DNA of 64,000 nt. It comes from Spirochaetota bacterium (lineage in GTDB: Bacteria; Spirochaetota; UBA4802; UBA5550). This document shows, one piece after another, positions 1 through 64,000 of the stretch. Positions within the stretch are counted from its first letter, which is position 1, and each line of letters begins with the position of its first letter. The stretch covers positions 288,001 through 352,000 of the forward strand of contig CAXXHB010000002.1 of NCBI GenBank assembly GCA_963664815.2. The letters are read 5' to 3'. A program made the translations under genes and the position numbers. Under the pieces are notes generated by a model that saw only the letters and a program-made list of their open reading frames with translations, had not been told where the DNA came from and searched no databases.

Positions 1-211
1 TCTCAATATCCTTGAATGTATCCAGAAATGCCATATCATATCTGTCAAAGAAAATCTCGTTCTTTACAAGTATTGACCTTGCCATATGGTAAAAGGATGT
101 GAGGCTGCAGTCATTGAGATTCATTTCAATAGCCTTATGCAGAGTTATCCACTCATGCAGTGAAACGGGAATCCCCTTGGCCTTGAGATTAAAGAAAAAA
201 TTAATAAACAT
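1..211 (-). CDS. VWA/CoxE-like partner of MoxR ATPase (N-terminal part; runs off window)
   Basis: Manual translation from ATG at 211: MFINFFFNLKAKGIPVSLHEWITLHKAI...FYHMARSILVKNEIFFDRYDMAF; overlaps the stop of the MoxR gene. Confidence 0.75.
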   Translation of the reverse strand, partial: MFINFFFNLKAKGIPVSLHEWITLHKAIEMNLNDCSLTSFYHMARSILVKNEIFFDRYDMAFLDTFKDIE

Positions 212-1055
212 CCCTCGTCCTCATGCTTGTATTATATGCATAGTGTGATTTTCCTGATTTCTGAAGGAGATCAATATCCTCCTGTTTTTTAAGGAGCGTG
301 CCGAGGAAAGGGATCTCCTTTTCCACATCTTTTACCGGAATTCCTCCGATTATAAGCGCCTGCAGCCAATCGATCAGTTCGCTTGTAGATGGTTTTTTTC
401 TCAACATGTCAAATTCCCTGATCCAGTAGAATTTTTTCAATGCCTCTCTTAAAAGCTTGTTCTCGATTTTAGGGAAATGCACATGAACAATCTCTTCCAT
501 AAGTTCCTGGGTCGGAAATTCAATATAATGGAAGATACATCTTCGAAGGAAGGGATCCGGCAGTTCTCTTTCACTGTTGGATGTTATTATAACTATAGGC
601 CTGTTCTTGGCCTTGATTGTTTCTTTTGTTTCAGGAATATAAAAACTCATCTCATCAAGCTCATTGAGCAAATCGTTTGGAAACTCAATATCCGCCTTGT
701 CTATCTCGTCGATAAGAAGAACAACCTGATCGTCAGAGGCAAAAGCCTCTCCAAGTTTACCAAGCTTTATATACTGTTTAATATCTGAGACATTATGATC
801 GCCGAATCTCGCATCATTAAGCCTCTGTACTGTATCATATACATAAAGTCCCTCCTGGGCCTTTGTTGTTGACTTTATGTTCCAGATAATAAACTTTTTC
901 CCGAGTGCTTTTGCAATTGCGTGCGCCAGCAGGGTTTTACCTGTACCCGGTTCACCTTTTACAATAAGCGGCCTTTGAAGAGCTATGGAGACATTGACAT
1001 TATCCCTCAACTCTTTGGATATTACATAATCTTCAGTTCCTTTAAAATAATCCAT
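201..1055 (-). CDS. MoxR-family AAA+ ATPase
   Basis: Walker A GEPGTGKT, Walker B LLIDEIDKAD, FPNDLL and LPDPFLRRC motifs. Confidence 0.92.
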   Translation of the reverse strand: MDYFKGTEDYVISKELRDNVNVSIALQRPLIVKGEPGTGKTLLAHAIAKALGKKFIIWNIKSTTKAQEGLYVYDTVQRLNDARFGDHNVSDIKQYIKLGKLGEAFASDDQVVLLIDEIDKADIEFPNDLLNELDEMSFYIPETKETIKAKNRPIVIITSNSERELPDPFLRRCIFHYIEFPTQELMEEIVHVHFPKIENKLLREALKKFYWIREFDMLRKKPSTSELIDWLQALIIGGIPVKDVEKEIPFLGTLLKKQEDIDLLQKSGKSHYAYNTSMRTRDVY

Positions 1056-1558
1056 TTCTGTTCCTGTACCTCAATTTTAGTTTTATCAAGCCCCTGGCAT
1101 TTTCAGAACAGGAGCCAATCTAACCAGTGTAAACCTGGTCACCTTTTTCAATAATTATCCTATACTACTACAAATCCCGCTATTATATTGGCAAGTAATT
1201 AATTATTCTCTGTAATACATATTATGTCAGATTTCAGCCGGTTATTCCGGTTTTTTTAAAGTTATAATATATTCAAAGTTGAATTATCAGTATATGCATT
1301 TGGAATTCATCAAAACTTTGATTTTACCACTAAAGATACCTTTTTTATACAATGCCCGTAAGCAGGAACCGCATGAGCACCATTCGGCCTGTATCCGCAA
1401 AGAGCAGGATCTCTCCTATAGTTCTATAAAGGCTCATCTCAAATAAAAATGTTAAAGCGGAACCTTTTAATATAAAAGAAGGTCTAATAAAAAAATTATC
1501 AAATTTTTAATATTTTTCTTTGTGTGATTATAATAATAAATAAAAAGAGGATTAGTAC

Positions 1559-2281
1559 ATGAAAAGACTTATACTCGCCACATTAACAATTTTTATCTTC
1601 ATGACTGTATCGAAACCACAGGCAGGTACTGCAGCGGGTATGTCTGTAGGCGCAGCAACATGGTATACATATTGGGATTATGACAATAATTCTAAAATTG
1701 ACATTGATCCGACATTTCTTTACGGCCCGGTATTTTCTTTTAAGATTAACGATCGTTTTAACATGACATTAGCCTTCCTGTATGGAACTTTTGACATGAA
1801 GTATACATCCACAACAGCTGTTTCAAATTATGAAATGACGCGGTATGATGGCGATTTTGCAGTGAATTACAGGTTAAATGACTATTTCAAAATATTCATT
1901 GGAGCAAAATATACAAATTATAACTATGAATTCGAAGACGACGATGTAGAAATGAAGCATAGTGGGATAGGAACGGGATCCGGGCTCAGTCTTATAGTTC
2001 CGGTGTATTCAGGTTTCTTTTTCATCATGAATGCAGGAGGAGTTTACCTCTGGGGAACCGAAAAAACAGAATTCAGCAATGATGATAAAAATACTGAAAA
2101 GTCAAAAGATTATGGAGTAAACACAACAGCAGCTCTTGCATATTATATTGAACCTGCTTCAGTTACATTAAGTCTGGGCGGAAGATACCAGTATATTATC
2201 AATAACTATGAAGATAGTGCATCAGAAAAACATAAATTCTACGGTGTAACCTTCTCCGCAATATATTCATTTGACATATAA
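1559..2281 (+). CDS. Outer-membrane beta-barrel-like protein
   Basis: Signal peptide, alternating aromatic/Gly beta-strands, C-terminal YSFDI; RBS GAGGA upstream. Confidence 0.65.
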   Translation: MKRLILATLTIFIFMTVSKPQAGTAAGMSVGAATWYTYWDYDNNSKIDIDPTFLYGPVFSFKINDRFNMTLAFLYGTFDMKYTSTTAVSNYEMTRYDGDFAVNYRLNDYFKIFIGAKYTNYNYEFEDDDVEMKHSGIGTGSGLSLIVPVYSGFFFIMNAGGVYLWGTEKTEFSNDDKNTEKSKDYGVNTTAALAYYIEPASVTLSLGGRYQYIINNYEDSASEKHKFYGVTFSAIYSFDI

Positions 2282-2306
2282 TTGCATAAGTCTTTTTAAA
2301 TAAAAA

Positions 2307-2340
2307 AATGTAGGGTACAGGCATGCCTGTACCCTACATT
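2307..2340. repeat. Perfect 34-bp palindrome, GTAG-type REP-like; possible bidirectional terminator
   Basis: AATGTAGGGTACAGGCA|TGCCTGTACCCTACATT between convergent genes. Confidence 0.75.
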
Positions 2341-2365
2341 ACCCGCCTGTTATTCTCTTTTATTA

Positions 2366-2956
2366 TCATTTATTTCTGTTATAATCTTCAGGTTTGGCAT
2401 CTTCAATCTTTTCTACTTCAAAGGCAACTTCCTGGAATGGACTTTGAAGTTCCATGGAGCCAACCCAACTAATAGATTCCCTTGTACACCTTTGATGAAT
2501 CTCTCCGGATTTCATAATTTTCAGATAAACAATCTGACCTGAGTTCACATCCAGATTTAATTCTTTTTCTTTAACATTATAATAACTTTTATTAAAACAT
2601 CCCGAGTCATCCTTAAAACCAGTATAAGAATATACGCCATCATGGCTTTGAGTGAAAATTGTATAAGAAATTTTTATTTTCCCTTCAGGAACCATTTTTA
2701 TAAATTTTTTATTATCATTAATTCTTTCCTCAAATTCTACATTATTATTAACTTTAATTAATACATTAAGAAAGCTAAATATATATCTTCTTGTAGGAAT
2801 GAATGATTTATCTTCTATAAAATCTTTATTAAATAAAAAAACAATTGTTCCACAATTAAAACATTTATTCTCTACCAATTCTTCCTGAATGCTGGAATTT
2901 AAACCACTACATGCTGATGTAATAAATATGCTTAAAATGATAATTGATTTTTTCAT
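2366..2956 (-). CDS. Hypothetical lipoprotein
   Basis: MKK plus hydrophobic stretch and lipobox ITSA-C. Confidence 0.7.
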   Translation of the reverse strand: MKKSIIILSIFITSACSGLNSSIQEELVENKCFNCGTIVFLFNKDFIEDKSFIPTRRYIFSFLNVLIKVNNNVEFEERINDNKKFIKMVPEGKIKISYTIFTQSHDGVYSYTGFKDDSGCFNKSYYNVKEKELNLDVNSGQIVYLKIMKSGEIHQRCTRESISWVGSMELQSPFQEVAFEVEKIEDAKPEDYNRNK

Positions 2957-3685
2957 CTTTATGCCTCATTATAATCAATTGTTCTTTCTTTGTGTCCAAC
3001 AGATAAATTCTTACGTACCAATGAACATTATTTAAAGAGCGGGTGCTCCCGAAGATCGCTTGTTTTGCAGTTAAATTTATTTTTTTAATACTTAAAAAAA
3101 AGCAGTGGAAAGAATGATACTTTCAGGCAGCAGAACCTTTTAAAATTAAATAGCATTTTATATATCGAATGGAGTTATCAAAATCCATTTATCTTCCCTG
3201 TGCAATTCTTTACTCTCTCTGATCTCATAGGTTTTCCCCTTAATCTCAAAAATAAAATTATAATCCATCCTCAGTTTTTCATCATCCACTTTATCAAATA
3301 TGTAAATAATTTCTCCTGGATATTTATTATACTCTTTTTCTAAAAATTCTGACTCAGTTTTAAAATGCAGAATATTCTTATCACTAAACATACTTCCATA
3401 AAACCAATCAATTCTTTTAAACGAAATGCTGTCACCTTCAGCATTAAATAAATTAACCGTACATTTCTTTATAATAATTGGTTGCCTCGTGCTTTTCCCT
3501 TGTAATCTAAAACTACTAAGTAAAACACCGGTCCATGACTCAATTTGATATTCAAATGCCATTTTAGTATTAAATAAATAAACCAGCTTAAGGTCTGTAT
3601 TTTTATTTATCTCCAGAACACAACTATCTTTATTTTCGCTGTCTAAATATGTAATTGATGTTCCCCCGAAAAAATGGACACTTTG

Positions 3686-4555
3686 TTAAGCCATTATTTT
3701 AAGATTTAATCTTTCAAAAATCTCCGGACTTTTATAACCCAGATGTGAATGCCTTCTTTTACGGTTATAAAATATTTCAATATATCTAAAGATACTTCTC
3801 TTAGCCTCATTCCTTGTTTTGTAAATATTAAAATAAAATTCTTCTGTTTTCATCGAATGAAATAAAGATTCAGCACAGGCATTATCCCAGCAATTGCCAT
3901 TCCTGCTCATACTCTGAATACATTTCTTTGATTCAAGTAATTCCCTGAAGGATTTGCTGGCATATTGTTTACCTCTATCAGAATGGAATATCAGGCCAGG
4001 GCCCGGATTTCTTCTCATACAGGCCATGTTAAAAGCATCTTCAACAAGTTCAGCTCTCATATGATTTGCCATTGACCATCCGACTATCATTCTGGAAAAT
4101 AAATCCATTACTATACATAAATACAGCCAGCCTTCTAATGTCCAGATATAGGTTATATCTGACACATATACTTTATCTTTCTCTTCAACAGTAAAATTCC
4201 TGTCTAGTATATTCTCAGACACTGGCAAAGAATGACCCGAATCAGTGGTTGCCTTAAATTTTTTCTTTGTCTTTGCATGAATCCCATTCACATTCATCAG
4301 CCTCTCAACCCTATGTATTCCGCAGAAAATACCTTCTTCAAGTAAATCCTGATGAATTCTGGGGCTGCCATAGCTCTCTCCGCTTGATTCATGTGATGAT
4401 TTTATCCTCTCCAATAGTATTTCATTTTCAAGCCCTCTTATACTCTTTGGAGCTTTCAGCCAGGCATAATAACCGCTTTTACTCACATCCATAATCTGGC
4501 ATATCCTCGATACTGGAAATTCAGTACTCTGTTCCTTGATGAATTCATATTTCAT
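3686..4555 (-). CDS. IS3 transposase OrfB (DDE integrase core)
   Basis: SDITY, FHSDRGKQY and NCWDNACAES motifs. Confidence 0.95.
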   Translation of the reverse strand: MKYEFIKEQSTEFPVSRICQIMDVSKSGYYAWLKAPKSIRGLENEILLERIKSSHESSGESYGSPRIHQDLLEEGIFCGIHRVERLMNVNGIHAKTKKKFKATTDSGHSLPVSENILDRNFTVEEKDKVYVSDITYIWTLEGWLYLCIVMDLFSRMIVGWSMANHMRAELVEDAFNMACMRRNPGPGLIFHSDRGKQYASKSFRELLESKKCIQSMSRNGNCWDNACAESLFHSMKTEEFYFNIYKTRNEAKRSIFRYIEIFYNRKRRHSHLGYKSPEIFERLNLKIMA

Positions 4556-4842
4556 TCTTGTGGTTTCGAGAATATGCCCAGAGCCTTTTTTAGAATGTCA
4601 CGCTCCTGCTTAAGAATCAACATTTCCTTCTTGAGTCGTTTAATTTCTTCACTATCCTGAGGATTTATTGTTATTGTCCCGGAATTCCTTTCCTCTGTTT
4701 CAATTTCCCTATTCCAGCGCAATAGATTATCTCTTTTAATCCCAAGATCATTCGCTATTTCAAGTGATGTCTTTCCGCTGGTTCTTAATAATTCTACAGC
4801 CTCTTTCTTAAATTCCGGGCTGTATTTACTTCTCTCTGACAT
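4552..4842 (-). CDS. IS3 transposase OrfA (HTH)
   Basis: KYSPEFKKEAV...ERDILKKA; A6G slippery site; ATGA overlap with orfB. Confidence 0.95.
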   Translation of the reverse strand: MSERSKYSPEFKKEAVELLRTSGKTSLEIANDLGIKRDNLLRWNREIETEERNSGTITINPQDSEEIKRLKKEMLILKQERDILKKALGIFSKPQE

Positions 4843-5217
4843 TGTAAGCCTCCAAATTTATTATATTTTCGGCTTAACTTAATGTCCACTATATCAGGGG
4901 AAGATCAAATATCCTTATATGGTATACATCCATTCATCAATGTTAACAAAATTATAATTATCAATATTTCCAATTTCATATTAATCTTCATTCATTTTTT
5001 AGTGAAACGATGACAAAGTATGTATTGTAATCTATATTTCAGCAGATACGGCTTCAAGGAGTCTTTGTCTATCTAAGTATGTATATATGTCATAATATAC
5101 ACTAGTCTATCCATTTTTTTCAATCTTTAAGTGTAAATTTTTTAACACGGATTTTCTGTGAGGTCTGCTCTGAACGAATCAAAGAGTAACTCAATAAGAG
5201 GTACAATGTTAAGTAAG

Positions 5218-5658
5218 TTATTTTAACGACATTTTGTACTGCAGTATAACATTGAAGTCTTTTAATACCTTTTTATTTTTTATCTCAAAGGTACATCCCT
5301 TTGATTTCCCGGTATTTTTTGTATTCCGGAACCGTTCTTTTGTATCATCAGATAGAGATTGATCATAGATACCGTCAATATATCTTTCCGGAATATATAT
5401 GGTTGCCCTTAAAAATCCCTTTACTGCAGACATCCAGACAACCGTCTTTTTCTTTTTAGTCGCTTTACAGAGCCACATTTTCCCGTCATTATAATATCTC
5501 CATTCATATGAAATTTCATTTTTGTCATACAAAGCCAGTAATTCCTTAAATGGCTCAAATCCTTTCTCAAGAACATTCTGAAGAATATTTTCATCCGGAT
5601 AAACATCAGGATCTGTTAATTCCTTTTTGTATTCCATACCTGCCCCCCTGTAGTTCAA
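5218..5658 (-). CDS. DUF3788-like protein
   Basis: EWRYYNDGKMWLCK...KKTVVWMS motif; start may be the internal ATG (MEYKKEL). Confidence 0.7.
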   Translation of the reverse strand: MNYRGAGMEYKKELTDPDVYPDENILQNVLEKGFEPFKELLALYDKNEISYEWRYYNDGKMWLCKATKKKKTVVWMSAVKGFLRATIYIPERYIDGIYDQSLSDDTKERFRNTKNTGKSKGCTFEIKNKKVLKDFNVILQYKMSLK

Positions 5659-5758
5659 TACTCTGATTATACAGCCTCAACGGCTGAATTCAGCTGCTGT
5701 TTTGCAGCAGCATACTGCCTGATAAAGAATATAACAGCCGGTTAAATACAGACTGATT

Positions 5759-6238
5759 TTATTCATCAACAGCCACTCCACGGGATGTAAATGAAATTCC
5801 CTGCTGGCCCTTTGTGCTGATCATTATAGTTTCAATAATCGGCTGATTTGCTTTCGATTGTGCAGACCATTTAATGATAAAATTTGCACCAATCCCTCCG
5901 CTGTTGTCCGTTTCCTTAATTCCCAGGCTGTATGTTTCCAGCGGCTGCAGAATTATTTTTTTATCTTTAATATAACTGTATATTATTTTCCCCGAAGTAT
6001 TGTAATAATCAATTGAATCGATAGTGATTCTGTTTTTCATATCAATATTATGGATGCTTAATGTAACCGATAAATTAATTTCCCGTTTTAAATCAGAATG
6101 ATAAACAGATGAATATGCAGGGACATAAACCGTATTATTCTGTACTTTATTTTTTACCTGAGGGGTTGCAGACTGAATACTCACAAACAGTGAACATATT
6201 ACAACAATCAGCAATGCAGTATTTTTCCTGATTTTCAT
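5759..6238 (-). CDS. DUF3124-family exported protein
   Basis: VYVPAYSSVYH, LSVTLSIHN, GGIGANFIIKW and GISFTSRG motifs. Confidence 0.8.
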   Translation of the reverse strand: MKIRKNTALLIVVICSLFVSIQSATPQVKNKVQNNTVYVPAYSSVYHSDLKREINLSVTLSIHNIDMKNRITIDSIDYYNTSGKIIYSYIKDKKIILQPLETYSLGIKETDNSGGIGANFIIKWSAQSKANQPIIETIMISTKGQQGISFTSRGVAVDE

Positions 6239-6270
6239 TTTATTGTCTCCTTGAATTTTATTACAGATAT

Positions 6271-8232
6271 TTACAATAACATCATTAATTCACTGAATAT
6301 TTTTTTATTTTCAGGTAAACCTATTATTGCTATATAATCTCCCCCCTGGAAGACAAATTCTGCCTCCGGATTCGGGATAAATTCATTATTTCTCAAAACA
6401 CCCACCACAGAGACACCAGTTTTTGACCTGATTGACAGGTCATTAATTGATCTGCCGGTAACAGCGCTGTTTTCAGTATTTTCGAACCAGCTCATCTCAA
6501 GAAGAAAAGGCGTTACCTTGACATTAGCTGACAGTGAATTCTTAACATTCTCAATTTGCAAATTTGAAAAATTCTGTTTTCTGATATCGTCAGTAAAACC
6601 ATATATTTTTGTTAAAGGAACTTCAAGAAGAACCAGCGACTGTCTGATTATTTCAAGACTCGCTTCAAATTCAGGCTGTACAACTTCAAAAATATTCATT
6701 TTAAATAATTCATCCACATGAGTAAGATCATCCGCACGCGCTATTATCTTTACCTCCGGATTAGACCTCAGTACAGTTGAAACTATTTCTCGTGCTGTTG
6801 TAATCAATGGTACAGTAATTATAATTAAGCGTGCTCTGTCGATTTTCGAACCATTTAAAACCGTTTCCCTGCCTGCATCACCATATATTACCGGAAAACC
6901 GGCATTTTTTGATTTTTCAAATCTCCTGAAATCCTGTTCAATTATTATAAACGAAAAATCAAGCTTTTGAAATATTGATGCTATCTGAAAACCGACACGC
7001 CCTCCGCCGGCAATAACTATATGGTTATTTAATCCGGCATCCGGTATATTTATTGTCTGAATCTGTTCATTTTTAAACCATTTATTTTTCAAAGAATAAA
7101 TAGGAACAACCAGCATGGATAATATCGGTGATATAATCATCGTTATTACAGAAACCGATAATACCAGTGAAAAAAAACCGGTTCCGATAATTTTATTCTG
7201 TAATCCGGTTCTTGCTAGTACAAAGGAAAACTCCCCGATCTGGGAGAGGCTGAAACCCAGGGCAAGCGGGATGATATTATAATATTTAAAAACAATACTC
7301 ATGGAAGAAAAAAGAATTAATTTGCCGGAGATAACCAGAACTACGAGAATAAAAATATTATAGAGATTATTATAAACAAAAGACGGATCAAGGAGCATGC
7401 CGATTGATGTAAAAAAAATCAGCCCGAAAATATCACGAAGAGGAATAATATCATTAAGCGCCTGATGACCGTAATCCGATTCATTTATTACCATGCCGGC
7501 GACAAAGGCGCCAAAGGCAAGAGAGAGTCCGAATATATGAGTAAGATACCCGACACCGAGCCCCAATGCGGTAATGGTCAGCAGAAATAATTCTCTGGAA
7601 TTCAGTTTCGCGACAACCTTAAGTATCCATGGGATAAGCCGGACACCGACAAATATTATTGCCGGTAAAATCAAAACTGCTTTTAAAAGAGTGAGCAGAA
7701 GCGGAATTAAATTACTGCTCAGAGAATTAAGTTCCGGAATAATCAGCATCAGCGGTATAGCCGCTAAATCCTGAACAATTAATATTCCGGTCATTACCCT
7801 GCCCGACAGTGTTCCTGTCAGTCCCCTGCTCATCAGTATTTTAAGAACCACCATTGTGCTGGAGAGAGATATTATCATTCCAAAAACAACAGATTCATTC
7901 AATGACATTTTCAGAAAAAACCCGATTGCACATCCATAGGCAATTAATATCAGCACCTGTATTGGCGTGCCGATAAGGGCAATGGCTTTAACAGCTTTTA
8001 ATTCTTTAAAAGAAAAATCCAGCCCTATGGAAAACAGAAGCAGGGCAACACCAATCTCCGCAAGTAATTCAATACGGGGAATATCAGATACGGTTATACC
8101 CCCAGTATAAGGGCCTATTATTATCCCGGCAATTATGTAACCAATAATCGGAGGAAATTTAATTTTTTCAGCTATTAACCCTGTCAATAATCCGACGATT
8201 ATAATTATTATAAGATCTTCTGCTATACCCAT
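6271..8232 (-). CDS. CPA2-family cation:proton antiporter with TrkA-N/TrkA-C domains
   Basis: Multiple TM segments, LSSTMVV, QDLAAI, GGGRVG Rossmann motif, C-terminal RSKTGVSVVG. Confidence 0.9.
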   Translation of the reverse strand: MGIAEDLIIIIIVGLLTGLIAEKIKFPPIIGYIIAGIIIGPYTGGITVSDIPRIELLAEIGVALLLFSIGLDFSFKELKAVKAIALIGTPIQVLILIAYGCAIGFFLKMSLNESVVFGMIISLSSTMVVLKILMSRGLTGTLSGRVMTGILIVQDLAAIPLMLIIPELNSLSSNLIPLLLTLLKAVLILPAIIFVGVRLIPWILKVVAKLNSRELFLLTITALGLGVGYLTHIFGLSLAFGAFVAGMVINESDYGHQALNDIIPLRDIFGLIFFTSIGMLLDPSFVYNNLYNIFILVVLVISGKLILFSSMSIVFKYYNIIPLALGFSLSQIGEFSFVLARTGLQNKIIGTGFFSLVLSVSVITMIISPILSMLVVPIYSLKNKWFKNEQIQTINIPDAGLNNHIVIAGGGRVGFQIASIFQKLDFSFIIIEQDFRRFEKSKNAGFPVIYGDAGRETVLNGSKIDRARLIIITVPLITTAREIVSTVLRSNPEVKIIARADDLTHVDELFKMNIFEVVQPEFEASLEIIRQSLVLLEVPLTKIYGFTDDIRKQNFSNLQIENVKNSLSANVKVTPFLLEMSWFENTENSAVTGRSINDLSIRSKTGVSVVGVLRNNEFIPNPEAEFVFQGGDYIAIIGLPENKKIFSELMMLL

Positions 8233-8249
8233 AATTTATAAATTCATAA

Positions 8250-8927
8250 TTATTTTATTAATGCATCATGTAATAAGGCCAGCCCGTTTTTATGATTATC
8301 TTTCACGGTTGAATAAATATCTTCATAAAAATCAATACTCCCTTTTAATCTTTTTTCAGCTATCTCCCTGGCACGTTCTGTAAATAAACCGGCATGAACA
8401 TTTTTTAATTTATATGAATATTCTCTGAAGAATGATTCCCCCTCATTTTCGTTTCCATCAAGAACATTTCCATCTTCATCAACTGAATACAGAGGTTGTT
8501 CAGTTATACCGGCATATAAAAGGGTTCTGGCTATACCAAGCGTTCCAATCACATCAATTTTATCCGCATCATAAATAATTTTTGCTTCTATACTTTCCGG
8601 AGGATTTGTATTTCTGTAACGATGAGTTGAAATGCAGTTTTTTACATGATGCGATTTAGTTTCATTCCAGTTGATTGATAATAAAAATTTATAAGCCATA
8701 TCAGCACCTATAATGGCATGATCTGATGCTCTGTTTTTAAACTGGGCTTCACGTCCAATATCATGAAGAAGTGCGGCAGTAATTAATACTTCGGTATCAA
8801 CATCAAAATGCTTTGCTATATCTAATGCAGAATATAAAACCCGATATACATGCTGTGTATCATGTGCACTGTCTTTCATGCATTTTTTCATATATTGTTC
8901 AATTTCTAAATACATATCTGATTTCAT
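8250..8927 (-). CDS. HD-domain metal-dependent phosphohydrolase
   Basis: AHDTQHVYRV, LLHDIGR and DADKID motifs. Confidence 0.88.
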   Translation of the reverse strand: MKSDMYLEIEQYMKKCMKDSAHDTQHVYRVLYSALDIAKHFDVDTEVLITAALLHDIGREAQFKNRASDHAIIGADMAYKFLLSINWNETKSHHVKNCISTHRYRNTNPPESIEAKIIYDADKIDVIGTLGIARTLLYAGITEQPLYSVDEDGNVLDGNENEGESFFREYSYKLKNVHAGLFTERAREIAEKRLKGSIDFYEDIYSTVKDNHKNGLALLHDALIK

Positions 8928-8972
8928 ATATAAATATCCGTTAATAAAAATTTTAAACAGGTTAATCCCGGT

Positions 8973-9710
8973 TCATCTTATATCTTCTGTCTTTTTTGCA
9001 ACGATATGTACCATGCGGTTTATTGTTTCTGATGAGTCTATTTCAAAACCACAATTTTTTAAAATGGTAATGATTTCATTCTCTGAAACTCTTAACTTCT
9101 TATAAGCACTTATTTTTTGAATCCATTCTCCATTTTCTTTTTCATGGAGCAGATCATATACCAAAACAAAATTGTCAAAGTATTCTAAAAAACATGTTAA
9201 GATACGATTTTCGTCTGATTTAACCGGAAGAAACCGGCTTACACCTTCCAGCGGGACAGTCAGATCGCGATATGAAATAATTAATTTTCCACCAGGAACC
9301 AATAACCCGTATGATTTTTGAAAAAGTTTTTCAATTTCAGAAGATGACAACAAATGAGTAATAGTATCTCCCATGCATGTTATAATTTCAAATGAAGAAT
9401 ATGGAATAATACTAAAATCCATAAAATCAGCTTCAATTGTTTTGATATCCAGCCCGATAGATTTTTTATTCAATTCATATAAAAGCTGCTCACTGAAATC
9501 TATTGCAATGACCTTAAAACCTGATCGTGCAAGTGAAACAGATTGAATTCCATTACCACATCCAAGATCTAACGCCACACCGTTTGTGACCAGTTGAATA
9601 TTATGAGATTTAAAATATTTTTGTTGTTCGATTACTTTGGTTTCAAAATCTCCAAGCATCCATGAATAAAATTTTCCCAGATGGTTGTCATAATGCTCTT
9701 TCACTGTCAT
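8973..9710 (-). CDS. Class I SAM-dependent methyltransferase
   Basis: LDLGCGNG and CMGDTITHL motifs. Confidence 0.88.
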   Translation of the reverse strand: MTVKEHYDNHLGKFYSWMLGDFETKVIEQQKYFKSHNIQLVTNGVALDLGCGNGIQSVSLARSGFKVIAIDFSEQLLYELNKKSIGLDIKTIEADFMDFSIIPYSSFEIITCMGDTITHLLSSSEIEKLFQKSYGLLVPGGKLIISYRDLTVPLEGVSRFLPVKSDENRILTCFLEYFDNFVLVYDLLHEKENGEWIQKISAYKKLRVSENEIITILKNCGFEIDSSETINRMVHIVAKKTEDIR

Positions 9711-9940
9711 TGATTTTTACCTCCACAAACTACAGCATGAATTTACATTGCATCAGACCGGACAGGAATTGCGTATAATATCCTGCTGATGTAATATCGC
9801 ATTAGTCTTTAAAATACCTATGCCTGTGCTGAGAAATTGAATAATGTAATGTTCGATGCCAGAGATTTCGTACAGCAGAATTTATACGAAGGAATTGGCC
9901 ATTTCATATGATATTTGTAAAAAACTAAAAGTTTATCCTT

Positions 9941-10222
9941 CTATAGTCTTACTCTTTTATTTTCAAAAATAATTTTCAAACCAAGTGCTCCGCATACTTT
10001 CAGAAAAGTGTTGATATTACAATTAATTCCATTTTCAACTTTCGAAAGTTGTTGCTGGGTTACATGTGCTTTCTTTGCTAAGTCTTTTTGAGAAATTCCG
10101 AGTTTATTTCTTTCTTCTAAAATTTTTATTGAAAGAGATAGCAGTTCTCTTTCTTCATTATATAATTGTGTGAATTTTTCATCTTTTAATTCTTCTTTTA
10201 TTTGTTTTTTAAATGTTTTCAT
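9941..10222 (-). CDS. HigA-type XRE HTH antitoxin
   Basis: ISQKDLAKKAHVTQQQLSKVENG HTH; start set at MKTFKK, overlapping the toxin end. Confidence 0.85.
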   Translation of the reverse strand: MKTFKKQIKEELKDEKFTQLYNEERELLSLSIKILEERNKLGISQKDLAKKAHVTQQQLSKVENGINCNINTFLKVCGALGLKIIFENKRVRL

Positions 10223-10424
10223 TATAAACATCCAATATTTTTTTCTCATCAAATCTCTTTAAAAAATCAGCATAAGGACGCGTCAGGTTTGGACCTTCCT
10301 CTTCAAGAAATGAAAGTAATCCGAGAATCTTCGCTCGATTTTTTATACTTTTTGAAGAAATGAAATCTTCAACGGGGCATTCACCATTTTTTGTTTCATA
10401 ATAAATGATTTTCCAGTTTTTCAT
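10209..10424 (-). pseudogene. RelE/HigB (Gp49-like) toxin with internal deletion
   Basis: WKIIYYETKNGECPVEDF...GPNLTRPYADFL jumps directly to the C-terminal tail; the ELR/RILYF core is missing. Confidence 0.75.
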
Positions 10425-10432
10425 GATAATTC

Positions 10433-10461
10433 AACTTACATCATATATGATGTAATGTCAA
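10433..10461 (-). promoter_or_regulatory. Sigma70 promoter with palindromic operator for the higBA-type operon
   Basis: TTGACA-17-TAAGTT, 8 nt before the ATG; perfect palindrome TTACATCATATATGATGTAA at 10436-10455. Confidence 0.75.
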
Positions 10462-10660
10462 CTTAAATATTCTATTTATCTTATCGAAAGAATCTATTAC
10501 TATTGAGAGACAAAATAATTCTGGCTAATTCTTTCAGGGCAAATAATCTTGCGCTCTGCCCGCTGGCTGGGTAAATAATTATTTTACGTGATTATTATTT
10601 TTTCAGGTAAGTCACAGGATAATATAAGTTATCGATTGTTCCCCCCGCCGTTCGATGTAG

Positions 10661-11029
10661 TTATATAAAACGGTCTACTGATACATTAAATATTTTTGCT
10701 AATTTCTTTGCTGTTATTTTACTGACTGGTCTTGAACCATTTTCCATATTTGAAACATGTTGTTTTGGAATTCAACCAAGCATTTCTCCAAGTTTTTCCT
10801 GGGTTATTTTATGAATCTTCCTGTAAATTTTCATGTTGTCACCAGGAGTTTTTTCAGCATGAATTTTCTTATACCAATCAGTTTCAATGATATCTACAAA
10901 TTCATCATCTTCATCTTCTGTTAAATGAAATTTTTTACCGTATTTTTCTTTCAACAGTGTGATGATCTTCTGTGGAATATCACTTTTAATGTTTATTTCA
11001 ATATGGGGCGTTTTCACGACTGCCTGCAT
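10661..11029 (-). pseudogene. XRE antitoxin with premature TGA
   Basis: ...MLG*IPKQHVSNMENG...FNVSVDRFI*, in frame; the paralog at 16774 reads LGGISKQ. Confidence 0.85.
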
Positions 11030-11260
11030 AATATACCTCTATTATTAATGAATCATTTTCATAATACCAACATGCGACCCATTTGTATGATAGATGGCAA
11101 TGGTATTCATTTTTTCCTGACTTACTGAAGTTTGGCCATTCTTTTCTAATTTGTCATTTTTCTCTTAAATCTTTAACAAGGGATTCAAAAGTGAATTAAA
11201 TATCCTTCGGCATCATGAGGACATTTTTCATTATGCTTTTTTAATGATTATATTGTATAT
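10998..11260 (-). pseudogene. RelE-like toxin with several stops
   Basis: ...MPKDI*F...LREK*QIRKEWPNFSK...YHCHLSYKWVACW...IEVYYAGSRENAPY*. Confidence 0.75.
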
Positions 11261-11340
11261 AAATCAGAGTAATCATTTTATGGTTAGTGATCAAGATGTT
11301 TTTTGAATCTTTAAGTGTAATAATGACATAAAAGTTTAAT

Positions 11341-11374
11341 ATTGGAAAGCGGTAAATTCTGATCGGTTTTAACA
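11341..11374. mobile_element. Isolated IS21-like terminal repeat
   Basis: Minus strand TGTTAAAACCGATCAGAATTTACCGCTTT, similar to the end at 16586. Confidence 0.55.
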
Positions 11375-11377
11375 GCC

Positions 11378-11701
11378 ATGAAGGTAGAGCTATCTACAAT
11401 AGCCGGTCATGCATCATAGAACATATATTCGGAGAAATAAATGAGTATAAACATTTCCGGAGATTCTATCATCGTGGACTGGAAAAGGTTAACACAATCC
11501 GGGCTATTTTCTGTAATGCTCATAATTTCCATAAGCTTGCCCGGCTGGAATACAGATTATAATTAAATAAATTAAAATATTCCCGAAGACATAGGATCTT
11601 CGGGATACATACAGGATTGTCAAAATAAAATCAGAGGATATTCAGTCGATATTATTTTAGACTACTCCATTTTTTTAATAAGCTACTTTTTCAACAGACT
11701 C
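11378..11701 (+). mobile_element. 3' remnant of IS1182-family element
   Basis: Highly similar to 21546-21874 (EGRAIYN...EHIFGEI...FRRFYHRGLEKVN); ends CAGACTC. Confidence 0.85.
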
Positions 11702-11730
11702 CTTTGTTATATGAAGTCGCCTGACTTTTT

Positions 11731-12099
11731 TTAAGAATTTTTAGTCAGAGTCCCTTGATGAAAAATCATTTTCCATTTATCATCCTTGTATTTCCATACC
11801 GAACTTCGAATTGAATATTTTTGTTCAAGATTAATTTCAGAATGCTTAATTAGTTTATATGTTGCTAAAACTATAAAATCAGATAATTGTTTAATCGAAA
11901 AATCAATTATTTCCCAATTAATTTTTGGAGAAATGAAAGTATCTCCTTTTTTGTAATGATATATTTTCCCATTGCTAGAAAATTCAATAAGTTCATCATC
12001 AATTATTTCATTTAATTTTTGTTCTGATTCTCTAGTCTCAGATTTTAATAATTGATTTTCTAAATAAAGTATTTCTTTTTCAATTGTTTTTATATTCAT
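11731..12099 (-). CDS. DUF4440 / NTF2-like protein (cassette-like)
   Basis: EFSSNG and RSSVWK...WKMIFHQGT motifs; attC R''-like ATATAAC shortly after the stop. Confidence 0.85.
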   Translation of the reverse strand: MNIKTIEKEILYLENQLLKSETRESEQKLNEIIDDELIEFSSNGKIYHYKKGDTFISPKINWEIIDFSIKQLSDFIVLATYKLIKHSEINLEQKYSIRSSVWKYKDDKWKMIFHQGTLTKNS

Positions 12100-12132
12100 G
12101 ACGATCTTGGCTTTTCATTAAGTTTAAAAATC

Positions 12133-12709
12133 TGTACAACCCGACGACATCGGTAACACTCTACTGTGCTTTCTGTACCTTTGTACCATCTGTTTTATAA
12201 ATAATCAAGCCGGTTATTTTATCCAGAACACCTATCATAAAATCATCAAACCATATGTCCAGTTCACCCTGGTTTTCTTTTATGCCAACATTATAACCGG
12301 CAAAAGGATTATCTACAAATAATCTCTTACCACTGTAATTGCAGAATCCGCAATCATTTACCATGCGACTTTTATAACCCTTGCCATAAACGATCAACAC
12401 ATCTTCCGGCTCGTAAACTCTACCGGACTTTACATATACATCAACCGGTCTTTTCATATCCAATGCTTCATGGGGACTAATTGTATTAAAGTCTTCACGC
12501 CACTTATCAAACACTCTCTGATGTTCATTCAGATTACCATCTATCTGCCCTTCGAGCTCTGCTTTCATATCACGATACATCCTCTCATGTCCGCCATTCT
12601 GATACGGGCATCCGGGATCGATACGGTCCAGTTTTATCCCCAGCGACATCCACCAAACTGATAGTTTACTCAGTCCGAATACATTGCCACCAGGGCCGCT
12701 CCTTTGCAT
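12133..12709 (-). pseudogene. IS481-family transposase, 3' fragment with terminal end
   Basis: LSKLSVWWMSLGIKLDRIDPGCPYQNGGHERM, FNTISPHEAL; TGT terminus at 12133. Confidence 0.8.
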
Positions 12710-12719
12710 CCGTGCAACC

Positions 12720-13173
12720 GCGGCACTACGACATCCATGTCGGACATATTTCTACAGTAGTCAGATAGTGGAGGTGAACCACCACAAAAAAACCGTTACC
12801 TTTCGGTATAAGAAGAGAATGGGTAGGAGATCAGAAAGAAGCATTACACCACTGAAACTATAAGCATATATGAATTTATAGCGCGTATGCTCTTCTTTTT
12901 GCCCGATAAACACCGTAAAATACTTCGCTACTACGTGATATATGCCCATAGTATAGAAAAGAAACTGGACAAAATTGAGCGAATCACCTGGTCAAAGGCC
13001 ATTGAGCATTCATTTGAAAAAATCCTGAAAAATGCCCGGCATATTCGTCTCATATGGTGAAGGATGTTGTATTTTCTTTTTATGCGGATAAAGAGATTAA
13101 GAGACTAATAACAACCCATGCTATTAGCAAAGGAAATTTTATACCCTATAAGAAAAAGGCACAGCCATCGTAA
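12720..13173 (+). pseudogene. IS91-family (Y2) transposase C-terminal fragment, frameshifted
   Basis: Manual translation: KTVTFRYKK / ISIYEFIARMLFFLPDKHRKILRYY / NPEKCP; resembles IS91-family EFIRR..LP......RYYG. Confidence 0.65.
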
Positions 13174-13174
13174 T

Positions 13175-13321
13175 TGCGAACGCAGGTTTGCTGAAGTTGA
13201 CAAAAAGAACTTGACTATGTTTCAAATTGGAAGATATATTTTCTCGATAGAAACGAGGTATACGTGAACATGAAATTTCGCGCGATTTTTGGCGCGAAAT
13301 TTTAACAACTCATTGCTATGA
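13175..13321 (+). other. Degenerate attC-like site
   Basis: TGCGAAC..GTTTGCTGAAGTT right after a stop; hairpin AAATTTCGCGC/GCGCGAAATTT (13273-13302); ends CTCATT-GCTATGA. Confidence 0.4.
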
Positions 13322-13545
13322 GGGACTTTTTTCTGCTGAATGAACCTTGTGGTGATACCGATAAGGCCGATTCTATCCCATTACGTAGGTTTCTCATGAG
13401 ACATCTGGTATCCTTTTTCACCCTTCTTGTCATTCCTTTTTCTCTAGTGTCGGCGGACTTTCCTACAACAATGAGAATGTTGTAGACTGAAACGCAGTTT
13501 TATAACCAACCATAAATTTTAAAAATATGTACGTAGGTAATTGAA

Positions 13546-14169
13546 ATGAATCATACTAAAGATCTTTTTGAAAAAGAATATGAAAAACCCATTGCACGTT
13601 GGACAAACGAAAATCCCCCACAAGAACTTACAGAGTTAATTGATTCTGAAATAATTAAACCTTGCAAAACTCTTGATATTGGATGCGGAGAAGGCTTTTA
13701 TTCTATTTATCTCGCAAAAAGAGGTTTTGAAGTCGTCGGAATAGACCTTTCAGAAAAGGCAATAGAATACGCAAAGAAAAATGCGAATGAAAATGGAGTG
13801 AATGTAAAATTCATTGCAATGAATGTAAAAAACTTGAACAAGTTGGATGAAAAGTTCGATTTTGTTTTTGAGTGGGCGTTTCTGCATTGCATAACAAAGC
13901 CCAAAGAAAGAGAAGAGTATATAGAAAAGGTGAGCAAACTATTAAATAAAGGTGGAAAATATTTTTCGATTTGTTTTAATGAAGATCAATTCAAAGAGAT
14001 CCCGGAAGAATCCAAGAAAGCCCTCGGATCAATATTATATTTTTCATCATTAAATGAACTTAAGAAATTATTCAGTTCTTATTTTAAGACAATAGAAAGT
14101 AAAGTAGTTGAAATTGTTGTATCCGGGAAAAAATTCATTTGGAACTATTTCCTGATGGAGAAAAAATAG
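13546..14169 (+). CDS. Class I SAM-dependent methyltransferase (TPMT/TehB-like)
   Basis: LDIGCGEG, GIDLSEKAI and FDFVFEWAFLH motifs; followed by ATATAAC at 14179. Confidence 0.88.
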   Translation: MNHTKDLFEKEYEKPIARWTNENPPQELTELIDSEIIKPCKTLDIGCGEGFYSIYLAKRGFEVVGIDLSEKAIEYAKKNANENGVNVKFIAMNVKNLNKLDEKFDFVFEWAFLHCITKPKEREEYIEKVSKLLNKGGKYFSICFNEDQFKEIPEESKKALGSILYFSSLNELKKLFSSYFKTIESKVVEIVVSGKKFIWNYFLMEKK

Positions 14170-14794
14170 GTAAGTTTTATATAACGTTAAGACATGCTTA
14201 ATACAAGCAGTGCATCGCCTGTTATATGCCGGCAGGTGGTCACTGAGCCTGCAAACGTACTGTTTGCTCAACATAACCGCCTGAGCAGTAACACGATATA
14301 ATATTAATGGATTTTAAATTACCGGATTTATAATTGCAATAATAATTCGTATGTAGAAATTTGAATAAATAAACAATTGCATCTTTATAACAACCAATAT
14401 ATCTGCTTTTAAATTATTGTTAAACGATACTTTCCGGAATAAATTATCAGTATTTTTCAGTTATCAGAATAAAAGTATACCTTCATGATCTTTTTATAGT
14501 TCCATAATCATAGTATTAATATATAGATAATAATCTACAACCGCTCCGGTTCGCTGGAGGTGAACTGTATAGTACCGGTTCAGGAATCTCCTTTAAAATA
14601 ATGTTTATTATATTTAACTGATGTCAGCATTATAAATAATCGAATTGTGTTGAAAACTACCTTATGACAAATTCACATTTTAGATACAAAATAAAACTTT
14701 CCGCCAAATGATAAACAGAAGCTCTCAAGATGCAATTTACCCTGCAATCAACGAGCCTCATCAAATCTTTGTTTAACATTTTCCACCTTTACTA

Positions 14795-16027
14795 CTATTT
14801 ATTTGACCATTCGCTATTGTATAGCAGACCATCATCAATACTGCTTTTTATATTATTTTTAAAAGGTGACAAAAGATATGTAATGAAAAGTAGACAAATT
14901 ACTGCTGAAATACCGGCGAATATCAGAACCAGTGCCACGCCTAATTTTTCTGCCATATACCCTCCAATCAGCATAGAGCAGATACCTGCAGGTGTTAATA
15001 ATCCCAAAACAGAACCATATACACTTCCCCTGATAGATGCCTGAGTAGACTGATCTCTTAATGTATGAATACTGACCAATGCTGCATAAAAGACTGCAAA
15101 GGAAAGCATTACAATCAGGCATGCAAGGTAATAATTTTTAATCAGCCCTAACGCAGCAAAGGAGGTAAAATGTATTAACAATCCCCATAATATAATCTGA
15201 TTGTTCTTCCTCTTTTTTGCAAGCCAGGGTCCTGCCAGGCTTCCGGCAATACTCCCCAGCCCTATCAGCGTCATAAAAAATCCATATTGACTATCATTTC
15301 CGGCAAGAAACGTTTTCACATAGATTATAAAAAGTGAAACCTGCAATCCAAGGAAGAGCCGCCATGTGACTCCGACATATACCAAGTATTTCAAATAATT
15401 ATTATCTTTTATATATTTGAACCCGTCCGGGATTTTTTTCATTGGATTTATTTTTTCTGCAGTAACATTTATTTTTTCCGATTTAATAAAGCAGCTCATT
15501 ACAGCTGTGACTATATATATAATACAAGTAGCATACAATAATACATTAATCTGAAATTTCAGAACAACAAGACCTCCTATCAATGGCGCCAAGAGCTTTG
15601 CCGCATTCAGTAATATTAATATAACGGAGTTACCTGTGTGATATTTTTCTGCAGGTATAATCTCTGCAATTAACGTACCTCTTACATTCATTATGAAGGT
15701 AAGCATTATTGAAATACAAAACCAGAGGGCGTAAACTTCAGATATATTATTCACCAATGACAGGAAAAACAGCATTACTGATGTAGCCAAGGCAATAATG
15801 CGCAGTACATTGAGTCTACTAAATCTGTCTGCTATTGCACCACAGACCGGTGAAAAGAATCTTGGTAAATATGTCAGCACAGCAAATAGACTTACATTTA
15901 ATGCGCTCTTTGTGATATCATATACATGCACTGTCATGATAAAGAATATAAACTCATATCCAAAGGCTGACAGGACATATGTAACAAAGAAATTATTTAC
16001 ATTTTGTTTCTTCGTGATTTGTTTCAT
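14795..16027 (-). CDS. MFS transporter (DHA3/macrolide-efflux-like)
   Basis: About 12 hydrophobic segments, GAIADRFSR motif A, IRGSVYG. Confidence 0.9.
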   Translation of the reverse strand: MKQITKKQNVNNFFVTYVLSAFGYEFIFFIMTVHVYDITKSALNVSLFAVLTYLPRFFSPVCGAIADRFSRLNVLRIIALATSVMLFFLSLVNNISEVYALWFCISIMLTFIMNVRGTLIAEIIPAEKYHTGNSVILILLNAAKLLAPLIGGLVVLKFQINVLLYATCIIYIVTAVMSCFIKSEKINVTAEKINPMKKIPDGFKYIKDNNYLKYLVYVGVTWRLFLGLQVSLFIIYVKTFLAGNDSQYGFFMTLIGLGSIAGSLAGPWLAKKRKNNQIILWGLLIHFTSFAALGLIKNYYLACLIVMLSFAVFYAALVSIHTLRDQSTQASIRGSVYGSVLGLLTPAGICSMLIGGYMAEKLGVALVLIFAGISAVICLLFITYLLSPFKNNIKSSIDDGLLYNSEWSNK

Positions 16028-16032
16028 ATAGC

Positions 16033-16140
16033 TTACACTCTTAATTGTGATAAAAAGGGATTACTGCTACTTGGCTCTACACAATGAAAGCTTGAAAAAC
16101 AGTGTACTAAAACCTTTTCTTTGATTACTTGCTTTTTCAT
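16033..16140 (-). CDS. 35-aa small ORF (leader peptide or gene remnant)
   Basis: GGAGG RBS then MKKQVIKEKVLVHCFSSFHCVEPSSSNPFLSQLRV*; stop 5 nt before the MFS ATG. Confidence 0.4.
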   Translation of the reverse strand: MKKQVIKEKVLVHCFSSFHCVEPSSSNPFLSQLRV

Positions 16141-16222
16141 AATTCCTCCATTTTTCCTGCAATTCTTTGTTTACATTTATACCAATCGAAATTATCAGGT
16201 CAACAGAACGAATTGATGTGTT

Positions 16223-16241
16223 ATATCGTAGTTTCCGATAT
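16223..16241. promoter_or_regulatory. LysR-type operator (T-N11-A palindrome)
   Basis: ATATCG-TAGTTTC-CGATAT between the divergent MFS operon and the lysR remnant. Confidence 0.6.
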
Positions 16242-16263
16242 GATGCTTTATTGGAGTATTTAC

Positions 16264-16520
16264 GTGGATTTTAAACAGCTTTACACATAGGGCTATTGCA
16301 ACGCTTTGAAGCTTTAATCAAGCCGCAGACACACTTGATTATGCGTAGTCGACAGTGTCAGAGCAGATCAGGACACTTGAGACGAATTTAGGTGTTAAAC
16401 TATTTAAAAGGGACAGTAAAAAATAGCTCTCTTACTTCGGCGTGTGAACTTCTTTTACATTATGCTTAAAAAATAATAAGTCTTGAAGCGAAGAAGAGGT
16501 TAGTTCGGAATACATAGGAT
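16264..16520 (+). pseudogene. LysR-family regulator, decayed HTH fragment
   Basis: GTG start: MDFKQLYT/AIATL*SFNQAADTLDYA*STVSEQIRTLETNLGVKLFKRD; truncated next to an IS21-like end. Confidence 0.8.
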
Positions 16521-16533
16521 GCTAAGAGATATC

Positions 16534-16586
16534 AAACCGGCAAAATTATGTCGGTGAAAAGCGGCAAATTCTAATTGGTGTTCACA
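16534..16586. mobile_element. IS21-like terminal inverted repeat
   Basis: Minus strand TGTGAACACCAATTAGAATTTGCCGCTTTTCACCGACATAATTTTGCCGG with internally repeated TTTGCCG. Confidence 0.6.
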
Positions 16587-16730
16587 ATTATTATTTTTTC
16601 CGGTAAAATCACCGGATTATTACTGCATGTTATTTCAAATACCGGAAGAAAACGGTGTTCAAATCTCTATTAATACTTGTGCTGAGTATAATCGAAGTAT
16701 GTTCTGCCCGATAGCAGCGGTTTCGTCCAC
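16587..16730. repeat. Dispersed ~140-bp repeat, copy A
   Basis: Shares GATTATTACTGCATGTTATTTCAA, ACCGGAAGAAAACGGT, TTGTGCTGAGTATAA and ATGTTCTGCCCGATA with 22621-22750. Confidence 0.85.
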
Positions 16731-16773
16731 GAGAGTACAAGGATGTACTCATGTATGATAAATGTTTATGATT

Positions 16774-17142
16774 TTAAATAAACCTATCTATTGGTACATT
16801 AAAAATTTTCGATAATTCTTTAGCATTCTGTTTACTGATAGCCCTTGTTCCTCTTTCCATATGAGATATGTTTTGCTTAGAGATTCCTCCAAGTTTTTCT
16901 CCTAATTCTTCCTGTGTCATTTTATGGATTTCACGATAAATTTTCATGCTCTTACCAGGAAACATTTTACTATCAATTTCTTTGAACCAATCAGTTTCAA
17001 AGACGTCAATTAGTTCGTCTTCACTATCTTTAATCAGCTTCATTTTTTTCCCATAAACCTCTTTCAATACAGAAAGAACTTTTGGAGGTATTTCTCCTTC
17101 AATTTCGATTTTAATATGTGGCGTCTTCACGTGAGCCTGCAT
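16774..17142 (-). CDS. XRE-family antitoxin (orphan)
   Basis: MQAHVKTPHIKIEI...MTQEELGEKLGGISKQNISHMERG; paralog of 10661-11029. Confidence 0.85.
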   Translation of the reverse strand: MQAHVKTPHIKIEIEGEIPPKVLSVLKEVYGKKMKLIKDSEDELIDVFETDWFKEIDSKMFPGKSMKIYREIHKMTQEELGEKLGGISKQNISHMERGTRAISKQNAKELSKIFNVPIDRFI

Positions 17143-17195
17143 AATATACCTCAATTACAATTGAATTCTTTTCATGTTTCCAGCATGCAATCAAT
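17111..17195 (-). pseudogene. RelE-like toxin C-terminal remnant
   Basis: IACWKHEKNSIVIEVYYAGSREDATY*, homologous to the toxin tail at 10998-11100. Confidence 0.75.
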
Positions 17196-17249
17196 TTATA
17201 CTTTTCTACAGTCTCGTTATATGAAGGCGCACCACTTTTTAAATATAAC

Positions 17250-17882
17250 TTATTTCTTAATAAACAATGTTTCTGGCATAAAATCACAACCTATCGATTC
17301 ATCAGGAATTACTGCTTGTAATCTTAAATAATTTTTATCAATTTGAAATACTAATTCTACTTTATCTTTTTTTGCAATATTAAAGTCACTACTTTTAATT
17401 TTCAATTTGATTGTTTTACCATCAACATGATATGTTCCTCTAACAATTCCAAAGCCGTGGCATAAATTAATGTAATATTTGAAGGTTTTATCTTTATAAA
17501 TAAAAAGTTGAGACGGGTTATATTTTGTCAAATCTGTAACCATTATATATTCACCAACAATTGGTACTCTTTCGTCAATTTTTATCTCAGACAAAAATCC
17601 ATCAAAAACATAACCGAGCTTATTGCCATATTGGACTTTAATCCAATTACCTGGAATCCCTTTAACAGTTACCATGTCATTGATATAGACTTTTTGTTCT
17701 ATTAGATTAATCTTTGAATTAAATGGTATAATATATAGAATTTTTGAATCAGCTGAATTATTTTTATGTAAACTAACACCAGATTTTGGTGTAACAAATA
17801 AACTTTTATTTTTTGATAACAACATAAGTGGTAATAATAAAATAAATGTAATATAAAAAATCAGAAATTTATTTCTTTTCAA
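17250..17882 (-). CDS. Exported SH3-domain protein
   Basis: Signal peptide; VTPKSGVSLH...GNWIKVQYGNKLGYVFDGFLS bacterial SH3 pattern. Confidence 0.75.
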   Translation of the reverse strand: MKRNKFLIFYITFILLLPLMLLSKNKSLFVTPKSGVSLHKNNSADSKILYIIPFNSKINLIEQKVYINDMVTVKGIPGNWIKVQYGNKLGYVFDGFLSEIKIDERVPIVGEYIMVTDLTKYNPSQLFIYKDKTFKYYINLCHGFGIVRGTYHVDGKTIKLKIKSSDFNIAKKDKVELVFQIDKNYLRLQAVIPDESIGCDFMPETLFIKK

Positions 17883-17929
17883 TTTTTACCCTTTAAATCC
17901 TAAATTATAATCAAATATAAAATTTATTA

Positions 17930-19060
17930 TCAAAAGAAATATCCAAAATCAATCGCAATTGTTTTAATCGAACCAGTATAAAGATCTCGCGAAATAATTT
18001 TTTTATCAACTGAATAAATTAACCAACGATCAATGATTTTATAAACAGCATAATCATCTGGTTCTAAGATTATTTGCTTATCTTTATATACATCATATAT
18101 TACTAAATAATCATCTGGTGATGAGCGACCCTCAATTTTTTTTTCTTTATTAAAAACTAAAAATCTTCCATCTTCACTAATCGTAATTCCTTGATAATCT
18201 TCATTTTCATCAGGTTGCGTTACATGATATACTTTATTTTTTCTCAAATCTAAATATTCGATCCAAGTATGTATATCTTTTAGCGGTTTAAACTGTACAT
18301 AAGCAAGAGTATTATTTCCTGATATTTTAAAACCATTTGTTAATAAAGGAAACTGTTTGAATTTTTCAAATTTATTTGTTTCAATATAATAATATGATAA
18401 ATTGTGTTCTAACCCAGAATTATCAAAATCTTCAAAATTTCTATGTATTTTTTGCATATCATAATATTTGTTATCATCTAGTTCATAACATAATATAGTG
18501 TTTGAATTTGGTACAAATTGCAGAAAGCCCCCAAGCTTCCGTATATATGTAGTTTTTTCATTTCGTGTGTTATAATAATAAAATCCCTTTTTGGGATTTA
18601 TTCTATGCAACAGTTCATTTTCTGTGCTCGGGCATTCTCTGAAATAAATAAAATAATCACCTGTATCACTCCATCCAGTTAGTAAGATTTCTGATGCAGT
18701 ATAATCGCTTGTTTCTTCATAAAATTTTTCGATAAATCGTTCTGTATTTTTCTTTAAGTTCATTATATATAAGTCATTATTCTTTAAATATGCTAAAAAC
18801 TCTCCATTTTTTGAGATTAATGGATAGCCTCTTCCTCTGAAGGCACTCATATTGCCCATGCCACTTTTACCTGCAACTATCTTATTATTTCCAAGCGCAT
18901 CTAGAATACAAATATCATCATTTTCAGCAAGATAGCATAAATATGGAATATTTTTTACTTCGGGTATTTTATCTGTAATCTGTTCAGGTAAATTTGGATT
19001 TTTACAAGATTCTAATGCCAGCATTATTAGGAGAAAAAAAATAGCTTTTATTGATTTCAT
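17930..19060 (-). CDS. Lipoprotein with TolB/WD40-like beta-propeller repeats
   Basis: Start MKSIKAI, lipobox LESC; ISKNGEFLAY, WSDTGDYFIY and ISEDGRFLVF repeats. Confidence 0.7.
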   Translation of the reverse strand: MKSIKAIFFLLIMLALESCKNPNLPEQITDKIPEVKNIPYLCYLAENDDICILDALGNNKIVAGKSGMGNMSAFRGRGYPLISKNGEFLAYLKNNDLYIMNLKKNTERFIEKFYEETSDYTASEILLTGWSDTGDYFIYFRECPSTENELLHRINPKKGFYYYNTRNEKTTYIRKLGGFLQFVPNSNTILCYELDDNKYYDMQKIHRNFEDFDNSGLEHNLSYYYIETNKFEKFKQFPLLTNGFKISGNNTLAYVQFKPLKDIHTWIEYLDLRKNKVYHVTQPDENEDYQGITISEDGRFLVFNKEKKIEGRSSPDDYLVIYDVYKDKQIILEPDDYAVYKIIDRWLIYSVDKKIISRDLYTGSIKTIAIDFGYFF

Positions 19061-19129
19061 ATTATTCAATCCTCTATTTTTTAGTTCAATAATAAGTATA
19101 TTTAAATCTAAATTTTGTAGCACGATTTT

Positions 19130-19228
19130 GTTCAACGCCTAGCTTACGCAAAGTTGGCCGAAGGCCAATTTGCCGAGCCTGTTTCTCAAGTCAAGTGCCA
19201 AGGAGCGAAAGCGACGCAGCGCCGTAAG
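19130..19228 (-). other. attC-like site, L''-L'-R' portion (R'' portion displaced to 21875-21885)
   Basis: Minus strand CTTACG...central hairpins...CGTAAGCTAGGC-GTTGAAC (GTTRRRY) directly upstream of an orphan gene. Confidence 0.65.
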
Positions 19229-19429
19229 TTTTGAGTCTAACGCAAAAATAAATATTAATTTACTGTCAACACACAGGATGTGAATAATATCAATCATCTT
19301 TTAAAAAAAGGATAAAGATATGAATGCACGCTACCACTCATACACTCCAGACCAGCTCTTTATATGATCTTCCCCTGATATAGTGGACATTAAGTTAAGC
19401 CGAAAATATAATAAATTTGGAGGCTTACA

Positions 19430-19720
19430 ATGTCAGAGAGAAGTAAATACAGCCCGGAATTTAAGAAAGAGGCTGTAGAATTATTAAGAACCAGCGGAAA
19501 GACATCACTTGAAATAGCGAATGATCTTGGGATTAAAAGAGATAATCTATTGCGCTGGAATAGGGAAATTGAAACAGAGGAAAGGAATTCCGGGACAATA
19601 ACAATAAATCCTCAGGATAGTGAAGAAATTAAACGACTCAAGAAGGAAATGTTGATTCTTAAGCAGGAGCGTGACATTCTAAAAAAGGCTCTGGGCATAT
19701 TCTCGAAACCACAAGAATGA
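19430..19720 (+). CDS. IS3 transposase OrfA
   Basis: Protein identical to 4552-4842; AAAAAAG at 19681 with the -1 frame open into orfB. Confidence 0.95.
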   Translation: MSERSKYSPEFKKEAVELLRTSGKTSLEIANDLGIKRDNLLRWNREIETEERNSGTITINPQDSEEIKRLKKEMLILKQERDILKKALGIFSKPQE

Positions 19721-20586
19721 AATATGAATTCATCAAGGAACAGAGTACTGAATTTCCAGTATCGAGGATATGCCAGATTATGGATGTGAGTAAAAGCGGT
19801 TATTATGCCTGGCTGAAAGCTCCAAAGAGTATAAGAGGGCTTGAAAATGAAATACTATTGGAGAGGATAAAATCATCACATGAATCAAGCGGAGAGAGCT
19901 ATGGCAGCCCCAGAATTCATCAGGATTTACTTGAAGAAGGTATTTTCTGCGGAATACATAGGGTTGAGAGGCTGATGAATGTGAATGGGATTCATGCAAA
20001 GACAAAGAAAAAATTTAAGGCAACCACTGATTCGGGTCATTCTTTGCCAGTGTCTGAGAATATACTAGACAGGAATTTTACTGTTGAAGAGAAAGATAAA
20101 GTATATGTGTCAGATATAACCTATATCTGGACATTAGAAGGCTGGCTGTATTTATGTATAGTAATGGATTTATTTTCCAGAATGATAGTCGGATGGTCAA
20201 TGGCAAATCATATGAGAGCTGAACTTGTTGAAGATGCTTTTAACATGGCCTGTATGAGAAGAAATCCGGGCCCTGGCCTGATATTCCATTCTGATAGAGG
20301 TAAACAATATGCCAGCAAATCCTTCAGGGAATTACTTGAATCAAAGAAATGTATTCAGAGTATGAGCAGGAATGGCAATTGCTGGGATAATGCCTGTGCT
20401 GAATCTTTATTTCATTCGATGAAAACAGAAGAATTTTATTTTAATATTTACAAAACAAGGAATGAGGCTAAGAGAAGTATCTTTAGATATATTGAAATAT
20501 TTTATAACCGTAAAAGAAGGCATTCACATCTGGGTTATAAAAGTCCGGAGATTTTTGAAAGATTAAATCTTAAAATAATGGCTTAA
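19717..20586 (+). CDS. IS3 transposase OrfB
   Basis: Protein identical to 3686-4555. Confidence 0.95.
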   Translation: MKYEFIKEQSTEFPVSRICQIMDVSKSGYYAWLKAPKSIRGLENEILLERIKSSHESSGESYGSPRIHQDLLEEGIFCGIHRVERLMNVNGIHAKTKKKFKATTDSGHSLPVSENILDRNFTVEEKDKVYVSDITYIWTLEGWLYLCIVMDLFSRMIVGWSMANHMRAELVEDAFNMACMRRNPGPGLIFHSDRGKQYASKSFRELLESKKCIQSMSRNGNCWDNACAESLFHSMKTEEFYFNIYKTRNEAKRSIFRYIEIFYNRKRRHSHLGYKSPEIFERLNLKIMA

Positions 20587-20945
20587 CAAAGTGTCCATTT
20601 TTTCGGGGGAACATCAATAGTCCAGATAAATCCTGAAGAAATCCACAGACATAATTCTCTTGTATCTGCAATAGATGACTTTGTCAAAAACATGTCTCAT
20701 TATCACCATTTTCAGCAAAATATGCCAACAGCTTAAACGGAGCTCCGGCTATTCATGCCGGGATGATGCTTAAAGTAATTTTTTATTGTTTCGCTACATG
20801 AAGTTACAGTTCAAGAGAGATCGAAAGGAGAACTAACTGGGATCAGAATGTAATTTACCTTTCCGGTGACAGCTCAGTAGATCATAGTACAATCTGCCGT
20901 TTTATAGAAAAATATCCGGAAGAGATAACAAATGTATTTTCACGA

Positions 20946-21533
20946 ATGGTATATGTACTTAAAAAGATGGGTTTAATAAATTATGATATTGTTGCAATTG
21001 ACGGTAGTAAAATTCAGGGATACGGGAGCAAAGAGTTTACAGGTAACATAAAGGAATTTAAAGAGCAGAAGAGACGTATAGAAAAAAAGATTTCAATACT
21101 TCTGAACAATACAACAAACGATATTTCGCTGCCGGAAAAGAAACTTAAGCGTTGGGAATATAATCTTGAAAAAATAACATCTTTTCTTGCTGACGTAGAA
21201 AATTCAGATAATAACGATTATGAACATACACGCATTAATCTGACAGACCGCAATGCAAGACTTTTGAAGGACAGTGGCCGAATTTATCTGGGTTATAACT
21301 GTCAGACAGCAGCCATTGGGGAAAATAATATAATTGTCGGGTACCAGGTAACTAATAATGCCAGTGACAAGTCTCAACTGGTCCCGATGATAGATGAAGT
21401 AAAAAAACATCAGAATGACCACAGCATTGAAATGAAAGTAGTCGTTGATGCGGGATACTTCACTTCCGAAAATATCGAATATGCAGAAGAAAATGCCATA
21501 ACAATTTCAGGGCAGGAACAGGATGAAGAGTAA
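20946..21533 (+). pseudogene. IS1182 transposase central fragment
   Basis: VAIDGSKI, NLTDRNARLLK, GYNCQTA and VVDAGYFT motifs; frameshifts on both sides. Confidence 0.85.
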
Positions 21534-21986
21534 ACTATTGAGTCCTGAAGGTAGAGCTATCTACAATAACCGGTCATGCATCATGGAACATGGAACATAT
21601 ATTCGGAGAAATAAAGGAGTATAAACATTTCCGGAGATTCTATCACCGTGGACTGGAAAAGGTTAACACAATATGGTCTCTTATCTGTATTGCTCATAAT
21701 TTCCGGAAGTTCGCCCGGCTGGAAGACAGATTATAATTAAATAAATTAAAATATTCCCAAAGACACACGATCTTCGGGATACATACAGGATTGTAAAAAT
21801 AAAATCAGAGGATATTCAGCCGATATTATTTTAAACTACGTATTTTTTTAATATGTTACTTTTGCGACAGACTCCTTTGTTATCGGCTGTTGACCCGCCC
21901 CTTATTATCTTTTTCGTATAAATTTGTTCAAGTGGAAAACGATGTCGAGCCTGAATAATTCAGATATAAATATTTTTGTAAATCTG

Positions 21987-22307
21987 CTATAATCCCATTT
22001 GCAAAGCTCTTTTAATAACAGGAGCAACTGTATCATTATTTATTTTATTATTTTTACAATATTCTGAATTTATCCAGTCTGATAATTTTTTAGTTCCTTT
22101 ACTTGAATTACATGCTGAACAACATCTGGCAATATTTTCTTTTGTAATAATAGTCTGGTCATTAATTATATGTTCCCACGTTGCAGCATTTTTCCTTGAT
22201 TCTCCTCGATTTACTTTTTCAACCATTTTAATCCCACAATAAACACAGTTCTTATCTCTTATAATTATTTCTTTCTCCATTTCTTCAGGAATATTCCATC
22301 TATTCAT
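21987..22307 (-). CDS. HNH endonuclease
   Basis: RDKNCVYCG...WEHI...NIARCCSACNSSKG. Confidence 0.88.
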   Translation of the reverse strand: MNRWNIPEEMEKEIIIRDKNCVYCGIKMVEKVNRGESRKNAATWEHIINDQTIITKENIARCCSACNSSKGTKKLSDWINSEYCKNNKINNDTVAPVIKRALQMGL

Positions 22308-22321
22308 GTATTAATTTCCTT

Positions 22322-22630
22322 TTATACAGAGTGAAATTCTTTTTCTAAGAACTCAACTCCAGTTTTATATGGATCATTTTGTTTCTTAAGAAACTCAATA
22401 TTTGTTTTGTATTGTTCTGGAAAATTTTTAAATTCTTCCGCCATACGTTTAACACCTGCTGGACATAGATAGGCTGGTGTATTTAATCCATTTATTCCTA
22501 AGGAGGAGATTTTTTCATCAAATAATTCTTCGGATACTTCAACGCCGAATAATGTTTTTACTGCTTTATTTGTTAATTGTATAAAATATGGAATTCTTAC
22601 TACTTTATATCTTAGATTTATAAAATCATC
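22322..22630 (-). pseudogene. 5'-truncated gene, possibly DUF559/Vsr-like nuclease C-terminus
   Basis: Open frame without start: FINLRYKVVRIPYFIQLTNKAVK...TPAYLCPAGVKRMAEEF...HSV*; cut at repeat copy B. Confidence 0.5.
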
Positions 22631-22750
22631 AGATTATTACTGCATGTTATTTCAAGGACCGGAAGAAAACGGTATTAAAATTCCTGTCTATATTTGTGCT
22701 GAGTATAAAAACGAAGCATGTTCTGCCCGATACCAGCAGCTTCGTTCAAC
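22621..22750. repeat. Dispersed ~140-bp repeat, copy B
   Basis: See copy A; 24-bp exact core at 22632-22655 matches 16615-16638. Confidence 0.85.
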
Positions 22751-22888
22751 AAAAGCCTTAAAATAGCTGTTGCCTGAAATTTCAAACATTCTGCTTAATA
22801 TTGTTATCCCGCTGATAAAGAATGGCAGTTTTTTTGGGGCAGCTACGTTAAGACTTCTATAACGTATATACAGAGCTCACCCCTGGCT

Positions 22889-23212
22889 TTATGCTTTTAA
22901 AATTATTATTTCTTCATTTTTTTTCTTTTTATCTAATGGAAATGCTTTTATTTCTATACCAAGTCCAAGATTATGAAGATATTCAATTAACGTTGAAATT
23001 TTCATATCTTTTCTCGTTTCCAGTTTTGATACACTTGATTGAGAAAAAGATTTTATATCTTCTTGTCTTATTCCTCTTTTTTCTCTAATTTCAGAAAGAC
23101 GAATCTGTAATATTTCTTTTTCTGCTTCTTTGTATGCTTTTTTAATTCTCTTTTCTGGTAATGTAGAAGCTAATTCATCAATGAAATCATTTTTCTTTTT
23201 TGTTGTTTTCAT
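22889..23212 (-). CDS. HigA-type XRE antitoxin
   Basis: LSEIREKRG...SQSSVSKLETRKDMKISTLIEY. Confidence 0.85.
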   Translation of the reverse strand: MKTTKKKNDFIDELASTLPEKRIKKAYKEAEKEILQIRLSEIREKRGIRQEDIKSFSQSSVSKLETRKDMKISTLIEYLHNLGLGIEIKAFPLDKKKKNEEIIILKA

Positions 23213-23558
23213 TTGTTTTCCTCCTGAATTTTATGTGGTCGTTATAAAGATTATCAGCGATTGGAATCATTTTCTCATAAAATCTTTTATCACCGCGTTT
23301 ATCTCCTCCAATCAGAAGAATTGCTTTTTGATCTAAATCAAATACAAAAAATATTCGAAATAACCTCATTTTGTTTTGAGCCCGTAATTCTTTCATGTTT
23401 TTATGTCGGCTTTGTTTTATGGTACCAACATATGGTCTTCCGAGATTAGGTCCAATCTCTTTTAAAATAATAAGATTTTTCAATATAGCTTCACGAGCAT
23501 CATCATCAAGAGCGGTTGTCAATTCGGCTAATTGATCTGTTCTTTCTTTTTCCCACAT
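23187..23558 (-). CDS. RelE/HigB (Gp49-like) toxin
   Basis: GPNLGRPY, SRHKNMKELR and AILLIGGDKRGDKRFY motifs; TTGATG-17-CATATT 6 nt before the ATG. Confidence 0.85.
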   Translation of the reverse strand: MWEKERTDQLAELTTALDDDAREAILKNLIILKEIGPNLGRPYVGTIKQSRHKNMKELRAQNKMRLFRIFFVFDLDQKAILLIGGDKRGDKRFYEKMIPIADNLYNDHIKFRRKTNENNKKEK

Positions 23559-23646
23559 GTGAACAATATGATCTGTATTTGTTATGACATCAAGTGAATA
23601 TTACCTTAAGTGCATATTATTTTAACTCTTAAAGTATTATGAAATA

Positions 23647-23916
23647 CTACAAATTCAGCAGCACGACGGGGAGCCCTGGTAAATATCTTTTTACTTCATC
23701 TTTCAGTTCCCTTATGAACGATGATATAATCGTAAAATCAGGTGATCTGTCTGTATTCTCCGACATTTTCAAAAGGTTTGCGATAAAGCCCGTGGCATCC
23801 CATATATCTGAATTATCATTGGATCTTGTATTATAAACCCATGAAGGTAAGTTAGTATTTAATCTGAGCCATGAATATATTGCCCTCAATTTATTATGAA
23901 TTTCATATTCAAGCAT
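23647..23916 (-). CDS. Hypothetical protein, possibly truncated
   Basis: 89-aa ORF starting 9 nt after the YhcG stop; no recognisable motif. Confidence 0.35.
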   Translation of the reverse strand: MLEYEIHNKLRAIYSWLRLNTNLPSWVYNTRSNDNSDIWDATGFIANLLKMSENTDRSPDFTIISSFIRELKDEVKRYLPGLPVVLLNL

Positions 23917-23925
23917 TATTAATAA

Positions 23926-24960
23926 CTATAATCCCTCAAGTTCTGCTTCAATCTCTTCAATAGATGGAAGACTTGATTTCAACTGTTCCGGCAATGATTC
24001 AGTTAACCGGTATTCCGATACACCAATAGGCTTATTGATGTCACTGAGCGCATACTCAGCCACAAGCTTATCCCGCTTTTTGCAAATTATTATTCCGATA
24101 GTGGGGGTATCCTGTTCTGTACGAAACTGGGTATCTACTGCCTTAATGTAGAAGTTCAGCTTTTCCGCGTGTTCAGGTTCAAATTCAATAGTTTTGAGCT
24201 CAATTACGATGTAACAGTGGAGTTTGATATGATAAAAAAGGAGATCAATGAAAAACTCACGTTCTCCCACCTGTAGGGGAACCTGACGGCCGATATAGGC
24301 AAAACCAGCACCAAGTTCAAGTAGAAATCTCGAAACGTGATCAACCAGGCTGGTTTCAAGATCCCTCTCTGTAAAATCTGATGTAAGAGAGAGAAAATCA
24401 AATACATAGGGATCCTTGACAGTCTGCTGCGCCAAATCTGATATTGGCTCCGGAAGAGTGGCAGGGAAATTGCTTATACTTTTGCCCTCACGGTTTATCA
24501 GGCCGCTCTCTATCTGATGGACAAGAACGCTGCGGCTCCAGCCATGTTCAATTATTTTGCTAACGTAATAAGATGCATCATTCAGATTTTTACATTTAGT
24601 GATTATTACTATGTTGTGACCCCAGGGAATCTGCTTAATTTGTGCAACAAGCTGTTGCCCAATTGATACTCCCTGGTTATAAAAAAGATACCACTGCCTG
24701 ATATATTTTAAATTCCTTTCTGAAAACCCTTTCATGTACGGAAACTCAGAGGATAAATCCCTGCTTAGTTGTGTTAAAAAACCATCCCCCCAGGAATGCT
24801 GAGATTGTTGACGAACTATTTCTGCACCGAGATCCCAATACAGCTGAAGAAGTTCAACATTAACCTGGACAGCTGCCTTGAGCCGGGAAGAGCGGACTTT
24901 TTGTTTAAGAGATAAAAGCCAGTCTTTATATTCTTTATCAATAGAGATATCTGAATTCAT
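23926..24960 (-). CDS. YhcG/DUF1016 PD-(D/E)XK nuclease-domain protein
   Basis: LYWDLG, FSERNLKYIRQW, IPWGHN, KDPYVFDFL, LLELGAGFAY and IDLLFYH...IELK motifs. Confidence 0.92.
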   Translation of the reverse strand: MNSDISIDKEYKDWLLSLKQKVRSSRLKAAVQVNVELLQLYWDLGAEIVRQQSQHSWGDGFLTQLSRDLSSEFPYMKGFSERNLKYIRQWYLFYNQGVSIGQQLVAQIKQIPWGHNIVIITKCKNLNDASYYVSKIIEHGWSRSVLVHQIESGLINREGKSISNFPATLPEPISDLAQQTVKDPYVFDFLSLTSDFTERDLETSLVDHVSRFLLELGAGFAYIGRQVPLQVGEREFFIDLLFYHIKLHCYIVIELKTIEFEPEHAEKLNFYIKAVDTQFRTEQDTPTIGIIICKKRDKLVAEYALSDINKPIGVSEYRLTESLPEQLKSSLPSIEEIEAELEGL

Positions 24961-25605
24961 AATTATTTGTCAATACCCACGACCCTGAAATATCCATAAT
25001 CAAAATTTTAACTCTCAGCTAACTGTTGTATTTCTATCAAATCTTCTGAATCTCATCTACTGTCTTTTTCCTGTCTGCATCTTTAAAACGTTTGAGACTC
25101 TCTTCCGTTGAAATTACTACCTGCCGGTGAAGGTCGGGGGATTCAAAATCATCAACTGCATTAAGTATGGGATTGAATATTGCATTGATTTTTTATATTT
25201 TGTTTTATCAGCTTTTTACAAGATCCTTTCATATGCGGAAATTCCGCATCTGCTTTTCTTTTTTGAAAAGAGAGTTAACCCTCAGAAAACATTATACCGA
25301 AGCTCTGGAATTTACTTTACATACTGAATTTATCAAAAGACTTTAAATGTATCTTTCCTGATAATAATTTTTCAATACGCCCTTTTAAAATTAAAATTTA
25401 CGCTTCGCACAAATGTTAAAAAGCTTTTCCTTTGATTATTACTTACAGCCATCAAAAAAAATAAGTCAAGACCTTTATCAATTCTGAAATTTGAAAATTT
25501 TTCAAATCGATTTAACCTGTTTAACAAATTCCTTAAAATTGAATGTTATCAATATGCCCGCACCAGCTTCGGAACCGTTTTTTCCGGTTTTTTAAACTAC
25601 CCCGT

Positions 25606-25646
25606 TCCCCGAGTGTTTCGAGTGAAACGAGAAATGTACCGAGGGG
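25606..25646. repeat. REP-like hairpin element
   Basis: CCCCGAGTGTTTCGAGTGAAACGAGAAATGTACCGAGGGG imperfect inverted repeat. Confidence 0.45.
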
Positions 25647-25884
25647 ATCACTACAGGAAAACTGTTTTCTGAAATCTATAAATAATATTATTCGTCTGAA
25701 CACGATTATGGGATTAAGAGATTAACTGGATTACCAGTGAATAAGCGTACCGTACACCAACGTACTTACATCGTGCATCAGCTGATTCAGATTCAAATTC
25801 ACTGCAGATTTAAGACAAAAGCCCGACTCTCTTTACAGAAAAGTCAGTTTCCCTTCAATTTCGCCTCAAACACGTTACATACAG

Positions 25885-26424
25885 CTATAAACGCGCGTTT
25901 TTCTCTGTCGGTAACGGAGTTGAAACGGTATTGAAACGGTTTTTAACAGGGTCTACATACTGCTTAAGTCCTGTTTTAACAGCTTCACCTCTGTCTTTTA
26001 CTGCATTAATATTACTCTGTCCATCTGCTGATCTGCTGTTTGCTGAATAGTAACCGGCATATTCCGTAATTTCACCGGAGGCAGATACAACCACAGCATC
26101 CCCTGTTCCGCCGCTTCCCGATGGAGTAACAGGTGAACCTGGTGCAATGCCGCGAAGATATTCAGACATAAAAAGGTTATACCCTGACTTTCTCTTCCTC
26201 TTTGCCCTGTTTCTGTAGAGAGCTTTCTCCTCTTCCGGAAGAACCTGCCATGCCTTAACACCGCCGCCAAAATTACCCCTGCATTTCACCTGCGGTTCAG
26301 TACGCGGATTGGAGGGAATTGTGCGTGCTTTAATGTAGATTTTACCATAGCGTCTGTAAAGAACAAGTCCATCCAGACCACCATGCGCAGTTCTTAAATA
26401 GGGATGAAGCTTAACTTTTGCCAT
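25885..26424 (-). CDS. Basic hypothetical protein, putative DNA-binding
   Basis: GGAG RBS; MAKVKL...PSNPRTEPQ...AWQVLPEEEKALYRNRAK...SGYNLFMSEYL, then a low-complexity tail. Confidence 0.75.
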   Translation of the reverse strand: MAKVKLHPYLRTAHGGLDGLVLYRRYGKIYIKARTIPSNPRTEPQVKCRGNFGGGVKAWQVLPEEEKALYRNRAKRKRKSGYNLFMSEYLRGIAPGSPVTPSGSGGTGDAVVVSASGEITEYAGYYSANSRSADGQSNINAVKDRGEAVKTGLKQYVDPVKNRFNTVSTPLPTEKNARL

Positions 26425-26580
26425 AGATATACACTCCTTTATTGCTGTTATATTTATCGTTATTTATATAGAAACTTATGTCTCTAATAACCAGTGCGGA
26501 AAAACAAATGACATGGGGCAAGCAGAATTTTTAAAAATTTTATATGTTAAAAACCCAGATTTATCAAAGGAGATATTTTG

Positions 26581-26870
26581 CCTTGCCCCTTCAGGGCGCC
26601 CGAGCGTAGTGACAAAGTACCCTTGGGGTAGGTGCGGGGGCTTATGGTACAGGTAAATTTACCAGATGATGTACTCGACAGACCGAAGTGTGCGGGGTCT
26701 TAAAAGTCCAGGCTGGTAAGGTATACTATACAGACAGTGTGTACTCAATGATTAATGATTAAAAACCCCCTTAACAAGGGGGTTGGCCGTCAGGCCGGGG
26801 GAGTTTTTCCATGTTACACCACATTCCATACAACATCAAAGGGGATTGCCCGGAGGTGCGGGGGCCGATT
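26581..26870. repeat. Cluster of GC-rich REP-like hairpins
   Basis: GCCCCTTCAGGGC, TACCCTTGGGGTA, AACCCCCTTAACAAGGGGGTT and GGCCGTCAGGCC in AT-rich intergenic DNA. Confidence 0.5.
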
Positions 26871-27136
26871 GTATTTAAACGAACTTTCGCAGAAAAATGT
26901 GACATATTTTTTGAAAAACACTACAAAATACAATTTTCCATCCCTATAATAACATATAATATCATCTTTTCAGATATTCCGGGCGGTTGTTATAACAATT
27001 AATAAACCGCATTAAAATTCTTATTGAATTTTACGCTTTTAAAAAAGTATAATGCAGATGTAGTCATTTAATGTTTCAAAGAATGATTGCTTATTAAAAG
27101 TGCAATTAATTATTAAAATTAAAAAGGAGAGTTGTA

Positions 27137-27943
27137 ATGAGAAACAAAATGGTTAAACTTCTATCCCTGTTTATCGCAGTAATATTCCTGTCAGCAGGCT
27201 GCGGTAAAGATAACACAAAGGATAAATCTCTTGCCCAGATCAAGGCAAAGGGTGTTTTCGTTGTCGGTCTTGACGACCAGTTTCCTCCAATGGGTTTCCG
27301 CGGACAGAATAACAATGAAATTATCGGTTTTGATATCGACCTCGCAAAAGAAGCGGCCAAAAGACTTGGCGTTCAGGTTCAGTTCAAACCTGTGGCATGG
27401 GATGGAATAATTCTCAGCCTCAACAAAGGGGACATTGATGTTGTATGGAACGGAATGACAATTACTGACGAAAGAAAACAGAAAATTGAATTCTCAAAAC
27501 CGTATCTCAAAAACAGACAGATAATCATGGTTACTATTGACAGCACATTGAGTAAAATTGATATGCTCAAAGGGAAAAAAGTCGGCCTCCAGCTTGGAAG
27601 CAGCAGCGAAACAGCTCTTAATACAAAACCTGATCTTGTAAAACAGCTGAAAGAGGTCAAGAAATATGAAAACAATACACTAGCACTTATGGACCTGGCA
27701 GCCAAGAGAATCGATGCGGTTGTAATCGATGAAATCGTCGGCAGATGGAACATGGCTAAAAAACCGGGCGTTTATAAGGTTTTCGAAGAAGATATGGGGA
27801 ATGAACTTTACGGTGTCGGTATCAGAAAAAATGATGTTACCTTTAAAGAAGCGCTGGACAAAGTTCTTGATGAAATCAAAAGTGACAAGTCCGGCGAAGA
27901 GATATCAAAAAAATGGTTTGGTGAGAATATAATTCTTAAATAA
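27137..27943 (+). CDS. Polar amino-acid ABC transporter substrate-binding lipoprotein
   Basis: Lipobox LSAG-C, FPPMGF, GFDIDLA, NGMTITDER. Confidence 0.93.
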   Translation: MRNKMVKLLSLFIAVIFLSAGCGKDNTKDKSLAQIKAKGVFVVGLDDQFPPMGFRGQNNNEIIGFDIDLAKEAAKRLGVQVQFKPVAWDGIILSLNKGDIDVVWNGMTITDERKQKIEFSKPYLKNRQIIMVTIDSTLSKIDMLKGKKVGLQLGSSSETALNTKPDLVKQLKEVKKYENNTLALMDLAAKRIDAVVIDEIVGRWNMAKKPGVYKVFEEDMGNELYGVGIRKNDVTFKEALDKVLDEIKSDKSGEEISKKWFGENIILK

Positions 27944-27946
27944 CTT

Positions 27947-28600
27947 ATGGAACAATATATACAATATGTCATAGATTCTTCAGCTTTTATCCTCAAGGGG
28001 AGCGTTTTAACAGTTAAACTCTATTTTGTTACAATACTGTTTTCGATCCCCCTGGGGATTATTCTCGCCCTTATGAAAATTTCGAAATTCAGGCTTATGA
28101 GAATTTCAATAGGATTTTACACCTGGGTGTTCAGAGGAACACCCCTTCTTTTGCAGTTATTTTTCGTATATTACGGCCTTCCAATCTTCGGTATATCACT
28201 CTCTGATTTTACAGCTGCTTCGCTTACTTTCGTAATAAACTACTCTGCCTATCTTACCGAGATTTACAGGGCGGGGATCGAATCAATCGATAAAGGGCAG
28301 TATGAGGCATCAAAAGCGCTGAACATGAACTATTTTCAGACAATGAAAAGAATAATACTCCCGCAGGTTGTAAGAAGAACAATTCCTCCGACATGCAATG
28401 AAGCAATAACCCTTGTAAAAGATACAGCTCTGGTTGTTGTAATTGGAATGGGGGATCTTTTAAGATCGGCAAAGGAGCTGTTTGCCAGGGATTTTGCCAT
28501 AACCCCTTTTGCTATTGCCGCAATAGTATACCTCCTTATGACCACGGTAATAGTTTATTTTTTCCGTAAAATTGAAATCAAGTATTCCATATACGAGTAA
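27947..28600 (+). CDS. Amino-acid ABC transporter permease
   Basis: FRGTPLLLQL, AYLTEIYRAGI..IDKGQYEA and LVKDTAL motifs. Confidence 0.93.
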   Translation: MEQYIQYVIDSSAFILKGSVLTVKLYFVTILFSIPLGIILALMKISKFRLMRISIGFYTWVFRGTPLLLQLFFVYYGLPIFGISLSDFTAASLTFVINYSAYLTEIYRAGIESIDKGQYEASKALNMNYFQTMKRIILPQVVRRTIPPTCNEAITLVKDTALVVVIGMGDLLRSAKELFARDFAITPFAIAAIVYLLMTTVIVYFFRKIEIKYSIYE

Positions 28601-28613
28601 TCAGGATTAATAC

Positions 28614-29393
28614 ATGAAAATGATCCAGGCCGGCAGTCTTTATAAATCTTTCGGAGCACACCAGGTTCTTGATAATGTAAACTTCGAAGTCAATAAGGGT
28701 GAAGTAATTGTTATTATCGGACCCTCCGGGTCTGGAAAAAGCACCCTGTTACGATGCTTTAACGGCCTTGAAGAGATAGATTCAGGCACTATTACAATTG
28801 AAGGTGAAGTATTTGCAAAAAAAGATAAAGGAAAAAAAGATTCAATAAATTCAAAAGCGAAGAAAGAGATTGCCAAAAAGCTTGGAATGGTTTTCCAGCA
28901 TTTTAATCTCTTCCCGCACAGAACAGTTCTTGAAAATGTAATAGAAGCGCCGGTCACTGTTTCAGGAATGAAAAAAAATGACGCAGTTGTGATGGGGGAA
29001 GCCCTTCTTGAAAAAGTAGGACTCTCCGATAAAAAAAACTCCTTCCCTTCCAAAATCTCCGGAGGGCAAAAACAGCGCGTTGCTATTGCACGCGCCCTTG
29101 GCATGAACCCGGATATAATGCTTTTTGACGAGCCGACATCCTCCCTCGACCCCGAGCTGGTAGGTGAAGTCCAGAAGGTTATTATTGACCTTGCACGTGA
29201 GAAGATGACAATGCTGATTGTAACCCATGAGATGAGATTCGCGGCTGAAGTCGCCGACAGGATTATTTTTATGGATGAAGGTAAAATTATAGCGGATGAA
29301 GAACCGCATAAAATTTTCAATAATCCGGAACATCCCCGGATAATCACATTCATAGACAAGATTACGATGAGACAATTTAACAGACAGGATTAA
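28614..29393 (+). CDS. Amino-acid ABC transporter ATPase (GlnQ-like)
   Basis: GPSGSGKS, ISGGQKQR, FDEPTSSLDPE and VTHEM motifs. Confidence 0.95.
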   Translation: MKMIQAGSLYKSFGAHQVLDNVNFEVNKGEVIVIIGPSGSGKSTLLRCFNGLEEIDSGTITIEGEVFAKKDKGKKDSINSKAKKEIAKKLGMVFQHFNLFPHRTVLENVIEAPVTVSGMKKNDAVVMGEALLEKVGLSDKKNSFPSKISGGQKQRVAIARALGMNPDIMLFDEPTSSLDPELVGEVQKVIIDLAREKMTMLIVTHEMRFAAEVADRIIFMDEGKIIADEEPHKIFNNPEHPRIITFIDKITMRQFNRQD

Positions 29394-29516
29394 CTCTTTT
29401 AGTATATATCAGGGTTTCCCTTAATCCGAAATAATCATTTTCCCTAATTGACTTATTCCACAGAAAATGCATAATCAAAACACCATTAAGTTGTATCATA
29501 TTCATGATTTTCTCTC

Positions 29517-29550
29517 GACCCCCGAAATATTGTTTTGGGGGTTTTTTTTA
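29517..29550 (+). terminator. Rho-independent terminator
   Basis: GACCCCCGAAA...TTTTGGGGGTT stem followed by a T-run. Confidence 0.65.
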
Positions 29551-29640
29551 TTGCGCTAATCCCGTGACATACAGATACTATCTGTATGTATAATCTGTTT
29601 TTTTATCATTCATACAACATCACACTGCGGGAGAAAAAAT

Positions 29641-30147
29641 ATGCTTTTTACCGTAGATAATTCTTTGCAGATGAAACTTTATTTTAAAGAAATAAAAGCC
29701 GGGTACTTTTTTCATTTCCCACGGAAATCATTTGTCTCTTTAATTGTACCTGTACTTATTATTGTTCTGTTTTTTTTATCAGGATGCAGATTTAACAAAG
29801 ACGATTCAGAACCCTGGGAGGGGATAACAGGTAATATTTTAAAAATAAATATTTCGGAGTTTTTCCCTTTTGAGGAAAATATCGATAATGCCGCAATGAA
29901 AAAAATGATAAGCGAACGGATAAACCAGAGAGCGTCATTAATTATTGCAAGCTACATCTCAATGAACCTTCCGAAAAATCAGGCATCCCCTGATAACGAT
30001 GCTGTCTTTAATAAAATGATGGATAGTATTATTTCCAGCGGCATACTTTCGGAATATGAATGTTACGAGAACAACTACTGCACGGCTCATATAGAATATG
30101 ATATCTCGGAACTGCAGAAAAAGCTTGAGCAGCTTAACAACCGGTAG
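29641..30147 (+). CDS. Hypothetical lipoprotein
   Basis: Hydrophobic stretch and FLSG-C lipobox; start uncertain. Confidence 0.55.
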   Translation: MLFTVDNSLQMKLYFKEIKAGYFFHFPRKSFVSLIVPVLIIVLFFLSGCRFNKDDSEPWEGITGNILKINISEFFPFEENIDNAAMKKMISERINQRASLIIASYISMNLPKNQASPDNDAVFNKMMDSIISSGILSEYECYENNYCTAHIEYDISELQKKLEQLNNR

Positions 30148-30150
30148 AAA

Positions 30151-31263
30151 CTATCTTTTTAAAGCAATTGCCCCTTCCGGACATATTTCCATACAACAGT
30201 AGCATCTTATACATTTACTGTAATTATAAAATGGAACAGATCCGTTTTTACTTTTCTCAATTACACCTGCGGGGCAGATTGTTCTGCACTGATAGCAGAG
30301 AGTACATTTTTTTTTATCCGGTACCGGTTTTTTAACAAGAAGGTTTTTCAGCAAAATTTTACTTACCGGAATTTTTCCTGTAAATGTTTTATTTTTCGGC
30401 GGGATAAAGCGGTTACTGAAATCAGATAAAGAGGCTCCGTTTATTTTTATTTTTTTTATATCCGATACTCCAAGACCTCTTTTTGCGCCTTCAATACAGA
30501 GACTTGCTCTCCCTGCATCCAGTCCGGCAGCTGCAACGGCAACGGCATCAACTGCAACAGCATCCATACCTGCAATAACCGCCTCTGCAGAAACAGGCTT
30601 TCCGCTCTTTCCAGGCCCCTCCCCCTCCAGTCCGGTAATCCCGTCCATAATTGAAATTATTCTGTCCTTTTTAGAAAATAAAAATGCCCCGTACAGATCG
30701 AGGATAAATGACATAAATTCCTTTTCATTCTCGGTTTTAACATGCCATTTTGATTTTTCGAGTCCATTTATTGTACCGAATAAATTCTTAACAGCTCCGG
30801 TGAAATATGTTAATGAATGAGTTTTCATTTTCGGAAGACTAAAGATAAAATCAGAATCGGCAATATCCTCTGCAACATGAAATGATCTGTATTTCACTCC
30901 GTTTTCATTTTTAATAACTGCAATTTTTGATGTATCACATACCTGAATCTTTTCAGTTTTTATAATCTCTTCATATCCGCATTTCTTCAACACCTTATCA
31001 ATACTGAAAAAGGCCGGCGATTCCACAAGTACCGGATTACCCTTGTGCTCCCTTATAAAATGAATCACAGCCCGGAAAAATTCCGGATGGGTAGTAACTC
31101 CGCTTTCAGGAGACGCGGCAGTAAGAAGATTCGGTTTTACCGCTATTTTAGCCCCTGCAAGATTTGCAGGATTAAAGGAGATATTTTTACAGGATTGATA
31201 TATTGCCTCTGAAAGATCATCCCTGTTATAACTGCTGTATTTAAGCAGAGAGACTACACTCAT
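30151..31263 (-). CDS. DUF362 protein with C-terminal 2x[4Fe-4S] ferredoxin
   Basis: VKPNLL, TTHPE, PKMKTH, GAVKNLFG, GEGP; CTLCYQCRTICP and CIRCYCCMEICP. Confidence 0.92.
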   Translation of the reverse strand: MSVVSLLKYSSYNRDDLSEAIYQSCKNISFNPANLAGAKIAVKPNLLTAASPESGVTTHPEFFRAVIHFIREHKGNPVLVESPAFFSIDKVLKKCGYEEIIKTEKIQVCDTSKIAVIKNENGVKYRSFHVAEDIADSDFIFSLPKMKTHSLTYFTGAVKNLFGTINGLEKSKWHVKTENEKEFMSFILDLYGAFLFSKKDRIISIMDGITGLEGEGPGKSGKPVSAEAVIAGMDAVAVDAVAVAAAGLDAGRASLCIEGAKRGLGVSDIKKIKINGASLSDFSNRFIPPKNKTFTGKIPVSKILLKNLLVKKPVPDKKKCTLCYQCRTICPAGVIEKSKNGSVPFYNYSKCIRCYCCMEICPEGAIALKR

Positions 31264-31303
31264 ATGTTACCACCGTTAAAACAAAATTTATTTTCAGGGC
31301 ATT

Positions 31304-32170
31304 TCAATGAAGTGTATCATCATTGGAGGGATAATAATGCTTCCTGGCCCATTCCAGCCTCTTTTTTTCATCAGGTGTAAGTGAATTCATTCCGCTTTTT
31401 GCAATTTTGGCAAGAGTATCATCTATTATTTTTTTTGCGGAGATTCTTGTATCTATAATCTTTTTCTTTTTATTCACCCTGTTTTTTTTCTTAAGTCTTT
31501 CAATAAATGATATGCCGGCTTTCTTCGTGGTACCGGAATTCTTCATAGATTTCATTATAATAAATCCTGAAATAATTCCGCCAAGATGCCCTATATGACT
31601 TATATTGCCGCCTGTACCTGCCGTTGATGAAAGAGTCCCGAAAAACTCCATAAGCCCGAAAGCCAATACCAGATATTTAATTTTGATGGGGAATAAAAAG
31701 TACAGCAATACCTCCCTGTCGGGCCACATTACGGCATATGCAAGAAGTATGGCATATATTGCTCCGGATGCGCCTATGGTAACAGCATTTGATCCGTAAT
31801 TAATAAAAGCAATGTAATTCATCAGGGCAATAAAAAGCCCGGCACCCAGTCCGGAGAGCAGATAGTATCTTATAAATTTTGTTCTCCCCCAGGCTAACTC
31901 CAGCTCGCCGGCAAACATCCATAATCCAAGCAGATTGAATATTATATGCATCCAGCCGCCATGAAGAAACATATAGGTAAAGGGCTGCCATATCATAAAA
32001 CTGTTCAGAAATCCGTTATGGCTGATACCAAAAATATACTCCATCGCATTCGGTATAATCAAACCGACGATCTGCTGTACCAGAAAAACCGCCCCGTTTA
32101 CAATCATGAGCCATTTGACACCGGGAGTTACCGGCCCTCCAAATCTTATGCTGACATTTTTCTGATACAT
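31304..32170 (-). CDS. Rhomboid intramembrane serine protease
   Basis: MFLHGGWMHIIFN, GASGA and HIGHLGG motifs. Confidence 0.93.
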   Translation of the reverse strand: MYQKNVSIRFGGPVTPGVKWLMIVNGAVFLVQQIVGLIIPNAMEYIFGISHNGFLNSFMIWQPFTYMFLHGGWMHIIFNLLGLWMFAGELELAWGRTKFIRYYLLSGLGAGLFIALMNYIAFINYGSNAVTIGASGAIYAILLAYAVMWPDREVLLYFLFPIKIKYLVLAFGLMEFFGTLSSTAGTGGNISHIGHLGGIISGFIIMKSMKNSGTTKKAGISFIERLKKKNRVNKKKKIIDTRISAKKIIDDTLAKIAKSGMNSLTPDEKKRLEWARKHYYPSNDDTLH

Positions 32171-33798
32171 CAGGATTCACCGCCATCTTGTTCTTTTGAA
32201 AATTCTATTCTTATTTTATTAAATTTCTCGGCATTTTTTATAAAAAGATTGAAGAGCTCCGGATCATATTTTCCCTCTTCACTTTTCATGATGTCAATTG
32301 CATCATCATGCGTATAAGCTTCTTTGTATGGCCTTTTAGATGTGAGAGCATCATAAACATCCGCAATAGAAACAACCCTCGCGCTTAATGGAATATTTTC
32401 ACCCTTTAATCCGTAAGGATACCCGTCGCCGTCCCATCTTTCATGGTGATAAAGAATAATATCCATTGCCATGTTAAGAAAAAAATCCGATCCTAAATCA
32501 CCTGAAGCTCTTTTTAATGCCTCATACCCTATAACCGGATGCCTCTTCATTATATTAAATTCCTCTTCAGTCAGAAACCCTTTTTTAAGAAGAATATAAT
32601 CAGGTATACCTACTTTTCCAATATCATGCAGAACCGATGAATCATACAAATCCCTGAGAAGTCTCTGATTTATCTCCGGGTGATCATCATCTATTCTGTA
32701 AAGCTGCATAAGAAGAACCGAATAATTACGTATTCTTTCAAGATGGTCCCCTGTTTCGGAATCCCTTGCATCTGCAAGACTGCTTAAGGCAAAGATGGTC
32801 GCCCTCTGTGTTTTTAACACCTCTTCAGTTCTCTGGGAAACCATTTTTTCAAGATTCCTGGAATGGTTTTCAATCTCTTTCAGCAGTTCCGCCCGCTGAA
32901 CACTCAAAGCAATCTGGCCAACTATTGACCTGACAAATGTAATATGATGATTTTTAAAAAAAGACTTATAACTTGAAAGAAAGAAAATTATCCCCCTGAT
33001 TTCATTTTTCAGTACAAGAGAAACAGCCAGAGCTGAATTAATCCCGTTCCTGTTGATTTCATTAAAAACCTCATGCATTTTGTTGCTCTTCAGAAACATG
33101 CCCAGGTCTTCTATATTGAGAAGATCTATCTCCCCCTCCAGCAGTTGTTTTATTGAAAATTCTGAAATAAAAAACCTGTCCCCTTTTCTTAAAAACGTAT
33201 AAAAATGACTCTGATTGAAAACCATGTTTTCAATGTTAAGAAAGGTTTTCGTTTCATTAAGCAGAGTCAGAATCATTCCGTCAAAAGGGATCACTTTTTT
33301 AAGTGAAACATGAAGCTTGCTGAAAATCTCCTCTGTACTTTTACCGCTGTTCAACATGGAAATTATTTCATTGATCTTTTCCAGTTCGGCAAGGTGCCTC
33401 TCTTTTTCTTCTTTTAACTTTTTACTTTCAACAGCCCTTTTTATTGAAAACTCAAGTATTTCAAAATCATCAATAGGCTTATATAAAAAATCATATGCCC
33501 CTGATTTCAGGGCTGCTATAATATCATCATTTGTCCCCTGCCCTGTAAGTACAATTTTCGGAATGTCTGGATACTCCCTGAACATCTCCTTCAGAAGCTC
33601 AACTCCGCCAAGCCTGGGCATCTGAAGATCAGTTAAAACAAGATCATATGAAAATGATCCCAGCATATCAAGAGCGCCACGCCCATCCTCGGCAGTATCA
33701 ACATAATATCCGAGGCTTGATATATATTTCTTAAGAATTTTTCTTACAAGTATATCATCGTCAACCACAAGAATTGACTGTCCGTTATTCTTCAGCAT
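32170..33798 (-). CDS. Response regulator REC-GAF-HD-GYP c-di-GMP phosphodiesterase
   Basis: VVDDD...TDLQMP receiver; LHDIGKVG; HHERWDGDGYP; IADVYDAL. Confidence 0.92.
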   Translation of the reverse strand: MLKNNGQSILVVDDDILVRKILKKYISSLGYYVDTAEDGRGALDMLGSFSYDLVLTDLQMPRLGGVELLKEMFREYPDIPKIVLTGQGTNDDIIAALKSGAYDFLYKPIDDFEILEFSIKRAVESKKLKEEKERHLAELEKINEIISMLNSGKSTEEIFSKLHVSLKKVIPFDGMILTLLNETKTFLNIENMVFNQSHFYTFLRKGDRFFISEFSIKQLLEGEIDLLNIEDLGMFLKSNKMHEVFNEINRNGINSALAVSLVLKNEIRGIIFFLSSYKSFFKNHHITFVRSIVGQIALSVQRAELLKEIENHSRNLEKMVSQRTEEVLKTQRATIFALSSLADARDSETGDHLERIRNYSVLLMQLYRIDDDHPEINQRLLRDLYDSSVLHDIGKVGIPDYILLKKGFLTEEEFNIMKRHPVIGYEALKRASGDLGSDFFLNMAMDIILYHHERWDGDGYPYGLKGENIPLSARVVSIADVYDALTSKRPYKEAYTHDDAIDIMKSEEGKYDPELFNLFIKNAEKFNKIRIEFSKEQDGGES

Positions 33799-34174
33799 CT
33801 TAAACCATTCATAATTATTTAATTATTAGAAATTTTCATTTACCGGGATCAGTCAAGAATTTTTAATTCATCAGTCAAATTAAATACTTTCGAATTAATT
33901 ACTTTTAAAACAGTTTAAATCAAATTTTCCGGCTGTATAATTGCTATCCTGCCACGTCTTAACCGACTCAGATACATCAGTGCCGCCGGTTTAAAGCCGG
34001 ACAATAAAATCTCCACCCGTACATGACAATAATCTTTTTATATCCGGTATCTCAAACAGGCCCTGCAGACTGTAAAAATGTTGTTTTTATTATATCCCAT
34101 TATTTTTAATTGCCCTTATAATATATTAATTTAATTAATGCCCAATAAACGCGACTTCTGACAGGACAAAATCA

Positions 34175-36067
34175 ATGTATTCTCAATATGACATAATAAT
34201 TATCGGGGCAGGACATGCAGGGTGTGAAGCTGCCCTGGCTTCAGCAAGAATGGGATTTAAAACACTTATACTAACCGGTAATCTGGATACAATTGCGCAG
34301 ATGAGCTGTAATCCGGCTATTGGCGGTCTGGCCAAAGGTCATCTTGTACGCGAAATAGATGCTCTTGGCGGAGAGATGGCCAATATAATAGACAGGACCG
34401 GCATTCACTTTAAAATGCTGAACAAAAGCCGCGGACCCGCTGTCTGGGCGCCGAGAGCACAGGCAGATAAAAAGAAATACCAGTTCCTTATGAAGCACAC
34501 TCTTGAGAAACAGCCCAGCCTCAGCATCATCCAGGATATTGCCGAAGAGCTTCTGATCGAAAATAATTCAATAACCGGCGTCAGAACAAAACGCAATATT
34601 GAGCATTACACAAGTGTTGTTATAATGTGTACCGGCACATTCTTAAAGGGTTTAATACATATCGGAGAACACCAGGAAAAAGCAGGAAGACTCGCCGATT
34701 TTTCATCTGAAGGCCTTTCAGGTTCACTTATAAAAGCGGGACTTAATGTTCAGCGTCTGAAGACAGGTACACCTCCGAGGATTAATTGTGATACAATAGA
34801 CTTTTCAAAGTGTGAAGCCCAGTATCCCGATGAAATCCCGTCGCCATTCTCTTATTCAACGACATCAATCAATACAACTCAGATACCATGCTGGATCACC
34901 TATACAACGGACAGAACACATCAGATAATAAGGGACAATATACATCGTTCGCCTCTTTACGGAGGTAAGATCAAGGGTATAGGGCCCAGATACTGCCCTT
35001 CAATCGAAGATAAGGTTGTCCGCTTTTCAGATAAACTGCGGCACCAGCTTTTTCTGGAACCGGAAGGACTGGATACCAACGAATACTATATCAACGGATT
35101 TTCCAGTTCTCTCCCGGAAGAGGTTCAGCTTGAATTTATTAAAACAATCCCGGGACTGGAAAATGTTCATGTTATGAGGCCCGCTTATGCTGTTGAATAC
35201 GATTTCGTCACTACCGATGAAATATGTCCGACACTTGAAACAAAAAAAATATCCGGCCTTTTTCATGCCGGCCAGATAAACGGAACATCCGGCTATGAAG
35301 AGGCCGCCGTACAGGGACTTGTCGCTGCGGTAAATGCCGGCAGAAAACTGAAAAAGCAGACTCCGCTTATACTTTCCAGGTCCGAATCATATGCGGGAGT
35401 CCTGATTGACGACCTGATAACCAAGACTATAACTGAACCCTACAGAATGTTTACATCAAGGGCTGAACACAGGCTTTTACTGAGGCAGGATAACGCCGAT
35501 AAACGGCTTATGAAATATGGATTTGAAAATGATCTGATAAGCAAAGACCGCCTTAAAGAGATGAATGATAAGTATGATGAAATAAATTCACATATTAACA
35601 GAATAAAAAATACTGTTGTTGTCGTTGATGAAAAAACTATTGAGATACTTAAAAAAGCCGATCCATCTGTCATCCTGAAAGGTAAAACCCGGGTAGAGAC
35701 CCTTCTGAAACGCCCCGGGATTACAATGGCCGAGATAAGCGAAATTCTCGGCGAACCCTATTCCCCGGAAATCTCCCCAATTATTGAGATGGAGATTAAA
35801 TACGAAGGATATATAGCGCGAGACGCGGAAAAAATAAGAAAGATGGAAAAGATGGAATCCAGATTTCTTCCTGACCATATTGACTACAAATCAATTCCGG
35901 GGCTCAAGAATGAAGCGAGAGAAAAGCTCGTCAAAATCAGACCTGCAACAATAGGACAGGCATCAAGGATTTCAGGTGTTGATCCGTCCGATATATCAAT
36001 ATTGCTGGTTTATCTCGAAGCCTCTTCACAAAAAACTGCAGAGGTTCCACGTGGAACAATTGAATAA
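34175..36067 (+). CDS. mnmG: tRNA uridine-5-carboxymethylaminomethyl synthesis enzyme MnmG (GidA)
   Basis: [41 protein letters not shown] and YRMFTSRAE motifs. Confidence 0.98.
36043..36058. promoter_or_regulatory. parS site
   Basis: GGTTCCACGTGGAACA matches the parS consensus TGTTTCACGTGAAACA. Confidence 0.85.
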
Positions 36068-36764
36068 TATCTCACTCCGGACCGGATTATGTGATCAGTT
36101 TAAATTATCCGTATTAGCAGAATATGCCGTAGCAATACATAAAGAAAATAATAAACACAATCTCACAGGACATAAGACCCTGCCGGAAATAATTGAGAAT
36201 CTTATTATCGGCAGCATCGAGCCTTTAAAAAATATCGAGGTTCCACGTGGAACATTATTTGCCGATATAGGCACAGGTGCCGGCATCCCGGGTATACCGC
36301 TTTCTGTTTATTTCAATGATTGTCGCGGAATTCTTTTTGATTCAAACCAGAAGAAGATCCGCTTTGTTAACAAAACTATCTCTGACTTTGGCTTAGTCAA
36401 TGTTAACGGCATCGATTCCCGTGTTGAAGACGCATGCAGGTGTGATGAATACAGGGAAAAATTTGATATTGTTTTCACAAGAGCGATGTCCGATATATAT
36501 ACGGTTGCTGAATTAAGCGCTCCCCTTCTTAAAACAGGGGGGGTTGTTTTTCTTTATATAAAAAAAGACCAGATTCTCCTAAATGATTATCTGCTTGAAC
36601 ATCTTTCTGAATTAGGTATAAGCACTCAGATTGATTCTTTAAATTGTAAAATAAAAATAAACGGGCCGTATGAAGGCCTCTTTCTTGTGAAGGAGAAGGA
36701 AACAGAAAAAAGATACCCCAGAAGAATGGCTGTTATTAAACGGATGTCCTCCCGATCTCTCTGA
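36051..36764 (+). CDS. rsmG: 16S rRNA m7G527 methyltransferase RsmG (GidB)
   Basis: [33 protein letters not shown]; GTG at 36051 with GAGG upstream chosen as start. Confidence 0.92.
36239..36254. promoter_or_regulatory. parS site within rsmG
   Basis: GGTTCCACGTGGAACA, identical to 36043-36058. Confidence 0.85.
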
Positions 36765-36906
36765 AAAATTTAAAATTCCCCGCCATTTCTTCACGATAAT
36801 TTCCCTTCTTACCAATGATTTGTATTATGTCATATCCCATTAAAAATTTTCATTGATTAATCATGGTATATTTATATTATAAATTTTCCGTAAACAGGAG
36901 TCTATA

Positions 36907-38421
36907 ATGAAAATAAAGGCATTGATTGCTTCATCTTTAATCCTGATTATATCTTCTCTTAATGCAGCTGAAGATACAGATAAAAAATTTATTCTCGGCT
37001 CAATGTCATTTACTGTGCCCGGATTAAAATTCGGATCTTTAATTAATAACCCCATGTTTGCTTTAAATATTTCAAATAAAAAGGTTAACGATTCAGATAT
37101 AAAAAAACAGATCGATTCCATAGAAAGAATTTTAAAAGAAACTTCAGACCCTGTTCTTTTTTATAAGCTTGGCAACTTTTATAAAGATATTACGAATTAT
37201 AATAAAGCTATCGAATATTATAACAGATTTCTCAGGCTGAATCAGCCATTATACAATATTGACAGTAATGCATTAAAAAATGGAATTATCGGCGAGATAT
37301 ACTACTCTCTTTCAGAGATTGATTCATATAATAACAAGAATTATAATCTTGAAAAAGCGCTCGTCTACCTCACAAAAGCGGCCGAATTAAATCCTGATAA
37401 TTCAAGTATTTTATTAATGCTTGGAGACTGCTGTCTGTCTCTCGGGAAAACAACAGAGGCGTTATATTGCTACAATAAAGTTTTGGAAAAAAATGATGAT
37501 ATCCTTATTTATGCAAGACTCCAGGCCGCTTCTTTTCAGGGTGATTACTTAAAACTCCTTGCCAGTCAAAGTGAAGATGAAGTTAAGAACCAGCCGATCA
37601 CACGGAATTTTAACTTTGATTATCTGGAAACCGCCATTAATAATTCATCGTCTGATTTAAAAATATCCTTTAAAATACAGCACTACGTATATCTGATCCG
37701 TTTGATGCTTGTTAAGTACGATTTTTCATCAATAAAAAATCAGCCGGATTCACCCGGTTTTAACAGACTGTTTTCTGAAGAAGAAAAACTTATATTATCT
37801 GAAGCAGAAAATGCTTTTAATAACCCGGACATTAAAAATATCAACCATTCATACTTAAAATATTTAACAGGAATTAATTATTACTTAAAATCTGATTTTG
37901 ATAAAGCTTTTTCAGTTTTCAATGAAATCCACGGTGATGAAATTATATCCAAATCCGTTTATAATGACATTCTGTTTATTGGACTTAATTTTTTAAAAGA
38001 TAAACATGAATTAATAAAGTTCATTGAAAGTAAAATAAAAACCGAACCTGACCCTGAAAGCTATTTAATTCTTGCAGGTATAGAGTTTGAAAATAAAAGC
38101 TTTTTAAAAAGTGAAATGCTCTGCAAACAATCTTTAAAAGTCAGCAGAAACAATCCTGAAGCTTACTCGGCGCTTTCAGTTATTTATGCAATCAATGAAA
38201 ACTATTCAGCCGCAGATGAAATGATCAGGACAGCTGATAATCTTATTAAAGGTGATCCCATGAATAATAAAAAGCTTTTTACACATATTAAACTAAACGA
38301 AGCTGCCATTGCACTTCTTAAAAATGAAAAAGAGAGAGCCTATATACTCCTTCGATCGGTATTAGCTGCCGATAATGATGAAAAGGCTTATCAATTATAT
38401 AACAGGTATTTCAAAAAATGA
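36907..38421 (+). CDS. Exported TPR-repeat protein
   Basis: Signal peptide; [15 protein letters not shown] and [16 protein letters not shown] motifs. Confidence 0.8.
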
Positions 38422-38813
38422 ATAACTATAAAATTGATTTCAATAAAAACGATGGAATTGTTCCTGCAGTCATACAGGATTTCAAAAGCGGCGATGTTCT
38501 TATGCTTGCATATATGAACGAGGAAGCCTTTAATCTTACACAGTCAACCGGTTTTACCCACTTCTGGAGCAGATCAAAAAACAGAATCTGGAAAAAAGGT
38601 GAAGAATCCGGCCACCTTCAGGAAGTAAAAGAAATATATCTTGACTGTGACAGCGATACATTATTAATAAAGGTCAACCAGATCGGAGAGGCTGCATGCC
38701 ATGAGGGATACAGGAGCTGTTTCTTCAGAAGAATAGAGGGTAAAGCCGTTTTTATTGATACAACACCGGTTTTTAATCCTTCAGAAATTTATAAAGATAA
38801 AGCCAAAAAATAA
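38418..38813 (+). CDS. hisI: Phosphoribosyl-AMP cyclohydrolase
   Basis: [25 protein letters not shown] and [11 protein letters not shown] motifs. Confidence 0.96.
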
Positions 38814-38814
38814 A

Positions 38815-40968
38815 ATGAATAACTCAGTAACCAATGATGCAGTTACAGCTCTTCCCCGCGGAGGATATCTCGTAGATACTCCCGCCGGTTATGTCCAATT
38901 CGGTTCTCCTCCGGAAACAATTAAAGACACAATGAAATTACCGGGCGGAGTCCCTGAAATATTTGTACTCCCGGAGAAAATGTTTAACTGGATTAAAGGT
39001 ATAAGCATTGCCGAAATTGAATTCCCCCTTTACTGGAATTTCTTTATCCGGAAAAAAAAGACCCTTATAATCTGCAGAGAAGAACAGTTTTACAAAATGA
39101 AAAAGGTTCTTGAGGAATCTGTCTTCGGCCCTGAATTCTTTAACATCAGCAATGATTATTCTCCTGATATCAACAGCAAACTTATTCCTGACATTAATTC
39201 TGAAATGGTGTATTTCAGAAACAATAATAAACTTTCAAATATGGTTCAGTTCGGCATCTTTAAAAATAACAGCTTCTCTTATAAAGGCATACTGATCAAT
39301 ATTGAAGCAGACGGAGACTACAGGATTTATTACAATAATGATTCACTGGCAAAGATTCCCGGCAATATAGAATATAAAACCACTTATCGTATAGGAGAAA
39401 GGCTGTCTGAACCTTACCTGCCGCCACTCTTTGGTGTAACCTGTCTTGGTCCCAGCCACGGATTTGATCCTGAGGAAAATACCTCCGGTTTCATTATCTG
39501 GCTTAATCACCAGGGGATTATGGTGGATCCCCCTGTAAACTCCACCGAGTGGCTTGAAGATTCAAATGTAAGCCCAAAATTCATAGACAGTATTATTCTC
39601 ACCCACTGTCATGCAGATCATGATGCAGGCACATTTCAGAAAATACTGGAAGAGGGAAAAGTAACTGTTTATACAACAGAAACCGTCATGGAGAGTTTTC
39701 TGCAGAAATATTCATCTCTCAGTGATGTCAGCACAGACTATCTCAGAAGTTTATTCGATTTCTATCCTGTCACAATTGGAAATCCTCTTTATATTAACGG
39801 CGGAAAATTTGAAATGTTCTATACACTTCATTCCATTCCGACAATCGGTTTCCGGATGAAGTTTCAGAATCAGTCGTTTTTTTACTCCTCCGACCACAAT
39901 AATGACCCTGAACTTCATAAAAAACTTCTTGAAGAAAATATAATAAGCAGAACGCGCTATGATGAGTTAACAAATTTCCCATGGGATTCAAATGTAATTT
40001 ATCATGAATCGGGCGTACCACCTCTTCACACACCGATCAGCTATATGAATTCTCTTCCCGTCGATATACAAAAAAGAATAGTAATTTACCATATTGCAAA
40101 AATGGATTTTCCGGAAAAAACTTCGCTCACTCTTGCAAAATTCGGAATGGAAAATACTCTCTACTTTGAAACTGAACCGCCAATGTTTGAGGATGCATAC
40201 CAGATTTTAAGCGTATTTAAACGCCTTGATTTTATGAGCGACCTCCCTGTCTGGAAGGCCCAGGAACTGCTCGATATAGTTGTGATAAAAAAATTCGCAA
40301 AAGGGGATAAAATAATAGAGAAGGGTGCTGTTGGCGGTGAGTTCTTCATCATCTATTCAGGAAATATCTCCGTTAAAAATGAAGGACTTGAAAATGACAA
40401 AATATACGGACCATACGATTACTTCGGGGAAGTTGCGCTTATTACCGGTCAGAAAAGGGCTGCAGATATATACGCTGAAACTGATGTTGTACTTTTTATG
40501 ATAGAGAAAGACAAATTTCTGAATTTTATTGTAGGCACCGAATTCGAAAAAATCCTTAAGAAGGTAGCTCTTACCAGAAGTTCTGAATCGTGGAATCTTC
40601 TTTCAACAAATAATTTTTTTAAACAATTTACCCCTGCACAAAAAACCTGGATGGAGTCAATATTTGAACCGAGAATTATTGAGAACCCGGAAACTTTGAT
40701 AAAAGAAGGCGAACTTCTTCATACTCTATACCTTATAAGAGATGGAGAAATCGAGGCTTCAAAAAACGGCAGCAAAATCGCTACACTGAAAAAAGGTGAT
40801 TTTGTAGGATCCCTTGAAAGACTGCATAAAAATCTCCCGGCAGTTTACACTTTTAAAAATCTTAAACCTGTTTCAGTTTATGCTATGAACGGGAATGATT
40901 TAAAATTTTTCATTGATAAAAATCCGGGGTTACTGGTTAAATTTACTTACGAAATAACGGAAAAATGA
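38815..40968 (+). CDS. Metallo-beta-lactamase-fold hydrolase with two cNMP-binding domains (putative cyclic-nucleotide phosphodiesterase)
   Basis: THCHADHDAG, HSIPT, SSDH, LHTP; FGEVALI..KRAAD cNMP cassette; start set at ATG 38815. Confidence 0.85.
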   Translation: MNNSVTNDAVTALPRGGYLVDTPAGYVQFGSPPETIKDTMKLPGGVPEIFVLPEKMFNWIKGISIAEIEFPLYWNFFIRKKKTLIICREEQFYKMKKVLEESVFGPEFFNISNDYSPDINSKLIPDINSEMVYFRNNNKLSNMVQFGIFKNNSFSYKGILINIEADGDYRIYYNNDSLAKIPGNIEYKTTYRIGERLSEPYLPPLFGVTCLGPSHGFDPEENTSGFIIWLNHQGIMVDPPVNSTEWLEDSNVSPKFIDSIILTHCHADHDAGTFQKILEEGKVTVYTTETVMESFLQKYSSLSDVSTDYLRSLFDFYPVTIGNPLYINGGKFEMFYTLHSIPTIGFRMKFQNQSFFYSSDHNNDPELHKKLLEENIISRTRYDELTNFPWDSNVIYHESGVPPLHTPISYMNSLPVDIQKRIVIYHIAKMDFPEKTSLTLAKFGMENTLYFETEPPMFEDAYQILSVFKRLDFMSDLPVWKAQELLDIVVIKKFAKGDKIIEKGAVGGEFFIIYSGNISVKNEGLENDKIYGPYDYFGEVALITGQKRAADIYAETDVVLFMIEKDKFLNFIVGTEFEKILKKVALTRSSESWNLLSTNNFFKQFTPAQKTWMESIFEPRIIENPETLIKEGELLHTLYLIRDGEIEASKNGSKIATLKKGDFVGSLERLHKNLPAVYTFKNLKPVSVYAMNGNDLKFFIDKNPGLLVKFTYEITEK

Positions 40969-41826
40969 ATGTTTCAGAATGTATCTATAAACTTCAGACC
41001 TGATGATCACAAATCTATTGAACTCATACAAAACATAGCAGAAATACTTACAGAAAAAAAAATTAAAACACAGCTTCCCGATTATGAGATTCTCCGTAAA
41101 CATCCCTTAAATGAATTTATCAGCAAAGAATATGATTACCTTAAAACCCCCGATCTTGTTGTAGCCATCGGTGGTGACGGGACCTTTCTGAAAACAGCCA
41201 GGATGTTTCTGTCGAACGGGTCCCCCATCTTCGGTATAAACAGGGGTAAACTCGGGTTTCTTACTGAATTCAATCCGGATGAATTTGAGAAGCATTTTCT
41301 CCGGATTCTGGATGGTGATTTTATTACAGCTGAACGTAATGTTATGGAAGCCATACATAATAAAAACAATTCCAGTCATTCTCTCTATTTTTTTAATGAT
41401 GCGGTTATTTCAAAAGGGGCATTCTCAAGGGCTATACAGATTGAACTTCATGTAAATGACCTGTTTCTTAACCGATACTCCGGTGATGGACTTATTATCG
41501 CAACAGCAACCGGATCAACAGCCTATTCACTTTCCGCGGGAGGACCGATAATTGTACCGGATTCAAATGATGTCTTTATTGTAAACCCTGTATCTCCGCA
41601 CTCTCTTTCTATAAGACCCATTGTACTCCCGGCGGCATCAACGCTTAAAGCCAGAACTCTTACCGATATGACAAATTTATTATTGACAATTGATGGTCAG
41701 GAAGCTATCGAATTTTCTGCAGGGGATGAATTAATCTTCCGTAAAACAGATAAGAAAATGAAGCTGATTCTTCATCCCGACAAAAACTACTTCTCAATCC
41801 TCAGGGAAAAACTGAATTGGGGCTGA
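40969..41826 (+). CDS. nadK: NAD+ kinase
   Basis: GGDGTFL, GINRGKLGFL and DGLIIATATGSTAYSLSAGGP motifs. Confidence 0.95.
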   Translation: MFQNVSINFRPDDHKSIELIQNIAEILTEKKIKTQLPDYEILRKHPLNEFISKEYDYLKTPDLVVAIGGDGTFLKTARMFLSNGSPIFGINRGKLGFLTEFNPDEFEKHFLRILDGDFITAERNVMEAIHNKNNSSHSLYFFNDAVISKGAFSRAIQIELHVNDLFLNRYSGDGLIIATATGSTAYSLSAGGPIIVPDSNDVFIVNPVSPHSLSIRPIVLPAASTLKARTLTDMTNLLLTIDGQEAIEFSAGDELIFRKTDKKMKLILHPDKNYFSILREKLNWG

Positions 41827-41850
41827 TTTCATCTTCAAAGGATACCTTGT

Positions 41851-43557
41851 ATGCTTCAAGATCTTAGAATAAAAAATTTTGTAATAATCGATTCCCTTAC
41901 AGTAACATTCAAAGAGGGATTAAATATACTCAGCGGAGAGACCGGGGCGGGAAAATCAATTCTTATCGATGCGCTTTCAGGAGTACTTGGCGAAAAAATG
42001 AGTATCGATATGATACGAACAGGTTTTGACAGGGCATCTCTCGAAGCTGTATTTGACATTTCAAATCTCAATGATCTCAAAGCGCTCCTTGAAGAATCCG
42101 GAATTGAAAACGAGGATGATACCCTTATCATTCACAGGGAGTTGTTCTCCAACGGAAAGGGACGCTGCTATGCAAACTCTGTTCAGATACCTGTAGCCAA
42201 GCTAAAAGAGATTTCTGAATATCTCATTGATATACATGGACAAAACGAGCATCAGAACATTGTCAATGTTTCAAAACACCGTGAACTTCTTGACAGCTTC
42301 GGATCTCTTTACAACGAAGTAAACGCTGTTAAAACGATACATGAAAAGCTTACAGCGATACGAAATAAAATAAACTCCTTTCAGATAGATGAAAAAGAGA
42401 AAGCAAGAAGGATTGAATTCAATACCTTCTCCGTTAAGGAGATTGAATCTTCAAACCTGAGAATCGGAGAAGATGAAGAACTTAAATCCGAATCAAATCT
42501 TCTTTCAAATGCCGAAAAACTCTTTACAGAGGTAAACAGCGCTGCAGACCTTATTTCAGGGGAAAACGGAGTTCTCAGAAACCTTAAAAAAACTGAATCA
42601 GGATTATCCAGAATTTCAGATATAGATCCCAACATTTCACCTGTGCTGGATGCTATCAGGGAAGCTCTCTACTCTCTGGAAGATTCCACATCCATATTAA
42701 GAGACTATAAACAGAATATAGACTTTTCACCTGAAAGAGTAAACCAGGTAGAGGAGAGATTAAATCTTATACACTCGCTGAAGAAAAAGTATGGAGACAG
42801 TATTCAGGAAATACTTCAATATGCTGAAAAAGCAAAGAGTGAACTTGATACAATTAATTCAAGTGATGAGCAGCTTGAACAGTTAAAGGATCATGAAAAG
42901 AAAGCTGTAAAAGAAGCAAAAAATTTCGCTCTTGATCTCTCTGAAAAAAGAAAGGTTGCCGCAAAAAAACTCGAAGAACTTGTAATTAAAGAACTGAATG
43001 ATCTCGGTATGAATGGAACTGTTTTCAGCATTTCCATTAAACAGGATGTCAGCAACGATGGAGATATTGAGTCAGGGGGCAAAAAATATATTCTTTATCC
43101 TCATGGTCTTGACCGGATAGAATTTCTTCTTTCAGCAAACGAAGGTGAAGATTTAAAACAACTCAGAAAAGTCGCATCAGGTGGGGAGATGTCGCGTATT
43201 ATGCTTGCGCTGAAAAATGTTATACAATCCGCAGATATTGTTGATACTCTTATCTTCGATGAAGTAGATGCAGGGATAAGCGGGAAGACTGCCGAAATTG
43301 TAGGGAAAAAGCTGAAAAATCTTTCAAAAAGAAGGCAGGTTCTTCTTATCACACATCTGCCGCAGATTGCTGCCATGTCCGACAGTCATTACCTTGTACA
43401 AAAGGGTAAAACCGACGGAAGAGTAACAACTGTTGTAAAAATTCTCAACGAAAAGGAAAAGATTCGTGAAGTTGCAAGAATGCTTGCAGGCGCCGAGATA
43501 ACGGATATTTCCATAAAACATGCTGAAGAACTGATCGGGAAGTCCGGTACATACTGA
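41851..43557 (+). CDS. recN: DNA repair protein RecN
   Basis: GETGAGKS, IHGQNEHQ, ASGGEMSR, FDEVDAG and ITHLPQIA motifs. Confidence 0.97.
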   Translation: MLQDLRIKNFVIIDSLTVTFKEGLNILSGETGAGKSILIDALSGVLGEKMSIDMIRTGFDRASLEAVFDISNLNDLKALLEESGIENEDDTLIIHRELFSNGKGRCYANSVQIPVAKLKEISEYLIDIHGQNEHQNIVNVSKHRELLDSFGSLYNEVNAVKTIHEKLTAIRNKINSFQIDEKEKARRIEFNTFSVKEIESSNLRIGEDEELKSESNLLSNAEKLFTEVNSAADLISGENGVLRNLKKTESGLSRISDIDPNISPVLDAIREALYSLEDSTSILRDYKQNIDFSPERVNQVEERLNLIHSLKKKYGDSIQEILQYAEKAKSELDTINSSDEQLEQLKDHEKKAVKEAKNFALDLSEKRKVAAKKLEELVIKELNDLGMNGTVFSISIKQDVSNDGDIESGGKKYILYPHGLDRIEFLLSANEGEDLKQLRKVASGGEMSRIMLALKNVIQSADIVDTLIFDEVDAGISGKTAEIVGKKLKNLSKRRQVLLITHLPQIAAMSDSHYLVQKGKTDGRVTTVVKILNEKEKIREVARMLAGAEITDISIKHAEELIGKSGTY

Positions 43558-44138
43558 TGCCTTATGATTCGGTTAACCTCACGGATATTCTTACTTTAAT
43601 TATTCACGATATGATTAAATCCACCGATGTATTTAAATCTTTTGATCTAAATAAAATTATCGTATGCTGCGCCTCAAACCGTAAAGATTTCAGAGGCGCT
43701 ACTTATGGAAAACTCTTACCTCTCAGATTTAAGGACGGATCGGAGATAATAAGACACAATGGACAAATTTATTCAATCCCTAAAGTTATGATCAACGGAA
43801 CAGAAATCCTCTATATTATTTATTTCTATATCCCGAAGTTTTTTAATCTATCCGTTAAAGACAAAATAAACGTCATGTTTCATGAACTTTATCATATCAA
43901 TCCGGATTTTAATGGCGACATAAGAAGAATGGGGGAATTTAAATCCGCCCATGGTCATTCAAGAAAAGCATTCGAAGAAAAATATATTGAATATGCTGAC
44001 AGCTTTTTTTACAATATCGAATCGACTCCCTATTATAATTTTCTTAAAATGAATTCTGATGAAATAAAAAGAAGTTTTAAAAAAATAACATTCAGAAGAA
44101 TGAAAAGTATAAAACCTGTCTTAATGGCTGCAAACTAA
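43557..44138 (+). CDS. Putative zinc metallopeptidase (HExxH)
   Basis: FHELYHI..F.GDIRR; overlaps the recN stop. Confidence 0.7.
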   Translation: MPYDSVNLTDILTLIIHDMIKSTDVFKSFDLNKIIVCCASNRKDFRGATYGKLLPLRFKDGSEIIRHNGQIYSIPKVMINGTEILYIIYFYIPKFFNLSVKDKINVMFHELYHINPDFNGDIRRMGEFKSAHGHSRKAFEEKYIEYADSFFYNIESTPYYNFLKMNSDEIKRSFKKITFRRMKSIKPVLMAAN

Positions 44139-44410
44139 AAGCTGTAATCTCCATCAGTATTTCCCGCAAAGTCACTTATTGATATGTCATCAATACTTCC
44201 ATAGAAAAGATATCCTTCAGGATTTGTTATCAAAGCCGTTATATAACGCTTAAAAACAGCTTCTTCTTTTATATTCAGAATCAGCTTTACTGAGCCGTCA
44301 TGGAGATTTGTAGCAGATCCGTTTATTGAATATCGTCTGGCATATTTTGCACAATAACCCCTGCATCCGACACCCTGTACTCTCCCTTTTAATATTACTT
44401 TTTTTATCAT
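44135..44410 (-). CDS. Acylphosphatase
   Basis: GRVQGVGCR and GSATNLHDGSV motifs. Confidence 0.85.
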   Translation of the reverse strand: MIKKVILKGRVQGVGCRGYCAKYARRYSINGSATNLHDGSVKLILNIKEEAVFKRYITALITNPEGYLFYGSIDDISISDFAGNTDGDYSF

Positions 44411-44648
44411 ATTATCTTCAATGTTAATTCCTTAACAAATATTTAAATGTAAAATTTAATATATTTCCCGTTCGCCTGCAGCGGCCTGGAAAACATGGCA
44501 TTACCTGTTATAAAGAGTTCAGTAATTATTTTTTTAGACTCTTGACAATAATCATTTATAATCAACAATTATTCCTGTTGATCACGACTGTTTTGTCAAC
44601 AGAGGTTTCTACTCATCTCCTCAATAATTTACTATATTATAAAATATT

Positions 44649-45467
44649 ATGAAAAAAAAATATTTATTAACTACAGAAGATGGAACTGCAACTCTGTTTC
44701 TTGAGGAATACGAGCAGGCTATGCACTCCATGTCCGGAGCCTATGAAGAGTCTCTGTTGAAACATATTATTCCTTCAGGTATTCTTGAATGTGAAAAAGA
44801 CATTCTCAATGTTCTCGATGTAGGTTTCGGCCTGGGATATAATGTACTCGCGCTTATAAACGAATTCCTGAATAAAAACGATACAAGGAAACTTAATATT
44901 TACTCCCTTGAAAAAGACCGAAATTTCATGGAGTTCATAAATTCCATAACATTTAATGATTCAAGGGACAACATTTACAGCTTTATCAGTGAAACATATC
45001 TATCGGGAGAAGGTAATCTTAACGGAATCAACCTTAAAATTCTTTTTGATGATGCCCGGAAATCCATTAAAAATCTTTATGGTACAAAATTTCATGCCAT
45101 CTTTCAGGATCCCTTTTCCCCCTCAAAAAATCCTGAATTGTGGAGTACTGATTACTTTATTGAATTAAAAAAACTGCTGGCAGAAAACGGAATAATTACT
45201 ACATATTCAAGCGCAGATCATATAAGAAGAGCTATGATTGAAGCCGGATTTCATATTGGACGCGGTCCATCTGTCGGGAAAAAGAGAGAAGGAACTTTAG
45301 CCTCTTCATGTAATATAACCCGTGAACTTGATAAAGATGAAATAAAAGCTATAATCAATAATATTAAATCTATGCCTTATGAAGATCCCGGTTTAAACGC
45401 AGAAAGAGAAACTATACTTGAAAACAGATTGCTCAAAATAAAAAATATTAAAAATAATATTAAATAA
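44649..45467 (+). CDS. Stand-alone MnmC2/MnmD-type tRNA mnm5s2U methyltransferase
   Basis: TEDGTATL, MHS..GAYEES, DVGFGLGYN, QDPFSPSKNPELW, TYS and GKKREG motifs. Confidence 0.85.
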   Translation: MKKKYLLTTEDGTATLFLEEYEQAMHSMSGAYEESLLKHIIPSGILECEKDILNVLDVGFGLGYNVLALINEFLNKNDTRKLNIYSLEKDRNFMEFINSITFNDSRDNIYSFISETYLSGEGNLNGINLKILFDDARKSIKNLYGTKFHAIFQDPFSPSKNPELWSTDYFIELKKLLAENGIITTYSSADHIRRAMIEAGFHIGRGPSVGKKREGTLASSCNITRELDKDEIKAIINNIKSMPYEDPGLNAERETILENRLLKIKNIKNNIK

Positions 45468-47277
45468 TATCATCAAGTTCATCAAAAAGGGATTCTTCTG
45501 TTTTAATCTCCTCTTTTCTTTTCTCTTTATTCTCTTCAATCTCTTCAATCTCTTCAATGACCCGGTTTTCTGAAGAGGACTCATTTATTACTTCGATCTG
45601 TTTTTCATTCTCTCCAAATTCCAGATTACCGGACAGATCCCCCTCCGGGCCTGTACGATATGAAAGAGCCGATGCGTAATTATATACTGTCTCAACAGCT
45701 TCATAAATCTTTTTATCTTTTAATTTTTTACTGCCTTCAATCTCATGAGTAAATTCAAGAATATCCTGCGGATTTGAAATATACTTTTGCTTTCCATTCA
45801 TATCTTCAATAAGAACAGACAGCTCGTTTGTAACATTATCCATAAATGATTTAATAGCCATCCGGCATTTGGAACCTGCTAGTTTTCTTTTCTTTTCAAT
45901 CTCATCCAGCCTTTTTGAATAAGCTATATACTGATCATTACTTAATGGTTTCTGTTTTATAATCTTTTTATTTTCAATACATGTATCATAGTATGCTTTA
46001 AAAGCAATTTGAGATTTATTGAGCTGGTTGAAAAGATCCTGCATTTTAGACATATAATCAATTTTAATATCTGAAGAAAAATCTATATTATATTTAATTT
46101 TATTCGTTGTCAGAATAAATGAATATTCTTTTTCAAATTCTATAAAGAGCATATAAGCCAGCAACACTTTGTCAGTATCTTCTAAAATTTCAAATTCACC
46201 TTTTTTTTCATACAGTTCCCTTAAAGTTTTATTTTCAAGACGGTACATCAATTTGAGACCCTCTTTTACTGAATCACTTACGGATAAAGTATCCGCTTCT
46301 TTTTCAGTATCAGACATCTGTTCCTCTTCCGGTTCTTTTTCAACCCGTGAATTAGTAGAATCATCCATCCTTCTGCGATTGCCCGGTTTTTCCGTTTTTG
46401 TTATGGATAGTATTTCTTCAATCATCTTATCTGATTCAGAGAACAAACTCCCCTGATAATGGCAGAACAAAGCATGCAGAGAGGGATATAATTTATTGAA
46501 AACAATAAAAAGAGAATTTTTTAATTCTCTTTTGTTTATACTTTTGTCTTTTTTACCTTCATTAAATGCAATGCTTATATCAATAGATTTTTCAAATGAA
46601 TTTAATATGGAATTTTCGTAAGGTTTTAAAATAAACAATAAACGAAATAAGTCTGTTAACGACTCCCTGAGTTCTGAAAGAGGCTTTGGTACATTCGGAA
46701 AATTTTTATACCCTTCAATAACATGATCAAAAATATATGGTTCATATAAATTACCTGCCTTTTCAATTAACTCATAATAGATCGGCGATATTTTATCAAG
46801 AGAGCGAATTATTTTATTACCTGTTTTTATATCTTTTTTAAATAAAGCAAAATATATCATCTGTATTTCAATTAATGATGGTTTGAAATAGTCATTAAAT
46901 CTCTGGAAAAATGTATTTTTAAAAAACACGGTTGAAAATCCCGTTATTCCAAGAAGTCTTAATCGCATTCTGATTCTGAAACGATCAAATGGAGTTGATG
47001 TAACAAAAGAAATATTTGGAACATTTTTTTTATAATTTACAACTCTGTTCACGGAGGGAATTCTTTTATTTGAGTAATGTGCATCCAGTTTCTGTTGATG
47101 CTGTTTCTGTTTATTCCTGTCTATTACCAGGTTTTTTCTTGTTTCTCTTTCTGATAAAACCTGTCCTCCGGCATCCCTGAATTTATTGAATAAATCCTTT
47201 CTTTGGTTATCGTCAATTTCATTAACCTTGAGATTCTGTTTGGTTTTATCAATGTCTTTCATTTTAAACCTGTTCAA
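45460..47277 (-). CDS. Hypothetical helical protein
   Basis: 605-aa ORF with acidic tail including an (IEE)3 repeat; no recognisable catalytic motif. Confidence 0.7.
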   Translation of the reverse strand: MNRFKMKDIDKTKQNLKVNEIDDNQRKDLFNKFRDAGGQVLSERETRKNLVIDRNKQKQHQQKLDAHYSNKRIPSVNRVVNYKKNVPNISFVTSTPFDRFRIRMRLRLLGITGFSTVFFKNTFFQRFNDYFKPSLIEIQMIYFALFKKDIKTGNKIIRSLDKISPIYYELIEKAGNLYEPYIFDHVIEGYKNFPNVPKPLSELRESLTDLFRLLFILKPYENSILNSFEKSIDISIAFNEGKKDKSINKRELKNSLFIVFNKLYPSLHALFCHYQGSLFSESDKMIEEILSITKTEKPGNRRRMDDSTNSRVEKEPEEEQMSDTEKEADTLSVSDSVKEGLKLMYRLENKTLRELYEKKGEFEILEDTDKVLLAYMLFIEFEKEYSFILTTNKIKYNIDFSSDIKIDYMSKMQDLFNQLNKSQIAFKAYYDTCIENKKIIKQKPLSNDQYIAYSKRLDEIEKKRKLAGSKCRMAIKSFMDNVTNELSVLIEDMNGKQKYISNPQDILEFTHEIEGSKKLKDKKIYEAVETVYNYASALSYRTGPEGDLSGNLEFGENEKQIEVINESSSENRVIEEIEEIEENKEKRKEEIKTEESLFDELDDII

Positions 47278-47489
47278 TAATTATTAAAAAAATTATATAT
47301 AATCAATTTTCATTTATCTTTATCTATATTTATCTATATTTATGCATCAAGTAGATAAATAACAGTACTAATAATTTTAAAATACATGAAAATGGTGTTA
47401 AAAATATTAACATAAGTCAATTATTTTATTGTTGATAAAATACTGATAAACTATATTATAAAATATCATATAATTCAGGGAGCCTGTCT

Positions 47490-48332
47490 ATGAAGAATAT
47501 TGGAATAATCGGTGCAGGAACAATGGGCACCGATCTGGCGCAAATTACTGCAGAAGCAGGTTATCATGTTAAACTTTTTGACAGTAATCTTAAAAAATCT
47601 CAAAGTGCATTAAATGTAATCTTTTCAAGACTTGAAGAGTATCTTAAGAAAGACAGAATTTCTGAATCTGATAATGAAAAAATCAGATCTTTCATTAAAA
47701 TTGAGGAAAATATCAGCGGATTATCCGAGTCGGATATTATTCTTGAAGCTGTAAACGAAGATCTTAACACAAAAAAAAATATATTTAATCAATTAAACGA
47801 AATCAGTAAAGCCGGCAGCATACTTGCTTCCCTTACATCATCAATATCCATAACAGAAATTGCATCTGCAACCACACGTCCTGAATCTGTCATTGGACTG
47901 CATTTTCTGAATCCTGCTAGAGTATTATCCCTTGTGGAAATTGTTCCCGGATTCTCTACAACCAGAGAGACCGTAGAAATGGCGAAATCTTTTCTGAAGA
48001 AGCTTGGAAAAGATTTCGTTGAGGCTAAAGACTATCCCGGATTTTATCTGAACCGGATTTTATACCCGATGATTAATGAAGCAATCTTTCTTCTTTATGA
48101 AGGTGGAACAAAGCCTGAAATTATAGATAAAGCAATGAAAAAAGGTTTAAATCTGCCAATGGGTCCTCTTGAAATAGCTGATATGGTAGGCCTGGATGTC
48201 ATTCTCGGAATTGGAGAGGAGATGCTCAGAGGTTATGCAGATCATAAATACAGACCATGCCCCCTGCTGAGAAGATATGTAGCCTCGGGATATCTTGGGC
48301 AAAAAACAGGGAGAGGTTTTTACCTTTACTGA
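47490..48332 (+). CDS. 3-hydroxyacyl(butyryl)-CoA dehydrogenase
   Basis: IGAGTMG, EAVNE, GLHFLNP, PMGPLE.AD.VGLD and LGQKTGRGFY motifs. Confidence 0.93.
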   Translation: MKNIGIIGAGTMGTDLAQITAEAGYHVKLFDSNLKKSQSALNVIFSRLEEYLKKDRISESDNEKIRSFIKIEENISGLSESDIILEAVNEDLNTKKNIFNQLNEISKAGSILASLTSSISITEIASATTRPESVIGLHFLNPARVLSLVEIVPGFSTTRETVEMAKSFLKKLGKDFVEAKDYPGFYLNRILYPMINEAIFLLYEGGTKPEIIDKAMKKGLNLPMGPLEIADMVGLDVILGIGEEMLRGYADHKYRPCPLLRRYVASGYLGQKTGRGFYLY

Positions 48333-48337
48333 TTATT

Positions 48338-49126
48338 ATGAAAATTATTAAAAAAAAATTTATTATAATCTTCATATTCTATTTTTATTTAATTTCTTCA
48401 TCAATTGCTTCCCAGTTTGAAGAGCTTGATAAACCACCGGAAGGCGCTCACAAGGGACAAATGCTTCTTGGAGGATTTGTCTCTCTTGGTATTCCCTATG
48501 GTGATATTATTTCCGGAGAGACAGATTTTGTTGATAAAAATACATACACTTTTGATGACAGTGAGGTTACAAAAGATTTTGTGATAACTCATCTTTCTTA
48601 TGATTTCGGAGCTTCATTTGAATATATGCCAATGGATCATATAGGAATAAAAACAAAGTTAAAGCGCGTTATCATTGTTCAAAGAACATTATTTGGTTCG
48701 GATTTTCAGAACTGGAATGAAATTCTTTATAAAAATTATTCATTTTTACTTGGGCCATCTTTTCACTTAACTGACAGAAAGCAATGGGATATCACTCTTA
48801 CTCCTGTGATAGGATATGCCTGGGCAAAATACAGGGCAACTCCTGTTGCTTCAAAACTTCTTACGGCGTCAATTTATACTGACAGCGATGATAGTAACAG
48901 GGATGTTAATGGCTTTACTTATGGAGCCGAATTAAATCTTACTTTTTATTTAAGCGGTGGATTATATCTCTCCATCGGCGCTGACTGGAACAGATATCCA
49001 TTATCTTTCAGTCCGCCATTAACACTTTCACAATCTTCGGGAACAACATTTCTTGATGGTAAAACCTCCGGGAACATTGATACCATCAATTTCGCTCTGT
49101 CTGCCGGGTATGCTTTTTCCAACTAA
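48338..49126 (+). CDS. Outer-membrane beta-barrel-like protein
   Basis: Signal peptide from ATG 48338, amphipathic strands, C-terminal LSAGYAF. Confidence 0.6.
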   Translation: MKIIKKKFIIIFIFYFYLISSSIASQFEELDKPPEGAHKGQMLLGGFVSLGIPYGDIISGETDFVDKNTYTFDDSEVTKDFVITHLSYDFGASFEYMPMDHIGIKTKLKRVIIVQRTLFGSDFQNWNEILYKNYSFLLGPSFHLTDRKQWDITLTPVIGYAWAKYRATPVASKLLTASIYTDSDDSNRDVNGFTYGAELNLTFYLSGGLYLSIGADWNRYPLSFSPPLTLSQSSGTTFLDGKTSGNIDTINFALSAGYAFSN

Positions 49127-50112
49127 GCCTTATTTTTTTCCGTCAGATATATCAATCTCATTGCATTCAGGGTTGTCCATCTGCTTTTTTCCTCTTTTTC
49201 TTTTATCATTCCAGGGAGCCGGTTTTCACAATTCCATGTTCCGTCATCATTCTGTTTTTTAATTATATTATTAAAAAGTTCATCATTTATATTTATTCCG
49301 TTTTCCATTATTCCTGACAACAATATCAGGCCTGAAAGATAATCATACTGAGACATTACTGGATAACCAATTTTTGCAAAATTAACTGAATTCCCGCATA
49401 ATATTCTTTTCTGTCTGCTTATGAAAAAATTATTCTTTAAAAAATATTCTGCAGCTTTCTTAACAATGTTTTTATGAGAAAAGTCATTCAGATAAACCAG
49501 AGCTCTAAGGCATGAATAGCTTGCAACAGGACAGCTTGATACATCTTCAATATTTTCATATTTTAAACCGCTCCCTGATTTATTCAGAAAAACCAGCTTC
49601 ATCACATCACAAAAACCTGCGACAGGACAGTGAAGCCATCCTCCATCTTTTCTCTGATTATTAACAACCCATTTTATACCATTTTCTGAACGGGAATCAT
49701 TTATACCGCTTTTTATCAATGACAGAATCATATTTCCTGATCTGCATCCAACTGCATCTGATGATCTGTAATTAAATTTAAATCCGCCATTGTCCAGTTG
49801 TGTTTTTTTACAAAGATAATCGGCTGTAGATTCAACAAATTCTTCTGTATGATTATATCCTGATTCTACTGCCAGTAGAAAAAACCATACCGATCCTCTG
49901 TAAAATATATCTGTATTTTTACTATCTCCAAGCACGTTATTAGAATAATTTTTTTTAAAAAAATCTGTTAAATCCGAGTTTATAAGCTCTTTATATATCT
50001 CTTCATGATCCTGATTTTTCAGGATTTCATTTTTTGTATGATATCTTACTGCAGGATTTTTTTCTTCAATAAGCCATGGTATCGGGTCACTCTTTATATA
50101 CTTATTAATCAT
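49123..50112 (-). CDS. Prenyltransferase/squalene-cyclase repeat (alpha/alpha barrel) protein
   Basis: DPIPWL..NPAVRY, QLDNGGF, QRKDGGW, QNDDGTW and SRWTTLNA motifs. Confidence 0.75.
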   Translation of the reverse strand: MINKYIKSDPIPWLIEEKNPAVRYHTKNEILKNQDHEEIYKELINSDLTDFFKKNYSNNVLGDSKNTDIFYRGSVWFFLLAVESGYNHTEEFVESTADYLCKKTQLDNGGFKFNYRSSDAVGCRSGNMILSLIKSGINDSRSENGIKWVVNNQRKDGGWLHCPVAGFCDVMKLVFLNKSGSGLKYENIEDVSSCPVASYSCLRALVYLNDFSHKNIVKKAAEYFLKNNFFISRQKRILCGNSVNFAKIGYPVMSQYDYLSGLILLSGIMENGININDELFNNIIKKQNDDGTWNCENRLPGMIKEKEEKSRWTTLNAMRLIYLTEKNKA

Positions 50113-50798
50113 TCATTTACACCAGAAGCCAGATATTCAGCAAATTTCAAATCCTGTTCAGTTGTTATTTTGACATTTTTATATGAACCCGGAACAACAG
50201 AAACTGTATATCCGTAATTGACTACAAGTGATACGTCATCCGTTATACCGCTTTTTTTTACCTCTTTCTGATACAGATGTGCTTCTTTTATAATATTGTA
50301 ACGAAATCCCTGCGGTGTCTGAGCCGAAAAAACATTTCTCCTCTCGGGAATATACTCAACAGCATTGTCTTTTACAATTGCAATAGTGTCTGTTGATTGA
50401 ACATATGTTCCGCACGCACCTGTTTCTTTAACCCCGTTTATTAATTCATTAATTATCTCTCCGGAAACAAATGGACGCGCAGCATCATGAAATAATATAA
50501 TGTCCTCATCTTTTAACTCTGCAGATAAAACAGCATTATATGATGAATCCAGTCTCTCACTACCCCCTTCAATAACTGCTGATATTTTTGGATACTTTTT
50601 TTCAGGGAATATTTTCCCTATGCTCATTATAAGTTCTTTTTCAGAAACAATAATTATTTTATCAATAAGTCTGTTTTTATGAAAAGTATCTACAGACCAT
50701 GCTATAACAGGTTTGTCTCCCAGAATAAGCATCTGTTTCGGAGTATCACTGCCTAATCGTAAACCCTTTCCCCCGGCAAGTATTACAGCTACATTCAT
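50109..50798 (-). CDS. ispD: 2-C-methyl-D-erythritol 4-phosphate cytidylyltransferase
   Basis: LAGGKGLR, PKQ, HDAARP, QTPQGF, TDD and NVKITT motifs. Confidence 0.92.
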   Translation of the reverse strand: MNVAVILAGGKGLRLGSDTPKQMLILGDKPVIAWSVDTFHKNRLIDKIIIVSEKELIMSIGKIFPEKKYPKISAVIEGGSERLDSSYNAVLSAELKDEDIILFHDAARPFVSGEIINELINGVKETGACGTYVQSTDTIAIVKDNAVEYIPERRNVFSAQTPQGFRYNIIKEAHLYQKEVKKSGITDDVSLVVNYGYTVSVVPGSYKNVKITTEQDLKFAEYLASGVNE

Positions 50799-50888
50799 CA
50801 GAGTTAATTTATCTCCATAAAAAATATTTTTATTGAAGTATAATTCATATACTTCTAATATATTTCAATTATAAAAAGTGTGGTTAAT

Positions 50889-51398
50889 ATGAATAATATA
50901 AAAATAGGTATCATAACTGTCAGCGACAGATCATCAAGAGGTGAAAGAGATGATCTGTCAGGACCTGAAATAAAAAAATGGTGTAACAGGATGAATTACA
51001 CTGTAACAGAAGAACTTATAATTCCGGATGAAACTGATATAATAAAGAAAACTCTTATCGATCTCTCTGATAAAAATCTCGACCTCATACTTACTACAGG
51101 CGGCACAGGTTTTGCCCCGAGAGACAATACTCCGGAAGCGACAAGAGCTGTTATTGAAAAAGAGGCGCCCGGGTTTGCAGAAGTAATGCGTATGAAATCA
51201 CTTCAGATTACTCCACATGCAATGCTTTCACGTGCCGTTTCAGGAATCAGAAAAAAAACACTCATAATAAACCTTCCCGGAAGCCCGAAGGGTGCAAGAG
51301 AAAATCTTGAATTCATAGAAAGCGGAATCCCGCATGCTTTAAAGCTGCTGAGAAACGAAGTCAAAGACTGTGCAGAAGAAATGAAGAAATCAGAGTAA
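50889..51398 (+). CDS. mog: Molybdopterin adenylyltransferase (MogA/MoaB)
   Basis: TVSDR, DLSGP, TTGGTGFAPRDNTPEAT and NLPGSPK motifs. Confidence 0.92.
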   Translation: MNNIKIGIITVSDRSSRGERDDLSGPEIKKWCNRMNYTVTEELIIPDETDIIKKTLIDLSDKNLDLILTTGGTGFAPRDNTPEATRAVIEKEAPGFAEVMRMKSLQITPHAMLSRAVSGIRKKTLIINLPGSPKGARENLEFIESGIPHALKLLRNEVKDCAEEMKKSE

Positions 51399-51411
51399 AT
51401 GAAGAGATCTT

Positions 51412-51954
51412 ATGAATAACAAAGATCTGTTAAAACTCATTCATATAAAAAAAGGGGACATCACTCTGGAAATGAGCGAAGCAATTGTAAATGCTGCGAA
51501 TATATCTCTCCTTGGCGGTGGCGGTGTTGATGGAGCAATCCACCGGGCTGCCGGTCCGGAACTTCTTAATGAATGCAGAATGCTCGGTGGCTGCAATCCG
51601 GGTGAAGCGCGTATTACTAAAGGATACAAACTCCGGTCAAAATATGTAATACATACTCCAGGTCCGATATATCGTGACGGAAAAAGCGGAGAGCCGGAAA
51701 CTCTCTATAACTCATACTGGAATTCAATGATTCTTGTGAAAAGAAACAGTTTAAAATCTGTTTCATTTCCTGCAATATCCACGGGTGTTTACAGGTATCC
51801 CCGCGATAAGGCTGCTAAAATCGCTGTTGAGACAGTAATAAAATTTATAAAACATGAAGAGTATATCGTTGATGTTTCATTCGTTGTTTTTGATAATGAC
51901 AATTATGAAATCTATATAAAAACACTTGAGGAAATTAAAAATGAGCTACATTGA
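51412..51954 (+). CDS. Macro-domain O-acetyl-ADP-ribose deacetylase (YmdB-like)
   Basis: GDIT, AIVNAAN, GGGGVDGAIHRAAG and FPAISTGVY motifs. Confidence 0.93.
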   Translation: MNNKDLLKLIHIKKGDITLEMSEAIVNAANISLLGGGGVDGAIHRAAGPELLNECRMLGGCNPGEARITKGYKLRSKYVIHTPGPIYRDGKSGEPETLYNSYWNSMILVKRNSLKSVSFPAISTGVYRYPRDKAAKIAVETVIKFIKHEEYIVDVSFVVFDNDNYEIYIKTLEEIKNELH

Positions 51955-52783
51955 TACCCTGAAAAAAAGCAGTGAACAATTTTCAAGTATTGTCTGCATG
52001 GGACTTGATCCGGTGATTGAAGATATCCCTGAAAAAAATGGAACACCGGGCGAACGGATTTATACATTTTTTGAAAAAATACTTAATAAACATATTCAGA
52101 AAAATATTTTCCCGGGAGCTGTTAAACCTAACTATGCTTTCTATGCCCAGTATGGAGTTGATGGAATTATTTACCTTGATAAAATTATCAAAATCTACAA
52201 ATCGGCCGGTATTCCGGTTATCCTCGATTATAAAAGAGGCGATATCGGTAAAACAGCAAAGGCATATGCAAAAGAGGCTTTCGATTTCTTCAAAGCGGAT
52301 TCAGTAACACTTTCGCCGTATCTTGGTTATGATTCCATTGAACCATATATAAAAGATTATCCTGATAAAGGATATTATATTCTTACCAAAACATCCAATG
52401 CCAGCTCAGGAGAAATACAGGATATAAAATCCGGAAATAAGGAGATTTTTCTCAATGTTGCTGATCTGATCATAAAATGGTATCATCCCGGTCTTGGTTC
52501 AGTAGCTGGAGCAACATATCCTGAACAGCTTAAAAAAATTTCAGATATTTTTATTAACTCAGGAAAAGAGATTCCTTTTCTGATTCCGGGTGTTGGAGCC
52601 CAGGGGGGTAGCATTAAAGATGTAATGGAAGTTATCAGCAGATCTTCAGATATTGGTATTCACAGAATAAACGCCTCAAGCTCTTTAAATTACGCATATA
52701 AGACATTTAAAGATATGTCCTATGATGAGGCTTCCGTTGAAGCTCTCAAACAGATGAATGATGAGATCAATGCATTGAGGTAA
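51941..52783 (+). CDS. pyrF: Orotidine-5'-phosphate decarboxylase
   Basis: CMGLDP, KPNYAFY, LDYKRGDIGKT, SPYLG, KTSN and PGVGAQGG motifs. Confidence 0.94.
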   Translation: MSYIDTLKKSSEQFSSIVCMGLDPVIEDIPEKNGTPGERIYTFFEKILNKHIQKNIFPGAVKPNYAFYAQYGVDGIIYLDKIIKIYKSAGIPVILDYKRGDIGKTAKAYAKEAFDFFKADSVTLSPYLGYDSIEPYIKDYPDKGYYILTKTSNASSGEIQDIKSGNKEIFLNVADLIIKWYHPGLGSVAGATYPEQLKKISDIFINSGKEIPFLIPGVGAQGGSIKDVMEVISRSSDIGIHRINASSSLNYAYKTFKDMSYDEASVEALKQMNDEINALR

Positions 52784-52836
52784 TGCATTTTATTTGCATA
52801 ATTACCGGTATTTTTACTATTAAATATATTATTGTA

Positions 52837-54711
52837 TTATACTTTTTTCAATCCAAAGTTGTATGGGAATCTTATCGTTTCAAGACCTATAGCGCTATAG
52901 AAATTCTGCATATCCTTTTCATTCGTGAATGCAATATATTCCGGGTTATCCCTGTATGCTGTTACAAGAAAATCTTTTATCTTCCCGTAAATATTATCTT
53001 CAATTAAAAGTGGAATATCATTAAAATTATTTTTAATAATCTGTGTGACAGTCTCCTGCCTAACATTAAATACAGGAACAATAAATTTATACAAGTCTAT
53101 TGCTTCCATATATTTCTCCATTTTATCAAAAACCTGGTACATATGAAAAATCGATCCTGCAGCGAAAGAATTAAAAACATTCTGTCTTCTGTAGAAATTA
53201 TCATTTTCATTCGTTTTAACTGTATCTGTAATCATTTTTTCATTTATAATTGAATTGGAAATAAATATAACATTAAATAATCTTGAATCATCGGCTTCTT
53301 TAATAAAATGTTTCATTTCATTATAAAAGATATTTATATCAGAAATCGTTATATGCAGGTCTGTGACAATAGTATCTACTTCATCTTTAATTTTATCAAT
53401 CGGCCAGCGATCATCTCCATTAAATATCAATCCCCTGGTGAAAAGAGTATTTTCACTTACAGTAAAATCCGGCAGATAAAAAACAACCGGGGTCATTCCT
53501 GATTTTTCTTCTATGTATGAAGAAATCTTTTTAATCTGTTCTGATTTGAAATTCCATCCCTCTATAAAATAATATGGTGGTTTCTGCTGAAACTTTACTC
53601 CATTCTTCACTGCCATCTCCCTGATCTCTGTTCCGGGAAGAATCATAAGCGGATAAAGTTCTATAAAATCACCCAATCCTCTTTCACATAAAACATCAAC
53701 GGTCTTTAAAAAGCTCTTTTCATCATCACCGGGAAGACCAGGTATAATTCCTATTTTCAGATCAATCCCGGCATCAACCAGGTTTTCCATTCCTCTCAAT
53801 TCCTTCTCCGGTTCACTCTCCCTGTTTATATTTCCCAGAGCCCTCTTATTCATAGATTGCAGCCCAACCTCAAGGCTGTGGAATCCAGCAGCAAACATCA
53901 GATCTGCAATTTCCGGAGTTATCCTGTCAGTCCGTATTTCAGTATGAAGTTTTACATTATGATTAAGGCTTTTTAATTCTTTAAGTTTCTGGATAAAATC
54001 CTGCGATCGATCAAATGTGGGGCTTAGAATGTATATTTCTTTTATATTTTTCTTTGTCTTAATAATTTCAGTAAGAATATTAAATGAAAGCTGCCTTATT
54101 TTATGCTGATTTTTTGAATAAAAACAATAACTGCATTTATACGGACACCCTCTTGTCATTTCAATAAAGACAGACCCATCAATTTGTGTATCAAGCTGAT
54201 CAGCAGTAACCGGCTCAACAATAGAATCAGTACTGACCAGCTCGCTGCTTTTCTGAATCGCAACTGAGTTACCGTTTATTTCAATATAATTTATCTCTTT
54301 TCCAGATAAAAATGATTCAAAAAACCACTCCCCTTCACCGGAAATGAAAATATCAATTTCCGGAAAATAATCTGACAGAGATATACTTCCTTCAGAAATT
54401 TCCGGTCCTCCGAAAAGAATTAAAACTGAATCCAGTCTTTTTCTGATAATTCCTGATAAACGCAGATTTCTTTCAACATTCCATAAATATGAAGTAAAAC
54501 ATATTACATCAGGAGATTCGGCTGCAACATATTTTATAATTATATCATCTGAACAGAAATCAGATATTACTGATGGAAGCATCCGGCATGTAATATCGCT
54601 GTAATTCTTTTTTATAAAAGATGAAATTACTGCCGGTGCATAGTTAATATTTCCGTTTACATATCCATATGCGTGATCGATAAGTGGTAATTGAATAAAT
54701 AGTATTTTCAT
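52837..54711 (-). CDS. B12-binding radical SAM protein
   Basis: YLWN..GGPE..GEGE cobalamin-binding domain; RGCPYKCSYC; EVGLQS. Confidence 0.9.
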   Translation of the reverse strand: MKILFIQLPLIDHAYGYVNGNINYAPAVISSFIKKNYSDITCRMLPSVISDFCSDDIIIKYVAAESPDVICFTSYLWNVERNLRLSGIIRKRLDSVLILFGGPEISEGSISLSDYFPEIDIFISGEGEWFFESFLSGKEINYIEINGNSVAIQKSSELVSTDSIVEPVTADQLDTQIDGSVFIEMTRGCPYKCSYCFYSKNQHKIRQLSFNILTEIIKTKKNIKEIYILSPTFDRSQDFIQKLKELKSLNHNVKLHTEIRTDRITPEIADLMFAAGFHSLEVGLQSMNKRALGNINRESEPEKELRGMENLVDAGIDLKIGIIPGLPGDDEKSFLKTVDVLCERGLGDFIELYPLMILPGTEIREMAVKNGVKFQQKPPYYFIEGWNFKSEQIKKISSYIEEKSGMTPVVFYLPDFTVSENTLFTRGLIFNGDDRWPIDKIKDEVDTIVTDLHITISDINIFYNEMKHFIKEADDSRLFNVIFISNSIINEKMITDTVKTNENDNFYRRQNVFNSFAAGSIFHMYQVFDKMEKYMEAIDLYKFIVPVFNVRQETVTQIIKNNFNDIPLLIEDNIYGKIKDFLVTAYRDNPEYIAFTNEKDMQNFYSAIGLETIRFPYNFGLKKV

Positions 54712-54790
54712 AATTTCCCAAAAACAGTGTTGTAATTATTTATTAAATTTTATATAATTGAACAAAATAATAAATGCGCTATAATAAACA

Positions 54791-55939
54791 ATGATAAAAA
54801 AAGATAATAATAGAAAGTATAATTTACTCTGCATTGATGACAGTAAACTGAACAGAGTTTTTATTAATAAAACACTCTCACCTCTTAACATCAATTTTTT
54901 TGAAGCTGAAAACGGTATTAAAGGATTAGAAATGTTACCTTTAAGAGATTATGATCTTATTCTCCTTGATATAGTCATGCCTGAAATGGATGGTTTTGGT
55001 TTTTTAAAAGAATTTCATAAAAGAGACAGAAAAGAATTTATTCCGGTAATACTTATGACCGGTCTGGATGATCTTAATTCCAAGATAAAAGGGCTGAATA
55101 TCGGTGCTGATGATTATCTGGTAAAACCTTTAAATGAAGAAGAATTGATAGCTCGGGTTTTTTCTTTACTCAGGCTGAAAAAAGCAAATTCTGAACTTTA
55201 CCAGAAAAATCAATTAATTAAGAGAGAACTTGAAGCAGCAAAAAAAATTCAGCAATATATCATCCCTGATAATTTTGAATTTATAGATCATCCTCAAATA
55301 AGTGGTATTTATCTTCCTATTGAAGACATCGGTGGTGATTTTTTTGATTGTTATAAATTTGATGAAGATAAATCAGCTTTTCTTATAGCTGATGTAACCG
55401 GCCATGGAATACCCGCTGCGCTTACTATGACTATGGCTAAAATGCTCTTCAGTATATATGCAGAAAAATTTGTAAATACTTCTGATCTTATGAGGGAAAT
55501 AAATAAACAATTAAGAGGAACTCTTCTTGATATGCAGTATATCACAGCTTTTTATCTGATATATGAAAACTCTACTAAAACTTTAACTTATTCCAATGCA
55601 GGCCATACACGCCCATTATACTTTAAATCTGCTAAAAACCAGGTGATAGCCCTTGATTCTTTTGGATGGTTTATAGGAATATCAGATGATACTGAATATG
55701 AAGAAAAGAAAATGACTGTTATGAGCGGTGACAGGCTTTTTTTATATACTGACGGGATTACCGAAGCCAAGAATAACGACGGAGAAGAGTTCGGAGAAAT
55801 GAGACTGGCAAAATTTATAAAAAACAATTCGGATCTTCATGGCAAGGATTTCTGCAATTCACTTCTCGATACATTTAACAGATATATCGATGGAGCTGTA
55901 ATAAATGATGATATAGCATTCCTGAACATTGAATTTTAA
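54791..55939 (+). CDS. Response regulator with PP2C/SpoIIE phosphatase domain
   Basis: LLDIVMPEMDG; GGDFFD, ADVTGHG, NAGH, YTDG and DDI motifs. Confidence 0.93.
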   Translation: MIKKDNNRKYNLLCIDDSKLNRVFINKTLSPLNINFFEAENGIKGLEMLPLRDYDLILLDIVMPEMDGFGFLKEFHKRDRKEFIPVILMTGLDDLNSKIKGLNIGADDYLVKPLNEEELIARVFSLLRLKKANSELYQKNQLIKRELEAAKKIQQYIIPDNFEFIDHPQISGIYLPIEDIGGDFFDCYKFDEDKSAFLIADVTGHGIPAALTMTMAKMLFSIYAEKFVNTSDLMREINKQLRGTLLDMQYITAFYLIYENSTKTLTYSNAGHTRPLYFKSAKNQVIALDSFGWFIGISDDTEYEEKKMTVMSGDRLFLYTDGITEAKNNDGEEFGEMRLAKFIKNNSDLHGKDFCNSLLDTFNRYIDGAVINDDIAFLNIEF

Positions 55940-55986
55940 TAAGCTTTCCTCTTTCTTCAGATCCGTTTATTTTTTTCATTCAATAA

Positions 55987-56334
55987 TCATAATTTAATAT
56001 TTTCATTTTCATCTGATTCAATCTCATCCTGATCAGGTAATCCTTCAGAATAATCAGCTTTATTTTTTGGAGCAGGCTGATCAGGAACATTTCCTGAATT
56101 TTTATCTCTTATGTAGGCTTCAAGTTTATCAATTCCCTCTTTCAACTCAGAAAACTCTGATATATTTAACGCTACTCCCTTTTGAGTCGGTTTATAAATA
56201 TCATTTCCATCCATATCCCGTCCGGCAACATACCATATTCTCAGGTTTATTAATTCCTTCCCCTTAAATTCAGAGACTTCAATTCTTATAATTTCATTAT
56301 TATTTCTTTGAATATCTTTTATCAATACAGCCAT
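55987..56334 (-). CDS. PC4/YdbC-family ssDNA-binding protein
   Basis: SEFKGKELINLRIWY...KPTQKGVAL; CAGGAG RBS before MAVLIK; acidic tail. Confidence 0.85.
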   Translation of the reverse strand: MAVLIKDIQRNNNEIIRIEVSEFKGKELINLRIWYVAGRDMDGNDIYKPTQKGVALNISEFSELKEGIDKLEAYIRDKNSGNVPDQPAPKNKADYSEGLPDQDEIESDENENIKL

Positions 56335-56683
56335 ATCAATCTCCTGATGGATTACAATAAAAAGCAAAATTATTATATAATATCCGGTGGTCAATTACAT
56401 CTATTAAAATAACTGATTCCAATCAGTATTTTTTTATTTTTAAAGCAATATAAATTTAAATATCTGCAATCAAAAATTATCGCTAAAATTATATAATATA
56501 TCATTTAACCTTTTTATTTTGTTATTATTTTTAATTTTAATAATATTATATTGATTTGATAATGAAATATTTTAGAATGTCTTTTTATTATTATAAACAA
56601 AATATTTCCGGATCATCTGTATAATACTTATCACTTTCTGACAGCTCCGGAAAATATAACATCTGTTTCATCAAAGGTATTAA

Positions 56684-57385
56684 ATGGAAAAAAAAATTCT
56701 CATTTCAGTCATTTCATATAATAATCTTGAATTTATAAAAAAAGCTATTCTTGAAATACAGAATTTTGAGAAAATAGATCTTTTAATTATTGATGATGGT
56801 TCAGATTATGAAATAATTGAAGCAATTAAAGAGTATAAATTTGTAAAAAGTATTATTCATGAAGAAACCTTGGGATATGGAGCCTGTCTTGCCACGGCAT
56901 TTAACTTTGCCCGTGACCTGGAATATAATTACCTGATTACATTAAATCCTGAAGAGAAAGGTTTTATTAAAGATATTCCCAATATTATTAATAATCTTGA
57001 TTACGATTATGATATAGTAACATGCAGTCGGATTCTTGAAAATTATAATAATAATGAATTTGATAACGATACATTAAGCTTTTTTAATGATCTTGCTGAT
57101 TATCTTAATAATGTTACCGAGCTTGACTTAACAGATCCTTTAACAGAGAATAAAGGTTATAATATTGAGTCAACAAAAGATGTTGATCTCACAGCAGAAG
57201 ATCATGGTGTATTATTACAACTTTTTATTCAAGGTGTATATTTTGGATATAACATAATAGAAATTCCTTCAGAATCAGGTTCATCATTTGGCAAAGAACT
57301 GATTTTATATGAGAATCCTCTTGAATCTTTCCTTGCAACAATTGAAACGGAAAGATATTTATACGGCAAAGGTTCAATAAACTGA
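56684..57385 (+). CDS. GT2-fold glycosyltransferase-like protein
   Basis: ISYN, IIDDGSD, LGYGACL, CSR and LTDP motifs; the DxD position reads LNPE. Confidence 0.75.
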   Translation: MEKKILISVISYNNLEFIKKAILEIQNFEKIDLLIIDDGSDYEIIEAIKEYKFVKSIIHEETLGYGACLATAFNFARDLEYNYLITLNPEEKGFIKDIPNIINNLDYDYDIVTCSRILENYNNNEFDNDTLSFFNDLADYLNNVTELDLTDPLTENKGYNIESTKDVDLTAEDHGVLLQLFIQGVYFGYNIIEIPSESGSSFGKELILYENPLESFLATIETERYLYGKGSIN

Positions 57386-57478
57386 TTCTGTAATCTGACT
57401 TGAGCCTGTTTCATTTTTTATATTGACAAATTGATTTTATGAAACTAAATATATAAAATTTATAACTGCGAAGAAAAA

Positions 57479-59185
57479 ATGACAAAACCTGTTATAGTGC
57501 AGAGTGATAATACACTCCTCGTTGAAGTAGACAATCCGGTATTCGATGAAGCCCGAAATTCCATTTCTCAGTTTTCTGAACTTGAAAAAAGTCCTGAGCA
57601 CATTCACACATACAGAATAACACCCTTATCTCTCTGGAATGCAGCTGCTGCAGGTCTTCGGGTTAAAGATATAATTTCCTATCTGGAACATTACTCCAAA
57701 TATGAAATTCCTGACACTGTCTACACAACAATTAACGAGCAGATGAAACGATATGGTCTTCTTAAACTGATTAAGGTTAATGATAATCTTGTTCTATCAT
57801 CCACTGATCCGGTATTGATTAATGAAATTCTTTACAATAAAAAGTTTCAGAATTATATCCATGAGAGAATTGATCTTAACAATATCAATGTTAAAAAAAT
57901 CTTTCGTGGTCATATAAAACAGGCATTGATAAAAATTGGTTTTCCGGTTGAAGATCTCGCCGGATATGATGAAGGAGATCCATGTGAAATCAATATACGC
58001 CCATTAGTAGAAGAAGGTCAGGGACTTGCTTTCAGGGACTATCAGTCTGATTCAATAAATGCATTTTATAAAGGCGGCGGTCCTGAAGGAGGTAGTGGAG
58101 TTGTCGTTCTGCCATGCGGCGCCGGTAAAACAATAATAGGGATTGGAGCGATGGTTACTATTAAATCAGAAACGCTGATACTCGTTACCAATACTATTGC
58201 ATTGAGACAATGGAAAGATGAACTTTTAAACAAAACATTACTTCCTGAAGATATGATCGGAGAATATTCCGGAGATAAAAAAGAAATAAGACCTGTCACT
58301 ATTGCAACATACAATATATTAACATACAGAAAAAATAAAAAGGAAGGTTTTCTTCATTTCGATCTTTTTAATTCCAAAAATTGGGGCCTTATTATTTACG
58401 ATGAAGTACATCTGTTACCCGCACCTGTTTTCAGAATGACATCTGAAATACAGAGTAAAAGAAGACTTGGCCTTACTGCAACATTAATCCGTGAAGATGG
58501 TCTTGAATCAGATGTCTTCAGTCTTATCGGGCCAAAAAAGTATGACATGCCGTGGAAAATTCTTGAAAAATCAAAATGGATTGCCACAGCTTTATGCACA
58601 GAGGTTCGCATTGAGCTCCCTGAAGAAAAAAGAGTTCAGTATTCTATCTCAAAAGACAGAGAAAAATTCAGACTTGCATCGGAAAATCCCAGAAAAATTG
58701 ATTTCGTAAAACAGATACTTGATCATCATATCGATTCAAACATTTTAATTATCGGGCAATATATATCCCAACTCGAAGAATATAAAAATATTCTTGGCTT
58801 CCCGATGATTACTGGAAGCACACCTCTTTCTGAGCGTGAAGAACTTTATAAGAAATTCAGAAATGGCGAAATAAAGTATCTTATCGTTTCAAAGGTTGCA
58901 AATTTTTCAATAGATCTCCCCGATGCAAACGTTGCTATTCAGATTTCAGGGACATTCGGATCGAGACAGGAAGAAGCTCAAAGGTTAGGCCGCGTTTTAA
59001 GACCTAAAAAAAACGACAATTTTGCATACTTTTATACTATTATTACATCCAATTCTGTAGAAGAAAAATTTGCACACAACAGACAGTTATTCCTTACTGA
59101 ACAGGGCTATACATATTCAATCATGAATGAAGATATGTTTAAGAAAAAATTTGAAGATTCAAGTATAGTTAAAGTTCTTAAATAA
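57479..59185 (+). CDS. Bacterial XPB/Rad25-like DNA helicase
   Basis: ELEKSPEHIHTYRIT.LSLWNA, LPCGAGKT, DEVH, LGLTAT and GSRQEEAQRLGR motifs. Confidence 0.95.
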   Translation: MTKPVIVQSDNTLLVEVDNPVFDEARNSISQFSELEKSPEHIHTYRITPLSLWNAAAAGLRVKDIISYLEHYSKYEIPDTVYTTINEQMKRYGLLKLIKVNDNLVLSSTDPVLINEILYNKKFQNYIHERIDLNNINVKKIFRGHIKQALIKIGFPVEDLAGYDEGDPCEINIRPLVEEGQGLAFRDYQSDSINAFYKGGGPEGGSGVVVLPCGAGKTIIGIGAMVTIKSETLILVTNTIALRQWKDELLNKTLLPEDMIGEYSGDKKEIRPVTIATYNILTYRKNKKEGFLHFDLFNSKNWGLIIYDEVHLLPAPVFRMTSEIQSKRRLGLTATLIREDGLESDVFSLIGPKKYDMPWKILEKSKWIATALCTEVRIELPEEKRVQYSISKDREKFRLASENPRKIDFVKQILDHHIDSNILIIGQYISQLEEYKNILGFPMITGSTPLSEREELYKKFRNGEIKYLIVSKVANFSIDLPDANVAIQISGTFGSRQEEAQRLGRVLRPKKNDNFAYFYTIITSNSVEEKFAHNRQLFLTEQGYTYSIMNEDMFKKKFEDSSIVKVLK

Positions 59186-59687
59186 AATCTCTTTAAAATA
59201 TATTTTAACAGAATAAACCCCTGATCAACCCCAAAATGCGCTATATTCATTATTCATACCTGAGATTATCCCTTTAAAATTGTTAAAGAATAATTTTTCT
59301 CCATTTTCCGGTTTTCCACTTTTATATTTTTATAAAACATTTTGTACAAAAAAGTAATAGATAAATATAAAATGGAAATTTTAATTGATTTTTTAATAAT
59401 AGCTAAGTTATCATCTATTATATTATACTCTTCTGTTTTTTATTGTCTCAGTTCATTTTGTCGTTTCTGGAGAATTATTTAATTATTTTAAAAATGGAGA
59501 AATAAAAGCTTTATAGATAAATTAAAATTCATATTATGTATTCATGTACTTATTCTCTGTTTTTGCCTGGATATTAAATAATTTAATGCATTAAAAATAA
59601 ATCTATTTAGCTGTTATATATTGTGGAATACAAATGATAATTAAATTGTCCATATTCCACTTTTGAGAAAGGAAGAATATAATTTAA

Positions 59688-60044
59688 ATGAATTCATTTA
59701 ACTTAAAATGGAAAATAGAAAAAAACTTCCCTGTAATATTTCTTGATGGCGATATAACTTCAGAAGCTGATCAGTTATTGGAAGAAGCCTATTTTGAAAT
59801 CAAAAATCAGATTAAGGAGAAAATATTTATATTCGATTTCTCAAATTCAAGTTATATCAATTCATCCGGTATCTCTTCTTTTATTAAAATTATACATATG
59901 CATAAAGAAGAAGATGGTGATTTCATTTTTACCGGTTTATCTGAACATCTAAAAAAAGTAATGGATATAGTCGGATTGACAGATTATGTAAAAATTTATG
60001 ATTCGATAGATATAGCTATTCAAAAAAGCAGAGATGTAATGTAA
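59688..60044 (+). CDS. STAS-domain anti-sigma-factor antagonist
   Basis: LDGDI, YINSSGI and DIVGL motifs. Confidence 0.88.
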   Translation: MNSFNLKWKIEKNFPVIFLDGDITSEADQLLEEAYFEIKNQIKEKIFIFDFSNSSYINSSGISSFIKIIHMHKEEDGDFIFTGLSEHLKKVMDIVGLTDYVKIYDSIDIAIQKSRDVM

Positions 60045-60058
60045 ATGGAGGTACAGGA

Positions 60059-61648
60059 ATGGCTGCTAAAACTAAAAACACAGAATGTATACTTTCAATA
60101 GATTCAGGAACTCAATCCATCAGAATCGCTCTTATTGATTTTAAAGGCAACTTTCTTAAAATATGTAAAACGGAAATTGAGCCTTATTTCTCAGTAAGCC
60201 CCGGCCGTGCAGAGCAGCATCCTGAATATTTCTGGAAGATATTATCATCTACATGTAAAAAGCTGCTCAATGATTCTCCTGTGACTGAACAATCAATTAA
60301 AGGTGTTTCATTAACTACCCAGCGCAATACAATGATAAATTTAGATAAAAATGGAACACCTCTCAGACCGGCAATTCAATGGCTGGATAGAAGAAAAGCT
60401 GAAAAAATGGAGTGGCCGCCATTTTATTTGAAAGCTCCATTAAAAGCTATAAACTTGTATGATGTAGTTATATATTCAATGATGGAATGTGAAGCAAACT
60501 GGATATCACAAAATCAGCCGGAGATATGGGATAAAACTCATAAATTTCTTTTTCTTTCAGGATACTTAAATTATATGTTAACCGGAGAATTTATTGATTC
60601 AACCGGTAATCAGGTGGGATATGTTCCTTTTGATTTTAAAAGACATCAATGGGCCGATAAAAATCATTTTTACTGGAAAATGTTTCCGGCTATTAATAGA
60701 AATCATCTTCCTGAATTAGTAAAGCCATCTGAACTTTTAGGGTATATCACATCAAAAGCATCAGCAAAGACAGGTATACCTGCAGGTATACCTGTCTTTG
60801 CTGCGGCAGCTGATAAAGCATGCGAAGTTCTTGGTTCAGGTTGTTTATCTCCGGACATTGCATGTCTTAGTTTTGGAACAACAGCAACTATTGAAACAAC
60901 CAATAAAAAATATACAGAAATTATACCATTTATGCCTCCATATCCGAGTGCTGTTCCTGACTCTTATAATACTGAAGTAATGATATACAGAGGTTACTGG
61001 ATGGTAAGCTGGTTTAAAAATGAATTTGCACATAATGAAATTCAGTTGGCAAAAAAGAAAAAAATAGCACCGGAAATTATCCTTGATCAGATGGCTGGCA
61101 ATATAGCGCCCGGTTCCATGGGTCTTATGCTTCAACCATTCTGGTCTCCCGGTGTAAAAATTCCAGGACCGGAAGCAAAAGGAGCTATCATAGGATTTGG
61201 AGATGTTCATACAAAAGCTCATGTTTATAGAGCTATCCTTGAAGGATTATCCTATGCATTAAAAGAAGGTGCAGATAGAACTGAAAAAAAGAATCATGTT
61301 CCAATTAAAAAGCTTCGTATTTCAGGAGGTGGATCACAAAGTAAAACAGCTATTCAACTCACTGCAGATATATTTAACCTTGTAGCTGAACAGCCTCATA
61401 CTTTTGAAACATCTGCACTTGGAGCTGCGATAGATGCTGCGGTTGGTTTAAAAGCTTTCAACAGCTTTGAAGAAGCTGTAAAATCTATGACAAGAATCAG
61501 CAAAATCTATGAACCGGATCCTGCTAACAGTAAAATCTATAAAGATCTTTTTGAAAAAGTATATATGAAATTATATAAAAAAATGAAACCTCTATATGAA
61601 GATATAAGAAGTATAACAAATTATCCTGAAATTATCAGACACAAATAA
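60059..61648 (+). CDS. FGGY-family carbohydrate kinase
   Basis: IDSGTQS, AEQ, WLDRR, ADKAC, SFGTT, RAILEG and SGGGSQS motifs. Confidence 0.93.
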   Translation: MAAKTKNTECILSIDSGTQSIRIALIDFKGNFLKICKTEIEPYFSVSPGRAEQHPEYFWKILSSTCKKLLNDSPVTEQSIKGVSLTTQRNTMINLDKNGTPLRPAIQWLDRRKAEKMEWPPFYLKAPLKAINLYDVVIYSMMECEANWISQNQPEIWDKTHKFLFLSGYLNYMLTGEFIDSTGNQVGYVPFDFKRHQWADKNHFYWKMFPAINRNHLPELVKPSELLGYITSKASAKTGIPAGIPVFAAAADKACEVLGSGCLSPDIACLSFGTTATIETTNKKYTEIIPFMPPYPSAVPDSYNTEVMIYRGYWMVSWFKNEFAHNEIQLAKKKKIAPEIILDQMAGNIAPGSMGLMLQPFWSPGVKIPGPEAKGAIIGFGDVHTKAHVYRAILEGLSYALKEGADRTEKKNHVPIKKLRISGGGSQSKTAIQLTADIFNLVAEQPHTFETSALGAAIDAAVGLKAFNSFEEAVKSMTRISKIYEPDPANSKIYKDLFEKVYMKLYKKMKPLYEDIRSITNYPEIIRHK

Positions 61649-61669
61649 AAAAGGGGCGTTTCCGCCCCT
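61644..61669 (-). terminator. Rho-independent terminator between convergent genes
   Basis: AGGGGCG-TTTC-CGCCCCT hairpin preceded by an A-run. Confidence 0.7.
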
Positions 61670-61676
61670 GCTTATT

Positions 61677-62108
61677 TTAATTCAATATTTTACTTATCAT
61701 TTTTACAATTACATCAATATCTTCTGCCGATCCTTTATCCAGAAGTTTTTTAAATGTAACTAATTCTTTTCCATAACTGTTTTCATTTGCTATAACAAAT
61801 TTCTCACCAACACCATACAGAAGCCAGTCCAGCGATATTTTATGGCGAATTGAAATACTTCTTAAAAACTTAAATGAAGGATTTTGAGAACCGCATTCAA
61901 CTTTAGCAACATATCTTCTGTCGATACCTGCTGATTCGCCAAATTCTCTTTGAGTAATCTTTAGTTCTTTTCTGATTTCTTTTAAGCGAAGTCTGATGTT
62001 TTTAAAAAATTCAGCTTCTTTGTCATCGTCAAGTATACTTTCTGAAAGAAATTCATGCTCATTGTATCGTTCCCGATACTTGTTTTGGTTACCAATTGTT
62101 GTATTCAT
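61677..62108 (-). CDS. XRE-family HTH regulator
   Basis: RLKEIRKELKITQREFG...VECG...SLDWLLYG. Confidence 0.88.
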   Translation of the reverse strand: MNTTIGNQNKYRERYNEHEFLSESILDDDKEAEFFKNIRLRLKEIRKELKITQREFGESAGIDRRYVAKVECGSQNPSFKFLRSISIRHKISLDWLLYGVGEKFVIANENSYGKELVTFKKLLDKGSAEDIDVIVKMISKILN

Positions 62109-62343
62109 ATTCCCTCTATATTTTTTTATTTTAAAACAGAATCTATTATATATGTTTTTTTTTCAAGAAAAATACTGATAAAAACGCAAAAGAGTTTATC
62201 CTTACGCTATTTATTCATACACATTATCATTTTTTTGTATTTTTAATTTATTTATCATTAAAATCTTTTTTCATTTAAAATTATTTGAAAAAATTTACTT
62301 TACACCGTCTGAATAACCGGCACAAATTCTGTCTGGGAAAAAT

Positions 62344-63576
62344 ATGAATACTAATATACTAAGTGTAGATAAAGCTCTTGATATTGTCCTTTCTAACATT
62401 AAGGAAATAAATCATTCTGAAAAAATTGATATCTTTAACTGCTATGGACGTACTCTTTTTTATGATCTTGCAGCTGAATTTAATGTTCCTTTGAACAATA
62501 TATCAGCCATGGATGGTTATGCTGTTTGTTCTGATGATATTAAACATGCAAGGTCTGACTCTGCCGTATCTCTTAAAATAATCGGTGAAATACAGGCTGG
62601 AAATGAGTCTACCGTTGATAAACTCTGCAGCGGTAATTGTATCAGAATAATGACAGGCGCGCCTGTTCCTGAAGGTGCAGACAGCGTTGTCCCGTTTGAA
62701 GATACTGTAGAAATCATAGATAATGTTCAAATTTTTAAAAAAACCGCACAAAATGAAAATATCCGTTTTGCTGGAGAAACCTTTAAAAAAGGAGATATTG
62801 TTCTTAAAAGCGGAACAAAAATTGATTCTGCACAGATAGGTCTTATTTCTTCTTTGAACTTAAAAGATGTTTATGTTCATAAAAAACCTAAAGTTGCAAT
62901 AATCTCAAGCGGTGATGAATTAGCTGAACCAGGAGATTATATCCCCGGGAAAATTATAAATAGTAATGCTTATGTTCTTTTTTCTGAAATAATCAAATAT
63001 GGAGGTGAGCCCATTTACGGAGGAATTGTAAAAGACAGGTATGAAGATGTTAAAAATATTTTTTTAAAATTGCTTGATAATGATATAATTATTTCTTCAG
63101 GCGGAGTATCAATGGGCAGGTATGACTTCATTCCAGATGTTCTTAAAGATATTGGTATAGATATTAAAGTACATAAAGTAATGATGAAACCTGGTAAACC
63201 TGTTGTATTTGGTATCAACGGCGAAAAAGCTTTTTTCGGATTACCAGGAAATCCGGTTTCAACAATGGTGTCTTTCATGCAGTTTGTAAGACCAGCTATT
63301 TTAAAAATGAGTGGAAATAAAAAAATCAGTAAGCCTCTGCTAAAAGCAAAAATTAAAGAAGATATAAATAAAGAGAAAGGTAAAAAATATTTTATCAGAG
63401 GTTTTTTCAATATTGAAAATGGTAATTTTTACGCAAAAACAACCGGTCCTCAGGGATCTGGCATAATATCTTCAATGAGTAATTCAAATTGTCTTATTGT
63501 TATACCAGAGGAAATCGAATCAGTAAAATCGGGTGATTATGTAGATATTCAACTAATTAACCATAGTGAGATATGA
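62344..63576 (+). CDS. moeA: Molybdopterin molybdenumtransferase MoeA
   Basis: SAMDGYA, IMTGAPVP, SGDEL, SGGVSMG, KPGKP and GLPGNPVS motifs. Confidence 0.95.
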   Translation: MNTNILSVDKALDIVLSNIKEINHSEKIDIFNCYGRTLFYDLAAEFNVPLNNISAMDGYAVCSDDIKHARSDSAVSLKIIGEIQAGNESTVDKLCSGNCIRIMTGAPVPEGADSVVPFEDTVEIIDNVQIFKKTAQNENIRFAGETFKKGDIVLKSGTKIDSAQIGLISSLNLKDVYVHKKPKVAIISSGDELAEPGDYIPGKIINSNAYVLFSEIIKYGGEPIYGGIVKDRYEDVKNIFLKLLDNDIIISSGGVSMGRYDFIPDVLKDIGIDIKVHKVMMKPGKPVVFGINGEKAFFGLPGNPVSTMVSFMQFVRPAILKMSGNKKISKPLLKAKIKEDINKEKGKKYFIRGFFNIENGNFYAKTTGPQGSGIISSMSNSNCLIVIPEEIESVKSGDYVDIQLINHSEI

Positions 63577-64000
63577 TGAAATCAGTAAAATGTATACTCC
63601 TTTATTCAGGTGGACTTGACAGCCTTCTCGCCGGTAAAGTTTTATTAGATGAAGGTATTGATGTTACCGGACTTCACTGTATTCTTCCTTACTATCCGCC
63701 GGATGTTGATACTGAAGATCTTAAAGAATCAATCATTGCAAAACAAATTGGTCTTAAACTTGTACATTACAGATGTGGTGATGAGTATATCAATATGCTT
63801 AAAAATCCGCCTCATGGATATGGAAAACATATTAATCCCTGTATCGACTGTAAAATTTTTTTCATAAATAAAGCTGCAGAAATAATGATTGAAACAGGTT
63901 CCGATTTTGTTGCTACAGGAGAAGTTGTCGGCCAGAGACCAATGTCACAATATAAAAATACCTTAATACATATTGAAAATAGTACACTCAAAGGAAGATT
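63573..64000 (+). CDS. ThiI-like / DUF814-type PP-loop tRNA thiolation protein (partial)
   Basis: Manual translation: LLYSGGLDSLLA...GYGKHINPCIDCK...TGEVVGQRPMSQ; runs off window. Confidence 0.85.
   Translation, partial: MMKSVKCILLYSGGLDSLLAGKVLLDEGIDVTGLHCILPYYPPDVDTEDLKESIIAKQIGLKLVHYRCGDEYINMLKNPPHGYGKHINPCIDCKIFFINKAAEIMIETGSDFVATGEVVGQRPMSQYKNTLIHIENSTLKGR

Follow-up and report, generated by a model that had tools for sequence, protein, structure and literature searches.

IS1182-family relics in the window

The window analyzed here is a stretch of 64,000 nucleotides from a Spirochaetota bacterium (contig CAXXHB010000002.1), whose genome we call G000. Two IS1182-family right ends lie on its plus strand. 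The first, a 3' fragment at 11379–11701, consists of a C-terminal transposase remnant, with its motif readable in translation, and the right tip ...TTCAACAGACTC. It is followed by a CTTT spacer (11702–11705) and a GTTATAT box (11706–11712), a layout common to all eight right ends of the genome. Reverse-complemented, the box is an R''-type inverse core; it lies 18 nt downstream of the stop codon of a minus-strand DUF4440 gene (11731–12099; Pfam PF14534, E = 2.3e-10). The segments 11379–11701 and 21546–21883 are 89.7% identical across 339 nt.

The latter segment contains the right end of a degenerate plus-strand element at 19233–21874. Its tips match as an inverted pair: GAGTCTAACGCAAAAATAA at 19233 and, for the reverse complement of the right tip, GAGTCTGTCGCAAAAGTAA. 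Between them are frameshifted and internally deleted transposase pieces, interrupted by a plus-strand IS3-family element (19365–20616) that retains intact orfA and orfB (Pfam HTH_Tnp_1 and rve), is flanked by a 3-bp ATA duplication, and is 99.9% identical to an opposite-strand copy at 3654–4911. The best family match of the transposase fragments is NF033551 IS1182 (95.9 bits for a 195-aa piece, below the cut-off, as a fragment), and DDE_Tnp_1 alone survives of the domains DUF772, DDE_Tnp_1 and DDE_Tnp_1_6. The sequence carries two in-frame TGA stops and shares 75% amino-acid identity with the intact 483-aa transposase of metagenome locus L146. To the right of the element, CTTT and a GTTATCG box (21875–21885, plus strand) lie 101 nt downstream of the stop codon of a minus-strand gene with a weak HNH match (21987–22307; PF01844, E = 0.0079, below cut-off). 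Of the two copies of the 4-nt spacer, this CTTT is the right-hand one; the one on the left reads TTTT.

To the left, the element cuts off the body of a GC-rich attC-like site, termed type B (19130–19232, plus strand), identified by covariance model R1 and by alignment with eight intact sites. It consists of a GTTCAAC box and a GCTTAC arm, followed further on by a CGTAAG arm and the TTTT spacer (19229–19232). R1 was trained solely on eight uninterrupted sites, which do not include this one; its match at 19128–19240 (28.5 bits, E = 6e-7) is the sole significant match within the window.

Two further plus-strand features resemble such sites. At 22744–22870, a type A site, GTTCAAC ... ACGTTAAGACTTCTATAA with a degenerate CGTATAT box, closes a conserved, roughly 390-nt repeat block (22621–22870); its predicted fold is weak (z = -0.7 and -0.6). 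At 14180–14290, an ATATAAC box follows a plus-strand methyltransferase gene and precedes a repeat relic. The same repeat flanks an IS110-family transposase elsewhere.

The initial annotation described one IS end, in one orientation, at three junctions, each just downstream of a different minus-strand gene. All three junction strings are present, exactly so at 11685–11701 and 21858–21874, and the three genes are as described, the third encoding a borderline SH3_3 protein (17250–17882, minus strand; 26.8 bits against a cut-off of 27). Junctions 11701 and 21874 are true IS1182-family right ends, but 17215 is not an end of the same IS. Here, ACAGTCTCGTTATATG sits at 17208–17223, and the junction (17199–17222, plus strand) is a 16-nt tip-like relic, ACTTTTCTACAGTCTC, that abuts a GTTATAT box with neither CTTT nor an IS body. 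The relic is similar to the right tip found in another IS1182 lineage (G397/G429/G006 type), which also adjoins GTTAT boxes: CTTTTTCTACAGCCTC|GTTAT in G397 and G429, and CTACAGGCTC in G006. With no IS body, no spacer and a tip like that of a different lineage, junction 17215 was rejected as a copy of the same IS. Upstream lies a minus-strand toxin-antitoxin remnant (16774–17200), comprising an HTH_3 antitoxin (16774–17154; Pfam E = 1.6e-14) and a 5'-truncated RelE/HigB-like toxin (end near 17200) whose translation ...KYKLIACWKHEKNSIVIEVYYAGSRED parallels a copy at 11030–11300. The 33-nt junction is found again in G000 at C3:1385350 on the minus strand.

The insertion target resembles an attC site

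The attC consensus consists of an inverse core, RYYYAAC, and a core, GTTRRRY. Corresponding boxes, ATATAAC or GTTCAAC at one end and GTTATAT, GTTGTGC or GTTAGGT at the other, are present in eight type B sites, two of which are degenerate. In the RNAalifold consensus of eight sites, an R stem, a spacer and an L stem are predicted, with compensatory changes in 16 of 29 pairs. The consensus thus has the elements of an attC-type hairpin: R and L stems, an unpaired spacer, a variable middle and compensatory change. Folds of single sites have z-scores from -3.7 to -0.7. One of three type B sites is clearly stable on both strands (B1, z = -3.7), and another, B2, on one strand (z = -2.95 and -1.57). 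When empty sites were rebuilt in silico, one of five folded better than shuffled sequences (z = -2.9), and the site in the window had a z-score of about 0.

At the insertion point, uninterrupted sites read GTAAGC-TTT-GTTRYRY. The arrangement L'-TTT-GTTRYRY occurs uninterrupted, with no IS present, in eight G000 sites and in dozens of sites in relatives. The element occupies the place where a short unpaired spacer separates the R and L stems.

These sites occur in arrays. The congener G006 contains 50 R1 matches. At least 31 share a strand and form a 96-kb run, which stops 2 kb short of an IntI-like gene. There, every site comes after a cargo ORF, on that ORF's strand, with the ORFs ending 14 nt from a site, and the R''-type label given to the flanking box at the outset therefore fits. 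In L165, where 12 sites lie within 16 kb, minus-strand ORFs end beside sites. A ParE/Phd cassette is bounded by 21-nt inverted boxes.

The IntI-like recombinases are 356–388 aa long and point in the same direction as the cassettes. The best solved relative of the tyrosine recombinase is VchIntIA (2a3v, E = 1e-44). The best G000 recombinase scores 220.7 bits with TIGR02249 (cut-off 265), in two stretches that skip model positions 180–234. These positions, the IntI-specific domain, are absent from the adjacent recombinases of G000, G003, G006, G007 and G082. The IntI-specific domain is thought to read the extrahelical bases of attC. Because the nearby recombinases lack it, we use the label attC by analogy; from their predicted structure and array context, the sites are attC-like.

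Position and orientation of the ends across genomes

The subfamily was surveyed in five genomes, including G000, and four metagenome contigs. All 16 right ends carry a short spacer and then a G[T/C][T/C] box, which begins with GTT in 13. The spacer is 4 nt long in 15 cases and 5 nt in one. Eight of the right ends are in G000, one in G007, four in the metagenome contigs and three in G310. Those in G000 all read as tip, (C/G)TTT and a box of G/C, T/C and T. Beyond the box, the sequence differs at every one of the 16.

Six of ten left ends abut an attC-like site body, four according to the covariance model and two by eye. R1 matches run up to the IS tip in four cases, namely the window copy (28.5 bits), a MITE-like copy (19 bits), G082 (31.9 bits) and L147 (56.3 bits); the left flanks of L146 and of G082:C20 were aligned with sites by eye. 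R1 found no match at the G310 left flanks or at G082:C20. Both G000 copies that retain a left end lie in type B sites, with clearly different site bodies. Among seven two-ended copies, four have a perfect 4-bp duplication (CTTT in L146; CGCT, CCGT and ACGT in G310) and two a duplication matching at three of four positions. L144 has none (ATCT versus CTTT), with a left flank of only 21 nt.

The element is antisense to the cassette genes throughout G000, G007, G082, G310 and the four metagenome contigs, and no flipped copy of the subfamily was seen in the five genomes and four contigs. The box is also occupied by lineages of about 30% identity, among which flipped copies occur in G006 (right tip) and G037 (left tip), so that strict orientation characterizes the subfamily rather than the family. 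As a negative control, another IS1182-family element that shares a genome with the subfamily (30% identity, two copies) sits in GC-rich palindromes, at which R1 found no match.

Assignment to the IS1182 family rests on the family model and domain order, both read from L146 and L144, and on terminal inverted repeats. With NF033551 (cut-off 270), the transposase of L146 (483 aa) scores 272.3 bits and that of L144 (477 aa) 297.3 bits; both have the domain order DUF772, DDE_Tnp_1, DDE_Tnp_1_6. The elements are 1.66–1.78 kb long, and in L146 the tips, a perfect 17-bp inverted repeat (GAGTCTGTCGCAAAAGT), bound one transposase gene. Transposases of copies in other genera and in metagenome contigs show 47–88% identity. 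G000 has no intact copy of this IS; all its copies are old relics, and only two of 41 relatives, G000 included, hold DNA of the element. Transposition activity is therefore deduced from footprints.

Site-directed insertion and its alternatives

We consider it likely that the relics in the window belong to an IS1182-family (DDE) subfamily whose insertions home to cassette recombination sites of attC-like type. The position, orientation, duplication, transposase family and array context of the insertions were observed. Orientation-specific targeting by a DDE transposase, the central suggestion of the initial annotation, is supported by all 16 right ends, six of ten left ends at site bodies, perfect duplications in four of seven two-ended copies and the lack of flips.

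We asked whether one or a few ancestral insertions beside a box could have been spread by cassette recombination, duplication or one-ended rearrangement, with no choice of target. The constant CTTT in G000 would fit a single founder. Two relics, at C3:3586145 and C3:1051128, share one internal IS position as their starting point but differ in their neighbors on both flanks, and the relic of the third junction occurs twice with its toxin remnant, beside different cassettes. These repeats point to later rearrangement of some junctions, and some G000 junctions may have moved again after insertion rather than being fresh insertions. As the origin of the whole pattern, spread from a founder is unlikely. 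The two G000 copies with left ends lie in different site bodies, and copies in other genera and in metagenome contigs occupy this position in this orientation, with transposases as divergent as stated above, different spacers (CGCT, CCGT, ACGT, ATTT) and perfect duplications. The varied spacers and perfect duplications across genera require independent transposition events.

It is very unlikely that the transposase reads just a short word, NNNN followed by a GTT-purine/pyrimidine pattern, with structure and cassette context irrelevant. This would account for a spacer that varies beside a constant GTT-type box, for the poor folding of most rebuilt empty sites, and for the G310 flanks that the model does not recognize as sites. 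Yet G000 has 975 occurrences of the heptamer CTTTGTT to 12 recognized type B sites, and both copies with left ends are in such sites. Seven of the eight G000 right ends lie within 12 kb of recognized sites and are co-oriented with them (the eighth, at C3:1051128, is 51 kb away from any), at least six of ten left ends are flanked by a site body, and the family precedent, IS1272, is structure-directed (PMC4923244). That the box and spacer belong to longer ends of the element itself, with nothing targeted, is suggested by the nearly constant CTTT after the tip in G000 but is hardly credible, being contradicted by the empty sites, by the different sequence past GTT at each copy, by the 4 nt that vary and are duplicated on both sides in G310, and by the lack of a mirror image of CTTT before the left tip.

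Proposed mechanism

For site-directed insertion, we propose as target an imperfect hairpin, some 100 nt long, that reads on the cargo strand as R'' box (RYRYAAC), 3-nt spacer and L'' arm, and then L' arm, spacer and R' box. A 4-bp staggered cut would span the short stretch that separates the R'' box from the L'' arm, at ...GTAAG-CTTT^GTTRYRY on the IS strand, and those four nucleotides are duplicated. The element enters in a single direction, the right tip facing the R'' box and the left tip the hairpin body, with the transposase gene antisense to the cassette genes. The transposase may recognize the folded or cruciform site, or the stem-spacer junction, rather than a bare word, as its relative IS1272 does at terminator hairpins. 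Insertion would part the R'' box from the remaining site, presumably disabling the site and locking two neighboring cassettes together. Such fusions would seed the decay of an array into an IS-ridden remnant like the one in this window.

Relation to known elements

To our knowledge, attC is the sole target common to two very different kinds of mobile element, and both offer a comparison. The IS1111-attC group (ISPa21, ISPst6; IS110/IS1111 family) homes to attC near the 5' end of the site, antisense to cassette transcription (PMC3001079), and matches the element described here in its use of cassette arrays, in position and in polarity. It differs in using a DEDD transposase guided by a seeker or bridge RNA (PMC11187229) and in lacking a classical duplication, whereas the present element has a DDE transposase of IS1182 type, 17–19-bp inverted tips and a 4-bp duplication; membership in the IS1111-attC group was rejected on the transposase type. 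Group IIC-attC introns, such as S.ma.I2, enter the attC bottom strand, against the direction in which cassettes are transcribed, and come to lie between the gene of a cassette and its site (PMC3001079). They share this polarity with our element but are retroelements with a ribozyme and a reverse transcriptase. An Rfam scan of the window with E up to 1 gave a single match, to a microRNA and attributable to chance, and no group II intron, and no reverse transcriptase was among the Pfam matches of 38 ORFs; membership in this group was likewise rejected.

The closest precedent within the family is IS1272/TnSha1 of staphylococci, which inserts in or at the stem base of hairpin-forming targets (PMC4923244). 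It has the same type of transposase and hairpin targets, but it uses terminator hairpins without a common sequence, in both orientations, with no duplication and with some of the target deleted. The element here uses one class of recombination site, at one position and in one orientation, with a 4-bp duplication. Hairpin targeting by the IS1182 family and attC homing by the other two groups are thus already known; a full-text literature search pairing IS1182 with attC found no description of IS1182-type homing to attC.

A bolder reading is that an IS1182-family DDE clade evolved true attC homing, reading the folded site and cutting with one polarity across the unpaired spacer, as a third independent invention after the IS1111-attC group and the group IIC-attC introns, and that its hosts, large integron-like arrays with IntI-like recombinases lacking the IntI-specific domain, are an undescribed integron class with parasites of its own. 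We put this forward tentatively, as somewhat less probable than not. If true, a third attC-homing element, with an ordinary DDE transposase, would make the folded cassette site a general landing pad, and would offer a simple, protein-only setting in which to study the reading of DNA structure and polarity by a transposase.

The host arrays, beside IntI-like recombinases without the IntI-specific domain, merit study themselves. They share with sedentary chromosomal integrons and attC clusters without integrase (CALIN) the arrayed sites, which are imperfect hairpins whose ends are of the RYYYAAC / GTTRRRY type, the small cargo gene before each site (toxin-antitoxin pairs, unknowns) and the adjoining tyrosine recombinase. 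They differ in recombinases that score below the TIGR02249 cut-off, lack positions 180–234 and point in the same direction as the cassettes, and in spacers of 3 and 5 nt. An unrelated IS110-family gene also lies within the arrays (L131:5069–6154, 179.2 bits).

Two of the three junctions are right ends of one IS1182-family element

The three junction strings quoted in the initial annotation are all present in the window. They had been taken as ends of a single IS; this stands for the junctions at 11701 and 21874, both of them right ends of the same insertion sequence, and fails for 17215, which is a different relic. The copy at 19233–21874 has inverted tips (GAGTCTAACGCAAAAATAA and the reverse complement of the right tip GAGTCTGTCGCAAAAGTAA) and a DDE transposase in pieces, frameshifted and internally deleted. 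The stretch at 11379–11701 is a 3′ fragment of the same IS (89.7% identity over 339 nt). The best match of the 195-aa transposase piece of the window is the NCBIfam IS1182 model. Intact relatives score 272.3 and 297.3 bits on this model, above the cut-off of 270, and have the domain architecture DUF772/DDE_Tnp_1/DDE_Tnp_1_6; the tips of the subfamily are GAGTCTGTCGCAAAA. Inside the copy at 19233–21874 lies an IS3 element (19365–20616, with an ATA duplication). It belongs to an IS3-family pair, at 3654–4911 (minus strand) and 19361–20618 (plus strand), that is 99.9% identical with orfA and orfB intact. This IS3 is thus a recent arrival or active, in contrast to the IS1182 relics.

At 17215, the likeness to the IS tip extends over about 16 nt only and CTTT is absent. 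A second IS1182 lineage has right tips similar to the one at 17215, ACTTTTCTACAGTCTC: they read CTTTTTCTACAGCCTC in two other genomes (G397 and G429) and CTACAGGCTC in the complete congener G006, and they abut GTTAT boxes directly. From this resemblance we read junction 17215 as a probable short relic of the second lineage, distinct from the IS studied here. The 33-nt junction has one further occurrence in the genome, beside another cassette. The sequence upstream of 17215 encodes an HTH antitoxin with its RelE/HigB-like toxin, the latter truncated. Related toxin-antitoxin modules occupy 10640–11300 and 16774–17200, the toxin of the former being broken by stops and that of the latter truncated; the antitoxin ORF of the first module (10772–11029, 85 aa) has no Pfam match.

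The box terminates attC-like recombination sites

The GTTAT-type box is the terminus of two kinds of repeated element resembling recombination sites. In type A, an inverted-repeat structure of 122 nt closes a conserved block of about 390 nt; it is present in about 30 copies arranged in arrays. Type B is GC-rich, 96–98 nt long, and reads box, 5 nt, GCTTAC... ...GTAAGC, TTT, GTTRYRY. In the consensus fold of eight type B sites, an internal loop of 4/2 nt separates the outer (R) stem from the inner (L) stem, and the middle is variable; 16 of 29 pairs show compensatory changes. Folded singly, one site gives z-scores of −3.7 on both strands, two others −2.95/−1.57 and −1.28/−0.73, and the type A site of the window about −0.7. 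A covariance model built from the eight type B sites has a single match in the window, at 19128–19240, which is the left flank of the IS and lies outside the training set. In 22 of 41 related genomes the model recognises sites. Scanning the window in full against Rfam returned nothing relevant.

Box complementarity alone leaves the polarity of a site undecided, since inverted boxes flank the cassettes and either reading fits. We therefore assigned polarity from the direction of the cargo in G006. The model has 50 matches in this genome, at least 31 of them sharing a strand in the interval 4.329–4.425 Mb, in an array that ends 2 kb from an IntI-like gene. In a 20-kb sample (4409000–4428800, 12 sites), the cargo ORFs are antisense to the model orientation and their 3′ ends adjoin a site; therefore, on the cargo strand, a site follows each gene. 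It follows that the box at the IS right tip is the inverse-core (R′′) end, in agreement with the label it had initially been given.

The large one-strand type B arrays lie 3′ of, and co-oriented with, IntI-like tyrosine recombinases of 356–388 aa. Such arrays are found at G006:C1:4328803–4427745 and at C25:36855–50943 of another genome (G007); in the source genome, the 357-aa recombinase lies at L130:10136–11209. Among solved structures, VchIntIA is closest to the array recombinases (E 1e-44), which pass the XerA/integron-integrase model. Because they fall below the integron integrase cut-off and are without model positions 180–234, we call the sites attC-like; in the source genome and four relatives, no protein scores above that cut-off. 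The arrays may represent an undescribed integron-like class. In the source-genome locus L131, a ParE/Phd cassette is present twice (3956–4941 and 9362–10348, 99.8% identity), each copy between 21-nt inverted boxes GTTATGCGAAGGTCTGCCCCC and GGGGGCAGACTTTCGCATAAC, which is consistent with cassette logic.

The ~390-nt block occurs in the window at 16587–16735 (truncated) and 22621–22870, is longer in some subgroups, and recurs elsewhere in the source genome, for example at C3:2534–2567 kb, 3193–3210 kb, 3686–3693 kb and 1367–1387 kb. Its closing type A hairpin includes a terminator-like stem. Outside the hairpin, the block is conserved and its reading frame is not kept. Neither a tRNA-like 3′ end, considered for part of the repeat, nor a small ORF was retained as a reading, since 15 translated copies show stops and shifts. 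Read on the strand of the cargo genes that come next, the non-hairpin part lies 5′ of them, and so might serve as a common leader or promoter.

The element occupies a fixed position between the L arm and the box

No intact copy of the IS was found by blastn in the 5.2-Mb source genome, where all copies are relics. Seven right ends were identified by blastn and an eighth, a short relic, by motif search; one of the eight copies is a 268-nt element with both tips. All eight right ends read tip, (C/G)TTT, box. The box begins with GTT in six, CTT in one and GCT in one, and the sequences beyond it are unrelated. Seven of the eight lie less than 12 kb from attC-like sites and are co-oriented with them; for the other, at C3:1051128, the nearest recognised site is 51 kb away. 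An exact IS-tip pattern matched 113 loci over the genome contigs, none with further IS similarity and all therefore chance matches; a longer two-part pattern had no match in the metagenome contigs.

In alignments with uninterrupted sites, both source-genome copies that keep a left tip start exactly 3′ of GTAAG(C)-YTT, and their right flank resumes with CTTT-GTT.... This places the IS in the short spacer that separates the box from the L arm. These empty sites rule out that CTTT and the box are part of the IS. When empty sites were rebuilt in silico, one of five folded clearly better than shuffled sequences.

Two right-end relics, at C3:3585982–3586145 and C3:1051128–1051294 (minus strand), share the same internal IS start and differ in both flanks, a possible sign of one-ended rearrangement or of exchange at the box. 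The relic at 17215 likewise has copies with different neighbours. Since relics with a common truncation point have differing neighbours, later rearrangement at the box took place. The number of independent insertions in the source genome is somewhere between 2 and 8.

The same arrangement is found in other organisms

The IS is rare: its DNA is present in 2 of 41 relatives, the source genome included, and its protein, at E 1e-20, in 2 of 122 genomes of the class. The right end in G007 reads CTTT-GTTATGT. In a genome of another family (G082), which encodes a 65% identical transposase, one left tip stands after ...CGGTTATGC-TTT, which belongs to a site whose L arm is different; an intact site ending in GCACAAC/GTTGTGC lies next to it. 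A second left end comes after ...GCGCATAGC-CCGT. A protein-based scan of metagenome contigs yielded four contigs (63–88% identity) with right ends CTTT-GTTGTCT, ATTT-GTTATAT, CTTT-GTTATAT and CCGCT-GTTATGC. Two of their three left ends follow GGGTAAGC-TTT, and one has a flank of 21 nt only, with no recognisable arm. G310, a genome from a distant family of the phylum, contributes three intact copies with 47% identity and the same tips. They are flanked by perfect 4-bp duplications (CGCT, CCGT and ACGT), followed by GTCATAT, GTTCTAC and GTTGTAT; the covariance model does not recognise these flanks as sites.

Taken over the subfamily, a spacer and a box follow the tip at 16 of 16 right ends, the spacer being 4 nt in 15 and 5 nt in one, and the box GTT in 13. 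At the ten left ends, a site body lies at the tip by model in four and by eye in two; it is not apparent in the other four. Four of the seven complete copies have a perfect 4-bp duplication, two match at three of the four positions and one at two. The insertions are characterised by fixed position, polarity, 4-bp duplication and site class. With every right end at a box and no flipped copy within the subfamily, the proposal of orientation-specific targeting of attC-like sites by a DDE transposase is supported.

Several IS1182 lineages seem to target hairpins

A lineage with 30% identity (G255, three copies) lies within type-B-like sites, its right tip against GTTATAT or GTTAGGC, and the G397/G429 lineage abuts GTTAT boxes, apparently with GTT duplicated. 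This wider set includes flipped copies, in G006 (right tip) and in G037 (left tip). In G408, a GC-rich hairpin is next to the right tip in all three copies inspected. Another IS1182-family element of the source genome (509 aa; 30% identical to the intact metagenome transposase L146) has two copies, 99.4% identical, at C3:454529–455971 and 2132664–2134106, both within GC-rich palindromes with the pattern CCCCGCACCCC...GGGGGCAAAG. The covariance model has no match at either of these copies or at those of G408. Hairpin targeting seems general across the IS1182 family, and PMC4923244 describes it for IS1272/TnSha1. Specialisation on attC-like sites occurs in several IS1182 lineages; strict polarity characterises the subfamily studied here.

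Site recognition and parallels

We infer that the transposase would recognise the folded site or the stem-spacer junction, as CTTTGTT occurs 975 times in the genome versus 12 recognised type B sites. Insertion would detach R′′ from the remainder of the site (L and R′), thereby inactivating it. IS1111-attC elements and group IIC-attC introns are reported (PMC3001079) to insert in antisense to the cassettes and close to the 5′ end of their site; the IS has this same layout. A full-text literature search, conducted outside subscription journals and ISfinder notes, returned no description of attC targeting by IS1182 elements.

Other elements also adjoin these sites. At L131:12386–14429 (C3:3695386–3697429), an IS91-family transposase (429.5 bits) lies behind, and overlaps, a 287-aa tyrosine recombinase, and the pair adjoins an intact type B site. 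A repeat flanking an IS110-family transposase (L131:5069–6154) starts with GTTAAGA... right behind ...ATAAC boxes and has its own hairpin, AAGAGTATC...GATACTCTT. It is found in the window at 14180–14290, at L131:4860–5030 and 10270–10370, and in seven other copies in the source genome. The IS110-family element may represent another type of element, guided by RNA, that also targets these boxes.

Follow-up and report, generated by a model that had tools for sequence, protein, structure and literature searches.

An IS1182-family element carrying a nested IS3 element at the R''/L'' junction of an attC-like cassette site in a spirochaete genome

Introduction

The stretch of DNA analysed here (the window) comprises 64,000 nucleotides from a member of the Spirochaetota and contains an insertion sequence (IS) of the IS1182 family that is itself interrupted by an IS3-family element. 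The sequences on either side of this nest recall the two ends of an integron attC site, which carries an inverse core R'' (RYYYAAC) and a core R' (GTTRRRY). The locus raises the question of whether both flanks are parts of a single site, whether such a site belongs to an integron and whether the junction between its R'' and L'' boxes was hit by chance or selected by the transposon.

Results

Anatomy of the nested insertion

The locus and its surroundings contain the following features.

11374 to 11712, plus strand: second, truncated IS1182 copy (IRR-side end)
17930 to 19060, minus strand: ORF, the next downstream of R'
19130 to 19228, minus strand: attC-like site body, with L'' from 19228, a branched centre, L', a spacer and the R' core GTTGAAC at 19136-19130 (minus is the top strand)
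19229 to 19232, minus strand: target duplication copy on the L'' side, AAAA on minus (TTTT on plus), one base off the other copy
19233 to 21874, plus strand: IS1182-family element, 1387 bp after subtraction of IS3 and one ATA, transposase gene on plus and dead, IRL starting at 19233 and IRR ending at 21874
19365 to 20616, plus strand: IS3-family element, 1252 bp, orfA 19430-19720 and orfB 19717-20586, interrupting the IS1182 transposase gene behind codon 15
21875 to 21878, minus strand: target duplication copy on the R'' side, AAAG on minus (CTTT on plus)
21879 to 21885, minus strand: R'' box (minus-strand CGATAAC), separated from the site body by the IS
21987 to 22307, minus strand: ORF of 106 residues, presumed cassette gene, preceding the site when the top strand is read

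On the plus strand, the left junction reads ...CCGTAAG-TTTT / GAGTCTAACGCAAAAAT... and the right junction ...TTTTGCGACAGACTC / CTTT-GTTATCG, the latter flank spanning 21875-21885, which on the minus strand gives the order CGATAAC-AAAG / IS / AAAA-CTTACGG...CGTAAGCTAGGC-GTTGAAC. These sequences place the insertion between R'' and L'' and contain the 4-nt near-duplication AAAG/AAAA, both as reported in a preliminary description of the window. Uninterrupted sites of the same family carry a single CTTT at the position of the duplication, as in GTAAGCTTTGTT (C3 sites of the window's genome, G000), and the two flanks of the IS correspond to two parts of one structured site of about 110 nt.

Both termini of the outer element begin with GAGTCT and agree in 16 of their first 19 bases. 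The 286-residue read-through of its transposase finds in NF033551 by far its best family (166.8 bits), together with PF05598 and PF01609, and falls below the NF033551 cut-off of 270 because the copy is truncated; an intact relative (P0002, 79% identical) scores 283.4 bits and contains all three Pfam domains of the IS1182 architecture (DUF772, DDE_Tnp_1 and DDE_Tnp_1_6). Terminal inverted repeats and target duplication likewise conform to this family, the 4-bp duplication being perfect at four related loci (L122, L124, L125 and L104). The window copy has decayed and contains an in-frame stop codon as well as frameshifts, part of its interior being deleted, and a tblastn alignment of P0002 breaks into pieces in three frames, with residues 320-384 unmatched. 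A search of the genome contigs with this single broken protein returned no close relatives, whereas an alignment-based search (A2) did find them. The second copy (repeat match from 11374, blast match 11379-11701) is about 90% identical to 21541-21874 and is followed by CTTT at 11702-11705 and an R''-type box at 11706-11712, located 18 nt beyond the stop of an ORF on the minus strand (11731-12099).

The inner element scores 353.7 bits with NF033516 (cut-off 160), carries Pfam HTH and rve domains in two overlapping ORFs, in this order, has the ends TGATC.../...ACATCA and is bordered by a 3-bp duplication (ATA at 19362-19364 and 20617-20619). An inverted copy at 3654-4911 is 100% identical and six more in the genome show at least 99.8% identity. 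The nesting of IS3 in IS1182 in a site, as first described from the letters of the window, is borne out, and all its coordinates agree with the sequence.

The interrupted site is a member of a structured repeat family

A covariance model built from eight other sites of the window's genome, leaving out the window site (R1), matches positions 19130-19241 with 29.8 bits (E 2.4e-6), which is the sole match in the window below E 0.1. The family has about 12 members in this genome (12 model matches) and is more abundant in a sister genome (G006), where 54 of 59 matches are co-oriented within about 100 kb. A second model derived from that array (R2) assigns the window site only a weak score (18.7 bits, E 0.025). 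A cassette array within the window was rejected, as neither model gives a second site below E 0.1, and an R1 match on the minus strand at 13886-13947 (E 0.13), which falls within an ORF, was treated as chance.

In an nhmmer alignment the window site covers model positions 2-94 of 101 and ends at the IS junction. When the IS and one flank copy were removed in silico, the score rose from 20.1 to 29.4 bits and the coverage extended to positions 2-100, now including the R'' box, while the fold still showed the stem of the L boxes and the first of the hairpins. The excision that had been suggested as a check restores a family member in terms of score and coverage, but not in terms of folding energy, in which the rebuilt site does not stand out from 300 shuffled sequences (z +0.3). 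The closest intact relative, in genome G018, is similar in this respect (z +0.9), and four other family members range from -1.0 to -3.4. A site of the same subtype is uninterrupted in G018 (...GTAAGCTTTGTTG...).

At the level of the family, RNAalifold finds in eight sites of the window's genome a consensus of 26 pairs, 13 of which show compensatory changes, and in the 59 sites of the sister genome 94% of cells are paired compared to at most 47% with partners slid, in an alignment that had been fitted to the model. In both cases L'' pairs and covaries with L', and R'' with R'.

Since the family also aligns on the plus strand, as RYYYAAC-5 nt-GCTTAC...GTAAGC-TTT-GTT, this strand was considered as the top strand, a choice that was overturned by the orientation of the genes and by the boundaries of duplicated cassettes. 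Of the 12 sites in the window's genome, 9-10 are preceded at a distance of 8-48 nt by the stop of an ORF whose strand is opposite to the aligned orientation, and in the sister genome the duplicated cassettes extend from the beginning of one site to within the first 6-29 nt of the following one. The minus strand is therefore the top strand, in agreement with the initial assignment. On this strand, the presumed cassette gene upstream shows only weak HNH-like matches (PF01844, E 0.0079, below the cut-off), and the downstream ORF, for which an ATG at 19060 was identified by inspection and whose frame could be extended to a TTG at 19135 (401 residues), only a weak match to DPPIV_N.

The IS lineage occupies one position of one site family

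All 19 exact IS ends found in 7 of the 122 genomes of the order are located at two canonical positions of the site family, with a site body detected by the covariance model at seven of the eight body-side ends. In the window's genome, seven IRR-side ends carry flanks with AAC and an AAAG-like sequence and two IRL ends adjoin site bodies. The pattern extends to metagenomes, where 17 of 18 ends in 12 loci with at least 68% identity to P0002 reside at the canonical positions and where three loci (L122, L124 and L125) combine full-length transposase genes with perfect CTTT duplications, the intact element of L122 being of a 1678-bp type. Four metagenomic ends break the usual orientation (IRR at the site body in L123 and L126, both ends at R''-type boxes in L128), and the IRL flank in L127 is not site-like. 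As in the window, the duplication copies differ in two of three other pairs of the genome set. The lineage is thus target-specific, inserting at one position of one site family, usually with IRR towards R''. The sequence AACAAAGCTTA occurs 15 times in the window's genome, 10 times outside sites and without an IS.

In a more distant clade with 48-50% identity, mostly from Dehalococcoidales, 27 of 35 rows share a GCGTATAA-type motif at a distance of 4-5 nt from either end, and no target duplication is visible. To judge from this clade, the lineage may prefer palindromic motifs of any kind and not cassette sites as such.

Relation of the site to integrons

The preliminary description had likened the site to an integron attC. 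For an attC in the strict sense, the fold and the cassette context of the family provide support, but not the recombinase, the extrahelical bases or the number of sites. The R' core of the window site (GTTGAAC) fits the consensus fully and its R'' (CGATAAC) in TAAC only; in the sister genome the bases of AAC and GTT recur, column by column, in 47-59 of the 59 sites, within a consensus RYATAAC...GTTAT. As in attC, family members form imperfect palindromes with paired R and L boxes and a variable centre, the window site itself being of ordinary energy. They follow ORFs and bound mobile cassettes, with the crossover at R', as reflected in the ORF stops and in the array and duplicated units of the sister genome. 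Conserved extrahelical bases are missing, with gaps in 58 of the 59 sites at the insert columns next to the L box, while the '' arm has one bulged T or C in three of eight sites of the window's genome and in the window site. As defined in PMC4889954, a CALIN comprises at least two clustered attC sites under a 4-kb rule with no intI nearby; the window, with one detectable site and a remnant consisting of R'' only at a distance of 10 kb, is not a CALIN in this sense.

With a canonical integron integrase (IntI) defined as a match to TIGR02249 above 265 bits, none was found in the window's genome or in three array-bearing genomes (G004, G006 and G007), and such genes are present in 5 of 61 related genomes. 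Two genomes of the same family that do encode a canonical IntI contain one weak site match (G015, E 2.7e-4) and none (G019). The arrays instead are located downstream of, and co-oriented with, an Xer-like tyrosine recombinase that scores 209-221 bits with TIGR02249, carries an N-terminal extension of about 85 residues and, compared with the canonical IntI of genome G040, lacks three segments, together about 40 residues, of the IntI-specific domain. In a hand tally of the 61 genomes, which are not independent, the recombinase and the site family are weakly associated (20 with both, 13 with sites only, 10 with recombinase only and 18 with neither), and the link between both thus rests on adjacency.

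We use attC for this family in the sense of a likeness and not of a demonstrated membership. The sites might serve recombination in a spirochaete cassette system that resembles integrons but is separate from them, in which an Xer-like recombinase without the IntI domain would act on sites correspondingly without extrahelical bases, and the IS1182 lineage might be its dedicated parasite, a DDE transposon whose cut would fall in the spacer where R'' and L'' act as the two arms of an arm-spacer-arm motif. This layout resembles an Xer core site, and a literature search on integron-like systems with other recombinases found nothing relevant. We advance this idea tentatively and consider it somewhat more likely to be wrong than right.

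A more conventional view, which we regard as unlikely, would have the site as a true attC recombined by IntI, the single remnant of an integron that has lost its integrase or has it elsewhere, with the IS having landed in a hairpin without any special tie to cassette sites. The conserved ends, the R and L boxes, the units and arrays in which sites follow ORFs, the canonical integrases of five relatives and the preference of the IS1182-family element IS1272 for hairpins, as described in PMC5678879 and PMC4923244, are all in line with such an origin, although the recombinase and the L-box columns described above are at odds with it, as is the near absence of sites from the two IntI-bearing genomes. 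A landing anywhere in a hairpin would in turn not account for the single fixed position shared by all 19 ends in the genomes of the order and by 17 of the 18 metagenomic ends.

Contiguity of the two flanks

The two flanks could also derive from different sites, if two IS copies in direct orientation within two sites of an array had recombined and deleted the cassettes between them, in which case the rebuilt site never existed. The different duplication copies (AAAG and AAAA) would be expected from such an event, the target itself conserves these 4 bp, so that even a matching duplication does not prove contiguity, and chimeric flanks are known in the relatives L123, L126 and L128. The second, truncated copy lies in the same orientation 10 kb away, and the HNH-like ORF has an 88% identical copy in another genome (G083) that is not followed by such a site. 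However, one mismatch in eight bases is expected in view of the decay of this lineage, whose other remnants in the genome are 80-91% identical; the rebuilt R box forms four of five model pairs (read by eye from the rebuilt row), and there is no direct sign of a deletion. We thus consider a chimeric origin to be distinctly improbable. A comparison with empty sites had been proposed as a further control, and DNA searches with each flank revealed no empty orthologous site among 61 genomes of the family. In contigs of four public sequencing runs (X21-X24) covering 18700-22500, none joins 19228/19232 to 21875, although a rare allele could escape contigs; the only joint in these contigs (19314 to 21747) was rejected as an empty site, being a MITE-like paralogue of C3.

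The remaining reading, in which the conserved flanks (ATAAC-AAAG and TAAG-CTTT) are long terminal repeats of the IS and no host site was split, is largely refuted and in our view has next to no chance of being correct, since, despite an ATAA(C/G)+4 motif read towards the IS on both sides and a conserved 13-mer outside both ends in the Dehalococcoidales-type clade, the same sequence is continuous in intact sites, the sister genome with its 59 matches contains no exact IS end, the bases of L'' and R'' covary with their partners in the site, and those beyond ATAAC differ between copies.

Discussion

On the observed anatomy of the locus, the families of both elements, flanks that are homologous to intact sites and a position recurring across genomes we build a history that we consider very probable, in which an IS1182-family element transposed non-randomly into the R''/L'' junction of an attC-like cassette site, duplicated 4 bp, decayed and was subsequently hit by IS3. 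The element would have inserted between R'' and L'', duplicating AAAG on the top strand, and a still-active IS3 would have entered the decaying copy at a later stage. The junction constitutes a short quasi-palindrome (...ATAAC-AAAG-CTTA...), which the DDE transposase might recognise by its sequence, its local structure or both. Its recognition would fit the known taste of the IS1182 family for palindromes and hairpins, the former described by Siguier et al. 2015, as cited in PMC5678879 and PMC4923244. With 2.6 kb separating R'' from the rest of the site, folding and recombination would both be stopped, and it is reasonable to infer that cassette excision was lost at the split site.

The system offers a tractable case of a cut-and-paste transposase that reads a structured or palindromic target. 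Such elements can freeze cassettes, give rise to deletions or inversions from one site to another and leave isolated sites dispersed in a genome, and there are signs of all these processes in this genome. The large arrays beside a recombinase without the integron-specific domain hint at cassette platforms that are broader than the integron as defined by IntI, which may matter more than the IS itself.

Among known systems, IS1272 shares its transposase family with the lineage studied here, and the accounts of its targets in PMC5678879 and PMC4923244 refer to inverted repeats or hairpins. As described there, IS1272 uses hairpins of unrelated sequence in both orientations, with the stem-loop deleted or replaced and no duplication, whereas the lineage of the window inserts at a single position, defined by sequence, within one repeat family, leaves its target in place and duplicates 4 bp. 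Searches of the open literature yielded no report of IS1182-family elements targeting attC, consistent with the remark in the preliminary description that IS1182 is not among the known attC-targeting elements. A likeness to insertion sequences targeting REP or BIME sequences consists in the homing to a structured host repeat family, although in our case the repeat marks cassette boundaries beside a tyrosine recombinase and is not an intergenic REP element. The closest parallel in behaviour concerns the IS1111-attC group of the IS110/IS1111 family, whose members insert at a fixed position in cassette sites, mostly in one orientation and probably crippling the site, and which use DEDD transposases and are not known to duplicate their target. 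The lineage of the window equally resides at one fixed position of a cassette site and mostly in one orientation, but it encodes an IS1182-type DDE transposase, duplicates 4 bp and targets a spirochaete attC-like family instead of attC of the class 1 type. Group IIC-attC introns are specialised for attC and orientation-specific (PMC3001079). As retroelements with a ribozyme and a reverse transcriptase, they differ from the DNA transposon found here, and no Rfam family reaches the gathering score anywhere in the window. To our knowledge, only these introns and IS1111-attC elements home to cassette sites, neither with a DDE transposase. If our reading is true, a DDE element that enters cassette sites at a fixed position, usually in one orientation and with clean duplication of 4 bp, would represent a third and mechanistically different solution.

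Architecture of the interrupted site

Judged from sequence, the sequences on either side of the IS1182-family element in the window together make up a single structured site, a member of a repeat family. The locus is organised as follows:

22307–21987, minus: ORF of 106 aa, followed by a spacer of ~100 nt
21885–21879, minus: R'' box CGATAAC
21878–21875, minus: AAAG, 4-nt flank copy directly before the element
21874–19233, read on minus: element with GAGTCT... terminal repeats
19232–19229, minus: AAAA, 4-nt flank copy directly after the element
19228–19130, minus: site body of ~100 nt with CTTACGG at its start and CGTAAGCTAGGC-GTTGAAC at its end
ATG at 19060, minus: downstream ORF, next after the site body

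The terminal repeats of the element share 16 of their first 19 bases. Upstream of the split site, one of the minus-strand ORFs (23926–24960) encodes a YhcG/DUF1016 PDDEXK nuclease, and a non-coding repeat of ~130 nt lies between minus-strand ORFs at 16604–16729, 22621–22748 and partly 27004–27037, two copies being ~86% identical and the third partial; this repeat matches no Rfam family and is unrelated to the attC-like family.

A motif search followed by nhmmer recovered about a dozen sites of ~100 nt in the genome of the window (G000). Eight complete sites give a good alignment; their consensus fold combines an outer R helix of 5 bp and an L helix of 7 bp with an unpaired spacer and three small hairpins, and 13 of its 26 pairs show compensatory changes. 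A covariance model built on these eight, from which the window site was left out, matched 12 places in G000 and, within the window, solely 19130–19241 (29.8 bits, E 2.4e-6), in an alignment reaching the IS junction. Removal in silico of the IS and one 4-bp copy raised the nhmmer score from 20.1 to 29.4 bits with a match over the full length, and G018, from another genus, has an intact site of this subtype that runs on without a break across the position occupied by the IS in the window. Folding energy counts against this, being no better for the rebuilt site than for shuffled sequence (z +0.3; four other family members −1.0 to −3.4, the G018 relative +0.9). So does the model built on the sister genome, which assigns the window site only 18.7 bits. 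The window site is a divergent member of the family, perhaps one that was already weak. It stands alone in the window, on a different contig from the recombinase platform, with a second R''-plus-IS remnant 10 kb away.

Since the site family reads RYYYAAC...GTT on either strand, its orientation was tested in two ways, by gene orientation and by cassette duplicates. In 9–10 of 12 G000 sites, an ORF on the strand opposing the aligned orientation stops 8–48 nt before the site. The complete genome of G006, from the same genus, contains 59 model matches within ~100 kb, 54 of them co-oriented, and its near-identical duplicated units extend from the beginning of one site, as read in the aligned orientation, to 6–29 nt inside the next, with boundaries as predicted by crossover at that site end. 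Both lines of evidence define the aligned orientation as the bottom strand. The minus strand is therefore the top strand in the window, and the layout described initially is correct, in that R'' is at 21885–21879, R' is at 19136–19130 and the IS separates R'' from L''.

A decayed element with a nested IS3

The features of its transposase identify the outer element as a dead IS1182-family IS. The longest read-through, 286 aa with stops given as X, scores 166.8 bits with NF033551, far above other IS families, and carries PF05598 and PF01609. Intact metagenomic relatives of ~480 aa contain PF05598, PF01609 and PF13751; P0002, the closest intact relative used, clears the family cut-off (283.4 vs 270). 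Compared with P0002, the window transposase is fragmented: residues 1–15 precede the IS3, residues 15–37 and 39–319 are in different frames, residues 320–384 have no counterpart, the C-terminal part is frameshifted and an in-frame stop is present. A second copy (11374–11712, IRR side only, ~90% identical) abuts CTTT and an R''-type box just after the minus-strand ORF 11731–12099, with the remainder of the site gone.

The nested IS3-family element (1252 bp, 19365–20616) carries orfA and orfB (NF033516, 353.7 bits) and is bordered by ATA on either side. The P0002 match resumes from residue 15 to residue 15 across the IS3 and the ATA duplication (19364 to 20617), which establishes the nesting order as site, then IS1182, then IS3. 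An inverted twin, 100% identical, lies at 3654–4911, 14.4 kb from the nested copy (19361–20618). The genome holds six other copies of at least 99.8% identity, five near-identical ones lying elsewhere than this pair, so that the IS3 has moved recently. The two inverted copies could invert the segment lying between them.

Recurrent insertion at one position of the site

By blast, G000 contains one full copy of the IS1182-type element, which is interrupted, a MITE-like copy that retains both ends, and five solo remnants of the IRR side. In front of each of the seven IRR ends stands an R''-type box with AAAG or a variant differing by one base, and in front of each of the two IRL ends a site body that terminates in TAAG and YYTT. 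With a looser motif scan, this flank was seen next to three further short remnants. Exact matches to the 15-nt IS end number 19 in a set of 122 genomes from the order and come from 7 of these; 11 ends abut AAC and 4 nt (AAAG in seven) and 8 abut the site body, which the covariance model detects in 7 of these 8. Twelve metagenome loci at least 68% identical to P0002 provide 18 ends, 17 of them at the same two positions and 14 in the usual orientation. In three loci (L122, L124, L125) the transposase gene is complete, both flanks are canonical and the CTTT duplication is perfect. Among the exceptions, L127 has a short IRL flank that does not resemble the site. In L123 and L126 IRR adjoins the site body, against the usual orientation, and L128 has R''-type boxes at both ends, chimeric flanks that are the expected outcome of recombination between IS copies. 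That the flanks in the window derive from two different sites, via an IS–IS deletion, appears improbable to us. With R'' displaced by 2.6 kb from the remainder of the site, the R helix could not form within a simple hairpin, and the site is thus very likely inert.

On the top strand, the junction ...ATAAC-AAAG-CTTA... consists of two inverted half-motifs with a 4-bp spacer between them, which is the part that is duplicated. We propose a palindromic arm-spacer-arm motif as the feature recognised by this lineage's transposase; in these spirochaetes the motif would be provided by cassette sites and might be read either as folded single strand or as duplex sequence. AACAAAGCTTA is found 10 times outside sites in G000 without IS, a hint that these 11 bases are not all that matters. 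In a sister transposase clade (48–50% identical, mostly from Dehalococcoidales contigs, a name based only on genome contigs L039–L045), 27 of 35 rows have a GCGTATAA-type motif on the outer side of both ends, at a distance of 4–5 nt, as a limited set of 13-mers in either end combination, with no target duplication visible in metagenome contigs L130–L191 and genome contigs L038–L045. IS1272, from the same family as the split site's element, is described as targeting hairpins and the IS1182 family is said to include palindrome-seekers (PMC5678879, PMC4923244). Our search, which covered openly accessible literature, found no report of IS1182-family targeting of cassette sites.

Relationship to integrons

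No integrase passing TIGR02249 was found in G000. This genome (C3:1970100–1973206) and eight relatives (G001, G004, G006, G007, G009, G028, G048, G054) share one arrangement, with a recombinase of ~356 aa just upstream of the cassettes and co-oriented with them, which passes NF040815 (230–235 bits) and fails TIGR02249 (209–221 bits). The ~100-kb array of G006 (C1:4328805–4428003, L098–L103) ends 320 bp from such a 356-aa Xer-like tyrosine recombinase, where the IntI-specific domain is missing. No conserved bulged bases were found in the sites, which, together with the missing integrase and domain, is why we term them attC-like. In G001, of the same genus, an end of this IS lineage is already present in the site closest to the Xer-like recombinase gene, at a distance of ~0.9 kb from it (C182:297–2237). 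Elsewhere in G000, a ~3.9-kb unit (C3:3693762–3697637; L003, L009, L010) is flanked by two attC-like sites. In it, a gene for a 287-aa tyrosine recombinase overlaps an IS91-family (Y2) transposase gene, and the unit resembles a mobile element that occupies the place of a cassette. Compared with the canonical IntI of G040, the array-adjacent recombinase is without three segments, amounting to ~40 residues in all, and has an N-terminal extension of ~85 residues.
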